In this document: positions 1-64,000 of the stretch, piece after piece
Layout: every line of letters starts with the position of its first letter
Position numbering within the stretch: the stretch's first letter is position 1
NCBI GenBank assembly: GCA_038143065.1
Contig: JAYQLI010000035.1
Location: 352,001 to 416,000, forward strand
Direction of reading: 5' to 3'
From: Rhodospirillales bacterium
Lineage (GTDB): Bacteria; Pseudomonadota; Alphaproteobacteria; Bin95
Length of the DNA stretch: 64,000 nt
Notes under the pieces: model-generated
What the model was told of the DNA's origin: nothing
The model's input: only the letters and a program-made list of their open reading frames with translations
The model's database searches: none
Translations under genes and position numbers: made by a program

Positions 1-186
1 GGCTGTTCAATTCCTGAGGCGATTCCATTTTCACAGGCAAATCTCTCGCCTATGGCCAGAAGTTTTTATTTAGATAATCGTACCGTTAGCAATGCTCTGA
101 TGAAGTCTGATTTAAATTATACGCTGAAGTATCCGACTTACAGAGAAGGTCTCAAAGCAATATTTGATAGTTATTCCGCTGGATGA
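1..186 (+). CDS. NAD-dependent epimerase/atypical SDR (YeeZ-like), 3' end only
   Basis: Frame 1 reads ...LSPMARSFYLDNRTVSNALMKSDLNYTLKYPTYREGLKAIF...*, a typical C-terminus of this family; runs off the window edge. Confidence 0.75.
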   Translation, partial: GCSIPEAIPFSQANLSPMARSFYLDNRTVSNALMKSDLNYTLKYPTYREGLKAIFDSYSAG

Positions 187-1388
187 AGATCTGTACTCAC
201 ATTATCCCTTTCGTCACCTGGAGCTTGATAAGGTAAAATAAGGGCAGCGGAGACGATAAGCAAAGCTGCGCCAGCGAGAATAATAAGAATTGTTTCAAAA
301 CCATCTCCATTTTGTAGCACATATGAAGCAAATGGCAGTACGGCGGCACCCAAACAAAGATTCAGCATAAACTTGATCGATAAGACTTTTGCTCTCCATC
401 GGTCTGGAACGTACCGTGATAAAACTGCGTCCGTAATGGGAATTTGTCCGAAGACAACCGCCATTGCGATAAAGGCGGTGCCAAATAGTATCCAATTTTG
501 CTGATAAGCCATGAATAGAATTACGGGTGCCTGACAGGCAGCAATTGTGACCAAAACTGGCTTGATAGGCCTTTGATCAATAATTTTTCCTACAGCTACT
601 TGCGCAAAAGCAGCAGTGGCGTAGACGGCTCCCGCTAAAGCGCCGGTAACTGCAACATCAGTGGATATTCCTAGTAATTTAACTCAAATAAGCGGGGAAT
701 TAAAAAGATTAGAGCACCGAAAACGAAACCACCTCCAATTGTCACTAAACCAAGGCTTAACAGTGCTCTTTGCCAACCTGGCGCGAAACCTACTAGAGCT
801 TTTTCACGTGCTGAGGATGGCGGTGGAACTGCCTTTTCCCGACCTAACAAAGAGCCAATAACCAATTCCAATAAGTATGGAGACTACCCCAGGAATGGCG
901 AAGGCGAGCCTCCAGTCATACGCCGCAAGGATGAATCCAGTAATTAGAGGTGCTGCGGCAACTCCGAGATTACCCCAAACCCCATTAACGCCGAGTCTCC
1001 ATCCAACCTTTCCACCTCCCTGTATTACCATACTGATCCCAACTGGATGATAAATTGCTGCAAAAACTCCAATCATTGCTAAACCAATTCCGAGAAGAAT
1101 TGGTGTTGAAGCAAAGCTGGACACAATAGATGCGCAACCAATTCCAATGAAAAAAACAACAATTAGATGATTTCGGCCGTATTTATCTGCGGCGTATGCA
1201 GCTATTGGAGCGCATGCTCCAAACAAAATTGCTGCAGGGGTTCCATAGATGATCATCTCATCATATCCGAGTCCCCAAGACTTGCCTGCATCAAATGCAG
1301 CTTTTGCGAAGATTAACATAAAAAGGTGGTCGACGAAGTGACCTAGATTTAGGAAAAGAAATCTCAGTCGTGCCGCGTTCATAGACAT
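171..1388 (-). CDS. MFS transporter (split by frameshifts)
   Basis: ORFs 804..1388, 671..871 and 171..554 are consecutive hydrophobic MFS segments; motif A-like ADKYGRNH. Confidence 0.8.
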
Positions 1389-1454
1389 AGACTCCGCCGA
1401 TAATTTAAATCGACCTATTCTAAATTGAATTCTGAATGTAGGAAACTCAAAGAT

Positions 1455-1903
1455 ATGTCCGAAAGCTGGTCAGCTGAAACACTTCTTGCCCAAGCACTTG
1501 GGGAGGTAGAGGCAGAATTTGGTGGGTAGTACCACCCATTCATGTTTCTACGACTTACATTCGCTCCCCTGACAACAGCTATCCTGCTGGAATTGTATAT
1601 GGCCGTGATGATAATCCCACGGTTCGCGTTCCAAAGCGGGTTTTAGCTCGGATTGAAAATGGGGAAGAGGCGTTATTGTTCGCCTCTGGTATGGCTGCAG
1701 CTACCGCTGTCTTCGAGTCACTGCCCATTGGAGCTCACATAATTGCGCCACGAATAATGTATTGGGGGTTGCATAAATGGTTATCAGACAGAGCTGCGAT
1801 TAGACGATTTAGTGTAGACTTCGTAGATCTGCATATTCTGGGAGCTGTCGAGAAAGTTTTAAGGCCTCAAAGGCTTGACGTTAGGCCGATTCATTATCCA
1901 TGA
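1455..1903 (+). pseudogene. Truncated Cys/Met-metabolism PLP enzyme (cystathionine gamma-synthase/lyase family), N-terminal ~150 aa only
   Basis: ATG at 1455 gives MSESWSAETLLAQ..(fs)..VPPIHVSTTY..YGRDDNPT..FASGMAA; family likeness ends at ~1865, before the PLP lysine, and uvrC follows directly. Confidence 0.7.
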
Positions 1904-1911
1904 CTTAGCTC

Positions 1912-3842
1912 ATGGAAGATTCCGACTCTAAAGTTCAAATGGAAGGAAAGTTAGCTCCAAACCGAGCTGGCGCGGAAGACATTCTCTCCCCTAAATCTCT
2001 TGGAATGATGGAACTTGGAATAAGCATTATACAAGAAGTGGTGAAGACGTTGCCGTCTTCTCCAGGTGTTTACCAAATGTTAAATGAGCAAGGAGAAGCT
2101 CTGTATGTTGGCAAAGCCCGTTCATTAAAAAACGTGTGCCAGCCTATACCCGATTTGCACAACTTCCAAACCGACTGCGCAGAATGGTTTCCGAAACCAG
2201 GTTAATGCAGATCGTAACAACCCACACAGAAGTTGAGGCTCTATTGCTTGAGATCAATTTGATCAAACAATTAATGCCTCGATATAATGTTCTGCTGCGA
2301 GATGATAAAAGCTTTCCGCATATTCTTATCGCAAGGGATCATGAATTCCCGCAACTTGTAAAACATCGAGGAGCTCAGAAAAGGCCTGGAAATTACTTTG
2401 GCCCTTTTGCCTCAGCAGGATCGGTTAATCGCACACTAACAGCAATGGAGAAAGCATTTCTCCTGCGCTCTTGCTCTGACTCAATATTTAAATCGCGCAC
2501 CCGACCATGTTTAATGTTTCAAATAAAACGTTGTTCGGCCCCGTGTGTTGGAAAAATATCAACAGAAGAGTATGCCAGCCTCGTAGAAGAAGCATTCAAC
2601 TTTTTGACGGGAAATAGTCAGAACATACATGATACAATGGCTGAGCGAATGAATAACGCGGCTGAAAGCTTAGATTTTGAAACTGCAGCTGCATATCGCG
2701 ACAGAATTCGTGCTCTTGCACATATTAGCAGTCACCAGGACATAAATGTTGAGGGCGTTGGCGATGCAGATGTTTTTGCGATAGCTGAAAAAGGGGGACA
2801 AACCTGTATTCAGGTCTTCTTCTATCGTGGTGGACAAAATTTTGGAGGTCGTGCCTTTTTTCCAAGTCAGGTGCGGGACCTGGGCCCAGCTGACGCAATG
2901 CTTGCTTTTCTAGGGCAATTTTATAGTGATCGCTCTCCTCCATCTCAGGTGTTTGCATCTATAATGCCCAGTGAGGTGGATTTGCTGGAACAGGCCCTGA
3001 GCCTAAAAGCAAAGAGGCGAGTTCTTATAAAGGCACCAAGTCGCGGCAGAAAGCGACGAGTAATTGAGCATGCAAGTTCTAATGCAGAAGACGCACTAGG
3101 CAGGCGTCTTTCAGAAAGTGCTACCCACCGCCGGCTTCTTGATGGATTAGCTGAAGCGTTTGAGTTGGATGGAACGCCAGACCGGATCGAGATTTACGAT
3201 AACTCACATTTAAGCGGGACTAATCCGGTTGGAGGTATGGTCGTAGCAGGGCCGCTTGGTTTTGAAAAAAATCAGTACCGTAAATTTAACATCCGTAGTG
3301 CCGCAGGTAATGATGACTTTGACATGATGCGAGAGGTTATGTTCAGGCGGTTTAAACGGGCTCAACGCGCAGAGGAGTCGGGTGAAGAGGTTATTTGGCC
3401 AGATCTACTTCTGATTGATGGTGGTAAGGGTCAGCTGTCTGCAGTGAAGAAAACACTCTCTGAAATTGGCATTGATACTATCCCGGTAATTGGAATAGCT
3501 AAGGGTCTAGAGCGTGACGCTGGTCGTGAACGTTTTTTTGTGGAGGGTAGAGACTCTTTTCTTTTGCCTCCGAATTCTCCCGTTCTTCATTACCTGCAAA
3601 GACTTCGAGATGAGGCCCATCGATATGTGATAGGCGCTCAGCGTAAGCGACGAGCAAAGGCAATATCGGAAAATCCATTAGACGATGTACCTGGTGTAGG
3701 AGTCTCACGTAAAAAGGCTTTGTTACTGCGCTTCGGCTCAGCAAAAGCAGTATCAAGAGCTGGTTTTGACGATCTCCAGTCAACGCCAGGAATTTCCGTA
3801 GCTCTTGCTCAGCGCATTTATGAGCACTTCAACGGAGGGTAA
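1912..3842 (+). CDS. uvrC: Excinuclease ABC subunit C (frameshift at A-run ~2127-2132)
   Basis: GIY-YIG domain PGVYQM..LYVGKA, RIEIYDNSH, LIDGGKGQL, RLRDEAHR, C-terminal HhH; start uncertain (1912/1939/2005). Confidence 0.95.
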
Positions 3843-3872
3843 TTCATCTCCGGAGCGGTTTACAGGCTGGCA

Positions 3873-4614
3873 TCAGTACGTTGCACGACCGCCGGAGATA
3901 TCGAACACACCGCCGGTAGTAAAGCTCATCTCGGCACTTGCTAGCCAACAGGCCATGCTTGCAACTTCTTCCACTGTAACAAAACGATTGCGAGGAATCT
4001 TAGAGAGCATGTAATCGATGTGCTCTTGGCTAATTTGGTCAAAAATACGCGTTTTGCGGCAGCAGGAGTAATGCAATTCACTGCTATGTTATGGGCAGCA
4101 AGTTCCTTACCCAAAGATTTTGTAAAGGCAATTACGCCGGCTTTAGCTGCGGAATAGGGCGATGCATTTGATTGCCTTCTTTACCGGCTATGGATGCGAT
4201 GCTTACAATCCGCCCATAATTCCGATCAATCATCTCTTGTACTACTGCCCTCGAGCAATAAAAGACGGCATTTAGGTCAAGTTCAATTACCTTCCTCCAC
4301 TCAGAGATAGGATAGTCCTTAACTGCTAGAGAGGGGCCCGCGATACCTGCATTATTGATTAAAATATCAACAGGGCCATGCGCATCCCTAGACTTTGCCA
4401 TAGCGATTTCAATAGCGCTAGGATCAGTTACATCACATTGAACACCTAATGTGCCAACTCGTGTGTTTGCAGCAGTCTCAACTTCGGCTGCATCTATATC
4501 CCACATAGAAACCTTTGCGCCCGATGCCAACATTCTGTCAGCAATGGCCAAGCCAAAGCCCTGAGCTCCACCCGTTATAACTGCGTGGCGATCCCGAAGA
4601 TCAATTTCGTTCAT
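3873..4614 (-). CDS. SDR oxidoreductase, 2-keto-3-deoxy-L-rhamnonate dehydrogenase-like (frameshifted)
   Basis: TGGAQGFG, NNAGIAGP, SIAGKEGN; C-terminal fragment ends TTGGVFDISGGRATY. Confidence 0.75.
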
Positions 4615-4622
4615 TTCTTTTC

Positions 4623-5354
4623 CTAAATAGTAAGTCCACCGTCAGCAACAATAACTGTTCCAGTTGTGTAAGCAGCTTCATCTGATGCCAAATACAGTGC
4701 AGCTGCCGCAATTTCGGTGGGGGTACCTAATCGTCCAAGGGGCTGACGAGCAATGAAGTCCTTCCTTGCTTGTGTGGGATCATCAAAAGCATTGATCCGG
4801 TCATCCAAAGATGGAGATTGGACAGTACCTGGTGCGATGGCATTACAACGAATCCCTTGGGCAATAAAATCCCGAGCAACTTGCTTAGTTAATCCAATAA
4901 CGGCAGCCTTGCTTGCCCCATATACAAGTCGATTTGGTACGCCGGCTAGGTTAGATGCCACAGAGGCCATATTTATTATTGATCCTCCGCCCGACTGAAG
5001 CATTCCTGGTAAAAAAGCTCGGATTGTCCGAAACATGGATTTTACATTGAGATCAAAACCAAAGTCCCAATCTTCTTCGGTTGCAGCGATGATATCCCCG
5101 TGATGTACGTAACCTGCTACATTTGCCAAGATGTCCACTGGTCCTGAGAAATTGGCTAATGCAGAAACATTATTTAAATTGGTGACATCGCATTCGAATG
5201 TCTCCATACCAGATATATCACGTAGTTTTTTTGTATCAATGTCGCTAGCTATTACTCGGGCTCCCGCACTTTGAAAGGCTTCCGCGATGGCGCGACCAAT
5301 ACCTTGGCCTGCTGCTGTTACAACGGCTGTTTTTCCGGCAAGCTGAAAAGGCAT
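4623..5354 (-). CDS. SDR oxidoreductase, BDH2/2-keto-3-deoxy-L-fuconate dehydrogenase-like
   Basis: TAAGQGIG, YGASKAA, PGTVQSPSL, FIARQPLGRLG. Confidence 0.8.
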   Translation of the reverse strand: MPFQLAGKTAVVTAAGQGIGRAIAEAFQSAGARVIASDIDTKKLRDISGMETFECDVTNLNNVSALANFSGPVDILANVAGYVHHGDIIAATEEDWDFGFDLNVKSMFRTIRAFLPGMLQSGGGSIINMASVASNLAGVPNRLVYGASKAAVIGLTKQVARDFIAQGIRCNAIAPGTVQSPSLDDRINAFDDPTQARKDFIARQPLGRLGTPTEIAAAALYLASDEAAYTTGTVIVADGGLTI

Positions 5355-5556
5355 TCACAAGCTCCATTCCTAAGATAGGAAAAATTCATCCAACATTTAT
5401 CTACATGCCGATTTTACGATACCTAAACGCGTTGATTTCATAAATTAATTTTTTAAGAGCCAAATCTGTTTTGATCGATCTAGTTAGACTTTTGACTGAT
5501 CGGAAGAATAATAATTTTTTGAATTTGCAAATTATCGAATTGATAATACTCGTTTG

Positions 5557-5598
5557 AAAAAAAAGCCTCCCCCTTTGTTTGGAGCAAATGAGGGAGGC
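5557..5598 (-). terminator. Rho-independent terminator of the peroxiredoxin gene
   Basis: Minus strand GCCTCCCTCATTTG..CAAAGGGGGAGGC followed by T8, about 20 nt after the stop. Confidence 0.75.
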
Positions 5599-5617
5599 CT
5601 ATGGTCCGTAAGAGCTT

Positions 5618-6051
5618 TTATAAAGCTGATAAAACTTCGTCAGGATGCTCTTCGGGCACTACAGGGTCGAAAACCTTTTCGACGATGCCGTCTGGACTGA
5701 TCAGAACTGAGATACGTCTTGGCCTTTCCGATGAAGCATCAGCCGCACCATAAGATATCGACATATTCTTTTCAGTATCTGCTAGAAGATCGTATGGAAA
5801 ATCAAACTTCTCTTTGAATGCCTTTTGATCTTCTGGAGTATCAAAACTAACTCCAAGAATCACGACATTTTTTGATTGAAATTCTTGGATTCGATCACGG
5901 AACCCATTTCCTTCAATTGTTCACCCTCGTGTATCTGCTTTAGGGTAAAACCAGATCAGAACTCTTTTCCTGCCAAGCTCTCAAGCGTTATTTGCGCTCG
6001 ATCCTGGTTAAGAAGACTGAAACTGGGAGCTGTTTTTCCGGCCTCTGCCAT
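5618..6051 (-). CDS. bcp: Peroxiredoxin BCP/PrxQ, probable selenoprotein (UGA at the peroxidatic site); one 1-nt frameshift at 5965-5968
   Basis: AAGGAG RBS and ATG at 6051: MAEAGKTAPSFSLLNQD..LAGK(fs)RVLIWFYPKADTRG[TGA 5923-5921]TIEGNGFRDRIQEF..ILGVSFD..; continues in frame into ORF 5618..5863. Confidence 0.85.
5875..5917 (-). promoter_or_regulatory. Candidate bacterial SECIS hairpin
   Basis: Begins 3 nt after the UGA: lower stem AUUGAAG/UUUCAAU, purine-rich internal loop, upper stem UGGGUUC/GAAUCCA, loop CGUGAUC. Confidence 0.6.
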
Positions 6052-6295
6052 TATTAACTCCTTTGTTCATCGATAGAAATATAGATAAACAAATTGGAAT
6101 TTTAATCAAACGTGTAATGTTGAAAACACACACCTATTGCTGCATGTTTTAAAAACAGGATCTTTTTCGTATCAAGAGATGCAGGCGGGGATCTTGGATT
6201 AATAAAAAAGCTTATTTGTAATAAATAAATACGATTTATTAGATATTTATACTATTTTTTTAACAAATTTATTTATTTATCGGAGTGGATTGAAG

Positions 6296-7317
6296 CTAGG
6301 ATAACCATGCTTCTGAGGCTTCTAAAATAGCATCGTCTTTTAGAGAACGGTCTACGTGTTTCTGAAAATGTTGCGCAGTTGATGTACCAAGTTGGCTAGC
6401 TGACCAAGCACCTTTCATGGAAGATTCTTTTTTCCAGCGCATAAAAAAACCAATTGTTCTTAGCCAAACAGCTTGACGAAATGGCTTTATGCGTTGTGCG
6501 TTAGTATCTGCCATTTTCTCTGGAACGCTTTCGAGCCAAGCTTGGGCGAATGTGTCTCTTTCTTGCGAACTGGGAGACATAGCGGCATCGGGATCCCATC
6601 CGGCAGCAACTTTAATTACCGTATGAGCTAGATCTAACGCGGGGCAGCCATAAACAGGTTTTTCAAGATCGACAAAGCACGCATCTCCAGACGGGCGAAT
6701 AATAAAATTACCAGGATGGGTATCGCTAACACATAGTGCTTCTGGCGTAAGCTCTGAGTGATCTTGAACCATACTGAGAACATCCTTTAGCCTAGAAATT
6801 ATTTCGTCCTTTGCTTTGGGGCCAATTTTTGTTTGAGGCAGGAACAACTTTAACGTTGTCTCAGCCTGCTGGACGATTGAAGCAAGGGGGTTTTGATGCG
6901 TTTCAATTGGAGCGCGGGCTTTTGACAGCGGTAAGGGAAGAGAATGGATCGCGGCTAAGCTGCGGGCTAAACAGGGAAGTTCGGAGGGGTTTTAGGAATT
7001 CTTCCTGCAATTCGTTCAACGACCAGTGCGCCTCGGGGCAATTCTTGGCTAATTGGAATGATAGTGAGTAGGTCTGGCGTTGCACCGGAAGCTTTAGCGC
7101 GGTCGAAACCAGCCTTTTGTAACATTAGCTGTGCTTCAGGGGTTAGGTTCATTTGGCTCAAACGCGGTACTCTAAGTAACCATTTGGATGAACCGAGCTG
7201 AAAATGTGAGTGTGAAACGCCGTTTCCCTGAACTAACGAGAGCTCATGAAGATCTAAATCATAATCTTTTAATGCTGTTTCTACAGCTTGTTTAAAATGA
7301 AGGGGTGTGTCAGTCAT
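6296..7317 (-). CDS. APH/choline-kinase family phosphotransferase (frameshifted)
   Basis: ORFs 6967..7317 and 6296..6847 joined through an intervening frame (LAAIHSLP); Brenner-like SDTHPGNF and VDLE motifs. Confidence 0.8.
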
Positions 7318-7368
7318 GCCTAAAAAGATTAGTATTTTTATTAAAAATTCAGAAGAGGGTTGTGGGGG

Positions 7369-8037
7369 ATGTCTCTGGCTATAGTGACGCCAGTATTAAA
7401 TGGTGGTTTTCGATTTAACGAAATGCTTACTTCCGTGAAAATGCTAGCAGATGAAATAATAATTGTGGACGGCGGTTCAAGCGATAATTCCCGCCTAGTA
7501 GCAGAACAGGCAGGGGCAAAGGTTATTTCAACAACTAAGGGACGAGGTTTACAGTGCGCTACTGGCGCTACTTATGTCACTGCAGATTGGATACTTTTTC
7601 TCCATGCTGATACCACCCTCACTGAAGAGGCTCGGCGGGCTGTAATTTCGCACATTCGTGGGGGATCAAAAGGCGATTGTGCTTGGTATTTCAAATTAAG
7701 CTTTGATGATGATTTAGCTATATCAAGCCTTATAAGTCGTCTTGCAAACTGGCGGTCCAGATTTTTTGGATTACCATATGGCGATCAAGGTTTGTTGATC
7801 CATCGTGATTTTTACAATGAATTGGGGGGATATCGCGTACTACCCTTGATGGAAGATGTAGATTTTGTAAGGCGGATTGGTCGATCTCGTTTGAGGGCAA
7901 TGAGTGGACATGTGGTAACCTCAGCTACGCGCTACCGTCAGAGAGGATGGATAACCCGCTCGCTCCGTAACTTTTTATGCTTATCACTCTATCTCTTGGG
8001 TATTCCTCCCCGATGGATAGTACGGATTTATGACTAA
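7369..8037 (+). CDS. GT2 glycosyltransferase, TIGR04283 family (rSAM/selenodomain- or arsenosugar-associated transferase 2)
   Basis: VDGGSSD, GRGLQ, LFLHADT, PYGDQGL, PLMEDVDF, TSATRY motifs; overlaps the next gene. Confidence 0.85.
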   Translation: MSLAIVTPVLNGGFRFNEMLTSVKMLADEIIIVDGGSSDNSRLVAEQAGAKVISTTKGRGLQCATGATYVTADWILFLHADTTLTEEARRAVISHIRGGSKGDCAWYFKLSFDDDLAISSLISRLANWRSRFFGLPYGDQGLLIHRDFYNELGGYRVLPLMEDVDFVRRIGRSRLRAMSGHVVTSATRYRQRGWITRSLRNFLCLSLYLLGIPPRWIVRIYD

Positions 8038-8656
8038 ATCAGCTCTTGGCACCGTCATATTATTTGCCCGAGTACCAAGACTGGGGCATGGAAAACAAAG
8101 ATTGGCAGCGGGTATTGGTGCTGTCAGAACAAATCAAATTTACAAGATTATTCTTCGCAAAACTCTCAGAACGGTATCACTTCAACTTGGTTGGAAGACT
8201 TTATTAGTTCTTGAGCCGGCAACGTCTTGCTCTAAACCAGGTTCATTATTTTCGTCGAATGGTGTGAACCGACTGCCGCGCCTACATCAAAGTGGACAAG
8301 ATCTTGGTCGAAGAATGGCAGCTGCGTTAAGACGGGCGCCACCTGGCCCCCGTGTTTTGATTGGATCCGATATTTTAGGTCTAGACCCAGGATCTTTAAG
8401 GCGTGCCCTGATCGCTTGTAGGCGCTCGGATTTTGTGTTTGGGCCGGCTGAGGATGGTGGGTTTTGGCTTGTAGGCTGCAAGCGACCACCGTCACTTAGG
8501 TGTTTTGATAATATCCGTTGGTCGCAAGAAACTACTCTAATGGAGACGGTCAGAAAGATGCCAAATGCTTGGCGTATTTCGTATGTCGATAGGCTGAGAG
8601 ACATAGATAAAGTTCAAGATCTATTGAATTCGAATGTTCGCCCTTGGATCAAGTAA
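8030..8656 (+). CDS. DUF2064/TIGR04282 family transferase (CofC-like GT-A fold)
   Basis: FARVPRLGHGKQRLA, Q-GQDLGRRM, LIGSD, GPAEDGGFWLVG, WS..TTL, LRDID. Confidence 0.85.
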   Translation: MTKSALGTVILFARVPRLGHGKQRLAAGIGAVRTNQIYKIILRKTLRTVSLQLGWKTLLVLEPATSCSKPGSLFSSNGVNRLPRLHQSGQDLGRRMAAALRRAPPGPRVLIGSDILGLDPGSLRRALIACRRSDFVFGPAEDGGFWLVGCKRPPSLRCFDNIRWSQETTLMETVRKMPNAWRISYVDRLRDIDKVQDLLNSNVRPWIK

Positions 8657-8691
8657 ATTTTCGGTTAGCGTTTGGTTTTTGCACATAGTCT

Positions 8692-9735
8692 CTAAAAGGA
8701 TGAAAATCCTTTGAATGGCGTATCTATTTGGTTCAGGTCTTGTATAAGGTCTGGGGGTAAATCAGAGGGTAATGCGGAATTTGCACTTGCATAGACAGTG
8801 TCGGTCATTGACCCTAAACGTTTTTCAATAACGCTTTTGATTTCATCGTGGCGACCAGATATCGCAAACAGCTCCAATACGTCATCCGAAACAACGTCCT
8901 GTAGTTTGTCCCATTCTCCGTCCTTAGTCATTCGGTTCAACTTCAAGCCTAGGTCTTTCAAGTCATGGGCTTCTAACACTGGATAGTAAGCGGGCGTTGA
9001 ACCATAAAATCCTACTCGATATCGGACCCATTCTCGAATTTCATGAACCTTTTCGTCGTTTGAGCCCGTGGCAATGAAACCACCACCGGTGATCTCAAAC
9101 GTTTCTCGCGAACGTCCTCCTCTTTCCATGCCTTTTTCAAGCTGAGGTAAAACGGTTTCTGATAAATATTTAGGAGTGCAAAAAGGATGCAGGCGGGCAC
9201 CGTCAGCTACTTCCCCAGCAACGCGAAGCATAGCAAGTCCAACTGCCGCCAGTGTTACAGGTGGTAGTCTAAGGCCAAGACTTTCTGGATTGAAGTATGG
9301 TGGCATTAATGTGAACTGGTAGTGCTGCCCCTCAAATTTAAGATCATCACCAAACCGCCAACAACGCCAAATGGCCTTTAGTGCTAGAATATACTCCTTC
9401 ATTCGAGGAGCTGGAGGGCTCCAAGGGACTGAAAATCGTCTCTCATTGTGAGCTTTAACCTGGGTACCCAATCCTAATATAAATCGCCCTCGGCTCGCTT
9501 CGTTCAAATCCCAACTTAAGTTGGCAGTTGCCATTGGTGAGCGGGAAAATGAAATCGCAATTGCTGTGGCTAACTCGGTAGTTTCCGTCTCTACAGCGGC
9601 TATAGCTAGAGGAAGATACGGATCGTGTTTATTTTCCATAGTTGTAATAATGTTATATCCGTCAGCTTCTATAGACTGGACAGCTGTTTTTACCTTTCTG
9701 AGGTCATCTTGGGGCACTGTGGTAGCAACGCGCAT
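8692..9735 (-). CDS. LLM-class oxidoreductase, TIGR03617-like (predicted F420-dependent)
   Basis: ENKHDPYL, RSPM, RFILGLGTQVKAHNERRFS, HPFCTPKYL, FYGSTPAY. Confidence 0.8.
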   Translation of the reverse strand: MRVATTVPQDDLRKVKTAVQSIEADGYNIITTMENKHDPYLPLAIAAVETETTELATAIAISFSRSPMATANLSWDLNEASRGRFILGLGTQVKAHNERRFSVPWSPPAPRMKEYILALKAIWRCWRFGDDLKFEGQHYQFTLMPPYFNPESLGLRLPPVTLAAVGLAMLRVAGEVADGARLHPFCTPKYLSETVLPQLEKGMERGGRSRETFEITGGGFIATGSNDEKVHEIREWVRYRVGFYGSTPAYYPVLEAHDLKDLGLKLNRMTKDGEWDKLQDVVSDDVLELFAISGRHDEIKSVIEKRLGSMTDTVYASANSALPSDLPPDLIQDLNQIDTPFKGFSSF

Positions 9736-9811
9736 TTTAACTAATCCTTTTTACCTGGCACTGGTTATATATAAAGTGTCGACACCTAACTCTACGAGGT
9801 TAGATCTAAAA

Positions 9812-10045
9812 GTGGCAGGTTCAGAAAACTGGAAACAAGCACTGCCTCAGGATTGGCTTAGTCCTGATGGAGAGAAAGTCGCTTGCACTGAGAAGTTGAA
9901 GGTTTTAGAGGAAAATATTGCAGAGCTGGCTGAGCTAGCTCAGGAAGCATTAGAAGACGCAGTTATTATGGGTGTCGATGAGCGCGAGATTAGAGATACC
10001 CTATCGCGCCTCATAACTGGACTGATAAATCCATACAAGAAATAA
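9812..10045 (+). CDS. Small conserved hypothetical protein
   Basis: 3' part of ORF 9521..10045 from GTG 9812; W..PDG..VAC.EK.KVL.EN..EL...AQEALEDAV.MG...NPY pattern recalled from small proteobacterial proteins. Confidence 0.7.
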   Translation: MAGSENWKQALPQDWLSPDGEKVACTEKLKVLEENIAELAELAQEALEDAVIMGVDEREIRDTLSRLITGLINPYKK

Positions 10046-10064
10046 AAGTAGGCGCTATATCCTA

Positions 10065-10523
10065 CTAAGCTGCGAGAGCCTGGTGCTTCTTTGCCAAAAT
10101 TTTTCGAATGCTGCTCGCATTCTCTGCGGCTCTCAACTGATCCCTTATGTCATTGTTTCTTAATATCCTTGAGGCCATGGATAATGCTTTGAGGCAAGCG
10201 GACCCCGCATCTTCTGGAGCTAGAAGCATCAATATTAAGTCTACTGGTTCTCCATCAGGGCTTTCATATTCTACTGGGGATTTAAGGCGACCAAAAGCTA
10301 CAGCCAATTTATTTAGTCCCGCAACTCTTCCGTGAGGCATAGCGACCCCGCCACCAACACCTGTTGCCCCAAGCTGCTCTCGAGCAAGAAGTAGATCCAT
10401 AACTACCTGGGGATCTAAGCCGTTATCAGCTGAAAGCTTCTCGGATAATGCTTGTAGCGCCCTGCGTTTGCCATTTGCTTCAATGGCAGGAACAATAGTC
10501 GCGTGTAAAAAAAGTTCGTCCAT
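10065..10523 (-). CDS. ptsN: PTS IIA-Ntr nitrogen regulatory protein
   Basis: REQLGATGVGGGVAMPHGR with the phospho-His; downstream of rpoN. Confidence 0.9.
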   Translation of the reverse strand: MDELFLHATIVPAIEANGKRRALQALSEKLSADNGLDPQVVMDLLLAREQLGATGVGGGVAMPHGRVAGLNKLAVAFGRLKSPVEYESPDGEPVDLILMLLAPEDAGSACLKALSMASRILRNNDIRDQLRAAENASSIRKILAKKHQALAA

Positions 10524-10725
10524 TAACTGAGAACGTCCTTCGTTTCTGCGTGTGTTTGTTGATTTGAAGCTGTAGTCATCATAGGAAACCTGATCGAAAT
10601 TTTTTGACGAGACTAAGTTATCCCATACGAGTTTCTGATCTTACCTTCACAAAAATTTCCCATACAAAGATCTAGAATCGGTTTATTGTCCTGACGTGGT
10701 GAAGAGTCAAGATATCAAGCCCAAT

Positions 10726-12210
10726 CTAATGTTTATAAGATAAAGACGTTGATTGTCGTTTTCTTTGCGCAGACGGTGGGATGAACATTAATTCACGATA
10801 TTTAGCTACGGTGCGACGGGCGATTGATATCCCTTCAGCGCTTAACAAGCTAGCAATACTTTCATCTGAAAGCGCATTAGTGCTGTTTTCAGTTTCAATC
10901 AGCTTTTTGATCCTATGTCGAACTGATTCAGCAGATGAAGCTGTGCCATCTTGATTTTGAAGGGCGACGGAAAAAAACGATTTGAACTCCATTATACCCA
11001 TCGGAGTATCAATATACTTGCCATTAACAGTTCGACTGATCGTGCTCTGATGAACTTCTAACTCTTGAGCGATGTCTTTCAGAGTCATGGGCTTGAGAGC
11101 AATTACTCCCTCTCGAAAGAAGTTTTCCTGTTTTCGAACAATTTCTTCTGCGACTCTTATTATTGTAGAAGCGCGTTTTTCTAGTGCCCTTATTAGCCAT
11201 TTTGCTGATAGTAGATTATCGGTAATAAATTGACGCTCAGTTCTGTCTCGAAGAGCTTTTCGCGCGCCTGCTGAGTAATCAGCGTTTAAAAGAATGCTTG
11301 GAAACGCCTCTGGATTTAACTCAACGTGCCAGGAAAGGTCTTGTTCTGAGCTCTGCCGCATCAAAACATCTGGGATGAGAACTTGAATACTGGATTGCTC
11401 AAATGATGACCCAGGATTGGGTTCAAGATGACGGAGTTCCTCAATCATCTCTGATAATTCTTCGGAGCTCACCTCACACAGCTTTTGAAGTTCTTGATAC
11501 TTTCGTTTTGACAGAAGATGAAGATTATCTAGCATAATCTTCATTGGTGGATCTAAACGATTTATTTCCTTCAACTGCAGAGCAAAACATTCACCAAGAT
11601 TGCGAGCTCCAACACCTGTTGGTTCTAAAGTTTGTATGCGTTCCAACACATTGAGAATAGATATTTGATGTTGGCCCAACTCAGAAGCGACTTCATGTAT
11701 ATCTGTCCGCAAATATCCATCATTATCAATAGCATCTATTAGCCTGGCAGCAATCATCGCTTCATCAGCGGTATGACGCTCTAGATTAAATTGCATAAGC
11801 AAATGGTCTTGAAGCGAACTGCCTTGAACGAGTCTATTGGTAATAGAGCTAATTTCATTATTTTCGTTGGTGTTTTTAAATTGAGTATCTCGTGAATTAG
11901 TTTCAAAGCTTCTGGGTTCCCATGAGGACTTATTCGAAGCAGTCGATATAATCTTTTGTTCGGAGAATTCCCCTTTTTCTGGAGCGGAATTTAACTCGTT
12001 TTTAGGAATATTAGAGTTTTCAGAGTCTTGAGTGTCTGCAATTTCGGTGGTGACAACCTCATCTAAAAATGGATTTTTTTCTATTTCATCTTTTACAAAC
12101 TCATTTAGTTGATGATTGGTCATCTCAAGCAACTGAATGGATTGCTGTAACTTAGGAGTCATGACAAGGCTTTGAGCCTGTCTAAGATGGTGTGTTTGTT
12201 TCAGTGCCAT
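10726..12210 (-). CDS. rpoN: RNA polymerase sigma-54 factor
   Basis: Q/L-rich region I, HQSTISR HTH, RpoN box ARRTVAKYR. Confidence 0.97.
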   Translation of the reverse strand: MALKQTHHLRQAQSLVMTPKLQQSIQLLEMTNHQLNEFVKDEIEKNPFLDEVVTTEIADTQDSENSNIPKNELNSAPEKGEFSEQKIISTASNKSSWEPRSFETNSRDTQFKNTNENNEISSITNRLVQGSSLQDHLLMQFNLERHTADEAMIAARLIDAIDNDGYLRTDIHEVASELGQHQISILNVLERIQTLEPTGVGARNLGECFALQLKEINRLDPPMKIMLDNLHLLSKRKYQELQKLCEVSSEELSEMIEELRHLEPNPGSSFEQSSIQVLIPDVLMRQSSEQDLSWHVELNPEAFPSILLNADYSAGARKALRDRTERQFITDNLLSAKWLIRALEKRASTIIRVAEEIVRKQENFFREGVIALKPMTLKDIAQELEVHQSTISRTVNGKYIDTPMGIMEFKSFFSVALQNQDGTASSAESVRHRIKKLIETENSTNALSDESIASLLSAEGISIARRTVAKYRELMFIPPSAQRKRQSTSLSYKH

Positions 12211-12252
12211 GGATTAATCGACTTCGATTAAAAAATCTTAGAAATTTTTCAT

Positions 12253-13035
12253 TTAAGATTTAAAAGAGTCTCCCAAATACACACGTTTAACGTCAGGGTT
12301 ATCAATTACTTGTTGGGGCGTGCCCTGCATTATAATTGACCCGTTATGCAAGATATAAGCACGGTCAACAACATCAAGCGTATCTCTGACATTATGGTCT
12401 GTGATTAGTACGCCAACCCCCATTTCAGTCAACTGCTTTACCAAGGATCGAATTTCAGAAACAGCTACTGGGTCAATTCCCGCGAGAGGTTCATCAAGAA
12501 GTAGAAAATTTGGTCGAGCGGCAAGGGCTCTTGCAATTTCCATTCGTCTCCGCTCTCCGCCTGATAAGGCTTGAGCTGGTGTCTTACAGATATGCTCAAG
12601 CCCAAAATCCGACAGAAGATTATCTACTAATTCGCGCCGCTTTTTGCGCACAGGTTCTACAAGTTCGATTGCGGCCAATAGATTTTCTTCAACGGACATA
12701 CCGCGAAAAGCTGAAGGTTCTTGCGGAAGATATCCCACACCAAGTCGGGCTCGCCGGTAGAGTGGAAGTTTTGTGATATCAACGCCATCCAATAAAACTT
12801 GTCCGCTGTTAGGACTAGAAAGGCCACATAATATATAAAAACATGTGGTCTTCCCTGCTCCATTCGGCCCTAGCAAGCCAACGGCTTCACCTCGTTTAAT
12901 TTCAAGGCTTACATCACGTAAGACGGGCTTTTGACGCCAATATTTACTAAGGGCATTAGCCCTTAGACCATTGTTTAATGCCTCAGTGTGCCTACCGTTA
13001 GTAATAAGTTTTTCGTTCGTGGGATCGATTGGCAT
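12253..13035 (-). CDS. lptB: LPS export ABC ATPase
   Basis: GLLGPNGAGKTT, GYLPQE, LSGGERRR, ITDHNVR; synteny. Confidence 0.95.
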   Translation of the reverse strand: MPIDPTNEKLITNGRHTEALNNGLRANALSKYWRQKPVLRDVSLEIKRGEAVGLLGPNGAGKTTCFYILCGLSSPNSGQVLLDGVDITKLPLYRRARLGVGYLPQEPSAFRGMSVEENLLAAIELVEPVRKKRRELVDNLLSDFGLEHICKTPAQALSGGERRRMEIARALAARPNFLLLDEPLAGIDPVAVSEIRSLVKQLTEMGVGVLITDHNVRDTLDVVDRAYILHNGSIIMQGTPQQVIDNPDVKRVYLGDSFKS

Positions 13036-13057
13036 TAAGGCTTACCTTGAGGTGAAA

Positions 13058-13759
13058 TTAAGCCCCGAACCCGGCCAGTAGAAGAGGGTTTTTGGTATTT
13101 GATCCTGAAATTCGACTGATTCCAGACTTAAAATCAAAACTGGCCATTCCCCCTAAAAGTACATTATCACCGCGTGTAATTCTTATATTGCCCAAAACTT
13201 CAGCTAATTGTTTTTTTAAGTCGTATATAACTTCGTCAGCCTTAATAACCTCGTTGGCCGTGCTTATTTCGATGCCCCCGCGCGCGAATGCCCGTTGGTC
13301 ATTTAAGTGATATTCAATCTCTTTATTGGCGACGAGTTTAATATTCTTATTCCAATACGAGGTGTTTTTTCCAGAAAGTATTATCGAATTATTATCTGTA
13401 TTAATTTTTGCCAAATTGCTTGTTGCTCTGTCATCCTTATTTTTTATTTCAATATTTCCTTCAGCGATAATTTGATAAATTTCAATTTTTTTGTCTTTAC
13501 CATCTCTGTAATTCGCTGAGATCTTATTCGCTTTTAAAATTAAGTCTCCTCTACTAACGACCGCTTTCCCGGCCGCCACAAATGTGCGTTTTCTTTGGTC
13601 CCATTCCACACTATCTGCCGCGTCTAGAGAGATTGAATTATCCCCTGAAGGAAGAAATGTCTCTGCATTTGAGAGGTGCGGAACGCCGGTTAGGGCGAAT
13701 AACAGTAGTACTGCTCCATATACCTTCAATTTCCATTTCCTCTCATTGAGACGGGCCAT
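13058..13759 (-). CDS. lptA: LptA/OstA family periplasmic LPS transport protein
   Basis: Signal peptide, beta-jellyroll-like repeats, position between lptC and lptB. Confidence 0.75.
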   Translation of the reverse strand: MARLNERKWKLKVYGAVLLLFALTGVPHLSNAETFLPSGDNSISLDAADSVEWDQRKRTFVAAGKAVVSRGDLILKANKISANYRDGKDKKIEIYQIIAEGNIEIKNKDDRATSNLAKINTDNNSIILSGKNTSYWNKNIKLVANKEIEYHLNDQRAFARGGIEISTANEVIKADEVIYDLKKQLAEVLGNIRITRGDNVLLGGMASFDFKSGISRISGSNTKNPLLLAGFGA

Positions 13760-14363
13760 TAAGGAGGACTTTTTGTGTGGCAGTATCTATTGAGAACCCT
13801 CTAGAATTTATTGTGACCGAAGGGTCTTCGATCTGGGCTAGGCCGAAACCCCGAGCGATTATGCCTTGAGAGCTATTCCAAATTTCAGCAGCCTGCGTTT
13901 TGATTTTTCTACCATCGGAGTGCTCAGCTATTACCTCACCCTCAAGCCAAAGACGATTTTCTGATTGTACAAGTTTTCCAGTATGAGCTGTTATTCTAAC
14001 CAGAGCATTTTTATCTAAGTCATAAAATGCATCTAAGTCTTTCATTACTAACTCGTTATTGCCTTTGTTAGCAATTGTGCCTTGTTCGGCTGCAAACGTG
14101 AAAGAGTTTCCCAAACTTAGACGACCATGCACTTTGGGTTCTTTAATTTCAATTAAGGCTGGGATCATTCCTTCAGAAACAGAAACAGGATCGGGTATAC
14201 GGCCGGATCCTGTATTGAGGGTAACCAGCATAAGTAAGATTAAAGTTATTAGAAGGGTCCAGCGCAACTTTCGTGTGATAGAGGACCAATAAATTACTTT
14301 GGCAGAATTCACTCGAAGCTCGGGTGAATGACGCGTGTAACAGTTGTTAAATCCTTCAGACAT
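13743..14363 (-). CDS. lptC: LptC-like LPS export protein
   Basis: Single N-terminal TM helix, beta-rich periplasmic part; synteny. Confidence 0.65.
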   Translation of the reverse strand: MSEGFNNCYTRHSPELRVNSAKVIYWSSITRKLRWTLLITLILLMLVTLNTGSGRIPDPVSVSEGMIPALIEIKEPKVHGRLSLGNSFTFAAEQGTIANKGNNELVMKDLDAFYDLDKNALVRITAHTGKLVQSENRLWLEGEVIAEHSDGRKIKTQAAEIWNSSQGIIARGFGLAQIEDPSVTINSRGFSIDTATQKVLLNGPSQ

Positions 14364-14375
14364 GCCCTTTTTATA

Positions 14376-15009
14376 TCAAGAATGAGCGAAGATATCGACA
14401 TTCTCCCAACCAGAAAGGTCTAAAGCAGCCCTAGTTGGAAGGTATTTAAAGCTAGCTTCTGCGAGGTCCATTCTTCCTTCGCGTAGAAGCATTTCCTGAA
14501 GTTTTGATTTGAGTTTATGTAGATGTAGAACATCACTAGCTGCGTAGCCAATCTGTGCATCGCTTAATTTTAAAGAACCCCAATCTGAAGATTGTTGTTC
14601 CTTAGAGATTGAGACCCCAAGGAGTTCACCGCAAATATCTCTTAAGCCATGACGATCAGTGTAAGTACGCACGAGTTTTGATGCTATTTTTGTGCAGAAG
14701 ACGGGGCTTGACTCTATCTCGAGGTCACGAAGCAAAACCATGATGTCAAATCTTCCAAAATGGAAGATTTTTTCAACTTTTTTATCACCTAGTAATTTGC
14801 GAAGTCGAGGAGCCGAGTAATCAGGCTGAAGACCATTTTTTTCTCGTGGAAACTGTACCAAATGAGCATCACCATCCCCGGCGGAAAGCTGCACAAGGCA
14901 TAGTCGGTCACGTTTTGGGTGAAGGCCGGTTGTTTCGGTATCGACAGCAATGGCATTACCAAATGCAAGTCCGTCTGGAAGATCGCCTATATGGAGAAAA
15001 ATTTGCCAA
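14376..15009 (-). CDS. rnd: Ribonuclease D (3'-5' exonuclease)
   Basis: AVDTETTGL, DRLCLVQL, FHFGRFD, QQSSDWG, YAASDV; true start probably TTG 15009 with a 1-nt indel just after it; the ORF-track extension runs through the tRNA. Confidence 0.9.
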
Positions 15010-15032
15010 GGTTCGCTCCGTCGGTGACGCAT

Positions 15033-15119
15033 TGGTGCCCAGGAGAAGACTCGAACTTCCACGACCTTTCGGCCACAGGTACCTGAAACCTGCGCGTCTA
15101 CCAATTCCGCCACCTGGGC
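15033..15119 (-). tRNA. tRNA-Leu(CAG)
   Basis: GCCCAGGTGGCGGAATTGGTAGACGCGCAGGTTT-CAG-GTACCTGTGGCCGAAAGGTCGTGGAAGTTCGAGTCTTCTCCTGGGCACCA; long variable arm, encoded CCA. Confidence 0.98.
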
Positions 15120-15183
15120 TAGGGCAGTCAAAAACAATCTGACTGATCGGAGCGGCGTCAATAACGCTTAAAATGGCGGATTG

Positions 15184-16390
15184 TCAACGTATTCGCATGA
15201 GCAAAAATGCGAGAAGGCCTAACGAAGGATATAATGCAACCAATATCGGCATTAACTGACCAGGAGGGTAGGGGACGATGAGAATTATCAATCCGGCCGT
15301 AGCTCCTGCTGACATTTGTAAAAAACCAATAAGAGCAGAGGCGGAACCAGCCATATCTCGAAATGGTAATATAGCTCCTGCAATGCTATTGGGTCTTAAA
15401 ATACCCATCCCAAACATCACGACCGTCATTGGCACTATGATTGCTGTCCAATGATTGGCATCAATTAACCACGAGATAGCCATAGCCCAACCACCTGAGG
15501 TTGAGGCTATGATTCCAATCAAAATTGACTTTTGCAAACCAAGTCGAGGGGAAAGCCTGGTTGATAGAGTAGCGCCAGCAACTAAGCCGATCATGACACC
15601 TCCAAACATGAAACCAAATTCTCGTGTAGAGACACCCAAATCTTCTTGGAGGGCAAATGTTGCCGAGGCTAAAAAAGTGAATAGCGCTCCGCCTGCAAAG
15701 AGAGAAGGTAATGCATACGCTAAAAATTGGCGATGTAGACATATTCTTTGGTATCGTTTCGCCAAATTACTAAAATTTAATGACTGTGCTGTATTAGTTG
15801 TGGGTCTAGTCTCTGAGAGAAGTAGTGCAACAAGGATAACATGATCCCACCGCTTGCTGCTAATGTCCAAAAGATACCCCGCCAATCTGAAAATTCTAAA
15901 AGTATAGATCCAATAGAGGGAGCTAAAATTGGGGCAAAGCCCATTCCAGCGGTAACAATTGACATAGCCTTTTGTATGCCTGGCCCATCATGAATATCTG
16001 CCACGATAGCTCGTGCTGCTACCGGTGCTGTACAGGCAGCTACTCCTTGCAAAAGACGGGCTGCAAGGAGTGATTCTAGGTTGGGCGCAATGGCACACAG
16101 AACTGAAAAAATTAAATATAAAAGTAGACCTACTAATAGGATTAAGCGTCGACCATAGCGATCTGATATTGGTCCAACAACAAGTTGTGCGATTGAAAAC
16201 CCAAGCAGGAAAATACCAACCATTAATTGGGCTTGTGAGGAATTTGAATTGAGAGCAATAGCTAAGGCGGGAAGTGCAGGCAAAGCCATATCAATCGAAA
16301 GTGGCGTCACTCCAGTTAACAACGTGAGGATGACAATTACGGTTAAAGACGTTCCTTTGACAGCAAAAGGAGCATTTTGAGAAAACGTCT
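15184..16390 (-). CDS. Bcr/CflA family MFS efflux transporter (frameshifted; start uncertain)
   Basis: PLSIDMALPALP, GPISDRYGRR, APSIG, AGSASALIG; ORFs 15777..16322 and 15184..15885. Confidence 0.85.
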
Positions 16391-17209
16391 TCAGTTTGAT
16401 TGTCCAGTTTTATCATCAGCATCAACATTTAGAGCATCTGCTCGTGCTACAGCTGCGGCTAATTTCTCTTCTTGAGATTTTAAATTTTTTTTCGCATCCT
16501 GAACGTAGGCAGTCCATCGAATTCCAGTCATGAAAATATGATGAACACACCGTCCCCAAAAACGCAGTGGACGATCAACGTCTAGAAGAAGTACCACGCG
16601 GCGTTCATCAGTATCATTGTGGACTTCATGGTCAAAGGTATCGTCAAAAACAAGGCATTTATCGACTTCCCATGAGACTTGTTGATCATGGATTCTGATC
16701 CAGCAATTCTCAGTATCTTTTGGAACTATAAGAGCTAGATGGCCTCGAATTACGCCCTTAGTGACTCCTTTGTGCGGAGGGATTCGGTAATTAGGTGCAA
16801 GAATTGAGAAGAAAGCAGTTCTAAGATGTGGAATTTGCTCTAGAGCACGAGTGGTTTCCGGGCATCTTAAACAGTTAGCTTCCGATTTATATCCAAAACC
16901 AAATAGCACAAATGTTTGCCAGTTTTCACCCTTGGAAATTTTAGCTTGATCAGGGGAGACTTCATGGAAGTAAGGAATGTTAGCAGGTGTTTCGAGTACA
17001 CCGAGTAATTCTTGTCGGATAATATCAACTTTAGCTTCCAGAGATTTTGCCCAATCAAAGTTTTCAGTTTGAAAAACAGGCATGTCGCCAACCCTAGACT
17101 GCTTTCCAAGGAAGCTACCAAGCTGGCGAATAAGATTTTTGCCTGTTTTTTTGATAAAGCTACGCCGCTTTCGACGGATTGTTTCGATTAAGTTATGCTC
17201 TGTTGTCAT
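16391..17209 (-). CDS. Aspartyl/asparaginyl beta-hydroxylase family 2OG-Fe(II) dioxygenase (LpxO/OlsC-like)
   Basis: CPETT, AFFSILAP..IPPHKG, FDDTFDHEVHN, RVVLLLDV; start placed at MTTEHN. Confidence 0.85.
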   Translation of the reverse strand: MTTEHNLIETIRRKRRSFIKKTGKNLIRQLGSFLGKQSRVGDMPVFQTENFDWAKSLEAKVDIIRQELLGVLETPANIPYFHEVSPDQAKISKGENWQTFVLFGFGYKSEANCLRCPETTRALEQIPHLRTAFFSILAPNYRIPPHKGVTKGVIRGHLALIVPKDTENCWIRIHDQQVSWEVDKCLVFDDTFDHEVHNDTDERRVVLLLDVDRPLRFWGRCVHHIFMTGIRWTAYVQDAKKNLKSQEEKLAAAVARADALNVDADDKTGQSN

Positions 17210-17332
17210 ATTGGCATTGGCCATACCAAAAAACCTGCTGATTAGAAACGATGCGGGGAGAACATGGCGAAGGCTGCTTTTTAACGCAAGTCGCCTTATG
17301 TATTTATTTTGTAATGCCAAAGTGGTGAAAGC

Positions 17333-18298
17333 GTGATTGAAAATTTTGAAGTCTTAGCCCACGCAGACTGGTCAGTACGCAAATCGGGCCGATGGCTTGT
17401 GACAGCCGAACCTTTTAAGGGAAAGTGGCGTATCAATGAGCCCGTTATGGTGAATGTGAAGGGGCTGTTGGGTGAGGACATAGGGAGCCGTGGAATGCTT
17501 GGGGTCGATGTACCTATCGGCGTTCCAATACACTGGGCTAAGTCAGTCAAAATAGACTGTTTTCTTAGAGCTTTAAAAAATTTTGGCGAGGGCCGCTGGG
17601 TAGATACACTCCATCCCGCTGTCACAGCAGATCAGATAAGCTTATTTCGTCCTTTTTATCCGCAAAAACCTGGTGGTGCTAAGCAAGTGCATATTTTAAA
17701 AGCTTTAGACGCGTGCCATATAAACTTGCTTCGCAGACATTGTGATTTCGATCAAGAAGGTAGACCCGCTGCTTCTCCGCTTTTCTGGACTCTCGGCGCC
17801 GCTCAAGTTGGAAAGGCAGCCATAGATTTTTGGCTCAGTGTGCTTAGGCCAGCAGTCCTAGCCGAGCAAGTCCATGTGTGGCCATTTCATGGAACGCTTG
17901 AGGAACTTGCAAATAAGGCCAAACCTATCGTTGCTGAAACTTATCCAGGCGAAGCATATTCTTGGTTTAACCTAGAGATTACTAACAACAATAGGAGTAA
18001 AAGACGGATTGATGATCGATTGCTCGATTCACAACGCCTTCTGGAAGTTGTTTCAAAACTTGATTTTGATTTGGATCCAAACGCTGAAGAGCAGGTGATC
18101 AATGGCTTCAAAAATGGTGGTGAAGATGCTTTTGACGCATTCATTGGATTGCTTGCCGTTGTATCTGTTGTAAAAGGTCAACGACCGGAGCCGGTAATCC
18201 GGGATGATGCTGTTATGCAAACTGAGGGCTGGATCTTAGGTAGGAAGCCGGGACCGCTTACTTTCGGCATGATGAGTGAAAAACGCAACTCTGTGTAA
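17333..18298 (+). CDS. DUF429-like protein (predicted RNase H-like nuclease fold)
   Basis: HADWS, GVDVPIGVP, ETYPGEAY, DAFDA, EGWILG. Confidence 0.7.
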   Translation: MIENFEVLAHADWSVRKSGRWLVTAEPFKGKWRINEPVMVNVKGLLGEDIGSRGMLGVDVPIGVPIHWAKSVKIDCFLRALKNFGEGRWVDTLHPAVTADQISLFRPFYPQKPGGAKQVHILKALDACHINLLRRHCDFDQEGRPAASPLFWTLGAAQVGKAAIDFWLSVLRPAVLAEQVHVWPFHGTLEELANKAKPIVAETYPGEAYSWFNLEITNNNRSKRRIDDRLLDSQRLLEVVSKLDFDLDPNAEEQVINGFKNGGEDAFDAFIGLLAVVSVVKGQRPEPVIRDDAVMQTEGWILGRKPGPLTFGMMSEKRNSV

Positions 18299-18318
18299 CT
18301 AAACTAGGAGAGCTGTAA

Positions 18319-19558
18319 GTGTGGGCTCGAGTAAAGCTTAAAATTGGTTGGTTGGATTTAGCTTATACCTTGTATTCCGCAATTCGAGGTGGAAAAAGGG
18401 AGCGGCTCAGTCAAGAATTAGAGAAGTATTGGTCCTCACAAGGAGAGGCCCTGGTTTGCTTCTCTGTGCGTGGTGGGTTTGACCTTCTTCTCCAAGCTAT
18501 GCTTGCCGAAGGCCGTCTAGAAGAAGGCGATGAGGTAATGTTCTCAGCGTTAAATGTTAAGCAGATGGTTCGTGCGGTTGAGCGTTTAAACCTCGTGCCA
18601 GTTCCTGTTGACCTAGATTTAGACGATATGTCACCGTCGATAGCTGCTGCCGAAAGGGCCGTGAATTCAAGAACAAAGTTATTTGTTGTGGCTCATCTTT
18701 TTGGTGCAAGAGTTGATCTTAGACCCTCTTACGAATTTTCGCAGAAACATAACATCCTTCTTATTGAGGATTGTGCTCAAGCCTATGACGGTAGCATTAA
18801 TAGGGGTCGGAATTTGCTGATATTGCGATGTTTAGTTTCGGTCCAATCAAAACAAAAACATGCCTCGGTGGGGCTGTTTTAAGCATTAAAGACGTCACTT
18901 TACGGCAAAGAATGCGCGAAATATTAGCAACTTACAATGTTCAATCAAACTTTGATCATGCAAAACGAGCAGTCGTTTTTGCTGCTCTAAAAATAATAAC
19001 TACACGTCCCATGTTTTGGCTTTTGGATCGTGCTTTTCGTCTGAAAGGCCGAAGCTTTGATGAAGGCCTTTCGAATGCTGTTCGTGATGTGGCTAAACAA
19101 AAAACGCCCAAACAATTGCGTCGCCAATGTTCTGCGGCGCTGCTTCGTCTAATGCTTAGGCGTCTTAAGCAAGATGTTTCTCAGGAGTTGGAAGATAGAA
19201 CCCGTCTGGGTCGCAAACTAAAATCGTTAATTGGCCCCCATGGTTTTTTACCTGCTGCAAAGTCAACTTATCATGATTATTGGGTTTTCCCCGCAATAGT
19301 AGAGAACCCTCAAGCAACAATTTCGGCACTTCGCAAGGCGGGATTTGATGCTTGTGATCTCCCACGTTCAGAAGCAATTAAGCCCCCGCGAGGTAGGGAA
19401 GACCTTAAAGCAGTAGTTGCAGAAGCGGCTCTTGCTAAGCTTATCGTTCTACCTTGCTACTCTGGTATGCCAAATAAGGTATTAGAGAATGAAGCAGGGT
19501 TTTCAATAAAGTTGCCGCAGATCCTTCAATCCCAAATCCAGTTTTCAAACAGGCTTGA
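18319..19558 (+). CDS. DegT/DnrJ/EryC1/StrS family PLP-dependent protein (frameshifted)
   Basis: HLFG, IEDCAQAY, SFGPIKT (Schiff-base Lys), LPCY; ORFs 18319..18882 and 18828..19601; probable true stop at 19558. Confidence 0.75.
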
Positions 19559-19567
19559 ACATAAAAT

Positions 19568-19599
19568 AAAAAAGCCGGCTACAAACGTTGTAGCCGGCT
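19568..19599 (-). terminator. Rho-independent terminator between convergent genes
   Basis: Perfect 12-bp stem AGCCGGCTACAA/TTGTAGCCGGCT with an adjacent A-tract (U-tract on the minus strand). Confidence 0.8.
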
Positions 19600-19627
19600 G
19601 AAACAAAATTATTTTGTGAGTGTTTGT

Positions 19628-20213
19628 CTACGCAGCTGCTTCTGAAGTGTCCGCTTCTGCTGGACTAGCTTCCACACCTAAAGCTTCTTTAATGGCCGTA
19701 ATGAAATCTTCGGTCGCTTGTGTTTGCATGAGAGTAATTAACTGGCCATCAATATGTAACGGTACATCTACTATAGAGGCGCCAGCTTCTTGAAGCTTTT
19801 CTGCTGCTGATTGGGGGCACATAGTGAGCGCCCTTTGGCAACTTCAGCATCCACAAGGAGCGTGGACGCGTCATCCGTGAGAGCAACTGGTTTACCTGCC
19901 TCTAGCATCCCTTTAAGGACCCGCTTTGAGTGCGCATTACGTATCAATGTCTGCGTCGACCGCTCACCACCTGGAGTTAGAAGTAGATCAAATTGGCTTG
20001 GGAGTACGTCATTTATTTTTTCATCAACGAAGAAGTTATGCCCCCATCCTTCGTCGTGCCATCCGTTAGCAACGCCTATTTCGGGTGAAACGATTGAGGT
20101 TTGAGCACCGGCGGCGATCAACGCCTTTTGACGGTAGTCATGTGCTGTTCAATGAAACCAGAAGCTACCATGATTGCAATTTTCTTGCCGGCGAGGGGTT
20201 TATTGCCCTGCAT
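19628..20213 (-). CDS. DJ-1/PfpI family protein lacking the catalytic Cys (frameshifted)
   Basis: AAGGAG RBS; LAGKKIAIMVASGF, FDLLLTPGG, GKPVAL; ORFs 20118.., 19771..20121 and 19628..19822. Confidence 0.75.
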
Positions 20214-20509
20214 ATATTGTCTCCTTCTTGATATTGCCGCGCAAAAAGTGCGCGGATAGAAATTGCTTTCAGGGAACCCTGTTACCTCTTTTTGGAGCAC
20301 GTGACCCTGTGTTGGAGGTAACCAACTAACTCTGAAAGTGTTCAGATTGGCTAATTAAAAAACCAAAGTTAAAACCTAATATGACGCCGTCTACGATCTC
20401 TCCTACCGCTTAGGTAAGGACGAAAAATGACGTCTACGGACCTACTTAGAGCCTCGTCAGCTTCTGGACAAGAATATTCGCCTGCGTCTTGCCGACGCTA
20501 TTAACGAGA

Positions 20510-21717
20510 TTAGGATCCTTTAAGAGCGGCGATGCGTAATCTTAATGCGTTCAGCTTAATAAAGCCTTCAGCGTCTTTCTGATCGTAAACAGTATCTGCC
20601 TCAAATGTTGCGTAGTCCGCATCATAAAGGCTGTTAGGAGATTTACGTCCTACAACAGAAGCCAAACCTTTGAACAATTTTAACCTTACAACTCCGTTGA
20701 CCAACTTTTGGCTTTCATCAATCGCAGCCTGTAACATTTTACGTTCTGGTGAGAACCAAAAACCGTTGTAAACAAGCTCTGCATATCTGGGCATTAGTTC
20801 ATCTTTTTGGTGCATTGCACCACGGTCCAAGCATAATGTCTCAAGCCCACGGCGAGCAACAAAGAGCACAGTGCCGCCAGGGGTTTCGTACACACCTCTA
20901 GACTTCATACCAACAAATCGGTTTTCTACTATATCCAGTCTACCAATTCCGTGTTTTCCACCCAATTCGTTTAATCGGGTAAGCAAGTCACTGGGAGACA
21001 ATCGAATGCCATCGACTGCCACAGGGTCCCCAGACTTAAATTCAATTTCTACATATTGGGGAGTATTTGGTGCTTTTTCTGGGGCAACTGAGCGAGTGTA
21101 CATATCCTCATCTGCCTCAACCCATGGATCCTCTAGAGCCTTACCTTCGTAAGAAATATGAAGAAGGTTAGCATCAGTAGAGTAGGGAGCCTCACCGCGC
21201 TTGTCTTTTGCAATTGGGATCTGCCGGGCTTCTGCATATTCCAGAAGCTTGGTTCGGGAATTAAGGTCCCATTCTCTCCATGGAGCTATCACTTTTATGT
21301 CAGGCTTAAGGGCATAATAGCCAAGTTCAAAACGAATTTGATCGTTCCCTTTCCTGTGGCTCCGTGAGCAACAGCATCGGCACCGGTCTCTATAGCTATT
21401 TCGATTTGTCTCTTTGCAATGAGGGGTCGGGCGATAGACGTACCTAGTAAATAAGTTCCTTCATAAAGAGCGTTGGCTCTGAACATCGGAAAAACAAAGT
21501 CTCTAACGAATTCTTCTCTGAGATCATCAATAAAGATCTCATTAACGCCCATACTTTGGGCTTTTGCTCTTGCTGGCTCGAGTTCTTCACCTTGCCCAAG
21601 ATCTGCAGTAAACGTGACAACTTCAGCTTTGTATGTTTCACGCAACCAATGCAAGATTACAGAGGTGTCTAGACCTCCCGAATAGGCAAGGACTATCTTG
21701 CGGACTGGTTCAGACAT
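20510..21717 (-). CDS. argG: Argininosuccinate synthase (frameshift ~21350)
   Basis: [45 protein letters not shown]. Confidence 0.97.
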
Positions 21718-21849
21718 TTGAAAAAAACCTCTGATCATTTTTTCTGATTTATCAAATGTCGAAATACACCTAAACGGCGCTAGGCCATAGCAGTCGACGA
21801 GAGACGCATTGTCTCAAGGTGGATTTATATCTCGAGAGTTCTTATTGCG

Positions 21850-21868
21850 ATTGAGAATGATTTGCAAT
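21850..21868. promoter_or_regulatory. Fur-like iron-responsive operator
   Basis: 19-bp imperfect palindrome ATTGAGAATGATTTGCAAT just upstream of an Fe3+-type ABC ATPase. Confidence 0.55.
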
Positions 21869-21880
21869 AACTTAATTCTT

Positions 21881-23046
21881 ATGAATTTCCTCACCCGCAA
21901 AAATCTTGATGTAAAAGTCGCTGATGCATTCAGTGGAGGCATTGCATCCAAGCTTGCGAAAAGGTCGGATGTTTGCGGGATTGATGCTGGGGAAAGCAAA
22001 TTTAGTGTATTAGAGGTTGCGTCTATCACGCATGGCTTCAGTGATGGCACAAAGGTGCTCCAGGACTTCTCTATCAAAATGGGTGCTGGGGAAATTATTT
22101 CTCTCTTAGGTCCATCTGGTTGCGGGAAAACAACGACATTACGTTTAATTGCAGGGTTGGAACCTCTTCAAGAGGGTACGATCAAGATTGGCGGCTTAAC
22201 AGCCAGTAGTGAAGACAGCCATACTCCGCCAGAAAATCGAAACGTCGGAATGATGTTTCAGGACTATGCTTTGTTTCCCCATTTGTCTGTGTTCGATAAC
22301 GTCATGTTCGGCCTTGGAAATCTTCCAAAGGATGAGAGGCGAGATCGTGCTACTAAGGCTTTAGCTGACGTAGGTTTATCTGAACATCGAGACCGTAAGC
22401 CCGCAACCCTAAGCGGTGGGCAACAACAGCGGGTGGCTCTTGCTAGAGCCATAGCGCCCAATCCACAGCTTCTGCTGCTTGATGAGCCATTTTCTGATCT
22501 AGATACTGTACTCCGTCGTAATGTGCGGACCGATACAATAAGAGTTTTGAAGTCTGCAGGAGTAGGGGCCCTTATGGTCACTCATGACCCTGAAGAAGCC
22601 TTGTATATGTCGGACAGAATTGCGGTTATGAAAGATGGCCGGATCGAACAAATTGGTCCACCAATGGACTTGTATAATAATCCAAGTTCTCTTTACGTCG
22701 CGCGTCTGTTTACGGAAATCAATGAGTTCACAGGAATTGTGAAGAATGGAATGGTTGAGACTCCCCTAGGTTTAGCTCCTGCGTCAGAACTGAAGGATGG
22801 TGAGTTGGCTACAGTAATGATAAGGCCAGAGCATGTATTGATAGGGATGAAGCTAAAGCTATTCCAGGCGCAGTAGATTCTAGTCTGGGCCTCTTAAAGT
22901 ATCTTGGTCGCGATGCCGTGATGCAGGCAAAATTAAATAATGGTGACGAAGTTCTAATACGAACAGATGTTAGAAATTTACCCATAGACACGTCATCAGT
23001 GCCCGTTGCGCTGGATGTTAAGAATTCGATTAGCTTTAAAAAGTAG
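21881..23046 (+). CDS. ABC ATPase, FbpC/PotA (Fe3+/polyamine) family (3' frameshift; start uncertain)
   Basis: GPSGCGKTT, FQDYALFPHL, LSGGQQQR, VTHDPEEA; TOBE-like tail continues in another frame to TAG at 23046. Confidence 0.85.
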
Positions 23047-23189
23047 TGGAATCACTACCTGCGACGCCTCAGCGCGTTCTGCGAAAATCTCTCGTCATAT
23101 TGCATCGCTTATACTACTTTACTCGCAGACCATACAGTTTTCTCTCAACGGTTCCCGTTCAGCCTTGTGCGAGGTTAAGGAGAAGTCCC

Positions 23190-23420
23190 ATGGGTATTAG
23201 CGTTTGGCAAATTCTACTAATAGTCCTTGTTGGTATTCTGTTGTTTGGGGCTGGGAGATTGCCTCGCTTAATGGGAGACATGGCTAAAGGGATAAAAAGC
23301 TTTCGTGAGGGCATGAAAGAAGAAATTTCTGATGACTCGTCACAGATATCAAAGCTAGACAACCTAAAAGATACTGTTAGTCAGAATTTAGACAGTAAAA
23401 AAGACGTTACTGATAAGTAA
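23190..23420 (+). CDS. tatA: Twin-arginine translocase TatA
   Basis: AAGGAG RBS; MGISVWQILLIVLVGILLFGAGRLPRLMGDMAKGIKSFR. Confidence 0.95.
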   Translation: MGISVWQILLIVLVGILLFGAGRLPRLMGDMAKGIKSFREGMKEEISDDSSQISKLDNLKDTVSQNLDSKKDVTDK

Positions 23421-23459
23421 TAGTGCCAATGGAGCTGATTTTCTTGGTTGAACCTAGAC

Positions 23460-23855
23460 ATGTTTGACTTGGGATGGAGCGAGTTCCTGTTGGTTGGATT
23501 AGTCGCCCTTGTAGTTATTGGGCCACGTGAGCTACCGGCAGCCTTGAGGACACTAGGAAATATGGTAGCTCGTGTGCGGTTTTTGGTGGAGGAATTTCGC
23601 TCTGGTATCAATGACTTTGTCCAGCAATCAGAGGATGGGATGCCGTCAATAGATCCGAATAGTTTTACTCCGTTACCAGACGATAATTTAGAACAAAACA
23701 AGCTGTCTTCTAAAGATTTGAATAAGAGTGATGCAACGTCCGAGAGCATGGAAGGCTTGGTTAACCCTGAAAAGGTTTCCAACTCTGCTCCAAAGAAAAA
23801 TGATAATGCGTCATCCAGTTCAGTTAGTACCGCTGGAAAGGTGCTGTCAGAATGA
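23460..23855 (+). CDS. tatB: Twin-arginine translocase TatB
   Basis: MFDLGWSEFLLVGLVALVVIGPRELP. Confidence 0.95.
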   Translation: MFDLGWSEFLLVGLVALVVIGPRELPAALRTLGNMVARVRFLVEEFRSGINDFVQQSEDGMPSIDPNSFTPLPDDNLEQNKLSSKDLNKSDATSESMEGLVNPEKVSNSAPKKNDNASSSSVSTAGKVLSE

Positions 23856-24635
23856 CTGGAGCTGAGGCTGATCTAAAGTCGTCCATTTTAGAGCACTTAA
23901 TAGAGTTACGCCGTCGGCTTCTCTGGTCAGTAGTAGCTTTACTTGTTTCGTTTGCTTTGTGTTGGAATTTTGCAGGTCAAATTTTTGAATTTCTAGCGCG
24001 ACCGTTAATCGAAGCGTTTGGCGATAAAGCAGACGCTAAGTTAATCTACACTAGCTTAACGGAAAAATTTTTCGTTGACGTAAAAGTTGATTCTATGCAG
24101 CTTTATTCATCACGTTTCCAATAATTGGAAATCATTTATGGAAATTCATAGCGCCCGGATTGTATAAAAATGAACAGGGTGCGTTATTGCCCTATCTTGT
24201 AATCTCGCCAGTTCTTTTTTTTCTTGGCGCCATGGTCGTATATTTTGGCATTATGCCGCTGGCATGGAAATTTTTCCTGAGTTATCAATCTATTGGTCAG
24301 CAAGGTGCCAACGAAAATTTTGTTGAAATCGTAGCGCTTCCAAAGGTTTCAGAATACCTGAGTTTGGTAATTAAATTAATTTTTGCCTTTGGGCTTTTTT
24401 TCAATTGCCAGTGGTTCTTTCACTGCTATCAAGGGCTGGTATTGTAACAGCGGATTGGTTAGCCAAAAGAAGAAGATATGCCATTGTATCATTATTTTTA
24501 TTGGCAGCTATTCTTACGCCTCCCGACATAGTCAGTCAGATAGGTCTCGCCGTCCCAGGTATATTGTTATACGAGATTTCTATCTTGTGTGCGCGCAGGA
24601 TTGAGCGCAGTCGGGATCAATCCCAGTCTTCTTAG
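23852..24635 (+). CDS. tatC: Twin-arginine translocase TatC (two frameshifts)
   Basis: EHLIELRRRL, PGLYKNE, AAILTPPDIVSQ, LLYEISI across three ORFs. Confidence 0.93.
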
Positions 24636-24723
24636 GATACTCCTCCCGGAATACTCCCTAGACGACAGAGGTTATGGACGTTAGACAACACGAAATAACA
24701 GTTATTTTAAGGTTTAGAATTTC

Positions 24724-26001
24724 ATGTTGGACGTGCGCTGGGCAAGGGATAATCCCGAAGCATTAGATAAAGCGTTAGCAATGCGTGGTGCTGCCCCAAT
24801 TTCTTCAAGAGTCCTTGAATTAGATGCGTCACGTCGTCTTGCGCAAACAGAATTTCAAGAAGCCCAGAGTCAAAGACGGGAAGCTTCAAAACTCATTGGT
24901 CAGGCAAAAGCGCGAGGAGATGATGCAACAGAAGCTCTTGCTCTGGTTGCTAGTCTTAAAGAGACCGCTGATGGTGCTGAGGCAGAAGAAAAACGTATTG
25001 CAAAAGAACTAGATGATTTGCTTGCCGGACTTCCAAATTTACCGATGGACGATGTTCCTTTTGGTGTAGACGAAAGTCAGAATATTGAAATTCGTAAAGT
25101 AGGAGTTCCTCGAGAGTTTGATTTTAAACCGAGAGATCATGTGGCGTTAGGAAGTCCGTTGGGTATGGACTTTGAAGTGGGCACAAAACTTTCAGGTGCT
25201 CGCTTTGTCGCGATGCGAGGGGCAATGGCTCGCCTAGAAAGGGCTCTTGCTCATTTTATGTTAGACCTTCATGTAGCAGAGCATGGGTTCACGGAAGTCA
25301 GACCTCCATTATTGGTCCGTGACGAAGCAATGTTCGGCACTGGCCAATTACCCAAATTTGCTGAAGATCTGTTTCGAACCACCGATGGGCGGTGGTTAAT
25401 TCCAACTGCTGAGGTGCCACTTACCAACATGATCGCCGGAGAAATTCTTGACCCTGCACAATTACCGATACGTATGACGGCACATACGCCTTGTTTTCGT
25501 TCTGAAGCTGGTGCAGCTGGGAGAGATACTCGCGGAATGATCCGAATGCACCAATTTGATAAGGTGGAACTTGTCAGCATAGTAGAGCCCGGTGAAGGGG
25601 TATCAGAACTCGAACGGATGACAGCAGCAGCGGAAGCAGTTCTTAAACATCTGGATCTTCCATATCGTACAGTCCTTCTATGCACTGGTGACATGGGATT
25701 TGGTGCGCGTAAGACCTACGACCTTGAGGTTTGGTTACCATCGCAAGAAACATATAGAGAAATTTCTAGCTGCTCATTTTGTGGAGATTTTCAGGCGCGT
25801 AGGATGAATTCGCGAGTTCGGCGGATGGGAGAAAAAGGTACGTTATTTGTGGAGACCTTGAACGGTTCAGGTGTTGCTGTTGGGCGTGCGCTGGTAGCAA
25901 TCTTAGAAAACGGGCAGCAAGCAGATGGTTCGGTTATTCTCCCAAAAGTTCTGCATCCATATATGAATGGCCTTGAGCTTTTAACTCCAGGTGAGGACTG
26001 A
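24724..26001 (+). CDS. serS: Serine--tRNA ligase
   Basis: [42 protein letters not shown]. Confidence 0.98.
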
Positions 26002-26003
26002 AA

Positions 26004-26798
26004 GTGTCTAAGCCAGTTTCATGGCAAATCAATCTGCAGGGTTCTAAAGTCCTGCTACTTAATGATGATGGGATTAATGCCCCGGGTTTAAAGATTCTTA
26101 AGGATCTGCTGCAGCCGCATGTTGGAGAACTCTGGGTAGTTGCTCCTGAAAAGGAAGAGAGTGGCACTAGTCACGCAATTTCCCTACATCGCCCCTTGCG
26201 GATTAGGAAAATTGAAGAGCGCCGTTTTGCGGTAGATGGATTGCCTGCGGATGCAGCAATTTTGGCCTTAGGGCATATAATGAGAGACAGTCCTCCTGAT
26301 TTAGTTATTTCTGGTATTAACCGTGGGGCTAATCTTGGGGATGATGTTGGCTACTCAGGGACAGTCGGCGCAGCTATGGAAGCGGCTCTCTCTGGCCTGC
26401 CAGCTTTATCATTGAGCCTCTGTCGTACCCCACCTGCAAAGACACGATGGGATACAGTTGAAAAACATTTGGTGTCGACATTAACTTGGGTTTTATCAGA
26501 GGCGTGGCCCCTAGGAGCTGTGCTTAATATAAATTTTCCAGATAGGGTTCCAACGGAAATCAAAGGTAAGCGTTATACCCGATTAGGCCGTCGTAAACCT
26601 GGTGGCGAAATTGTCGAGCGTACAGACCCAGCTGGAAGGCCCTATTATTGGATAGGGTCTAAAAGGGTATTAGGTGAGGTTTTTAATGATACGGATATCG
26701 CGGCGACTGATCAGGGCTATATTTCCGTTACCCCTCTAACTTTTGATTTAACTGACAAAGAAGCTCTTTCAAAAGTCCAACCGGGCATGTTGCTATGA
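26004..26798 (+). CDS. surE: 5'/3'-nucleotidase SurE
   Basis: NDDGINAPG, SGINRGANLG, YSGTVGAA. Confidence 0.95.
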   Translation: MSKPVSWQINLQGSKVLLLNDDGINAPGLKILKDLLQPHVGELWVVAPEKEESGTSHAISLHRPLRIRKIEERRFAVDGLPADAAILALGHIMRDSPPDLVISGINRGANLGDDVGYSGTVGAAMEAALSGLPALSLSLCRTPPAKTRWDTVEKHLVSTLTWVLSEAWPLGAVLNINFPDRVPTEIKGKRYTRLGRRKPGGEIVERTDPAGRPYYWIGSKRVLGEVFNDTDIAATDQGYISVTPLTFDLTDKEALSKVQPGMLL

Positions 26799-27451
26799 AC
26801 TTGGATGGCCGTCGTATCCGCATGGTCATGGAATTGCGCCGTCTTGGCGTTACAGATCCGCGGGTCCTTGGAGCTATGGAGCGTTGTCGAGAGAAAACTT
26901 TTTTATCTTCCGCATGGATAGATCAAGCATACGATGACCGGCCTCTGCCCATTGGGCATCAACAGACTATAAGCCAGCCCAGTATCGTCGGTCATATGCT
27001 TCAGGCTTTAGATTTACATCCTAATCACCGAGTTCTCGAAATTGGGGTTGGCTCGGGGTATCAAACAGCGCTTTTATCTAGCTTATGTAGAGCTGTGTAT
27101 GGAATTGAGAGAATTAAGGTTCTTCTCGATGATGCAGAGAAACGTTTGTCAAAGCTTGGGGTAAGAAATGCATTTCTCAGATGGGGTGATGGTGGTGTAG
27201 GTTGGCCAGAAGCGGCACCCTATGATCGAATTGTAGCAGCAGCGACTGCTGATGATGTGCCTGGCGCACTTGCTGATCAACTAAAGCCTGGTGGGATTAT
27301 TGTTCTTCCCATAAAAGAAGCGGGCGGGGAGCAAAATATTTGGCGGGTGTCGCGCCACGAAAATGGATTTAAAACAGAAAGTGTCTGCAGGGCGCCGTTT
27401 GTTCCATTCTTATCGGGTGTGGTTAATAGTGAATTCAGGGAAGGTGCCTAA
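26795..27451 (+). CDS. pcm: Protein-L-isoaspartate O-methyltransferase
   Basis: QTISQP, VLEIGVGSGYQ, APYDRI; synteny. Confidence 0.95.
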   Translation: MNLDGRRIRMVMELRRLGVTDPRVLGAMERCREKTFLSSAWIDQAYDDRPLPIGHQQTISQPSIVGHMLQALDLHPNHRVLEIGVGSGYQTALLSSLCRAVYGIERIKVLLDDAEKRLSKLGVRNAFLRWGDGGVGWPEAAPYDRIVAAATADDVPGALADQLKPGGIIVLPIKEAGGEQNIWRVSRHENGFKTESVCRAPFVPFLSGVVNSEFREGA

Positions 27452-28478
27452 TGGAACGCACTCGGCTTATTATTGCATGTTCACTATCTCTCACCCTTGC
27501 GGCTTGTGGTTCGGTAGAGTTTCAGGCCGATCCAAACGAAAAAAGTCCAGTTCAAGATCGGCTTTTGTTTTCGAGTTGAGCCCTGGTGGAGAAATAATAA
27601 CAGTTCAAACTGGGGATACGGTTAGTGAGCTTGCGGAGAGATATGACGCTACCGCTCGTCAAATTATCATAATCAACAATATTCGCCCCCCATATCAAAT
27701 CCAGTCTGGCCAGAAACTTCGTCTGCCGGCATCACAAAGGTTATATAGAGTTCAAGAAGGTGACTCATTAAGCGGGATTGCGGCTAAGTTTAAGGTTAAT
27801 TCAGAAGAAATTGCTGTTATCAATTTCTTGCCTCCTCCATACAGGTTGAATGAAGGAGATTGGCTTGGGATACCACTGTCTAATAGCGAAAAATCATTAC
27901 AAAACAAAGATTTACTATCAGGACAAAAGAAGTCATCAAAAAATCTTAAACCAGATAACGTAATAGTTACGACTGAGGACCTTGAGCCTCTATCGCTAGG
28001 TCGGGAACCGCTGGTATCGAGCAAAAAGGCTATCGTCAGTAAACGAGAAAGAAAATTAGGGGCATCCGTTGAAAGGGCTGCAAAAGCTAGCGGATTAGAG
28101 AAAGAATTTCTTACGCCGTTGGACGGGCCTGTCATTTCAGACTTCGGTAGTCAGGCGGACGGGCGCCGTAATGACGGAATCAATATTTCCGCACCAAAAG
28201 GAGCTCCCGTGCGATCCGTTCAAGATGGTGAAGTAATTTATTCAGGAGATGCCTTGCAGGGTTATGGGAACCTTGTGCTCATTAAGCATCGGGATGGTTA
28301 CGTTTCTGCGTATGCTCATATGGATAGCATATTAGCAAAAAGAGGCGTAACGGTGTCAAAAGGGCAAACCATAGGAACAGTGGGTTCCTCGGGCGGGGTC
28401 CCAAGTCCTCAACTTCATTTTGAACTTCGAAAAAATAATGTTGCTATAGACCCTGCAGCGCTATTTCCTAAAAGGTGA
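27451..28478 (+). CDS. nlpD: LysM + M23 peptidase lipoprotein (NlpD-like; frameshift at A-run ~27540)
   Basis: ATG 27451 gives MERTRLIIACSLSLTLAAC (lipobox); two LysM domains; degenerate M23 NDGIN, YAH, LHFE. Confidence 0.8.
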
Positions 28479-28481
28479 TAT

Positions 28482-29403
28482 TTAGGCTGCTTGGGCCAGT
28501 GAAAGTGCGGTTTCACGAGGCATTTTCCGCACGTGGCTGGCTTCTATCGCTGAAGGTATTGATGCTGCGATATCGCTAGCAAGCATCAATTTTTCTAAGT
28601 TGATCCCTGTCTGCATTCCCATTCTGTGTAACAGATAGATTACATCTTCACTCGGAATATTGCCGGATGCTCCAGGCGCATAGGGACATCCCCAAGCCTG
28701 CAACAGAGGTGTCAAAGCTTCTAAGTCCCGCTTCTAAGCCAGCAAGAATATTTGCAATGCCAAATCCTGATGTGTCGTGCCCATGAAATACGAAGGTTGC
28801 TGAATCCCCAAAGTGTTCTAATGCCTGTTTAGTCAATGATTTTACAGCCTGAGGAGTTGCCATCCCGGTCGTATCCGCCAGTGCAAACTCTAATCCACTG
28901 CGGAAGGTTAACATTTTTTCTATATTAGAGAGTGTTGTTGCTTCTGGTGTCAGGCCCTCAAATGGACAATGAAAAGACGTGGCTAAGCCAATGCGAAGAT
29001 TGAGTTTTTCCTCTGGGTCTACTTCGGAGAGAAGATAATTTAGGTCATCAAGGGATTCCGACGTGGGTCGGCCAACATTACTTTTGTTGTGCCCGTCGGT
29101 CATTGAAATGACCATCTCTAAATCTTTAATGCCATGAGAAAACGCACGACGAGCGCCTTTGGAATTAGGCACTAATGCCATTTTTACGATGTTTGGCATG
29201 GGGTGAAGACCTTGCACCACAGCATCCATATCTTGCATTTGTGGGATTGCCTTTGGACTAACAAACGATCCAATTTCCATTCTCGTCACACCCGCGTCCG
29301 CTATTGCATGTATTAAGGCAATTTTAGTTTCAGTCGGAACAAAGTCCGGAATATTTTGAAGACCATCACGTGGACCAACTTCAACAATTTCGACTTTCTC
29401 CAT
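28482..29403 (-). CDS. HMG-CoA lyase family protein (frameshift ~28690)
   Basis: EVGPRDGLQN, LADTTG, HGHDT, GCPYAPGASGN. Confidence 0.9.
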
Positions 29404-29463
29404 GATGAAGGTCTCCTTTTATTGCCTTTATCGTTCTAGGGTATCATTAATACTACTGGAGAT

Positions 29464-30642
29464 ATGATACTACGGAATCCAATGACAAAAATCCAACCAA
29501 TACAGCCGTTAGCAGGGTTTCGGGTTATTGACCTGACACGTGTCCTTTCTGGTCCCTTCGCCACACAAATACTGGGAGATCTGGGGGCCGATATCATTAA
29601 AATTGAAAGCTCTGAGGGTGACACCGTGCGTACCCAAGGGGATAAGGTCGATGGGTTCAGTTGGTACTTTGCGGGTTTCAACCGAAATAAGCGTTCCGTT
29701 GTACTTAATCTGAAAGCGGAAGAAGACAAAAGGCATCTAGAGGATCTGATTAAATCGGCTGACGTATTGATAGAAAATTTTCGTCCGGGGGTCATGGATA
29801 GATTAGGCCTTGGACCGGAACGACTGTCAGAGTTGCGGCCAGGACTGGTGACTTGCTCCGTTACGGGTTTTGGATCCTATGGTCCATACTCAAAGCGGCC
29901 AGCTTTTGATTTTATTGCTCAAGCGATGAGTGGTTTTATGAGTAGTAATGGTCGTGAAAGCGATCCACCTATGCGCTCAGGCTTACCAATCTCTGATCTT
30001 GTCACCGGCATATATGCTGCTTTGGGCGTAACCGCAGCTCTACTGCGTAGAGAACGAAACGGGGATGGTGACCACGTTGATGTAAGTCTTACAAATTCAA
30101 TGATTTCGTTATTGGCTTACTTGGCATCAAATTATTTTGCTTCAGGTCGAATAACGCCTCGCAGTGGAAATGATCATCCAATTGCCGCTCCCTACGGCCT
30201 ATTCGAAACAGCAGATACACCAATTGCTGTTGCGCCTAACGACGATGTTTTCTTTGGCCGTCTCATGGATGCATTGGAACTATCTGATTTAAAAATTGAT
30301 CCAGAGTTTGCCAACAACCACCTTCGAGTCAAAAATCGGGATCGTCTGAATGCGTTTGTTCTTGGTCGCCTCACCACCAACACTGCTAGCTACTGGGTTG
30401 AAAAGTTAAATGATGCTGGGGTGCCATGCAGTCATGTTTATGACATTGATGGTGTGTTTCTAGATCCACAGGTTCAAAGCCAAGAAATGTCTATACCGCT
30501 TCAGCACCCAAAGTATGGGGAAATTAAGGTTCTCGGCTTCCCAATGAAATTTAAAAATGCTCCGTGCCAAATAAGATTTCATCCACCAGATTTAGGTGAA
30601 AATACAGCCGATATACTGAACGAAGTGGGAGGAACTTCGTAA
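29464..30642 (+). CDS. CoA-transferase family III (CaiB/BaiF)
   Basis: DLTRVLSGP, LGADIIKIE, NRNKRS, ENFRPG, catalytic Asp in PISDLVTG. Confidence 0.9.
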   Translation: MILRNPMTKIQPIQPLAGFRVIDLTRVLSGPFATQILGDLGADIIKIESSEGDTVRTQGDKVDGFSWYFAGFNRNKRSVVLNLKAEEDKRHLEDLIKSADVLIENFRPGVMDRLGLGPERLSELRPGLVTCSVTGFGSYGPYSKRPAFDFIAQAMSGFMSSNGRESDPPMRSGLPISDLVTGIYAALGVTAALLRRERNGDGDHVDVSLTNSMISLLAYLASNYFASGRITPRSGNDHPIAAPYGLFETADTPIAVAPNDDVFFGRLMDALELSDLKIDPEFANNHLRVKNRDRLNAFVLGRLTTNTASYWVEKLNDAGVPCSHVYDIDGVFLDPQVQSQEMSIPLQHPKYGEIKVLGFPMKFKNAPCQIRFHPPDLGENTADILNEVGGTS

Positions 30643-30644
30643 GT

Positions 30645-31391
30645 TTAAACGTGCTGGCCACCGTTTATATGAACCTCAGCTCCGTTAACGTATGAAGCTG
30701 GCCCGGTGCATAAAAAATATATTGTTGCCGCTACTTCTTCAGGCTTCCCTAGTCGTTTCATAGGTATTTCGCGATTGACGAGTTCTTCTGTACCGGGTGA
30801 AAGGATAGAGGTATCTATCTCACCTGGTGCGATAGCATTAACTCTCACACCGCGTTCTCCAAATTCTGCAGCCATTTCTCTGGTTAAGGCAGCTAGGGCA
30901 GCTTTTGAAGTTGCGTATGCGGCACCGGCAAAAGGGTGTACTCGTGTTCCTGCAATAGATGTTACGTTGACTATAACACCTTTTGCAGCGGTCAATTCTT
31001 CGATCAGACTTTGACCTAACATGGCAACTGAAAAAAAGTTTACTGCAAAGACCTGCCTCCAAGCCGTTAAATTTGTATCAAGAACACCCATTCGGCTGCT
31101 GTTAGATAACTTGGGAGAGATCGCTGCATTATTAACCATTGCATCTAATCTGCCGCTTGGAAGTCTTTCCTTTATGGCAGCAATTGCTAATGGCAGAGAA
31201 TCAAGGTCTGAAAGGTCTAGCTGAATGTGATTGTCTCGACCGCCATCCCATGGGCAGTCCTCGGAAAATGGTTGCCGAGACACGGTTAACACCCGCCAGC
31301 CCGCGGCGCCAAAACGCTTTACAGTGGCGTGGCCAATACCGCGACTGGCCCCCGTCAAAAGTATGGTGCGTAACGGCTCGTTTGAATTCAT
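30645..31391 (-). CDS. SDR oxidoreductase (FixR-like)
   Basis: TGASRGIG, VHPFAGAAYATSKAAL, NGAEVHINGGQHV. Confidence 0.85.
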   Translation of the reverse strand: MNSNEPLRTILLTGASRGIGHATVKRFGAAGWRVLTVSRQPFSEDCPWDGGRDNHIQLDLSDLDSLPLAIAAIKERLPSGRLDAMVNNAAISPKLSNSSRMGVLDTNLTAWRQVFAVNFFSVAMLGQSLIEELTAAKGVIVNVTSIAGTRVHPFAGAAYATSKAALAALTREMAAEFGERGVRVNAIAPGEIDTSILSPGTEELVNREIPMKRLGKPEEVAATIYFLCTGPASYVNGAEVHINGGQHV

Positions 31392-31433
31392 AATTTTTGC
31401 CGTTTTCGGTTAGTACTTAAGTTATCGATACTC

Positions 31434-32702
31434 TCATTTTGAAGATTGCGCTACCTTTGAAACAGTGGCCTGATCAAACCCAGCCAGTTGTTTATATTTT
31501 GCAGCTACTTGTTCTCTTTCTTCCCTGCTAATTACATCATCTAGGTTTTTGAACCCATCAGGTGCTCTTTCGTGAACAATTTGCATTATTTCGTCGGGTC
31601 CTTGTCGTCGATTGGCAGCTACTATTGCTGCCGTGGCGGGAAGACGCTCAGCCTCGTACTTCTTAAGCGCTCCAGGGATATCGAATTTATCCTCCGCAAT
31701 GAAATTTGCTAAAGTTCGGGCATCGATAATTGCTTGGCTCGCACCGTTTGAACCTATTGGATACATTGGATGAGCGGCATCACCTAACAAAGTGACGGGC
31801 CCAAAACTCCATGCTGCAACAGGGTCTCGGTCAACCATTGGGAATTCAAAAATTTCGTTGGTGCTTTCAGCCAGCTTGGGATAGTCCAGCCAATCGTAAA
31901 CCCATTCCTTAAACTCTGGGAGAAAATCTTCTTTACGGCCTGCTTTATTCCAGCTCTCTTTGGTTGGAGCTGGATCGCCAGGTTGGCCAAGTGTGAGTTC
32001 TGCTATCCAATTTGTATAGCTTTTACCGCGTTCGAAGGCATTTCTTGAGATTGGATAGATTACTATTTTTTGATCAGCATGCCCTGCCATTATCATTGAT
32101 CGACCGGAAAGAAATGGAGTACTTTCGACCGCGGCGCGCCAGAGCACAGCTCCTGACCAGCGAGGCGGGCCTTCATCAGGGTAGAAGCCTGCTCGAACTG
32201 CTGAATGGATCCCATCAGCTGCAACAAGCGCATCAGTCATCAAGGGACCAGTCAATTCGTGAGTACTACGATCTTCTAACCAGACAGCGACTTTACCTGA
32301 AGTCGTTATTGTGTGTCTTTTATAGCTTAGGCCAAACCTAATGCTGTCTTTTGCAAGTCTTTGTTGAGCCGCTTCTAGGAGAATTTTTTGGAAATGTCCG
32401 CGGTGAATGGAAAATTGTGGAACAGGATAGCCAGCAGCTATACCTCTTGGCTCACGCCAAATTTCTTGTCCAAATTTATTGAAGTAACATAATTCCTTGG
32501 TTTCTATTCCGGTTTCACGAAGTCGGTCTTGCAGCCCGAGATCAGTCAGAATTGCAGTTGCGTGAGGGAGAACATTTATGCCCACTCCCAAAGGCTTTAT
32601 TTCACGAACTGATTCATAGATCGTTGGGTTAATACCTTTTTCCAGAAGAGATAGAGCAAGAGATAAACCTCCAATTCCTGCACCGATAATCATGACGTCC
32701 AT
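31434..32702 (-). CDS. FAD-dependent monooxygenase (salicylate hydroxylase-like)
   Basis: GAGIGG, ADGIHS, GDAAHPMYPIGSNGASQAI. Confidence 0.9.
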   Translation of the reverse strand: MDVMIIGAGIGGLSLALSLLEKGINPTIYESVREIKPLGVGINVLPHATAILTDLGLQDRLRETGIETKELCYFNKFGQEIWREPRGIAAGYPVPQFSIHRGHFQKILLEAAQQRLAKDSIRFGLSYKRHTITTSGKVAVWLEDRSTHELTGPLMTDALVAADGIHSAVRAGFYPDEGPPRWSGAVLWRAAVESTPFLSGRSMIMAGHADQKIVIYPISRNAFERGKSYTNWIAELTLGQPGDPAPTKESWNKAGRKEDFLPEFKEWVYDWLDYPKLAESTNEIFEFPMVDRDPVAAWSFGPVTLLGDAAHPMYPIGSNGASQAIIDARTLANFIAEDKFDIPGALKKYEAERLPATAAIVAANRRQGPDEIMQIVHERAPDGFKNLDDVISREEREQVAAKYKQLAGFDQATVSKVAQSSK

Positions 32703-32778
32703 GGTTTGAAGTTTCCCTCGTGACTGACCGACTTAATGGCTTTACTTTATGGTTAAACATATCTTTGGATTTTTGAAA

Positions 32779-33687
32779 ATGTCACATGCAAAACCAGCGC
32801 TCGCTTTAACTCCAGTCCCTGGTCGCCGTCGGCTTGTAGTTGAGGCGGCAAAAGCAATGGAGGAGCGAGGTTATGCCGGGCTTTATTGCCCTTCTACCCT
32901 TGGCGGTATGTCTTTGGTTGAAGCATTGGCTTGGAACACCCAAAGCATGCCTTTTGGCATCACCGTTGCGCCTATTTATGCCCGTGTTCCCGAGGATTAC
33001 TCAGAAACATCAGCTTGTATTCATGAGATTTCTGAGGGTCGTTTCAGGTTGGGTGTTGGTGTTAGCCACGGGCCTACTCAAAAAAGGTTTCGGACACCTG
33101 TGGGGAAGCCAATAAGTGATATGCGAGATTTCGTGGTTCGTTACAAGGAATGGACGGGTGCTGGAGATCCTGCACCATTAACTCTAGCTGGGATGCGGCC
33201 ACGTATGATTAAGCTGGCAGGGGAGATGGCTGATGGTCTTGTTTTTGCAAATGCAGCTCTCAGTCAGGCTTCAAAATCACTTGGGCTTCTCCCAGCTGAT
33301 AAGTTGAAGAATGATGAGTTTTTCATCGGTTGCATGACGCCTACATGCATTAGTGACGATGTTGAGGCAGCAAAAGCTGTTCATAAAAGGACCCTCGCAC
33401 GCTATGTGCAGCTCCCTTACTACCGTGAATACTGGCGAGAGTCTGGTTACGAAGAAGAGATGGCCGAGATCGATAAGTTGGTTGACACCGGTGAGACGGC
33501 AGCAATTTTTGATAAGCTCTCGGATCGTTGGTTAGATGATGTTACACTTTTAGGGTCGGCAAACAGAGTTCTTGAAAAACTTGAGGCCTGGCGTGAAGCT
33601 GGGAGTAAGACTCCAATATTGGTTCCATCCTCTGCTTCTGGAAACCAATTAAAGGCTGTTCAAGAGATTTTCCAGATTTTTGGGTAA
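32779..33687 (+). CDS. LLM-class flavin-dependent oxidoreductase
   Basis: GRFRLGVGVSH, AGMRPRMIKLAGEMADG. Confidence 0.8.
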   Translation: MSHAKPALALTPVPGRRRLVVEAAKAMEERGYAGLYCPSTLGGMSLVEALAWNTQSMPFGITVAPIYARVPEDYSETSACIHEISEGRFRLGVGVSHGPTQKRFRTPVGKPISDMRDFVVRYKEWTGAGDPAPLTLAGMRPRMIKLAGEMADGLVFANAALSQASKSLGLLPADKLKNDEFFIGCMTPTCISDDVEAAKAVHKRTLARYVQLPYYREYWRESGYEEEMAEIDKLVDTGETAAIFDKLSDRWLDDVTLLGSANRVLEKLEAWREAGSKTPILVPSSASGNQLKAVQEIFQIFG

Positions 33688-33836
33688 GTTTTCGTAAGCC
33701 CAGTTCAGACCTGATGAGTGGGAATTATTATTTCCAAGTGTTTCATCAAAATTAACGCGATAATTTTACACGCTTTACTTCCCGAATGACAAAATTGGGC
33801 TACTTCTAGGACTGCACATAAGGATACAACCATACA

Positions 33837-34034
33837 ATGAATGCTTTTCTTGCTTTTCTAATACCCGCAGCAATCATCGCGACCGCCATTGTGTTGATTA
33901 TTGGGCTTGGCGGATTTGCTGGTGGTGGTAATTTCAATAAGAAATATGGAAATAAGCTCATGCAGATGCGCGTCCTGCTCCAAGGCGTGGCTGTCGGGCT
34001 TATCGTTATTTTGATAGTGGCGACGTCATCCTAA
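33837..34034 (+). CDS. HIG1-domain twin-transmembrane-helix small protein
   Basis: Two TM helices, NKLMQMRVLLQG motif. Confidence 0.85.
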   Translation: MNAFLAFLIPAAIIATAIVLIIGLGGFAGGGNFNKKYGNKLMQMRVLLQGVAVGLIVILIVATSS

Positions 34035-34036
34035 AT

Positions 34037-34714
34037 TTAATTACTTAACGTGTTCAGAAATCGGGCTAGTGACTCTGGGGGAAAGCTTTTAGGCCATTGA
34101 GCTGGTCTATCTAAAGCCTTATCTAGTAAAACTTTGAATTTACTTCGGGTTATTTCTTTTGCACCAAATTGCTCGAGGTGTGGATTGGGAAATTGTGCGT
34201 CTAGTAAGGTAAACCCGCCATAATGCAGTCTAGCTGCTAGATGGACGAGAGCAATTTTTGATGCATCCCGATCACGGCTGAACATGCTCTCACCAAAAAA
34301 GGCGCCACCTAAAGATAGTCCATAGAGGCCGCCAACTAGCTGGTCCCCATTCCAGCATTCTACTGTATGGGCATGCCCAAGATCGAAGAGTTCTCGGAAA
34401 AGTTTTTTTATAGGCAGATTAATCCAGGTATCCTCTCGTCCGCGAGAGGGAGCAGCTTCCGCGCACCCGTCTATCACTTGATCGAAAGCTGTATCCGATC
34501 TTACCTTCAACGATGTATTGCGTATTGTTCTTCTAAGTCTTCTTGGAACCTTAAAATTTTCAAGGGGTAAAATCCCTCGGGTCCGTGGATCCACCCAAAA
34601 GACTGTTTCGCAATCTTTTTCCTCAGCCATCGGAAATACGCCTATAGCGTAGGCGCGTAGGGCCAAATTGGCGGTTAATTCTATTTGCTCTTCAGTGTTA
34701 GCATTTTCTCCCAA
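34037..34714 (-). CDS. aat: Leucyl/phenylalanyl-tRNA--protein transferase
   Basis: RAYAIGVFPM, TWIN, AHTVECW, GGLYG, FFGESMFS, DASKIAL; start probably TTG 34714. Confidence 0.95.
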   Translation of the reverse strand: MGENANTEEQIELTANLALRAYAIGVFPMAEEKDCETVFWVDPRTRGILPLENFKVPRRLRRTIRNTSLKVRSDTAFDQVIDGCAEAAPSRGREDTWINLPIKKLFRELFDLGHAHTVECWNGDQLVGGLYGLSLGGAFFGESMFSRDRDASKIALVHLAARLHYGGFTLLDAQFPNPHLEQFGAKEITRSKFKVLLDKALDRPAQWPKSFPPESLARFLNTLSN

Positions 34715-34715
34715 T

Positions 34716-36074
34716 TTAATATCTCTTCCATCCGGGTTGTTTGAGGCCCCATAAGTTGAGCAATCCAAACATTATTATGCTGACAGAGATGCATAAAAAA
34801 ATACTTTTAAGGGATTCAGGTTGTATCAAGAATGCGGAAACCAAAATAATGGTTAATCGGGCTGCTACTGCAAAAGTAGGATACCGGGTTTGCTTTGCTC
34901 CAAGGCTGGCAAAGTAAATGGATAGACCAAGCCCAAGAAAGAAATAAGCTGGTCCGACATATGCCATGTAGAGGCTCCCAGCCTCAATAGTTTGTTGGTT
35001 GTCGGTAAATAACCCTAAAACAGTCTCTGGAACGATGAAACAAACTACGCCTACTGAGCCAGTTAAGATGCCTGCGATTACCCCTCCGATTAATGCTGCA
35101 TTATGTGCTCTTTTCCAATTCCCAGCTCCAACGTTCGTTGCAACAATCGTTGTGAGCACCGTTCCAATTCCAAAAACGACAGGGACCATCAGCAATTCTA
35201 ATCTTGCCCCTAGGCCATAACCAGCCAGAGCTTCTGTGCCACTTTGTGTGACTAGAATTGTTGCTGTCAAAACCGTTGCAACGTTCATGACAGGAGAAGT
35301 TAATGCGATCAATCCGACTTTCAGAATGTCCCAAAAATACTCCAACCGAAGACAGATTTTTGACTTTAGAAATGGGAGCCCCGTATGCCCGCTCAAAATA
35401 TAAGCTGAGAGAAAAATAGTTCCTAGTGTGAAGCCAATAAAATGGCCATATGCTGCCCCCGCAATCCCTAAATTTGGGAAGGGCCCAAGACCCAGAGTAA
35501 GGCTTGCACCAAGAGTTATTTGAACCGAAAAGGCAAGTGTTACACCAGCTGTTGCAATCGAAATTGCTCCTGTGCCACGTGCTATACTAGCAAGGGTATT
35601 AAGCAACCAAACCGAAGGGGCGCCGAGAAATACGATGCCTGCTTAGGTTAAAGCGCCTGGTCTAGTTAGGTCGGTGGCCCCAAGGGCGTCGAGTACTTTC
35701 GCTCCGTGCCCTAGCATAATTGTTTGGAAGAGTACTGCGCCCAATAAAGCAACAATCAGTGAGTGTATGGCTAGGTTAGCTGCACGATCTATTTCACCTG
35801 CTCCAATTGCCCGAGCAATTGCAGAATTTATAGCCCCGCCCATAGCGCCGGCAGACATCATCTGCATAAGGATAAGTATGGGATATACGAGAGCAATAGA
35901 GGCAAGTGCCTCTATGCCTAGCTCGCTGACATACCAGGCTTCAGCAATCTGAGCACCGATTTGCACAGCAACAAATGGAATGTTTATTAAAGAAAGTCGG
36001 AGTATTGTTGTCGCAATTGGGCCGTTCAGGATTTCATGTGTACGGTTCTCTCGGATAGCTGATCCTCTTATCAA
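34716..36074 (-). CDS. MATE family efflux transporter, interrupted by one in-frame TAA (35643-35645)
   Basis: AGAMGGAINSAIARAIGAG, LGIAGAA, AGYGLGARLE; both ORFs are in the same frame (ALT*AGIVF). Confidence 0.85.
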
Positions 36075-37297
36075 TTACCCGATGATCCTTTAATTATTTT
36101 TCGGTCATGTAGTTTGCCGATGGCCCCTGCCGTCAGCCCAAGGATATTAGCAAGGACTTCATCTGTATGCTGCCCAAACCGTGGAGCTGGGGCAGGCGCA
36201 AGTCGCTTTAGGCCCTCAAACCACATGGGTGCACCAGGAATTGGGAAGGCTGCGCCGTTTAAATTAGGCTGTGCGATAGTTTCGAAAAGAGGATTGTCTG
36301 CATAGAGATACTCATCGTTAAGAGATTGACGGAACGATTGATAGCCTGACCAAAGTGCTCCGGCTTTTTCTAAAGTCATGGCAACATCATTATAATCTCT
36401 AGCTCCAATCCATGTACCCACTATTGATTCGACTTCGGTGCGGACTTGGTAGCGAGATGCTTCATCTTCTAGTTTTATTCCATGTTTAGTCTCAATTTCG
36501 GCAAAACTGCCGTCACTCCCCATAATCTCTTTAACAGCTTTCACATGCCTGGGAGTGAACATACAAAGCATTACCCATTGGCCATCCCTGGTTTTGAACG
36601 TCTGTCCAAATGTTCCAAAAATTTGATTTCCAAGTCGTTGACGGTCGCTTTGATTTAGAGATGCTTCTCCGACATAACCTAAATTTGCGGTTGTCCATAA
36701 AGCAACATCGAGAAGTGAGAGTTTTATCAGAGAGCCAGCTCCAGTTCTTGACCGCCGACGTTCGGCCGCCAGAAGACTTGTAGAAATGGTAAGTCCGGCG
36801 CCGATGTCCCACGCAGGTAGAACATTGTTAACGGGGCCATCTGTTTGTGTCGGACCAGTCACCATTGGGAATCCGGTCATAGCATTGACGGTATAATCAA
36901 CGTGAGGGGCACCATCCCGGGCTCCCGTCAAGGCAACCATGATCAGGTCGTCGCGTCGAGCTTTAAGATTTTCATAAGCAGACCAGCCTCGAGCCGGAAG
37001 GTTGGTCAGGAACATACCTGCGTCTGCCCCCGGAGCTGTTGCTATAGCTGTTAAAAGTTCTCTCCCTTCCTCTGACCTTACATCGACAAGTATAGATTTT
37101 TTGCCTTTATTCATTCCTGCCCAGTAGAGTGACTGTCCATCGGAGGTTACTGGCCAGCGTTCATGATCAAGGCCACCATTGATGTCATCGAACCTTATTA
37201 CGTCTGCTCCGAGCTGTGCGAGTGTCATCCCGCCAAGAGGAGCTGCTACAAACGCAGATCCTTCAAGGATGCGCATACCAGAGAGAAGATCATACAT
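36071..37297 (-). CDS. mct: Mesaconyl-CoA C1-C4 CoA transferase (2-methylfumaryl-CoA isomerase)
   Basis: EGSAFVAAPLGGMTLAQLGADVIRFD..GGLD..RWPVT..WAGMNKGK, VDYTVN, VLPAWD match the Mct subfamily of family III CoA-transferases as I recall it. Confidence 0.8.
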   Translation of the reverse strand: MYDLLSGMRILEGSAFVAAPLGGMTLAQLGADVIRFDDINGGLDHERWPVTSDGQSLYWAGMNKGKKSILVDVRSEEGRELLTAIATAPGADAGMFLTNLPARGWSAYENLKARRDDLIMVALTGARDGAPHVDYTVNAMTGFPMVTGPTQTDGPVNNVLPAWDIGAGLTISTSLLAAERRRSRTGAGSLIKLSLLDVALWTTANLGYVGEASLNQSDRQRLGNQIFGTFGQTFKTRDGQWVMLCMFTPRHVKAVKEIMGSDGSFAEIETKHGIKLEDEASRYQVRTEVESIVGTWIGARDYNDVAMTLEKAGALWSGYQSFRQSLNDEYLYADNPLFETIAQPNLNGAAFPIPGAPMWFEGLKRLAPAPAPRFGQHTDEVLANILGLTAGAIGKLHDRKIIKGSSGN

Positions 37298-37511
37298 TTT
37301 GTGAGTGTCCCAAATTATAATTACAACGGAATTTTAGCTGTACTGAACACAGCCTTAATTCGCACAAAATTCAAGATAATCTGAAATTCTTTTTTACTAT
37401 TTTTACCCAGAGTTAGCCGAACGGTTAAAAAAATTTGTGTCTTGAGCGTATTAATGTGTTTTGGCACATTCTACTGTAACATTGAAGTCGCGAAAGAAAG
37501 CAGGAGGGGGC

Positions 37512-38326
37512 ATGTACGTTGTTCTCGCGCCAGTTACTGAATCTGGCTTGGAAAGCATTTGTTCTATTGCCTTGCATTGTGGAAACCATATTGCTGTATC
37601 CAACGTGGAAGGTCTACATGTTAGGGCTGAGCCGAGTGTTATTTTGGCTGCTGATGAGACCGGGGCGGCAACTCCTGCCTTAATAAGAAACTTAGAGACT
37701 GAAGAGGCAGAGAGAAGCAATCGCGTTCGTCAGGCTTTTGAAGCTTCAATGTCTAGACAGACAGACATTAGAGTCTCGTGGACGGAACTGCGTGCAACAG
37801 ATCTTGATCTGGGAGCATATGCACGACTTTTTGACTTTGTAATTCTTTCTCGGCCTGATCAAGCCAATGATACCCCGTCGATGGGCCTAATTGAGGCAGC
37901 TCTTTTTGATAGTGGACGTTTTTTAATTATTGCTCCCCTAAACCAGTAGAAACGTTCGCGGATCGTATAGTGATTGCGTGGAATGGTGGAGCTGAAACAG
38001 CACGATCCATCGCTTGTGCGCGACCATTTTTACGACAGGCGTCTGATGTTATTTTACTCCAGGTGGAAGAGGGAATGACCCCGGGGCCTGATGCGGATGA
38101 TGTAGCCGTATACTTGGCTGGAATTGGTATAAAAGCGCGGGTGCAAAAGATGAAATCTGGAGCTCTTAGTGCTGGTGCAGCAATCCTTGATGGAGCTACT
38201 GAATTAGGCTGTGATCTACTTGTAAAGGGTGGATATACGCGCAGTAGATTGCGGCAAACAATTTTTGGTGGTCCCACAGTCCATATCCTGCAAAATGCAG
38301 AAATGCCCGTGTTGATGTCACGGTAA
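37512..38326 (+). CDS. Universal stress protein, tandem USP domains (frameshift ~37940)
   Basis: AGGAGG RBS and ATG 37512; IAWNGGAETARS, LLVKGGYTRSRLRQTIFGGPT. Confidence 0.9.
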
Positions 38327-38346
38327 AAAGGGCTATCTGCTAATTA

Positions 38347-39354
38347 ATGCAGGAATTTAAATTTGATTGGCTGAAGTTGCGCCCTGAGGGTCTGTATTGT
38401 CAGCCGGCGGACTGTTTCATCGATCCTGCAAAAGCAGTCCCACGCGCTTTGATAACGCATGGGCATGCAGATCACGCCCGGCCAGGGCATAAAAAGGTTC
38501 TTGCAACAAAAGAAACCCTAAGAATTATGAAGGTTCGGTATCCTTCAGATTTGGCCCAACACCAACAATTAAATTTTGGTGAAAAAATTCAAATAGGCGA
38601 GGTTACTGTTTGGTTAGCCCCTGCGGGACATATATTAGGCAGTGCTCAGGTGGTAATGGAATATCGGGGGCAACGCGCGGTCGTTTCGGGTGACTATAAA
38701 CGTCAAATGGACCCTACAGCTATTCCTTTTGAACCTATTCTCTGCGATCTCTTCGTTACTGAGGCAACTTTTGCGCTTCCAGTTTTCAGGCACCCAAAAC
38801 CGGAAACACAACTTGAAAAGCTTCTCTCCTCCCTTCAAGCTTTTCCGGAGCGCCCACATTTATTGGGGGTTTATGGGCTTGGTAAGTGTCAAAGAATACT
38901 CTTTTTGCTTCGGGGTCTTGGTTTCGATGCTCCAATATATCTGCACGGAGCACTTGTTGGATTGACAGAGCTTTATAGCTCATTGGGTTTTGACTTTGGT
39001 AATCTTTTACCTGTTCAAGGGGCTGCCAAGTCTGATTTATCATCAGCTCTAGTATTAGCGCCGCCATCTGCCACGATAGATCGTTGGTCTCGACGATTTA
39101 GCGATCCGCGCATAGGCATAGCGTCTGGCTGGATGCAGGTTCGTGGTAGAGCGCGTCAGCGTAGGGCGGAGGTTCCTCTGATAATTTCGGACCATGCTGA
39201 TTGGGACGATCTGCTTCGAACTTGTAATGAGACGCAGGCAGAAACTGTTTGGATTACTCATGGGCGGGAGGATGCGCTTGCATATGAGTTGGGCAAGCGA
39301 GGCCAAAAGGCTATTCCTCTTCGTTTAAGTGGTCGCCAAGAAGAGAGCGAATAA
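38347..39354 (+). CDS. Ligase-associated DNA damage response exonuclease (MBL/beta-CASP fold)
   Basis: ITHGHADHARPG, AGHILGSAQ, SGDYK, TEATF, SDHADW. Confidence 0.9.
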   Translation: MQEFKFDWLKLRPEGLYCQPADCFIDPAKAVPRALITHGHADHARPGHKKVLATKETLRIMKVRYPSDLAQHQQLNFGEKIQIGEVTVWLAPAGHILGSAQVVMEYRGQRAVVSGDYKRQMDPTAIPFEPILCDLFVTEATFALPVFRHPKPETQLEKLLSSLQAFPERPHLLGVYGLGKCQRILFLLRGLGFDAPIYLHGALVGLTELYSSLGFDFGNLLPVQGAAKSDLSSALVLAPPSATIDRWSRRFSDPRIGIASGWMQVRGRARQRRAEVPLIISDHADWDDLLRTCNETQAETVWITHGREDALAYELGKRGQKAIPLRLSGRQEESE

Positions 39355-39367
39355 ACGGAGGAAAACA

Positions 39368-40952
39368 ATAGAAACATTTTCACGACTTCTTGATAGCTTG
39401 GTATTCAGCAGCTCAAGGAATGAAAAACTCAGGCTCATTCAAAAATATTTACGTATGACACCGGACCCTGCTCGGGGCTACGCTCTTGCGGCCTTGACTG
39501 GCGATCTAAAAATTCCCGCTGCTAAAAGCGCCACTATTCGGTCTCTTGTAGAAAAGAGGATGGATGCCGAGCTTTTTGCCATGTCCTATGATTATGTAGG
39601 GGATATGGCTGAAACGGTGGCTCTGATTTGGACAGATGTAAAATATTCTCCTCCTACATTTATAGAAGTTATTGAGGGGCTGCAAAAAGCTAACAAAGCA
39701 TCTGCTGCTCTTGCATTAGAGAGATGGTTGGACCGTTTGGACACCACGGGGCGATGGGCTTTATTGAAGCTTGCAACAGGAGGGTTGCGCGTTGGGGTAT
39801 CTGCAAGACTTGCAAAGATAGCTGTTGCTCAGGAATTTAAGGTTTCTGCAGATGAGGTGGAGGAAATCTGGCATTCGATAGAGCCGCCTTATGAAGAGCT
39901 TTTTGGGTGGCTAGAAGGGGTGGGGGAAAAACCTAATTATACTTTAGGTGCTGGATTTAGACCTGTAATGCTAGCGAACCCCTTGGACGAGGGCCTGCTC
40001 AGCCAGCTTGATCCATTAAGCTACGTGGCTGAATGGAAATGGGATGGTATTCGTGTTCAAGCTATTTCCCGAGGTGGTGAAAGGAAGCTGTACACAAGAA
40101 CGGGAGAGGATATTGGAAATAGCTTTCCTGATATTCTTAATAGTCTTGAGTTTGATGCTGTTATTGACGGCGAGTTACTCATAAAGAGTCAAAAATCACT
40201 CAAATTGCACGAGGCTGCGCCCTTTTCTGTGCTTCAAAAAAGGCTAGGCCGTAAACGACCCAGCACCAAAATTATTTCTGAAATGCCAGCTTTTATCCGG
40301 GCTTATGATCTTCTTTTTGAAGGTGAAGAGGATTTAAGAGGTTTTGCTTTTGAAGATCGACGCAAGCGACTGGAGATTTGGGCTAAGAACGCTCCACGCA
40401 CAATTGATATTTCGGCAACAATTCCATTCAAAACATGGCAGGAGTTATCGAAGATCCGCTCTGAAGCGCGAGAAACCGGCATTGAGGGGCTAATGTTAAA
40501 GAGGAAATCCTCTTTTACCTATCAGGGCGTCCAAAAAATCAATGGTATAAATGGAAAGAGAACCTCTCACTCTGGACCTAGTGTTGATGTACGCTCAACG
40601 GGGGCACGGTCGCCGGTCATCGTATTACTCTGATTTTACATTAGGTGCTTGGAGCGATGCTGAGACGCTTGTTCCGGTGTGTAAAGCCTATTCTGGATAC
40701 ACCGATAAGGAATTGATAAAGATTGATAAATGGGTGCGTGAGCACACAAATGATCGATTTGGCCCAGTGCGGTCAGTTACACCGGGCCTCGTTCTAGAAA
40801 TTGCATTTGATGCAGCTCAATATTCTAAACGGCATAAGTCGGGCGTTGCTCTGCGTTTTCCCAGAATAAAACGTTTAAGATGGGATAAACCAATAAGTGA
40901 GGCTGAAACACTTAAACATGTGAGAAGCCTCATCCAAGAACCAGAGTTTTAG
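39368..40952 (+). CDS. ATP-dependent DNA ligase, damage-response type (frameshift ~40510)
   Basis: SYDYVGD.AET, EWKWDGIR, EGLMLKR, SGVALRFPRI..LRWDKP; start seen as ATA after GGAGG. Confidence 0.9.
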
Positions 40953-41419
40953 TCGTCATCAAGACTAATGGGTACGCCAGCGAGCCTTTTCGACGTTTGA
41001 ATAATAGGAAAAGACGTTACTTTAAGGACGTCCGTGATACTCGTGAGCCTCTGTGTTAATTCATTTTCATGACTTGTGTCCCGGGCTATAATTCTAAGAA
41101 GAAAATCACCTCCTCCGCGAATCATATGACATTCTCTCACTTCTTCCCAAAGTGAAACAGCTGTTTCAAAGGCTTTAAGCCGATCCAAGGCTTGGCTTTC
41201 TAAACCAACAAGAACATAAAATTCAGCCTCATACCCAAGCATGCTCGGCTCAAGATCTGCGTGATAACCTCTGATATAACCCTCATCCTCTAATAGTCTA
41301 AGGCGGCGAAGAGAGGGGGGTGGTGAGATGCCAGCATTTGTTGCTAATTCCACGTTAGAAATTCGGCCGTCGTTTTGAAGGTCAGATAGTATCTTTCTGT
41401 TAATTCGGTCTAATTTCAT
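40949..41419 (-). CDS. Lrp/AsnC family transcriptional regulator
   Basis: LDRINRKILSDLQNDGRISNVELA; divergent from trxB. Confidence 0.92.
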   Translation of the reverse strand: MKLDRINRKILSDLQNDGRISNVELATNAGISPPPSLRRLRLLEDEGYIRGYHADLEPSMLGYEAEFYVLVGLESQALDRLKAFETAVSLWEEVRECHMIRGGGDFLLRIIARDTSHENELTQRLTSITDVLKVTSFPIIQTSKRLAGVPISLDDD

Positions 41420-41581
41420 ATTCTACAGTCCTTCATTTCACAGCCAATTTTCAATTTAACAATTTAAAGCACTTTTGCAGCTGAATTGGATCAAATTATG
41501 TCTTGTCAGAAGACACTACGGATTGTTCCTGGCATCATACAAATATTGTTGATTCGTTAGTTTCTTCGAAAGGTTTTAGTA

Positions 41582-42550
41582 ATGTCGGCCCAGCATACCA
41601 CAAAGGTTCTAATCATCGGATCCGGTCCAGCTGGCTACACCGCTGCAATATATGCAGCGAGAGCAGGGTTAGAGCCTGTCCTAGTTCAAGGTCTAGCACC
41701 AGGTGGACAACTGACTATTACGACAGATGTCGAAAACTATCCTGGCTTTGGTGACGTAATCCAAGGGCCTTGGCTGATGGACCAAATGCGTGAGCAGGCA
41801 GAAAAAGTAGGCACCCGTCTTGTTTATGATATTATTAGTGAGGTGGACTTTTCTGAACAACCGTTCGTTTGCAAAGCAGATTCTGGAGATGAGTTCGTTG
41901 CTGACAGCGTTATTATCGCAACGGGAGCTGAGGCTAAGTGGCTTGGTTTAGAGAGTGAACAGAAATTTATGGGATTTGGAGTTTCTGCTTGCGCTACATG
42001 TGATGGATTTTTCTTTAGAGACAAAGAAGTAGCGGTAATTGGCGGAGGCAACACAGCTGTAGAGGAAGCTCTTTATCTTACAAACCATGCAAAAAAGGTG
42101 ACGGTTATCCATCGTCGAGGAGAATTTCGAGCTGAAAAAATTCTTCAAGACCGTCTTGCGCGCAATCCAAAAATTAAAGTTATTTGGGACAGTGTGCTAG
42201 AGGAAGTGAAAGGCGACGATAACCCTCTTGGTGTAAATTCTATATCAATCCGAAATGTTAAGTCGAATGAGCTTAAAGACTTATCAGTTGATGGTGTCTT
42301 TGTGGCGATTGGTCATCGTCCAAATACAGATGTTTTCCAAGGCAAGGTGGATTTAGATGCGGAGGGGTATATCCAGCCAGTTGATTCATCAACACGAACA
42401 AATGTACCCGGTGTCTTCGCGGCTGGAGACGTCCGAGACAAGGTTTACCGTCAGGCTGTAACCGCCGCTGGTATGGGCTGCATGGCCGCTTTAGATGCAG
42501 CGGGCTGGCTTGCTGAGCAAGAGGACGCGGTAAGCGTAGCTGCAGAATGA
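41582..42550 (+). CDS. trxB: Thioredoxin reductase
   Basis: GSGPAGYTAA, CATCDG, GGGNTAVEE, YRQAVTAAGMG. Confidence 0.98.
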   Translation: MSAQHTTKVLIIGSGPAGYTAAIYAARAGLEPVLVQGLAPGGQLTITTDVENYPGFGDVIQGPWLMDQMREQAEKVGTRLVYDIISEVDFSEQPFVCKADSGDEFVADSVIIATGAEAKWLGLESEQKFMGFGVSACATCDGFFFRDKEVAVIGGGNTAVEEALYLTNHAKKVTVIHRRGEFRAEKILQDRLARNPKIKVIWDSVLEEVKGDDNPLGVNSISIRNVKSNELKDLSVDGVFVAIGHRPNTDVFQGKVDLDAEGYIQPVDSSTRTNVPGVFAAGDVRDKVYRQAVTAAGMGCMAALDAAGWLAEQEDAVSVAAE

Positions 42551-43491
42551 AGTCACGAATGGACTGGGATAAACTTCGCGTCTTCCATGCGGTTGCCGAT
42601 GCTGGAAGTTTTACCCATGCCGGTGATACTCTTTCACTATCCCAATCAGCAGTTAGTCGTCAGGTACATGCTCTAGAGGAAAGCTTGGGAGTGATGCTTT
42701 TCCACAGGCATGCAAGAGGCCTCATATTAACCGAGCAAGGTGAGCTCTTGTATCGAAGCGTGCACGATGTTTTTCATCAGCTTGCAATGACGGAGGCGGT
42801 CCTTACTGACTCCAAAGATCGACCTGAAGGTCCTCTTCGCATAACCACAACCGTTGCATTTGGTTCAACCTGGCTTACCCGCGTAATCAAACGTTTCATT
42901 GATGATTATCCAGGCATTGAAGTCAGCTTAATCCTTGCCGACACAGATTTAGATATCACTATGCGTGAGGCTGATTGTGCGATTAGGTTTGCTATGCCGA
43001 CCAGGGCAGACCTTATTCAGAGACATTTACGAACGGTTAGATCTAGGCTCTATGCGTCTCCGGATTATCTTAGGGTTCATGGAATGCCGAGATCTTTGGA
43101 GGACTTAGATGGTCATTTGATAGTGTTTGGCGATGACGGTCCTGTTCCAACACCTTCAATAAACTGGCCCTTGGGGCTTCAGGTTAATGACCACGGTTTG
43201 AAGCCGGTGCTGAAAGTTAACAACATCTACGGAATATACCGTGCGGTTGTTTCTGGTTTAGGAATTGCACCTTTACCGAGTTACATGGCCCGCCTCAGCC
43301 CAGAACTTGTTCACGTTTTGCCTGATTTAGTTGGCCCAGAAATCGATATGTATTTTGTGTATCCAGAGGAATTGCGAGACTCTATGCGTATATCAATGTT
43401 TCGAGATTTCTTAATTCGAAGCTTGAACGAAGCGTGGGCAGCGCCGCCTCTTAGAGAAAAGGCACAAGGTAGTGTAGCGGCAAAAAAATAG
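42547..43491 (+). CDS. LysR regulator, LsrB/VtlR-like
   Basis: MDWDKLRVFHAVADAGSFTHAG..LFHRHARGLILTEQGE; lrp/trxB synteny as in Rhizobiales. Confidence 0.85.
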   Translation: MKSRMDWDKLRVFHAVADAGSFTHAGDTLSLSQSAVSRQVHALEESLGVMLFHRHARGLILTEQGELLYRSVHDVFHQLAMTEAVLTDSKDRPEGPLRITTTVAFGSTWLTRVIKRFIDDYPGIEVSLILADTDLDITMREADCAIRFAMPTRADLIQRHLRTVRSRLYASPDYLRVHGMPRSLEDLDGHLIVFGDDGPVPTPSINWPLGLQVNDHGLKPVLKVNNIYGIYRAVVSGLGIAPLPSYMARLSPELVHVLPDLVGPEIDMYFVYPEELRDSMRISMFRDFLIRSLNEAWAAPPLREKAQGSVAAKK

Positions 43492-43542
43492 GTCGTTATT
43501 TTAGTTTCTGTCTGGTATGGGTGATCTAAAGACTTTTGAGTT

Positions 43543-43557
43543 ATGCGTTATGCGCAT
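43543..43557. promoter_or_regulatory. Candidate LysR operator
   Basis: Inverted repeat ATGCG-N5-CGCAT containing T-N11-A, about 55-65 bp upstream of the candidate sRNA. Confidence 0.5.
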
Positions 43558-43609
43558 GCCTCATTCCCTTCACCGCTCTACCTCGAGCTGAATAAGATAT
43601 ATATACAAG

Positions 43610-43732
43610 ATATAGATCGTTAATGAGCGATTACGGAAGATATATGCTTTGTTCTGCATAATTTGTCCGGGCGTCTTATGACGTTAGCCTCCCTGTTCTA
43701 TTGACGCCGGGCCTTCGGGTCCGGCTTTTTTT
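43610..43732 (+). ncRNA. Candidate anti-SD trans-acting sRNA (AbcR-position; suhB/MmgR-like 3' end)
   Basis: Three short hairpins, single-stranded CCTCCCT and a strong terminator, no ORF; 5' end estimated. Confidence 0.6.
43706..43732 (+). terminator. Rho-independent terminator
   Basis: GCCGGGCC-TTCG-GGTCCGGC followed by T7. Confidence 0.9.
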
Positions 43733-43998
43733 ATGTGTTTTTCAAGAAATACTGTGTGGGTCTTACATCGCCTTCTGCCCTAAGTGCGATATCAGGTCAG
43801 TAAAGACTAACACCAGACTATTTTAAAAGTTTGTTTGGGACATTTTTAACAAGAAGAAAATTTTTAAGTCCAGATAAAGTGCGTTTTAAGTGCAAAACTC
43901 TCTTGGCACTTTGAGCTTATACACTCCATAATAGCAGTCAATTAAATAGAAATTCGCTTCGACAAGCGCATCAAAGGGTTTCATGGGGGGACAGTTCA

Positions 43999-46008
43999 AT
44001 GAATGCTGAAAGCACGACTGCTGAAGTAAGTTCAGATGAAACGCCAGTAGGACGTATTTCTGGGCTAGTTCGCCTCCTCCTAATTACATTCATATTGGTT
44101 GCCCTGGTTTTAAATATGAACAAGGTAGGGTTAATTAACTATGTAATAGACCTTGTTTTTCCCGTATCTGTCTATAATTGGTGGATTGCAAATATATTTG
44201 AGCCCACCTTAATCATAGATACTTCTTATTATTATTTAATTATTGGACTTATTTTATCTTTAGTTTTTTTGATTTATCCACTGAGTCCAAAATATCAAAA
44301 TAAGGTGCCATTATACGATTGGGCTTTGTTTCTGATTACAATTTTAAGTGCTTTTTATTTAGCGTATAATGGTGAACGTATCATTCAAGAGGGGTGGGAT
44401 ATAATAGCCCCTCTGGAAGCAACAATTATAGCTGCTGTTATTTGTGCACTTTGCTTGGAGGGTGTAAGGCGTGCTGGCGGGTTAATTTTATTCTCGGTGT
44501 GTATCTTTTTCTTTGTTTATCCAATGTTTGCTGAATACATGCCAGGTTTTCTTTGGGGGCCACCGTCTGAAATTTCTGAATTTGTGCGCACCCATGCCTT
44601 AGGAACTGAGAGTATTATCGGTGTTCCAATGCGTGCGGTGACCAATCTTTTGATTGGGTTTTTAGTGTTTGGTTCTGCTCTAGTTGTTACTGGTGGAGGA
44701 GATTTTTTCCTTGCCTTTGCAACGGCTCTTTTGGGAAAGAGCCGCGGAGGACCAGCTAAGGTGGCTATCATTTCATCTGGCTTCTTCGGATCACTCTCAG
44801 GTTCAGTCATTTCAAACGTAGTAACGACGGGTAAAATTACGATCCCGACAATGAAGAGAGCAGGGTATCCGCCTGCTTACGCCGGAGCGGTCGAGGCTTG
44901 TGCGTCTACCGGAGGAGCTTTGATGCCGCCTGTGATGGGCGCCGTTGCCTTCTTAATGGCAGAAAACCTTAATATGCCTTACGCTGATATCATCATTGCA
45001 GCGGCTGTTCCTGCATTCTTATTTTATCTGGCCCTCTTGCTACAGGTAGATAATTATGCGGCCAAAGTAGGACTTAAAGGACAGCCTGCTGAAGAAATAC
45101 CTAATCTTTGGAAGACATTCATCTCAGGCTGGCATTATCTGTTCAGTCTTGCCGCTCTGATTTACATGCTGCTAGTACTTAGAATTGAAGTGTTTGCTCC
45201 GTATTTCGCAACGCTTATTCTTATTTCCACCAGTGTAATCACCAGTTTGGTTCGAGGTGAAAAGCCTTTTGGATTTTCCGGGTTCATTGAACTTCTAATC
45301 GATGCTGGCAAGACAATTGTGAATATTGTCGGAATTTTGGTTGGCATCGGAATGATTATTGGAGCGCTATCAATTACAGGTGTTGGACCTGCTTTTTCTA
45401 GTGAGCTGCTCCGCTTCGCAGAAGGTAGTGTATTCTTATTACTTGGTCTCGGAGCGATCACTAGCTTCGTACTCGGAATGGGAATGACCGTCTCTGCTTG
45501 CTATATCTTCCTAGCAGTTGTTATGGGTGGAGCAATGGTAGATAGCGGGCTGCATCCAGTCGCGGGTCATCTTTTCATTCTTTATTGGGGGATGATGAGC
45601 TATATCACTCCACCTGTTGCTGTTGCTGCTGTTGCTGCGTCCACGATTGCACAATCTCCAGCAATGGAAACCGGGTTCAGGGCAATGAGGCTTGGTGGTA
45701 TTTTGTTTGTCTTACCATTCCTCTTTGCAATCAATCCGACCCTAATCTTAGAGGGTGAGTTGATAGATATTGTGCACGACGTGTTCACGGCCATCGTTGC
45801 AGTATGGATGTTAGCCTCAGCCTTCGAAGGATGGTTGTATGGCGCTGGGCGCTTGATATTGCCCTTGCGCGTGGTTTTAGGACTGGCTGCTCTCGGAACG
45901 TTAGCGCCTGGAACATTAACCGACCTTATTGGTCTAGGTGTTTTGATTGGGGTCTATGCATTCACGAAATTTACAAAGGCTTCATCACCAACTCCCACGC
46001 CTTCATAA
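43999..46008 (+). CDS. TRAP transporter fused permease (4TM/12TM, TAXI type)
   Basis: RGGPAKVA, SGS..SNVVTTG, EACASTGG..MPPVMGA, ITPPVA. Confidence 0.92.
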   Translation: MNAESTTAEVSSDETPVGRISGLVRLLLITFILVALVLNMNKVGLINYVIDLVFPVSVYNWWIANIFEPTLIIDTSYYYLIIGLILSLVFLIYPLSPKYQNKVPLYDWALFLITILSAFYLAYNGERIIQEGWDIIAPLEATIIAAVICALCLEGVRRAGGLILFSVCIFFFVYPMFAEYMPGFLWGPPSEISEFVRTHALGTESIIGVPMRAVTNLLIGFLVFGSALVVTGGGDFFLAFATALLGKSRGGPAKVAIISSGFFGSLSGSVISNVVTTGKITIPTMKRAGYPPAYAGAVEACASTGGALMPPVMGAVAFLMAENLNMPYADIIIAAAVPAFLFYLALLLQVDNYAAKVGLKGQPAEEIPNLWKTFISGWHYLFSLAALIYMLLVLRIEVFAPYFATLILISTSVITSLVRGEKPFGFSGFIELLIDAGKTIVNIVGILVGIGMIIGALSITGVGPAFSSELLRFAEGSVFLLLGLGAITSFVLGMGMTVSACYIFLAVVMGGAMVDSGLHPVAGHLFILYWGMMSYITPPVAVAAVAASTIAQSPAMETGFRAMRLGGILFVLPFLFAINPTLILEGELIDIVHDVFTAIVAVWMLASAFEGWLYGAGRLILPLRVVLGLAALGTLAPGTLTDLIGLGVLIGVYAFTKFTKASSPTPTPS

Positions 46009-46011
46009 GCT

Positions 46012-46804
46012 TTAAAAACTTCGTGGACGTAAACGGTATGGTGTCTGGTCTTGATAATGTGGCCAGTCGAAAGGTATGGCTGAGGTGCGAAGCGCCTCAG
46101 TCCTTAAAGTTCGTTTATCTGTATTATTGACATTTTCGGCAATGAATCCGTCGATTGTTTGGTGTGGTGCAAAGCGATCTCTAAGTAAGGATTGCATTTG
46201 AGGCTGCCGCAGTGACGGGTATTTTCTACCTCTTGCGGAGATCTCACCGATAGCTACCGGTGTATTAGAGATGTTTAAGGAGCCCGCGCTCTGTACGTAT
46301 GCGCGAACTGAGGTCCATTTGGGACCACAATCAAACTTGAGATCAATCTGTTGCAATTCTAAGCTTATAAACTCCCGAAGACAAGCCTTCGGTTTCGTGC
46401 ATCCTCTCCAGCTGTTTATCATCAAGCCATGTTACCCAGGCTTCTACCTCAGTGCCTAGTGAATGGGTTAGTGTTGCGCCCCCAATTGCGCCGTAGCTGC
46501 TGATCCCGGCTCCATACACGATATCAAAATCTTTTAGGGTTGCCTTAGCTATCAAAACTGCACATGGAGGATCAAAATCAGAAAATTTTCTTCTTAATTG
46601 TACCGGCGCACGATTTGAGCCAATTGCTAAGACTGGTGTTCGTTTCGCCCTTGGATCGGCTCCAGCATTTGAGATGGCATTTGCTATCTGATTTATCCCT
46701 ACTCCTTCCAGGGGGAAAACACTTCCAGCTGCCCAGACACAATCAAACGGAGGTGCGCGGTAGGGATAATCCAGGGCTCGTGCGCGTGCTACCAAATCCA
46801 GCAA
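46012..46804 (-). CDS. Hypothetical protein with gamma-glutamylcyclotransferase-like motifs (frameshift ~46360)
   Basis: AGGAG RBS; DYPY, PVLAIGSNRAPVQL, LERMHETEG..Y; continues in ORF 46012..46425. Confidence 0.6.
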
Positions 46805-47108
46805 GTAGCTAACTCCTATTAAGATATGAAATGGTGGACTAACAGGTCAGACTAACTTCAATAACCTGTCACACAATTGTTTGGCTCAAAAGAGGCATTT
46901 ATTAACAGCTTTCCAAGCAAAAAAGCCCTGAAAACAGGAGTAGCTAGAGAATGTTTAGAGATTAAGATCATGATCTTACACGTGTGTTCCTAACAGAGTG
47001 GGAGTTAAAGGTCTTATTTTTAAGGAGTAAGACTAAAACGTCTCACCTCGCTTTTCTTCATAGTATGGTATGACCATGTCAGCGTGACAAAGAATTGCAG
47101 GGTTTGCC

Positions 47109-48632
47109 ATGTCTAATGCTTACAAGTCCCTTCGAGATTTTATGAAGTTGCTTGAAGGACGTGATCTGTTGCGGCGGGTTAAAACGCCGGTCAGTCCAAT
47201 ATTAGAAATGACAGAAATTCAGACTCGATTACTTGCAAGTAATGGACCGGCGGTTCTTTTTGAGAATGGTTCTAAGGTCGACGGACAGCATTATGACTTT
47301 CCGGCTCTTGTAAATCTATTTGGCACAGTAGAGCGTGTAGCCCTCGGGATGGGGAGAAAGCCAGAAGAGTTACGGCAGGTCGGCGAGACCTTGGCATTTC
47401 TGCGCCAGCCAGAGCCACCTGGTGGGTGGAAGGAAGCGCTGAACATGCTACCTCTAGCCCGGCAGGTTTTCTCAATGAAGCCAAAAACGGTGTCCAGAGC
47501 TCCAGCTCAGGAGATTGTTTTGAAAGGCGATGAAATTGATCTTTCAATGCTGCCAATCCAAACCTGCTGGCCTGGAGAGCCGGCTCCGCTAATTACCTGG
47601 CCATTAGTTGTCACAAAAGGGCCAACCGGTGCACGAGAGGATAACTTTAATCTCGGCATCTACCGTATGCAGGTTTTAGAAAAGAACAAAACCGTAATGC
47701 GCTGGTTAAAGCATCGGGGAGGTGCTCAGCATCACGCTCGTTGGTCAAAAAGAAAAAGTGAGCCATTGCCTGCTGCTGCAGTTATTGGTGCTGATCCTGG
47801 TGTAATATTGGCGGCGGTCACACCTGTACCCGATACTCTCTCAGAATATCAGTTTGCTGGTTTGTTACGGGGCGAAAAAACGGAATTAGTTGATTGCAAA
47901 ACGGTTCCATTAAAAGTTCCAGCTGAAGCTGAAATTGTTCTGGAGGGGTATGTAAGTCTCGATGAGTATGCCCCTGAAGGACCGTACGGAGATCATACTG
48001 GTTATTATAACGCAGTAGAAGAATTTCCTGTATTCACGGTAACCGCTGTTACGATGAGACAAAAACCGATTTATTTAACGACATTTACGGGACGTCCCCC
48101 GGACGAGCCAAGTGTATTGGGGGAGGCGTTGAATGAGGTGTTCATACCACTTCTTCAACAACAGTTTCCTGAGATCACTGACTTCTGGCTTCCACCTGAG
48201 GGCTGTTCTTACAGAATTGCCGTCATCTCAATGAAAAAAGCTTATCCAGGTCATGCCAAGCGGGTAATGCTTGGTGCGTGGTCATATTTGCGGCAGTTTA
48301 TGTACACAAAATGGGTTATTGTCGTTGATGATGATATAAATGCTCGTGATTGGAAGGATGTAATGTGGGCTGTTTCAACTCGAATGGATCCAGCCAGGGA
48401 CATCACAGTGATCGAAAATACGCCTATTGATTATCTTGATTTCGCCAGCCCTGACAGCGGACTAGGATCGAAGATCGGATTAGATGCTACAAATAAGTTA
48501 CATCCCGAAACTAAGAGAGAATGGGGAGAAAAGCTTTCCATGAGTGGGGATGTTATAGAAAAAGTTACAAACATGTGGCCAGAGTTAGGCTTGCCTGGTG
48601 ATGGTAAGCCCATCTGGCCTCAAAATAGATAA
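47109..48632 (+). CDS. ubiD: UbiD family decarboxylase (4-hydroxy-3-polyprenylbenzoate decarboxylase)
   Basis: [50 protein letters not shown]. Confidence 0.95.
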
Positions 48633-48765
48633 TTTGCCTTTGATAGAAATGCGCATTTGAAAAATTACAAAATTTTACCCTAGCTCGAATTATTACTGCA
48701 GCTTAAATATGGATTTTAAAAATTTAGTGCTGTTCTGTGTCGTTAGATGATTCGTTGGGCAGGAT

Positions 48766-49674
48766 CTAATTGTAATCAAACGTTTTTGCGAAAGTATTGG
48801 CAATTTGATCTGCAAATCGCGCTGCTGCAACGGGTAAAGTCCGATCGCGTAATTGCCCAAGATAAAGTAACCCTGGCCGTGCATCTCTTGGGTCTAAGTG
48901 AACTATTTTACGTTTGATTAGATCGCCCCCCATTGGTAAGCCAATTGGAATTTGAAAGGTTATTATATCTTTGCTCTGAGAAAAGGCAATTAGAAACTCG
49001 AAGCTGTCTGACTGGATCAATGGCTCCAGGTCAATGCCCAATCGCGCAGCACCAGCATCTAAGAGAGAGCGCACCCCAAAAGGTGCCATTGGCAATGCTA
49101 ACGGATATTGCTGACATTCTCGAAGTCGAACACTGTCTTGCTTCGCCAAAGGATGGTTGGCGTTCATCACTGCACATACGGGTTGTCTTACAGTCATAAT
49201 CGTTTGAAAGTGAGAAAAATGAATTGGCTCGAAGACTAGAGCGATATCGGTTTCATATTCTATTAGAGAGTGTTCAGCGGCATCTCGATCACGCAAGTGC
49301 ACCCCAAAGCTAACTGAAGGATGTTCAGAATTATATCGTTCAATCTGCGTTGGTAAAAAATAGGGAAGTAACGCCTGGCTGCAGCCGATCGAAACATGGC
49401 CGCGGCGCATACCAGAGAGATCTGCAATATGCGATCTCAAGCGATCAATATCTGAGTTCTGACGGCGGACGTGATCAATTAATAGCTCGCCGGCTGTATT
49501 TAAGCGAACTCCCCGCGGTAAACGCTCAAATATTGGTGCCCCTAGCTCATACTCAAGTGCCAGTATCCGTCGGTTAAGCGCAGAAGGTGTAATAGCCAGC
49601 TCTTCTGCGGCTTTCCGAATTGAACCCATCTTGGCGACATCTATGAGATAGCTCAGCGACTTAAGTGTCGGCAT
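48766..49674 (-). CDS. LysR family regulator, divergent from the ABC/atzF operon
   Basis: GSIRKAAEEL.ITPSALNRRI..LE..LG..IFERLPRG. Confidence 0.92.
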   Translation of the reverse strand: MPTLKSLSYLIDVAKMGSIRKAAEELAITPSALNRRILALEYELGAPIFERLPRGVRLNTAGELLIDHVRRQNSDIDRLRSHIADLSGMRRGHVSIGCSQALLPYFLPTQIERYNSEHPSVSFGVHLRDRDAAEHSLIEYETDIALVFEPIHFSHFQTIMTVRQPVCAVMNANHPLAKQDSVRLRECQQYPLALPMAPFGVRSLLDAGAARLGIDLEPLIQSDSFEFLIAFSQSKDIITFQIPIGLPMGGDLIKRKIVHLDPRDARPGLLYLGQLRDRTLPVAAARFADQIANTFAKTFDYN

Positions 49675-49810
49675 TATAAAGCCTTTTTTAATGATGAAAA
49701 AAATGCACCGCTCTGGTGATTTAATAGCAGAAGACTGCACGCATAACAGTACCTATTTATAAATAGGTTTCAACAAAGCAGTGATCTTTTGCTGTAAAGG
49801 GGTTTGGAAT

Positions 49811-51426
49811 ATGGATCGTCGTAATTTCCTAAAAGGCGCAGGTGTGGCCGGTGTATCAGCTGCGATGTTGCCTTATCTAAAAGTCTTGCCAGCATCGGCA
49901 GCACCGAATGGGGTGGCGGTAGTTGCCATTAGCCAAACTATCAATTCTCTGGATATTCATCGGTCTGGGACAAACAGGCCCAGCTATCAGATTGCTGTGA
50001 ATTGTTATGATCGTCTTGTTTCTTTCGGAACAAAAACAATGGCGGACGGCTCTCTCTCTTACGATTATAGCACAATCAAACCTGATCTTGCAGAGAGTTG
50101 GAAATTTGCACCTGATGGAATGTCTGTGACGTTCAAAATACGCCAAAATGCAGTCTTTTCTGACGGTTCCCCTGTTACTGCCTCTGACGTGAAGTGGTCC
50201 CTTGATAGGGCAGTTTCCCTTGGCGGTTTTCCTGCAGTTCAAATGAAGGCTGGTTCACTTGAAAAACCGGAGCAATTTGTAGTTGTCGACGACAAAACAT
50301 TTCGCATCGATTTCATCCGCAAATCAAAGTTAACCATTCCCGACTTGGCCGTGCCGGTGCCGATGATCATTAATTCAAAGGCTGCAAGGGCTAAAGCGAC
50401 ACCTGAAGACCCTTGGGCAACAGAATACTTGCACCGTAACACAGCGGGCAGTGGTGCCTACACGATTGCGCGCTGGGATCCCGGTCAGCAAATTGTCTAC
50501 GAGCGAAACGATAAATGGACAGGTGGCGAGTTGCCAGGCGTAAAGAGGGTCGTAGTCCGTGAAGTGCCATCGCAAGCTACTAGCCGTGCTTTAGTTGAGC
50601 GTGGTGACGTTCAATTGGCATTTGGTATACCAGACAAAGATGCGAAGGAGTTATCCGCTCAGGGTAAGGTGGATGTGGTGGGCACGCCGATAGAAAACTG
50701 TATTTATTGCTTATGCCCAAACCTTTCTTTCGAGCCTTTTAAAGATAAAAAAGTGCGGCAGGCTATTGCCTACGCAGTTCCCTATGAAGAAATTTTTAGA
50801 ACTGCAGCGTATGGGCAGGGGTGCCAATGTGGGGTGCGAGCTCTTCTCAGGTCTCTGACATTTCTTGGCCACAACCTTCTCCTTATTCCACCAATTTAGA
50901 TCGGGCCAAGTCTTTAATGGAGCAGAGTGCTTTCAAGGGTGGCATAAAGACATCTCTGTCTATCAATTTATCACTTGCTAGTTGGATGGAACCAACTGCC
51001 CTGTTGGTGCAGGAAAGCTTGGCAAAGATTGGTATTGAGACGACGATCGAGAAAATCCCAGGAGCTAACTGGCGGACTGCAGCCCTTGTTGAAAAGCGAC
51101 TCCCTCTCCACCTCGAAAACTTTGGGGGCTGGCTGAATTACCCAGACTATTATTTCTTCTGGGCGTATATAAAAGGACACCTCTTCAATTCCTCGAACTA
51201 CGATAATCCCGAGGTTGCAACGTTGGTTGACCAAACACTGCATATGAGTATCGATGATCCAGCTTACGCACCCAAGGTTACGAGGTTAATTAGTATTGCT
51301 TTTGATGATGTGCCACGTATTCCATTATGGCAGCCAAACTTGAACTCGGCCATGTCAAAAAGCCTTGGGGGCTATGAGTTCTGGTTTCATCGTCAGCTAG
51401 ATGCGCGTAAATTCTCTGTATCCTGA
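49811..51426 (+). CDS. Family-5 (Dpp/Opp/Nik) ABC substrate-binding protein with Tat signal (frameshift ~50820)
   Basis: MDRRNFLKG; PDLAESW, FSDGSPVTASDV, VRQAIAYA. Confidence 0.9.
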
Positions 51427-51452
51427 TACATTCGGTAAAGGGATAACCCTTT

Positions 51453-52462
51453 ATGTCAAACCGGTTGCGCATGGCGCTGGTCCGGGCAGGGCAGGCATTG
51501 CCTGCTTTGCTTGGGGTCGTGGTAGTAAGCTTTATTCTGACACGAGCCTTGCCGGGTGATCCAGCTGTTTATTTTGCTGGTCCCGCGGCTGACGCGAATT
51601 CTATACAGCAAGTCAGAGAGTCCCTTGGACTTGATCGTCCTTTAATGGAGCAATTTTTCATTTATCTCGGAGACCTTCTTGTTGGGGATCTTGGGGTTTC
51701 AATATCTACAGGGCAGCCTGTGTTGGATGAATTGTCACGCCGACTTCCAGCCTCTCTTGAATTAACTTTAGGGGCATTGTTGTTATCGCTTACTGTCGCT
51801 GTCCCAATGGGCATTCTGGCTGCAGTGCGTCCCGGGTCGATTTTTGACCATGGTTGCCGGGTGTTTGCTACGGCAGGAGTATCGTTGCCCACCTTCTTTA
51901 CTGGTATCGTATTAGTTTTTGTTTTTTATTATCTTTTAGGATGGGCTCCTGCTCCTGTTGGGCGGCTAGACTTTGCTTTTTGTCCCCTCCAACTATCACC
52001 GGATTTTACACTATAGATGCGGTATTAGACGGTGACGCTGACACCGCAATAGCGGCGCTGGGTCAATTGCTTTTGCCGGTAATCACTTTAGCTCTTTTCA
52101 CCTTAGCTCCAATCACTCGTATGACCAGGGGTGCAATGTTACAGGCGCTAGGTAGTGATTTTATTCGGACTGCTCGAGCTGCAGGTTTGCCTTCCAAAAC
52201 CGTGATAAATCGGTATGCGTTTCGTAATGCCATGCTCCCAGTGCTGACAACTCTGGGCATGGTATTTTCCTTTACCCTCGGCGCAAATGTTTTGGTGGAA
52301 AAGGTGTTTGCCTGGCCAGGAATTGGCTCGTTTGCAGTGGATGCTTTGGTTGTTTCCGACTATGCGGCCGTTCAAGGTTTCGTTTTGTCAATGGCGATTT
52401 TGTTTGTTTTATTAAATTTGCTGATAGACATTGCGTACACCCTCATCGACCCAAGGATTTAG
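51453..52462 (+). CDS. ABC permease, DppB-like (frameshifted)
   Basis: LPGDP, GLDRPL..QF, PASLEL, FIRTARAAG, VFAWPGIG. Confidence 0.9.
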
Positions 52463-52466
52463 GTCG

Positions 52467-53333
52467 ATGGCTAGTACAGATCTCGAAATCAAGCGTTCAC
52501 ACAGTCACTTGGTTTATGTTCTGTGCCAAAACCCAGTTAGCTTAGTCGCAATATTTGGATTTGGATTAATAATATTTGCCGCTTTGTTTGGTCCTGTTGT
52601 TGCACCCTATGATCCGCTGGCTACAAATGCAGCAGAGGCGTTGCAAGCGCCTTCTTTGGACCATTGGTTTGGCACAGATCAGCTTGGGCGTGATGTGTTA
52701 AGTAGGGTGCTAACGGCTGCTCGCCTAGATTTAATGATATCCTTTGCAGCAGTAACACTTTCGTTTTTCATTGGTGCCGCCATGGGTAGTTGTGCCGGAT
52801 ATTTTGGTGGGTGGTTTGATGCCATAAGCGGAAGAATAGTTGATACAATAATGGCTTTTCCTCTGTTTGTACTTGCCATGGGAATAGTAGCTGCTCTTGG
52901 CAACACTGTAGAAAATATTATCTATGCCACCGCCATAATAAATGTACCGTTTTACGCGCGGGTTGCTAGAGCTGAAGCAGCAATAAGGAGAAATTCTGGA
53001 TTTGTGCAAGCGGCTAAGGTTGCTGGAAATAGTGACTTTCGCACCCTAGCTATACATGTATTTCCTAATTCTCTGCCTCCAATGGCTGTGCAGGCCTCTC
53101 TTAACATGGGTTGGGCAATTCTGAACGCGGCAGGTCTATCGTTTATTGGCCTCGGTGTACGTCCCCCAACTCCCGAATGGGGGATCATGGTGGCAGAGGG
53201 AGCAAATTTTATCATCTCTGGTGAATGGTGGCTTGCAATTTTTCCTGGTGTGGCTCTAATGCTAACCGTGTTTACCTTCAATCTCCTTGGGGATGCGTTG
53301 CGTGATATAATCGATCCAAGGCAACGCACATGA
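52467..53333 (+). CDS. ABC permease, DppC-like
   Basis: HWFGTDQLGRDVLSR, LSFIGLG..PP.PEWG, FNLLGDALRD. Confidence 0.92.
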   Translation: MASTDLEIKRSHSHLVYVLCQNPVSLVAIFGFGLIIFAALFGPVVAPYDPLATNAAEALQAPSLDHWFGTDQLGRDVLSRVLTAARLDLMISFAAVTLSFFIGAAMGSCAGYFGGWFDAISGRIVDTIMAFPLFVLAMGIVAALGNTVENIIYATAIINVPFYARVARAEAAIRRNSGFVQAAKVAGNSDFRTLAIHVFPNSLPPMAVQASLNMGWAILNAAGLSFIGLGVRPPTPEWGIMVAEGANFIISGEWWLAIFPGVALMLTVFTFNLLGDALRDIIDPRQRT

Positions 53334-55059
53334 GAGATGTTTCCTTTCCTCTGGTATCTATCCAAAACCTTACCGTGTCATTCGGTACCCGTAATGGTTT
53401 GGTTAAGGCTGTTAGTAACGTTTCGTTTGATCTGAGTCGTGGTGAGACACTTGGAATTGTTGGTGAGTCTGGCTCTGGAAAGTCAGTCACTACCTACGCC
53501 TTGATGGGTATTCTCGATTCAAATGGCACCATTGATGGTGGGAAAATTGAGTATTCCGGCATAAATCTTCGCACAGCTAACGAAAAGCAAATGAGAGAAA
53601 TTCGTGGCCGTGAAATTTCAATGATTTTTCAAAATCCACGTAGTGCATTAAATCCAATTCGTAAAATCGGCCTTCAAATAGAAGATGTTTTAAGGGCCCA
53701 CTCTGTAGCTGTGGGTGCAGATGCACGCAGGCGAGCAATAGATCTATTAGATAAAGTCAAAATACGAGATCCAGCAAAGCGATATCATTCATTTCCTCAT
53801 GAAATCTCTGGAGGTATGTGCCAACGAGTTGTAATAGCTTTGGCTTTGGCATGCAGCCCAAAGGTTTTAATCGCCGACGAGCCGACCACTGGATTAGATG
53901 TCACTACGCAGAAAGCTATAATGGATCTAATTAAGGAACTTGGTGAAGATCAGGGCTTATCTACTATTTTAATCACGCACGATCTGGGGTTAGCAGCTAG
54001 TTATTGTAATCGTGTAGTGGTGATGCAGCATGGCGAAGTGATTGAGACGGGAGTCGTCAAATCCCTTTTTAGAAATCCTCGTCATCCCTACACCCGGGCT
54101 CTTGTAGATGCTACGCCGCGACGAACCGGGATTATAAGAGAGCTCCTCCCAAAAAATGATCCGCGTCATGCGCAACCTGAGCCAAGACTATCGTCTTCAA
54201 CTAGATCTGATCCTCTTTTGATTGTGGATGGGTTAACGAAAAAGTTTGTGGACGTCCGTACCTTGGGGTGGATGCCTTGGCGGCGTAATAAGGCTACCGG
54301 AGCAGACAGTACTTTTCGTGCTGTGGATGGAGTTTCGTTTGAATTACATGAGGGCGAGAGCTTGGGTTTAGTCGGAGGTCAGGCTGCGGAAAATCTACGA
54401 CGTCGATGATGATTATGCGATTACTCGACCTTGATGAAGGCACAATCCAGCTTGCTGGGCAGGATATTGGCTCCGTTCCATCGTCCCGTTTTGCTCGGCA
54501 CCGTGCAAGGCCCCATTTACAATTGGTCTTTCAGGATCCAACTGAATCACTAAATCCACGCTTTACCGCGATGAGATGCATAGCAGACCCATTATTGAGA
54601 ATGGGTCGTTTATCTCGGCGAAGTGATATTAAAGCCCGGGTAGAGGAGCTGGCAAATCTTGTGCAGTTGCCGGATAGCCTTCTGTCACGCTTTCCGCACC
54701 AGCTATCTGGTGGTCAAAAGGCAAGAGTGGGTATTGCCCGTGCAATAGCCCTTGAGCCCAAGTTACTAATTCTAGATGAGCCAACTGCAGCTTTGGACGT
54801 ATCAGTTCAAGCTGTAGTGCTGAATTTGCTTGTTGATCTGCGTGCCCAGCTCGGCATGAGTTATTTATTCGTTAGCCACGATTTGAACGTTGTACGACTT
54901 CTTTGCGATAAAGTGATGGTCATGCAAGCGGGGCGTATCATAGAGCAAGGCCCATCTTCTAAGGTTATGAATACACCCCAGACAGCATATACCAGACAGC
55001 TTTTGGCCTCCACTCTAGAGCCACCACATACTTCTTTCCGCCAGGAGGTCGCTCAATGA
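53330..55059 (+). CDS. Dual-domain oligopeptide-type ABC ATPase (frameshift ~54377)
   Basis: Two ABC cassettes; the second Walker A is broken at the junction of ORFs 53330..54409 and 54406..55059. Confidence 0.88.
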
Positions 55060-56789
55060 CCCTGAGGATTTCGGATTATCATCAGGCTTATTCAAATGGT
55101 GCAAGTCCAAGTGCACTCATAGCTGCAATTCGGGCTCGTCTGGATCGGATCGGTGATCAGGGAATTTTCCTACATTTTGTTGATAATTCTCTCCTAATCA
55201 AAATGGTAGAAGATATCGGGCCTTTTGATCCAGCCTCAAAACCATTATGGGGTGTGCCGTTTGCCGTTAAAGACAATATTGATGTCTTCGGCATGCCAAC
55301 AACTGCTGGGTGTGAAGCTTATGCTTATAAACCAGGGAAAGACTCTACAGTTGTGGCGCAGTTGAAAGCTGCCGGTGCAATTCCCATTGGTAAAACCAAC
55401 CTGGATCAATTCGCTACGGGTTTAGTAGGTCTTCGAACACCATATACCGCCCCGCTAAATTTTATCGACCCAAAGCTTGTCCCAGGAGGCTCTAGTTCTG
55501 GGTCAGCAGTAGCAGTTGCACATGGCCTTGTTCCCTTTGCTCTTGGGACAGATACGGCAGGGTCTGGCAGGGTCCCAGCTGGTCTTAATGGTATTATTGG
55601 ATTAAAGCCCAGTCTTGGCGCTATATCGACTCAAGGAGTGGTTCCCGCTTGTCGCAGCCTTGATTGTGTTTCCATTTTTGCTGGTAATATCATCGATGCT
55701 CAGAGGGTATTTAGAGCTGCAAGTTGTTTTGATAAATCTGATTCGTTCAGTAAGCCACTGGTTCAGCACGAGCCATGGGCCTTCATAAAAGGGGCTCAAA
55801 GTTGGAATTCCTAGGCGGGAGGATCTCATATTTGATTCCTGCTCTGCGGCAGAGACTGCATTCGACGATGCAGTTTCCGCACTGGTTTCCATTGGCATGA
55901 ATGTGGAAGAAGTCCCTTTTGGAGATTTTTACGCTATTGCGCAATTGCTCTACGAGGGGCCGTGGGTATCGGAGCGCTATGCTGCGATTGGTGCATTTAT
56001 CGAAAAACAGCCAAACTCTATGCACCCCATTACCCGATCGATCATCGAGAAGGGGTGTAACTTTTCGGCTGTAGATGCATTCACAGCTTTTTACGAACTG
56101 GCGGAGCTTCGTCGCAAGGTTGAGCCGTTTCTGGAATCAGTCGATCTGCTATGTGTTCCAACGATCCCACGTAATCCGAGCGTTAAGGAAGTTTTGGATG
56201 ACCCGATAGGGATTAATTCAATGCTTGGAACCTATACCAATTTTGTGAACTTGTTAGGTATGTGTGGCTTGACAATACCCTGCGGAAAGCGTTCGGATGG
56301 CGAGCCATCAAGTATAACATTTTTGGCTTCGGCCGGGCATGATATCCGTCTTTCATACGTTGCAGAGCAGGTCAGTGGGCTCTTAGGCGGAGGCGATGAG
56401 GAAGAAGCCGTTATGCTTGCAGTCGTTGGGGCGCATCTCTCAGGAATGGATTTGAATTATCAACTCCGTGACCTGGGCGCTATCTTTGTATCCACTACAG
56501 AAACAGCTCCAGTTTATAAGCTCTACGACGTTCCTAACAGCAATCCACCCAAACCAGGTATGATCCGTGTTCAGAAGGGGGAGCTGCAATAGAGGTCGAG
56601 ATCTGGAAGCTTACTTACTCAGCTTTTGGGAAGTTTGTTGCTAACATTCCAAGTCCACTGGGAATTGGTAATGCTCAGTTAAAAGATGGCAATACAATTA
56701 AATGCTTCTTGGCAGAGCCTGCTGGATTAGACGGGGCGGAGGACATCACGCGCTTTGGTGGCTGGCGTAGTTATATAACTACAAGATAA
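55056..56789 (+). CDS. atzF: Allophanate hydrolase (two frameshifts)
   Basis: Amidase signature KDNID, KTNLDQFATGLVG.R, GGSSSGS, GTDTAGSGRVPA; C-domain AVVGAHLSGM.LN..IPSPLGIG..DITRFGGWR, stop at 56789. Confidence 0.92.
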
Positions 56790-57039
56790 AGTAAGTTATT
56801 TTCTGAAAAGGCGAAGTTCTATAGCTTGGTAAAGTTCCAAGATTAATGAAGATTCGTTCCAAACCTATAAACGTAAATATAAAGAGGTCGGTGCTGCGAA
56901 ATAAGTTCATATTTATATAAAATTTTGTAATTCAAAGTTGCTGACTTTTTTTCTCGAAGTCATTAGACCTGTTATGGCAGTTGCTGTTGTTTCTTAGCCC
57001 AAAGACCTTTCCTAGCATTAAAAACGTGGAGTGAATTTA

Positions 57040-57831
57040 ATGGAATATAAGGATATTATCTATTCTGAAGAAGAAGGCACAGCAATTATCCGGATCAACA
57101 GGCCAGAGGTCTACAACGCCTTTCGTCCACGTACAGTGGTTGAGATGATTAATGCTTTACTTACCGCAGGGTGGAATGATGAGATTGGTTCTATAATCCT
57201 TACGGGTACTGGGCCCAAAGCTTTTTGTACTGGAGGAGATCAATCCGATAAATCTGGCTCCTATGGAGATGGTGAGACCCGTGGGACGGTTGGAATGCCG
57301 ATGGAAGAATTGCATACAGCCATTCGGGATGTTCCAAAGCCGGTCGTTGCAATGGTGCGTGGCTATGCAATTGGTGGGGGTAATGTACTCGCTACGTTAT
57401 CTGATCTTACTATAGCTAGTGAGACGGCAGTATTTGGTCAGGTGGGGCCAAAGATGGGGTCCGTGGATCCAGGATTTGGGACAGCTTATCTTGCTCGCAT
57501 TGTGGGTGAAAAGAAAGCTCGAGAGTTCTGGTATATGTGCAAGCGTTACACAGCTCATGAAGCAGCCGCTATGGGCTTAGTAAATGCCGTTGTGCCTGAT
57601 GATAAACTCGAGGAAGAGACCAAAGCCTGGTGTCGCGAATTAAATCAGCGAAGCCCGACAGCTATTTCGATTGCGAAGCGATCGTTTAATGCTGATAGCG
57701 ATAATATACGGGGAATTGGTAGCCTCGGGTTTGCTGCACTCAAACTTTACTACCATACGGATGAGTCTAAAGAGGGCGGTAACGCATTTCGGGAGCGCCG
57801 TGATCCAGAGTTCCGCAAATACTACAAGTAG
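57040..57831 (+). CDS. badI: 2-ketocyclohexanecarboxyl-CoA hydrolase (MenB-like crotonase)
   Basis: AFCTGGDQS, RGTVGMPMEELHTAIRDVPKPV, GQVGPKMGSVDPG, LKLYY.TDES, closely matching BadI as recalled. Confidence 0.85.
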   Translation: MEYKDIIYSEEEGTAIIRINRPEVYNAFRPRTVVEMINALLTAGWNDEIGSIILTGTGPKAFCTGGDQSDKSGSYGDGETRGTVGMPMEELHTAIRDVPKPVVAMVRGYAIGGGNVLATLSDLTIASETAVFGQVGPKMGSVDPGFGTAYLARIVGEKKAREFWYMCKRYTAHEAAAMGLVNAVVPDDKLEEETKAWCRELNQRSPTAISIAKRSFNADSDNIRGIGSLGFAALKLYYHTDESKEGGNAFRERRDPEFRKYYK

Positions 57832-57905
57832 TTCTTATGGAACTTGATAGGGTTAACGGGATATAGATAGAACTACTGATCTCTATTTGATGAAACCTTT
57901 GAACT

Positions 57906-57937
57906 AAAAAAGGCCACCAAGAATGGTGGCCTTTTTT
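57906..57937. terminator. Bidirectional Rho-independent terminator
   Basis: A6-GGCCACCA-AGAA-TGGTGGCC-T6 between convergent genes. Confidence 0.92.
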
Positions 57938-57956
57938 AAATGTAAATACAATGTGT

Positions 57957-58750
57957 TTAGGATAGCCAGCGCTTACGGCGACGGTATGTTTTTACATCCC
58001 GATAAGATTTACGTTCGCCACCTTCACTCATTCCTAAGTAGAACTCTTGAATGTCTGAATTTGTTTTCAGAGACTCAGCTTCGCCCTCCATGACGATAGA
58101 GCCATTTTCCATAACATAACCAAAGTCTGCGTACTCGAGAGCCAAGGCAGCGTTTTGTTCTACAAGCAGAATTGTTACGCCTTGCTCTTCATTTAGCCGC
58201 TTTATAATCCCAAAAATTTCCTCAACGATCATTGGGGCTAATCCAAGGAAGGCTCGTCAAGGCATACCATCTTGGGGTTTGACATAAGAGCTCGCCCAAT
58301 AGCGAGCATTTGTTGTTCACCTCCGGAGAGGTAACCAGCTCTACTAGTATGTCGCTCTTTAATACGGGGAAAATAAGTATAAACCATCTCCTTGCGACGG
58401 TTCATTTCAGCTGTGGAAGGTTCAATGTGGCCGCCTGCAATGAGGTTTTCATCAACGGTTAAGTTTACGAAAACGCGACGGCCTTCAAATACTTGTACTA
58501 CCCCCTTTTTGACAATCTCAAAGCCGGCAAGGTGATCAATCCGTTCCCCACCAAAAGTAATATTTCCTTTGGTAATGGCTCCACGTTCTGGACGTAATAA
58601 TCCTGAAATTGCTTTTAACGTTGTCGTCTTGCCAGCACCATTAGCGCCTAGGACTGTGGTAATCTTACCTTCCTTGGCCTCCAAGGAAATGCCCCGGAGA
58701 ACGAGTACAACGTTATTGTACATCACCTCAATGTTATTAATTTGAAGCAT
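57957..58750 (-). CDS. LivF-like ABC ATPase (frameshift ~58238)
   Basis: GANGAGKTT, LSGGEQQM, LLVEQNA. Confidence 0.9.
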
Positions 58751-58779
58751 ATTTAAATCTCGTCGTCCGGTGATTGAAA

Positions 58780-58820
58780 GAGGGGTCTGCAGGCTCCGAT
58801 TGGAACCTGCAGCACGCCTC
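58780..58820 (-). other. Intercistronic stem-loop after the SBP gene (mRNA stabiliser or partial terminator)
   Basis: Minus strand CTGCAGGTTCC-AATC-GGAGCCTGCAG with an outer GAGG/CCTC extension. Confidence 0.6.
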
Positions 58821-58828
58821 GGTTTGGT

Positions 58829-60073
58829 TTACTTCTTTGCGGCCTTTTCGATTTCTTCGATAAGAAGTTCAGAAACTTCATGTCTATAATCGCGGTACCA
58901 TTCAGTGACAGGTTTATAACCAGATTTCGTCACCTGGAAGACACGAACCCATCCACCACCTTCATGATCTTTCTTTGTGATCTGAAGAGGAGGTAGGAGA
59001 CCACCCAGAGTGAAGTCTTTGATTTGATAGAAACCGTCACGGACTTGCTCGCCTGTCACATCACAACTACCTTTTGCCTTAACAGCATTCTCAATAGCTT
59101 TGATGTGCACTGCAGCCTGGAATACACCCCGGTTATAGTAAGCGGTGTATTGCATCGCATCTGGATCGCCTTTGCCGTTAGCCTTGTACATATCCTTGAT
59201 CTGTTGGATCACAGGGTAATCTTGGCCAACACCTGCAAAGTGCATTGTGTTGTAACCTTCAGCGGCTTCATTACCGCCGGCTGCTTGAATATCACCTTCG
59301 GATCCAGCCCATACAACGCCTAGGATTTTATCAAGTGGATATCCCGCCCGCTTAAACTCTTTCAGGGAAACGGATGGAGCGCGCCCGAAGAGGTGGCTGA
59401 TGACAAAATCAGCGCGATAGCGCCGGGTGATATCAAGGATCTGAGGACCCATCTCAACGCCTGGTGCTGGAACAGCAAAAGTACGTAGTTCGTAACCCTC
59501 TTGTGGCTTCAACTTTTCAAGGACAGGAATTCCCTCTGTCCCGGCAGGGTTATCATAATAGATGTAGGCAATCTTTTTGCCTTTAAGGCTTCCACCGAGT
59601 TGATCCTTAGCAAACTTAACAGCGGCAGCTGCTTGGCTGTAGTAGCTTGCAGCAATTGGGAACATGTATGGATAGGCTTCGCCATTACCTGCTAGAGCTG
59701 TACCAAAACCGGCTGATGTTCCAGGGATCTTATCTTCCGCCATCTTTTGGACGAGAGCGTAGACCATAGGTGTACCATACGGTGAAATTAGAACAGCATC
59801 TTCTGCTTTATAGGTCTGATAAGCTTCAACGGCTGCAGGAACCTTGTACTCATGGTCAATTTCATGCGCATTAATTTTACACTCACCCATGTTGCCTTGT
59901 TTGTTATACAAGTTCACGTAATCGTGATATCCTGGGCATAAAGCTGTTCCTGTTACTGATGTAGGACCAGTGCGGTCACACATCATACCAATAACAATGT
60001 CCTTTGCGCTTGCCTGACTGGCGAGTGCTCCGGCCGCTAGGGCCGCTGCCCCAAGTGCGGTAAAGAACTTCAT
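58829..60073 (-). CDS. LivK-like ABC substrate-binding protein
   Basis: GGAGG RBS, signal peptide, DRTGPT, type I periplasmic binding protein pattern. Confidence 0.9.
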   Translation of the reverse strand: MKFFTALGAAALAAGALASQASAKDIVIGMMCDRTGPTSVTGTALCPGYHDYVNLYNKQGNMGECKINAHEIDHEYKVPAAVEAYQTYKAEDAVLISPYGTPMVYALVQKMAEDKIPGTSAGFGTALAGNGEAYPYMFPIAASYYSQAAAAVKFAKDQLGGSLKGKKIAYIYYDNPAGTEGIPVLEKLKPQEGYELRTFAVPAPGVEMGPQILDITRRYRADFVISHLFGRAPSVSLKEFKRAGYPLDKILGVVWAGSEGDIQAAGGNEAAEGYNTMHFAGVGQDYPVIQQIKDMYKANGKGDPDAMQYTAYYNRGVFQAAVHIKAIENAVKAKGSCDVTGEQVRDGFYQIKDFTLGGLLPPLQITKKDHEGGGWVRVFQVTKSGYKPVTEWYRDYRHEVSELLIEEIEKAAKK

Positions 60074-60115
60074 TCTTTTTCCTCCCTTACTCTTCAAGTT
60101 CTCGCTTTAGTTTTT

Positions 60116-61182
60116 CTAATGTGAGAACGGCCAAACCCGGAAATAATTCGGACGTTAATCCACAAACGGTTTAATCCATCTGGTTCCACAATCAGAAAGA
60201 AGATGATCAGGACACCAAAAGAATTTGACGCAATTGTGAAATACTTTGAGCAAGAACGTCTGGTTCAACAAACAATGACCCGACGTTCTCCATAACTAGC
60301 CTTATTGCAATTGGCAGAAGACTTATGAAGAAAGCACCAAAAACAGATCCAAGAACCGATCCTAAGCCTCCTATAATTACCATTGACAAGTAATCAATCG
60401 ACACACCAAGCTGGAACTGTTCGTAAGATGCGATACCTAAATAATAGGTATAAAGTACACCTGTGACACCGGCGTAGAACGAGCTTATGGCGAATGCATA
60501 AAGCTTATATTTGAAGACGCTTATTCCAATAATTTCTGCTGCAATATCCTGGTCACGGATGGCAACAAAAGCACGGCCCACCCGGCTCCGAACAAGGTTT
60601 TGTGTGGCGATTACGGCGACAACAGCTACTATAAGTAGGAAGTAATATAGTTCTGTAGGGCTATCTAGTTTTTCACCGAGTAGGGTAGGGGGCGAGCCAC
60701 CTCAATGGAAGCTTGCGCACCACCAGAGATAGAAGGTGAATGGTTGATAATCCACTCGATAATAAATTGTGCAGCCAATGTAGCAATCGCAAGATAAACA
60801 CCTTTAATGCGCAGTGAGGAACACCCACAATAATGCCTATGGCAGCTGCCATCAGGCCGCCAGCAGGTAGTGTTATTAAGAATGGTAAGTCGAATTTCGT
60901 TGCAAGATTAGCGGCTGTATATGCGCCCACTGACATGAATGCCGCGTGCCCGATAGAGAGCTGGCCTGCGTAGCCTAGAAGAATATTTAGTCCAAGAGCG
61001 CCTACAGTTGCGATTGCGACAAGGCTTAGGAGAGTGAGGTAGTACTCACTCATCACCAATGGGGCGGCGATGAAGAATAAAACCAATAAGGCAAATGCCG
61101 AGAAGCGCGAAATTGGTAGGGGATAGAGCCCCATATCCGATTTGTAGTTGGTCTTATAATAACCAGACTCGCGGTAATACAT
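60116..61182 (-). CDS. LivM-like ABC permease (frameshifts)
   Basis: GLNILLGYAGQLSIGHAAF, GRAFVAIRD, IIGGLGS; ends ..VWPFSH*. Confidence 0.88.
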
Positions 61183-61186
61183 GAGC

Positions 61187-62085
61187 CTAAATCCTCTCGA
61201 TCAACTTACGGCCTAACAAGCCGTAAGGCCTTATCATCAGCATGATAATCATCAATACGTAGGGGGTGAAATCCTTGGTGCCGCCACCCACATACGGATC
61301 AATAAACCCAGCAGCGAGAGCCTCGGCTACCCCAACTATTATCCCGCCAATAACAACGCCAATGATTGAATCAAGGCCTCCTAAAATCACAACTGGGAAC
61401 ACCTTTAATCCAACTAGAGCCAATTGGGTATCGACGCCTGACGCGCTTCCCCAAAGTACCCCGCCCAACATTGCAACAATGCCAGCCATCACCCATGCAA
61501 GTGCAAAATAGCGTGCAACGGTGATGCCCATCGCTCGCGAGACTTGATGGCTATCTGCCACTGCCCGCATTGCAACTCCTTTGCGGGTTTTTAGAAATAA
61601 CCATCCAAAAATAAGAAGGAAGAGGATACTAGTACCTGCGCCCAGGAGTTGAATGGGAGTGAAGAAAAACGGCCCAATGATAACTGGATAATCTTCAATC
61701 GGTAGAGTGATACCTCGAGGTGCAGCGCCAAATACCATTGGGCCAATCCCTCGAAGAATAAAGGCAAGACCAATAGTTGCCATAATAATTGCTACGATGG
61801 GGCGACCGATTAGTGGTCTTAAAACCACTCTTTCAAGCGCAATGTTGAAGGCAATCATGAAGATTAGTCCTGCAAAAGGGCCAACCACAGAGGAAACTCA
61901 TAAGCAGCGCTAGCGAGTCCAGATATGACTATACCTGCAATCATAACGAACTCACCCTGCGCGAAGTTTATCGCATCTGTTGCCTTGTAAATAAGAACAA
62001 ACCCTAGGGCTACCAATGAGTACATCAAACCGTTGGCTACACCTTGGCCAAATAGTTCGATTGCGAATGCCATATCACCGCTCAT
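61187..62085 (-). CDS. LivH-like ABC permease (frameshift ~61880)
   Basis: YSLVALGFVLIYKAT..INFAQGE, AMRAVAD, ILGGLDS. Confidence 0.88.
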
Positions 62086-62095
62086 CCGCCTTCTC

Positions 62096-63997
62096 CTATG
62101 CCGCGTCTTGTATTTTGAGGTTCATGTCAACGTGGCTCTTCCGGCCATCCTCAAACGTAACCTCAGCACGGAGGTCAACCACTGAAGCGCCTGAGTAAAA
62201 TGCTGTGATGACGGGCTCATATTGCTCCGCTATAAAGCTCCGACGCAGCTTCCGCGTTCGGGTTATTTCAGCATCATCAGCATCAAAATCTTTGCCTAGG
62301 ATTAGGAACCGTTTTACTTGAAGAGTCTCAGGTAGAGTGCGATTTATACCAGATACCTCTGCTGAAATTAAATCCAGCACCTCCTGCTTCTGAGATAGGT
62401 CCATATAATTTGTATAAGGGAGAGTTTGTCTTTCCGCCCATTTGCCTACAGTATTGAAGTCAATGGCGATCATTGCGCAAACAGAGGGTCGCTCATTACC
62501 AAATGAGATTGCTTCGGCGATATACGGGCTATATTTCAGTTTATTTTCAACAAATTGAGGTGCAAAAGCCGAGCCATCTTCAAGTTTTCCAACATCTTTG
62601 GCTCTATCGATGATTGTAAGTTCACCGTTTGCTTCTAAGACACCGGCATCACCGGTTTTAAACCAGCCATCTTCAGAAACTGCTTCTTTAAAGGCATCCT
62701 CATTTTTGTAATAGCCGACGAAAACATTAGCGCCCTTGACTTGCAATTCGCCATTATCAGCAATTCGAAGGTCAATACCTTCTATTGGTTTTCCAACGCT
62801 ATCAGGATTTGCTTCACCGTCTCGTTGGATTGAACCAAGCCCTGAAATTTCTGTTGAACCATAAACTTGTTTTAGGTTTATTCCGAGCGCTCTAAAGAAG
62901 CGGAATGTATCAGGACCTAAAGGAGCACCACCTGTAAGTGCCCAACGGGCCCTTCTCAAACCAAGTTGGTCTCTTATGGGTGAATAAATAAGAAGTTCAC
63001 CAAGTGCTAAATTTATCCTATCGCCGAGACTAGGAGATTTTCCATCCTCTTGCTTGCGCATCACATTAATAGCTGCACTGCTGAAGCGGTTGTAAACAAA
63101 TTTCTTTAGACCGGTGATGTCTTCAGCTTTTACCTGGATGTCGGAAAGAAAGTTTTCCCACGCCCTGGGTGCCGCTAGAATACCGGTCGGTCCCAATTCA
63201 CGCATATCACGAAGAAGCGTCTCTGGTCCTTCAGGGCAATTGCATGACGCTCCAGTCAACAAGCTTGTGGCTAAGCTATAGGTTACATCACCTACCCAAG
63301 CCATTGGGAGGTAAGAAAGAAAGTCATCACTTTCCCGAACATCTTCAACTGATACGAAGGCTTTAGCTGCGGCTACGAGATTAGCGTGGTTAAGCATAAC
63401 CCCTTTAGGCTTTCCTGTAGTGCCTGACGTATAGCACATTAGAGCTACCGTATTCGCGTCAAGCGCCTGAACGCCTGCTTCGTAAGCCGCTCGATCACCG
63501 TTAACGCCTAACTCAATAACTGCTTCATAGGATTTAAGTAATTTGTGATCATAATCACTTAAGCCACGATCATCGCAGTATACAATTTGTTTTACCTGGG
63601 GTAGGCGGTCTTCGATCGACAGCATCTTGTCGACCTGTTCTTGGTCTTCTGCAAAAATAACGGAGACATCTGCATCACTAAGAACGAACGCAAGCTCATC
63701 TGCGATGGAATCCTGATAAACAGGTACTGATGCTCCACCTAATGCCTGAGCCGCTAATTGTGCCCAGTAAAGTCTGGGGCGATTATCACCAATGACAGCG
63801 AGCTTATCGCCTGCGCCAAAACCAACAGCTTTCAGCCCAAGAGCGAGTTCAGCTACTTGATCGGCATAATCTGACCAACTGTAGGTTTCCCAAATACCAA
63901 GATATTTTTCTCTCATAGCCGGTTTAGAACCGCGTATTTTACTGTTCTCAACTACCAGGCCAGGCAGTGTTTGTGCGTTGGTTGTAGCCTCGGTCAT
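62096..63997 (-). CDS. Long-chain acyl-CoA synthetase (AMP-binding)
   Basis: YTSGTTGKPKG, YGSTE, FKTGDAG, IIDRAKD, TRTRKLRR. Confidence 0.93.
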   Translation of the reverse strand: MTEATTNAQTLPGLVVENSKIRGSKPAMREKYLGIWETYSWSDYADQVAELALGLKAVGFGAGDKLAVIGDNRPRLYWAQLAAQALGGASVPVYQDSIADELAFVLSDADVSVIFAEDQEQVDKMLSIEDRLPQVKQIVYCDDRGLSDYDHKLLKSYEAVIELGVNGDRAAYEAGVQALDANTVALMCYTSGTTGKPKGVMLNHANLVAAAKAFVSVEDVRESDDFLSYLPMAWVGDVTYSLATSLLTGASCNCPEGPETLLRDMRELGPTGILAAPRAWENFLSDIQVKAEDITGLKKFVYNRFSSAAINVMRKQEDGKSPSLGDRINLALGELLIYSPIRDQLGLRRARWALTGGAPLGPDTFRFFRALGINLKQVYGSTEISGLGSIQRDGEANPDSVGKPIEGIDLRIADNGELQVKGANVFVGYYKNEDAFKEAVSEDGWFKTGDAGVLEANGELTIIDRAKDVGKLEDGSAFAPQFVENKLKYSPYIAEAISFGNERPSVCAMIAIDFNTVGKWAERQTLPYTNYMDLSQKQEVLDLISAEVSGINRTLPETLQVKRFLILGKDFDADDAEITRTRKLRRSFIAEQYEPVITAFYSGASVVDLRAEVTFEDGRKSHVDMNLKIQDAA

Positions 63998-64000
63998 ATC

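Follow-up and report, generated by a model that had tools for sequence, protein, structure and literature searches.

A probable BCP-type selenocysteine peroxiredoxin gene behind a frame break and an in-frame TGA in a Rhodospirillales genome assembly

Background

A stretch of 64,000 nucleotides from the Rhodospirillales genome GCA_038143065.1 (contig JAYQLI010000035.1, positions 352,001 to 416,000), referred to below as the window and used for all position numbers unless another sequence is named, carries on its minus strand a region resembling a small peroxiredoxin gene that is interrupted twice, once by a change of reading frame and once by an in-frame TGA. The locus raises the question whether a genuine selenocysteine (Sec) peroxiredoxin of the BCP/PrxQ type is encoded there, with the TGA read as Sec and the frame broken only in the assembly, or whether one or both of the interruptions belong to the organism.

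Results and discussion

Two reading frames of one peroxiredoxin gene

The coding region of the Sec-peroxiredoxin, 5618..6051 (minus strand), is split into two frames in the assembly. The ATG at 6051-6049, placed 6 nt downstream of the Shine-Dalgarno sequence AAGGAG (6058..6063, minus strand), opens a frame of 31 codons (P0001) which ends at the TGA 5958-5956. The second frame (P0002, minus strand) is open from 5980 to the TAA stop codon at 5618-5620 and reads ..RVLIWFYPKADTRG-TGA-TIEGNGFRD.. followed by 100 more codons. When the missing base is allowed for, the gene comprises 144 codons and the in-frame TGA (5921..5923, minus strand) is codon 44. An alternative start on the 3' side of the frame break was rejected, as there is no ATG, GTG or TTG in frame between the stop at 5983-5981 and the Sec codon.

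The P0002 translation matched the Pfam AhpC-TSA domain (PF00578) with an E value of 2e-23 and 83.1 bits against a cut-off of 26, and the N-terminal piece P0001 matched positions 2-26 of the same profile weakly (E 0.04). As the two pieces cover successive parts of the profile, they can be regarded as consecutive parts of one peroxiredoxin domain. The TAA is followed by an intrinsic-terminator-like hairpin with eight U behind it (5555..5600, minus strand), which folds at -21.4 kcal/mol (z -3.87); none of 200 shuffled sequences folded as well. A simple pattern scan for terminators reported none in this place, the loop of the hairpin exceeding the scan's loop limit of 8. The ribosome-binding site (AAGGAG), the in-frame run to 5618 (TAA 5620-5618) and the terminator (hairpin and eight U) that the original prediction had assigned to this BCP/PrxQ frame were all recovered, as was its remark that the open reading frames recorded only the C-terminal 81 aa: the start-to-stop ORF list contains nothing of this gene apart from 5618-5863.

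Conservation of the TGA codon at the peroxidatic position

P0002 was searched against 41 genomes, namely the window's own and 40 relatives. Sixteen close orthologues (58-83 % identity, from three genera and two families) were found, and every one of them has exactly one in-frame TGA, in the same column, in the context ..YPKADT[RP]G-TGA-T[IVF]EG[NK]GFRDR.. with the protein conserved downstream. All sixteen have an intact frame that begins with an ATG 43-45 codons before the TGA and is preceded by a GGAG-type ribosome-binding site. Their length is 144-150 aa, and start, TGA column and stop are shared with the window gene, whose active site reads P-K-A-D-T-R-G-TGA.

A species-level genome collection yielded 68 loci when scanned, 51 with TGA and 17 with TGC or TGT (Cys) in the same column; the genome sets of the two surveys overlap (L043, for example, is the G005 contig). 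Most of the TGA forms come from MAGs that bear the label Alphaproteobacteria or Rhodospirillaceae, with further ones from Gammaproteobacteria, Gemmatimonadaceae, Planctomycetota and one Vulcanimicrobiota. The Cys forms belong to Nitrospinaceae and Planctomycetota. Homologues with Cys at the Sec column were also present in the protein database (P0038, P0076, P0117). The alternation of Cys and TGA among homologues, which had been proposed as a check, was borne out in this way. The best relatives among solved structures are BCPs, and in the alignment with 3drn, 5enu and 2ywn the TGA column falls on their catalytic Cys (or the Ser replacing it in a mutant); the Thr three residues before the TGA and the active-site Arg are aligned with theirs as well. 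On the strength of the orthologues and the solved BCPs the TGA was read as Sec at the peroxidatic position of a PxxxTxxU site, and the earlier claim that it falls exactly on the catalytic Cys was upheld.

In many full-length protein database entries (P0004-P0020, P0050) the Sec column is occupied by W, the gene caller having translated the TGA as Trp; this selenoprotein is thus systematically mis-annotated in metagenome protein sets. Other entries, P0103 and P0116, are C-terminal fragments of 81-82 aa.

Two observations on related genes were made alongside. A MAG labelled Gammaproteobacteria (L073, positions 2630 and 3110) contains two tandem Sec-type peroxiredoxin genes, both of which have the TGA as well as the same hairpin sequence (see below). 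The window's genome also carries a Cys-type bcp paralogue (G000:C35:463168-463533), 41 % identical and free of internal stops, which is present in most relatives too.

Sec decoding machinery in the genome

The genes needed to decode UGA as Sec were looked for in the same genome, and all four were detected above the curated cut-offs: selA (496 bits), selB (435 bits), selD (280 bits) and the tRNA-Sec gene selC (71.5 bits, anticodon TCA). selB adjoins selA and forms an intact ORF of 630 aa. The statement that this alphaproteobacterium decodes Sec is supported by these genes, and the situation named beforehand as speaking against it, a genome devoid of selA, selB and selC, is not the one encountered.

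In this assembly selA (minus strand) is interrupted by an in-frame TAA (L002 3477-3479; G000:C35 about 594805-594807), some 34 codons short of where the gene should end, and SelA-like sequence (..KKKFWLDCRCL..) continues past it. No internal stop is present in selA of G005, G011 and G030; selA was found in three of the four relatives tested, and the fourth genome is 87 % complete. selD is an ORF of 508 aa on the minus strand (L010 1393-2919; G000:C35 about 517680-519206). Its N-terminal ~190 residues resemble part of a pyridine-nucleotide-disulfide oxidoreductase (..FAAGDCAEF..), with a CGGC motif behind them; the N-terminal domain seems to be truncated and is possibly frame-broken as well. 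The layout of the ORF recalls the CxxC-containing Ndh-SelD fusions to which PMC2398784 refers.

It could be argued that the TGA is a plain stop, so that the locus yields only short peptides or bcp has decayed throughout the clade. Gene callers do end at the TGA, and the 81-82-aa entries mentioned above are such C-terminal calls. This explanation is nevertheless highly improbable given that 16 of 16 orthologues and 51 of 68 loci retain the TGA in a single column, with the protein strongly conserved downstream of it, that Cys alternates at exactly this column, and that the genome possesses the Sec machinery.

A SECIS-like hairpin downstream of the TGA

A bacterial SECIS is a stem-loop with a G-containing apical loop situated shortly after the UGA. 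A hairpin answering this description was found at 5875..5917 (minus strand), with an upper stem formed by 5905-5900 (GGGUUC) and 5892-5887 (GAAUCC), a 7-nt loop CGUGAUC (5899-5893) and a lower stem pairing 5917-5911 with 5881-5875. All 17 copies of the gene share the TGA followed by ACN-NTN-GAA-GGN-AAN-GGGTTCCGTGAYMGAATCC. The RNAalifold consensus consists of the 6-bp upper stem GGGUUC/GAAUCC with the loop CGUGAYM, starting 15 nt after the UGA, and a short lower stem, and the window's own copy folds into the consensus hairpin at -12.2 kcal/mol.

In an alignment of 49 distinct sequences 99 % of the cells had the six pairs of the upper stem formed, as opposed to at most 67 % when one side was slid. 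No compensatory double change was found in the hairpin among these 49 sequences, and their covariation score was reached by 311 of 500 shuffles; the alignment did not include the divergent TGA loci L109 and L110, whose hairpins lie in another register and were folded separately. Folds of single sequences were not significantly better than those of shuffled ones (z -0.4 to -1.95). Since covariation was absent and the folds did not exceed the shuffles, the argument for the structure rests on the invariance of the sequence and of its synonymous sites. The latter are frozen within the hairpin, where Arg is encoded by CGT in 16 of 16 copies, Phe by TTC in 16 of 16 and Gly by GGG in 15 of 16, in comparison to 3-4 codons used in invariant Gly columns of the remaining gene. 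The two distant TGA homologues have hairpins at the same distance from the UGA, an 8-bp stem with the loop CGUGAC in L109 and a 7-bp stem with the loop AGUUUC in L110. An Rfam scan of 5500-6200 with E values up to 10 gave seven chance-level matches, with no SECIS family among them.

Origin of the frame break

The frame break lies at 5965..5970 (minus strand), where the window, compared with every orthologue, lacks a single base after the codons of ..A-G-K and before those of R-V-L..; the orthologues read AGK[RQYS]VLIW across this position. In the window's assembly the gene consequently has no uninterrupted frame. Logan contigs of four runs (X1, X5, X6 and X15) were compared with the segment 5500-6200. 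The base at the break was in this way judged from contigs of other runs, as distinct from raw reads or the source population.

In the contigs of X5, X6 and X15 an extra C follows plus-strand position 5968 (a G on the coding strand, GG becoming GGG at 5969-5970), so that the coding strand reads GGG-AAAA instead of GG-AAAA and the frame is restored. One X5 contig spans the whole of 5500-6200 at a depth of 19, the X6 contig covers 5863-6015, and a 443-nt contig of X15 covers 5605-6046. X15 is an RNA library; its contig has no strand information and may stem from DNA carry-over, hence it was used as a copy with an intact frame and not as proof of transcription. The three runs come from three studies, and their contigs are mostly 95-99 % alike to the window. 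None of them differs from the window in the TGA at 5921-5923, so that the TGC or TGT which would have spoken against a Sec codon did not appear. Of the runs closest to the window (X1-X4, which share 0.85 of words), X1, the one most like it, gave no contig matching 5500-6200, possibly a false negative.

The original prediction had placed the missing base in the run of A at 5965-5968. According to the contigs of the three runs it is instead a G of GG(G). The correction leaves the predicted protein intact, as repair with either base gives the same residues (A-G-K-R-V-L).

In the terminator hairpin, too, other runs depart from the window: within 5555-5575 X5 lacks two bases at 5557 and has a T inserted at 5573, and X6 has a C inserted at 5568. 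Either differences between strains or additional assembly errors could account for these small indels.

The neighbourhood of the gene was compared with that of G005, the closest relative. Around the window 14 genes of G005 have counterparts, and seven of these show one or two frame changes in the window's assembly. The genes concerned, which are single ORFs in G005, lie at 1434-1933, 1912-3839, 3876-4614 and 6302-7344 of the window and, outside it, at G000:C35:345732-346855, 347717-348974 and 351346-352183. The SDR-type gene at 3876-4614 is spread over three frames, and a gene of 349 aa is split at about 6973-6991. At a second locus, the gene beside selA changes frame and selA itself has the TAA described above. 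Altogether 10 of the 17 genes compared with G005 are damaged, the peroxiredoxin gene included (nine by frame changes and one by an in-frame TAA), which corresponds to about one lesion per 1.5 kb. The source genome is 4.6 Mb long and was scored 97.6 % complete. Such a density of lesions cannot be reconciled with a working genome of this completeness, and the frame break was therefore read as an assembly indel. Some of the junctions of the other frame breaks contain runs of 4-6 identical bases, which is consistent with indel errors but does not prove them.

Next to these damaged genes a further difference from G005 was noted. Five ORFs of G005 (G005:C118 9876-14570; 435, 251, 264, 295 and 329 aa) have no syntenic counterpart in the window's genome at about position 1933, and the flanking G005 gene of 390 aa matches it only up to residue 170. 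Judged from the two sequences, a deletion or rearrangement with respect to G005 is indicated.

A different account would accept the family as real selenoproteins and regard the copy of this strain as a true pseudogene that owes its inactivation to the real loss of one base. The assembly as given does have the frame break, the runs closest to the window (X1-X4) give no view of the base in question, and the damage to nearby genes could in principle be genome decay. Damage to 10 of 17 genes, selA among them, is, however, incompatible with a viable free-living 4.6-Mb genome and typical of uncorrected indel errors. Three independent runs, at 95-99 % likeness to the window, also have the frame intact, and the gene bears no further sign of decay: it has no other stops, and its identity to G005 over P0002 residues 2-120 is 83 %. 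A pseudogene is accordingly considered unlikely.

The break falls within the slippery-looking GGAAAAG, and a programmed ribosomal frameshift at this G/A-rich run was considered for that reason. It was rejected, as the 16 orthologues and the three near-identical contigs from the environment all do without a frameshift. The search for a frameshift element was negative too, the only Rfam match of this kind being on the other strand with an E value of 5.9. The probability of programmed frameshifting at this site is practically negligible.

The one-base break is thus most likely a base-calling or assembly indel and no property of the organism, and 5618..6051 (minus strand) is very probably a genuine gene for a Sec peroxiredoxin of the BCP/PrxQ type. 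An assembly so rich in indels matters for every other finding made in the Rhodospirillales genome GCA_038143065.1, and the seven frame-changed neighbours suggest that the problem is genome-wide.

Cysteine content and proposed catalysis

P0001 and P0002, joined as the orthologues read, contain no Cys, in agreement with what had been predicted for the reconstructed protein. The residue at +5 from Sec is Asn, so that the CxxxxC arrangement of atypical 2-Cys enzymes is lacking. The same positions were inspected in 67 Sec-type sequences, a set in which some genomes are counted twice, and in 17 Cys-type sequences drawn from few phyla (chiefly Nitrospinota and Planctomycetota). Cys is found at +5 in 3 of the 67 Sec-type as against 6 of the 17 Cys-type sequences, and at the LLCD position (reference residue 91) in all 17 Cys-type as against 5 of the 67 Sec-type sequences. 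The Sec-type sequences have no conserved Cys column: their commonest Cys, that of GCSFD, occurs in 30 of 67, and 24 of the 67 are entirely free of Cys.

The +5 Cys is kept in three Sec-type loci, L093, L103 and L109 (match regions 2501-2935), as U-x-x-x-G-C or U-T-x-Q-G-C. Two of these are labelled Planctomycetota and one is an unclassified 'uncultured bacterium'. By their sequences they would be a version combining Sec with a resolving Cys, found beside the Cys-Cys relatives L094, L099 and L101.

The following course of catalysis can be proposed. SelB and tRNA-Sec would insert Sec at UGA44 under the guidance of the hairpin, which starts 15 nt past the UGA within the coding sequence. In the PxxxTxxU site Sec would substitute for the peroxidatic Cys, alongside two conserved residues, Thr41 and the Arg within ..RRISVLI... 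The selenolate would then attack the peroxide and give a selenenic acid intermediate. Because no second Cys is present, the oxidised Sec would have to be reduced directly by an external thiol donor. BCP/PrxQ enzymes are thioredoxin-dependent, as is reflected in NCBIfam names, and thioredoxin is for this reason the most plausible donor.

Whether the gain of Sec at the catalytic site was accompanied in this clade by the loss of every second Cys is a matter on which we lean slightly towards doubt, although the Cys counts make it a serious candidate. The contrast between Sec-type and Cys-type sequences may simply be a difference between clades. If the loss did accompany the gain, the Sec-type proteins would qualify as true '1-Sec' peroxiredoxins, with thioredoxin or a small thiol reducing the selenenic acid directly, and this would suggest that Sec makes the resolving residue dispensable. 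A Sec clade with no conserved second Cys in any case provides a testable hypothesis on the recycling of Sec peroxiredoxins. As a feature read from aligned sequences, the lack of a conserved second Cys across the clade is a small refinement.

Comparison with known peroxiredoxins

By profile scores the window protein is neither PrxU nor an E. coli Bcp equivalog. The full-length orthologue P0003 reached 115.4 bits with the model of the latter (NF006960), below its cut-off of 140, and 41.8 bits with the PrxU model NF040737, whose cut-off is 270. NF006960 was nevertheless the best-scoring NCBIfam model for P0003. With the Cys-type BCP/PrxQ proteins (NF006960; 3drn, 5enu, 5iiz) it shares the best-scoring family and fold, the length and the active-site Pro, Thr and Arg. 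It differs from them in having Sec at the peroxidatic site and Asn, Lys or Gln in place of Cys at +5.

PrxU, reportedly described by Sohling et al. in 2001 as a selenocysteine peroxiredoxin of Eubacterium acidaminophilum, is likewise a bacterial peroxiredoxin with Sec at the catalytic position, but belongs to a different subfamily, the NF040737 model having 233 positions in comparison to 144 residues here.

The closest published counterpart is the marine Sec-Prx family. 'Peroxiredoxin (Prx)' (COG1225, TxxU) was listed by Zhang, Fomenko and Gladyshev in 2005 as a previously known selenoprotein family, and with 43 genes Sec-Prx ranked second in abundance among the selenoprotein families in the Sargasso Sea (PMC1088965). 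In the GOS data Zhang and Gladyshev reported in 2008 253 Sec-Prx (pfam00578, TxxU) versus 7,348 Cys homologues (PMC2398784), and a 2026 review, which cites the 2001 PrxU paper, places Prx with PxxxTxxU among the established selenoproteins (PMC13188914). The original prediction of a Sec peroxiredoxin holds as regards the gene, which is taken as genuine. The family itself is not new, TxxU Sec-Prx having been in print since 2001/2005.

The window gene is an ordinary, unannotated member of this published marine BCP-type family, and existing knowledge on selenoproteins is unchanged by it. It provides a clean, genome-anchored case of a selenoprotein missed by standard gene calling, which leaves an 81-aa fragment or renders the TGA as Trp. 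Like the marine Sec-Prx (TxxU, COG1225/PF00578), it encodes a small single-domain peroxiredoxin with Sec at the peroxidatic position, has widespread Cys homologues and carries a bacterial SECIS directly after the UGA; in the accessible parts of the published descriptions nothing essential sets it apart. What the present analysis adds to the marine family is a genome-anchored member, the distribution of the clade in alphaproteobacterial MAGs and the observation that a second Cys is not conserved.
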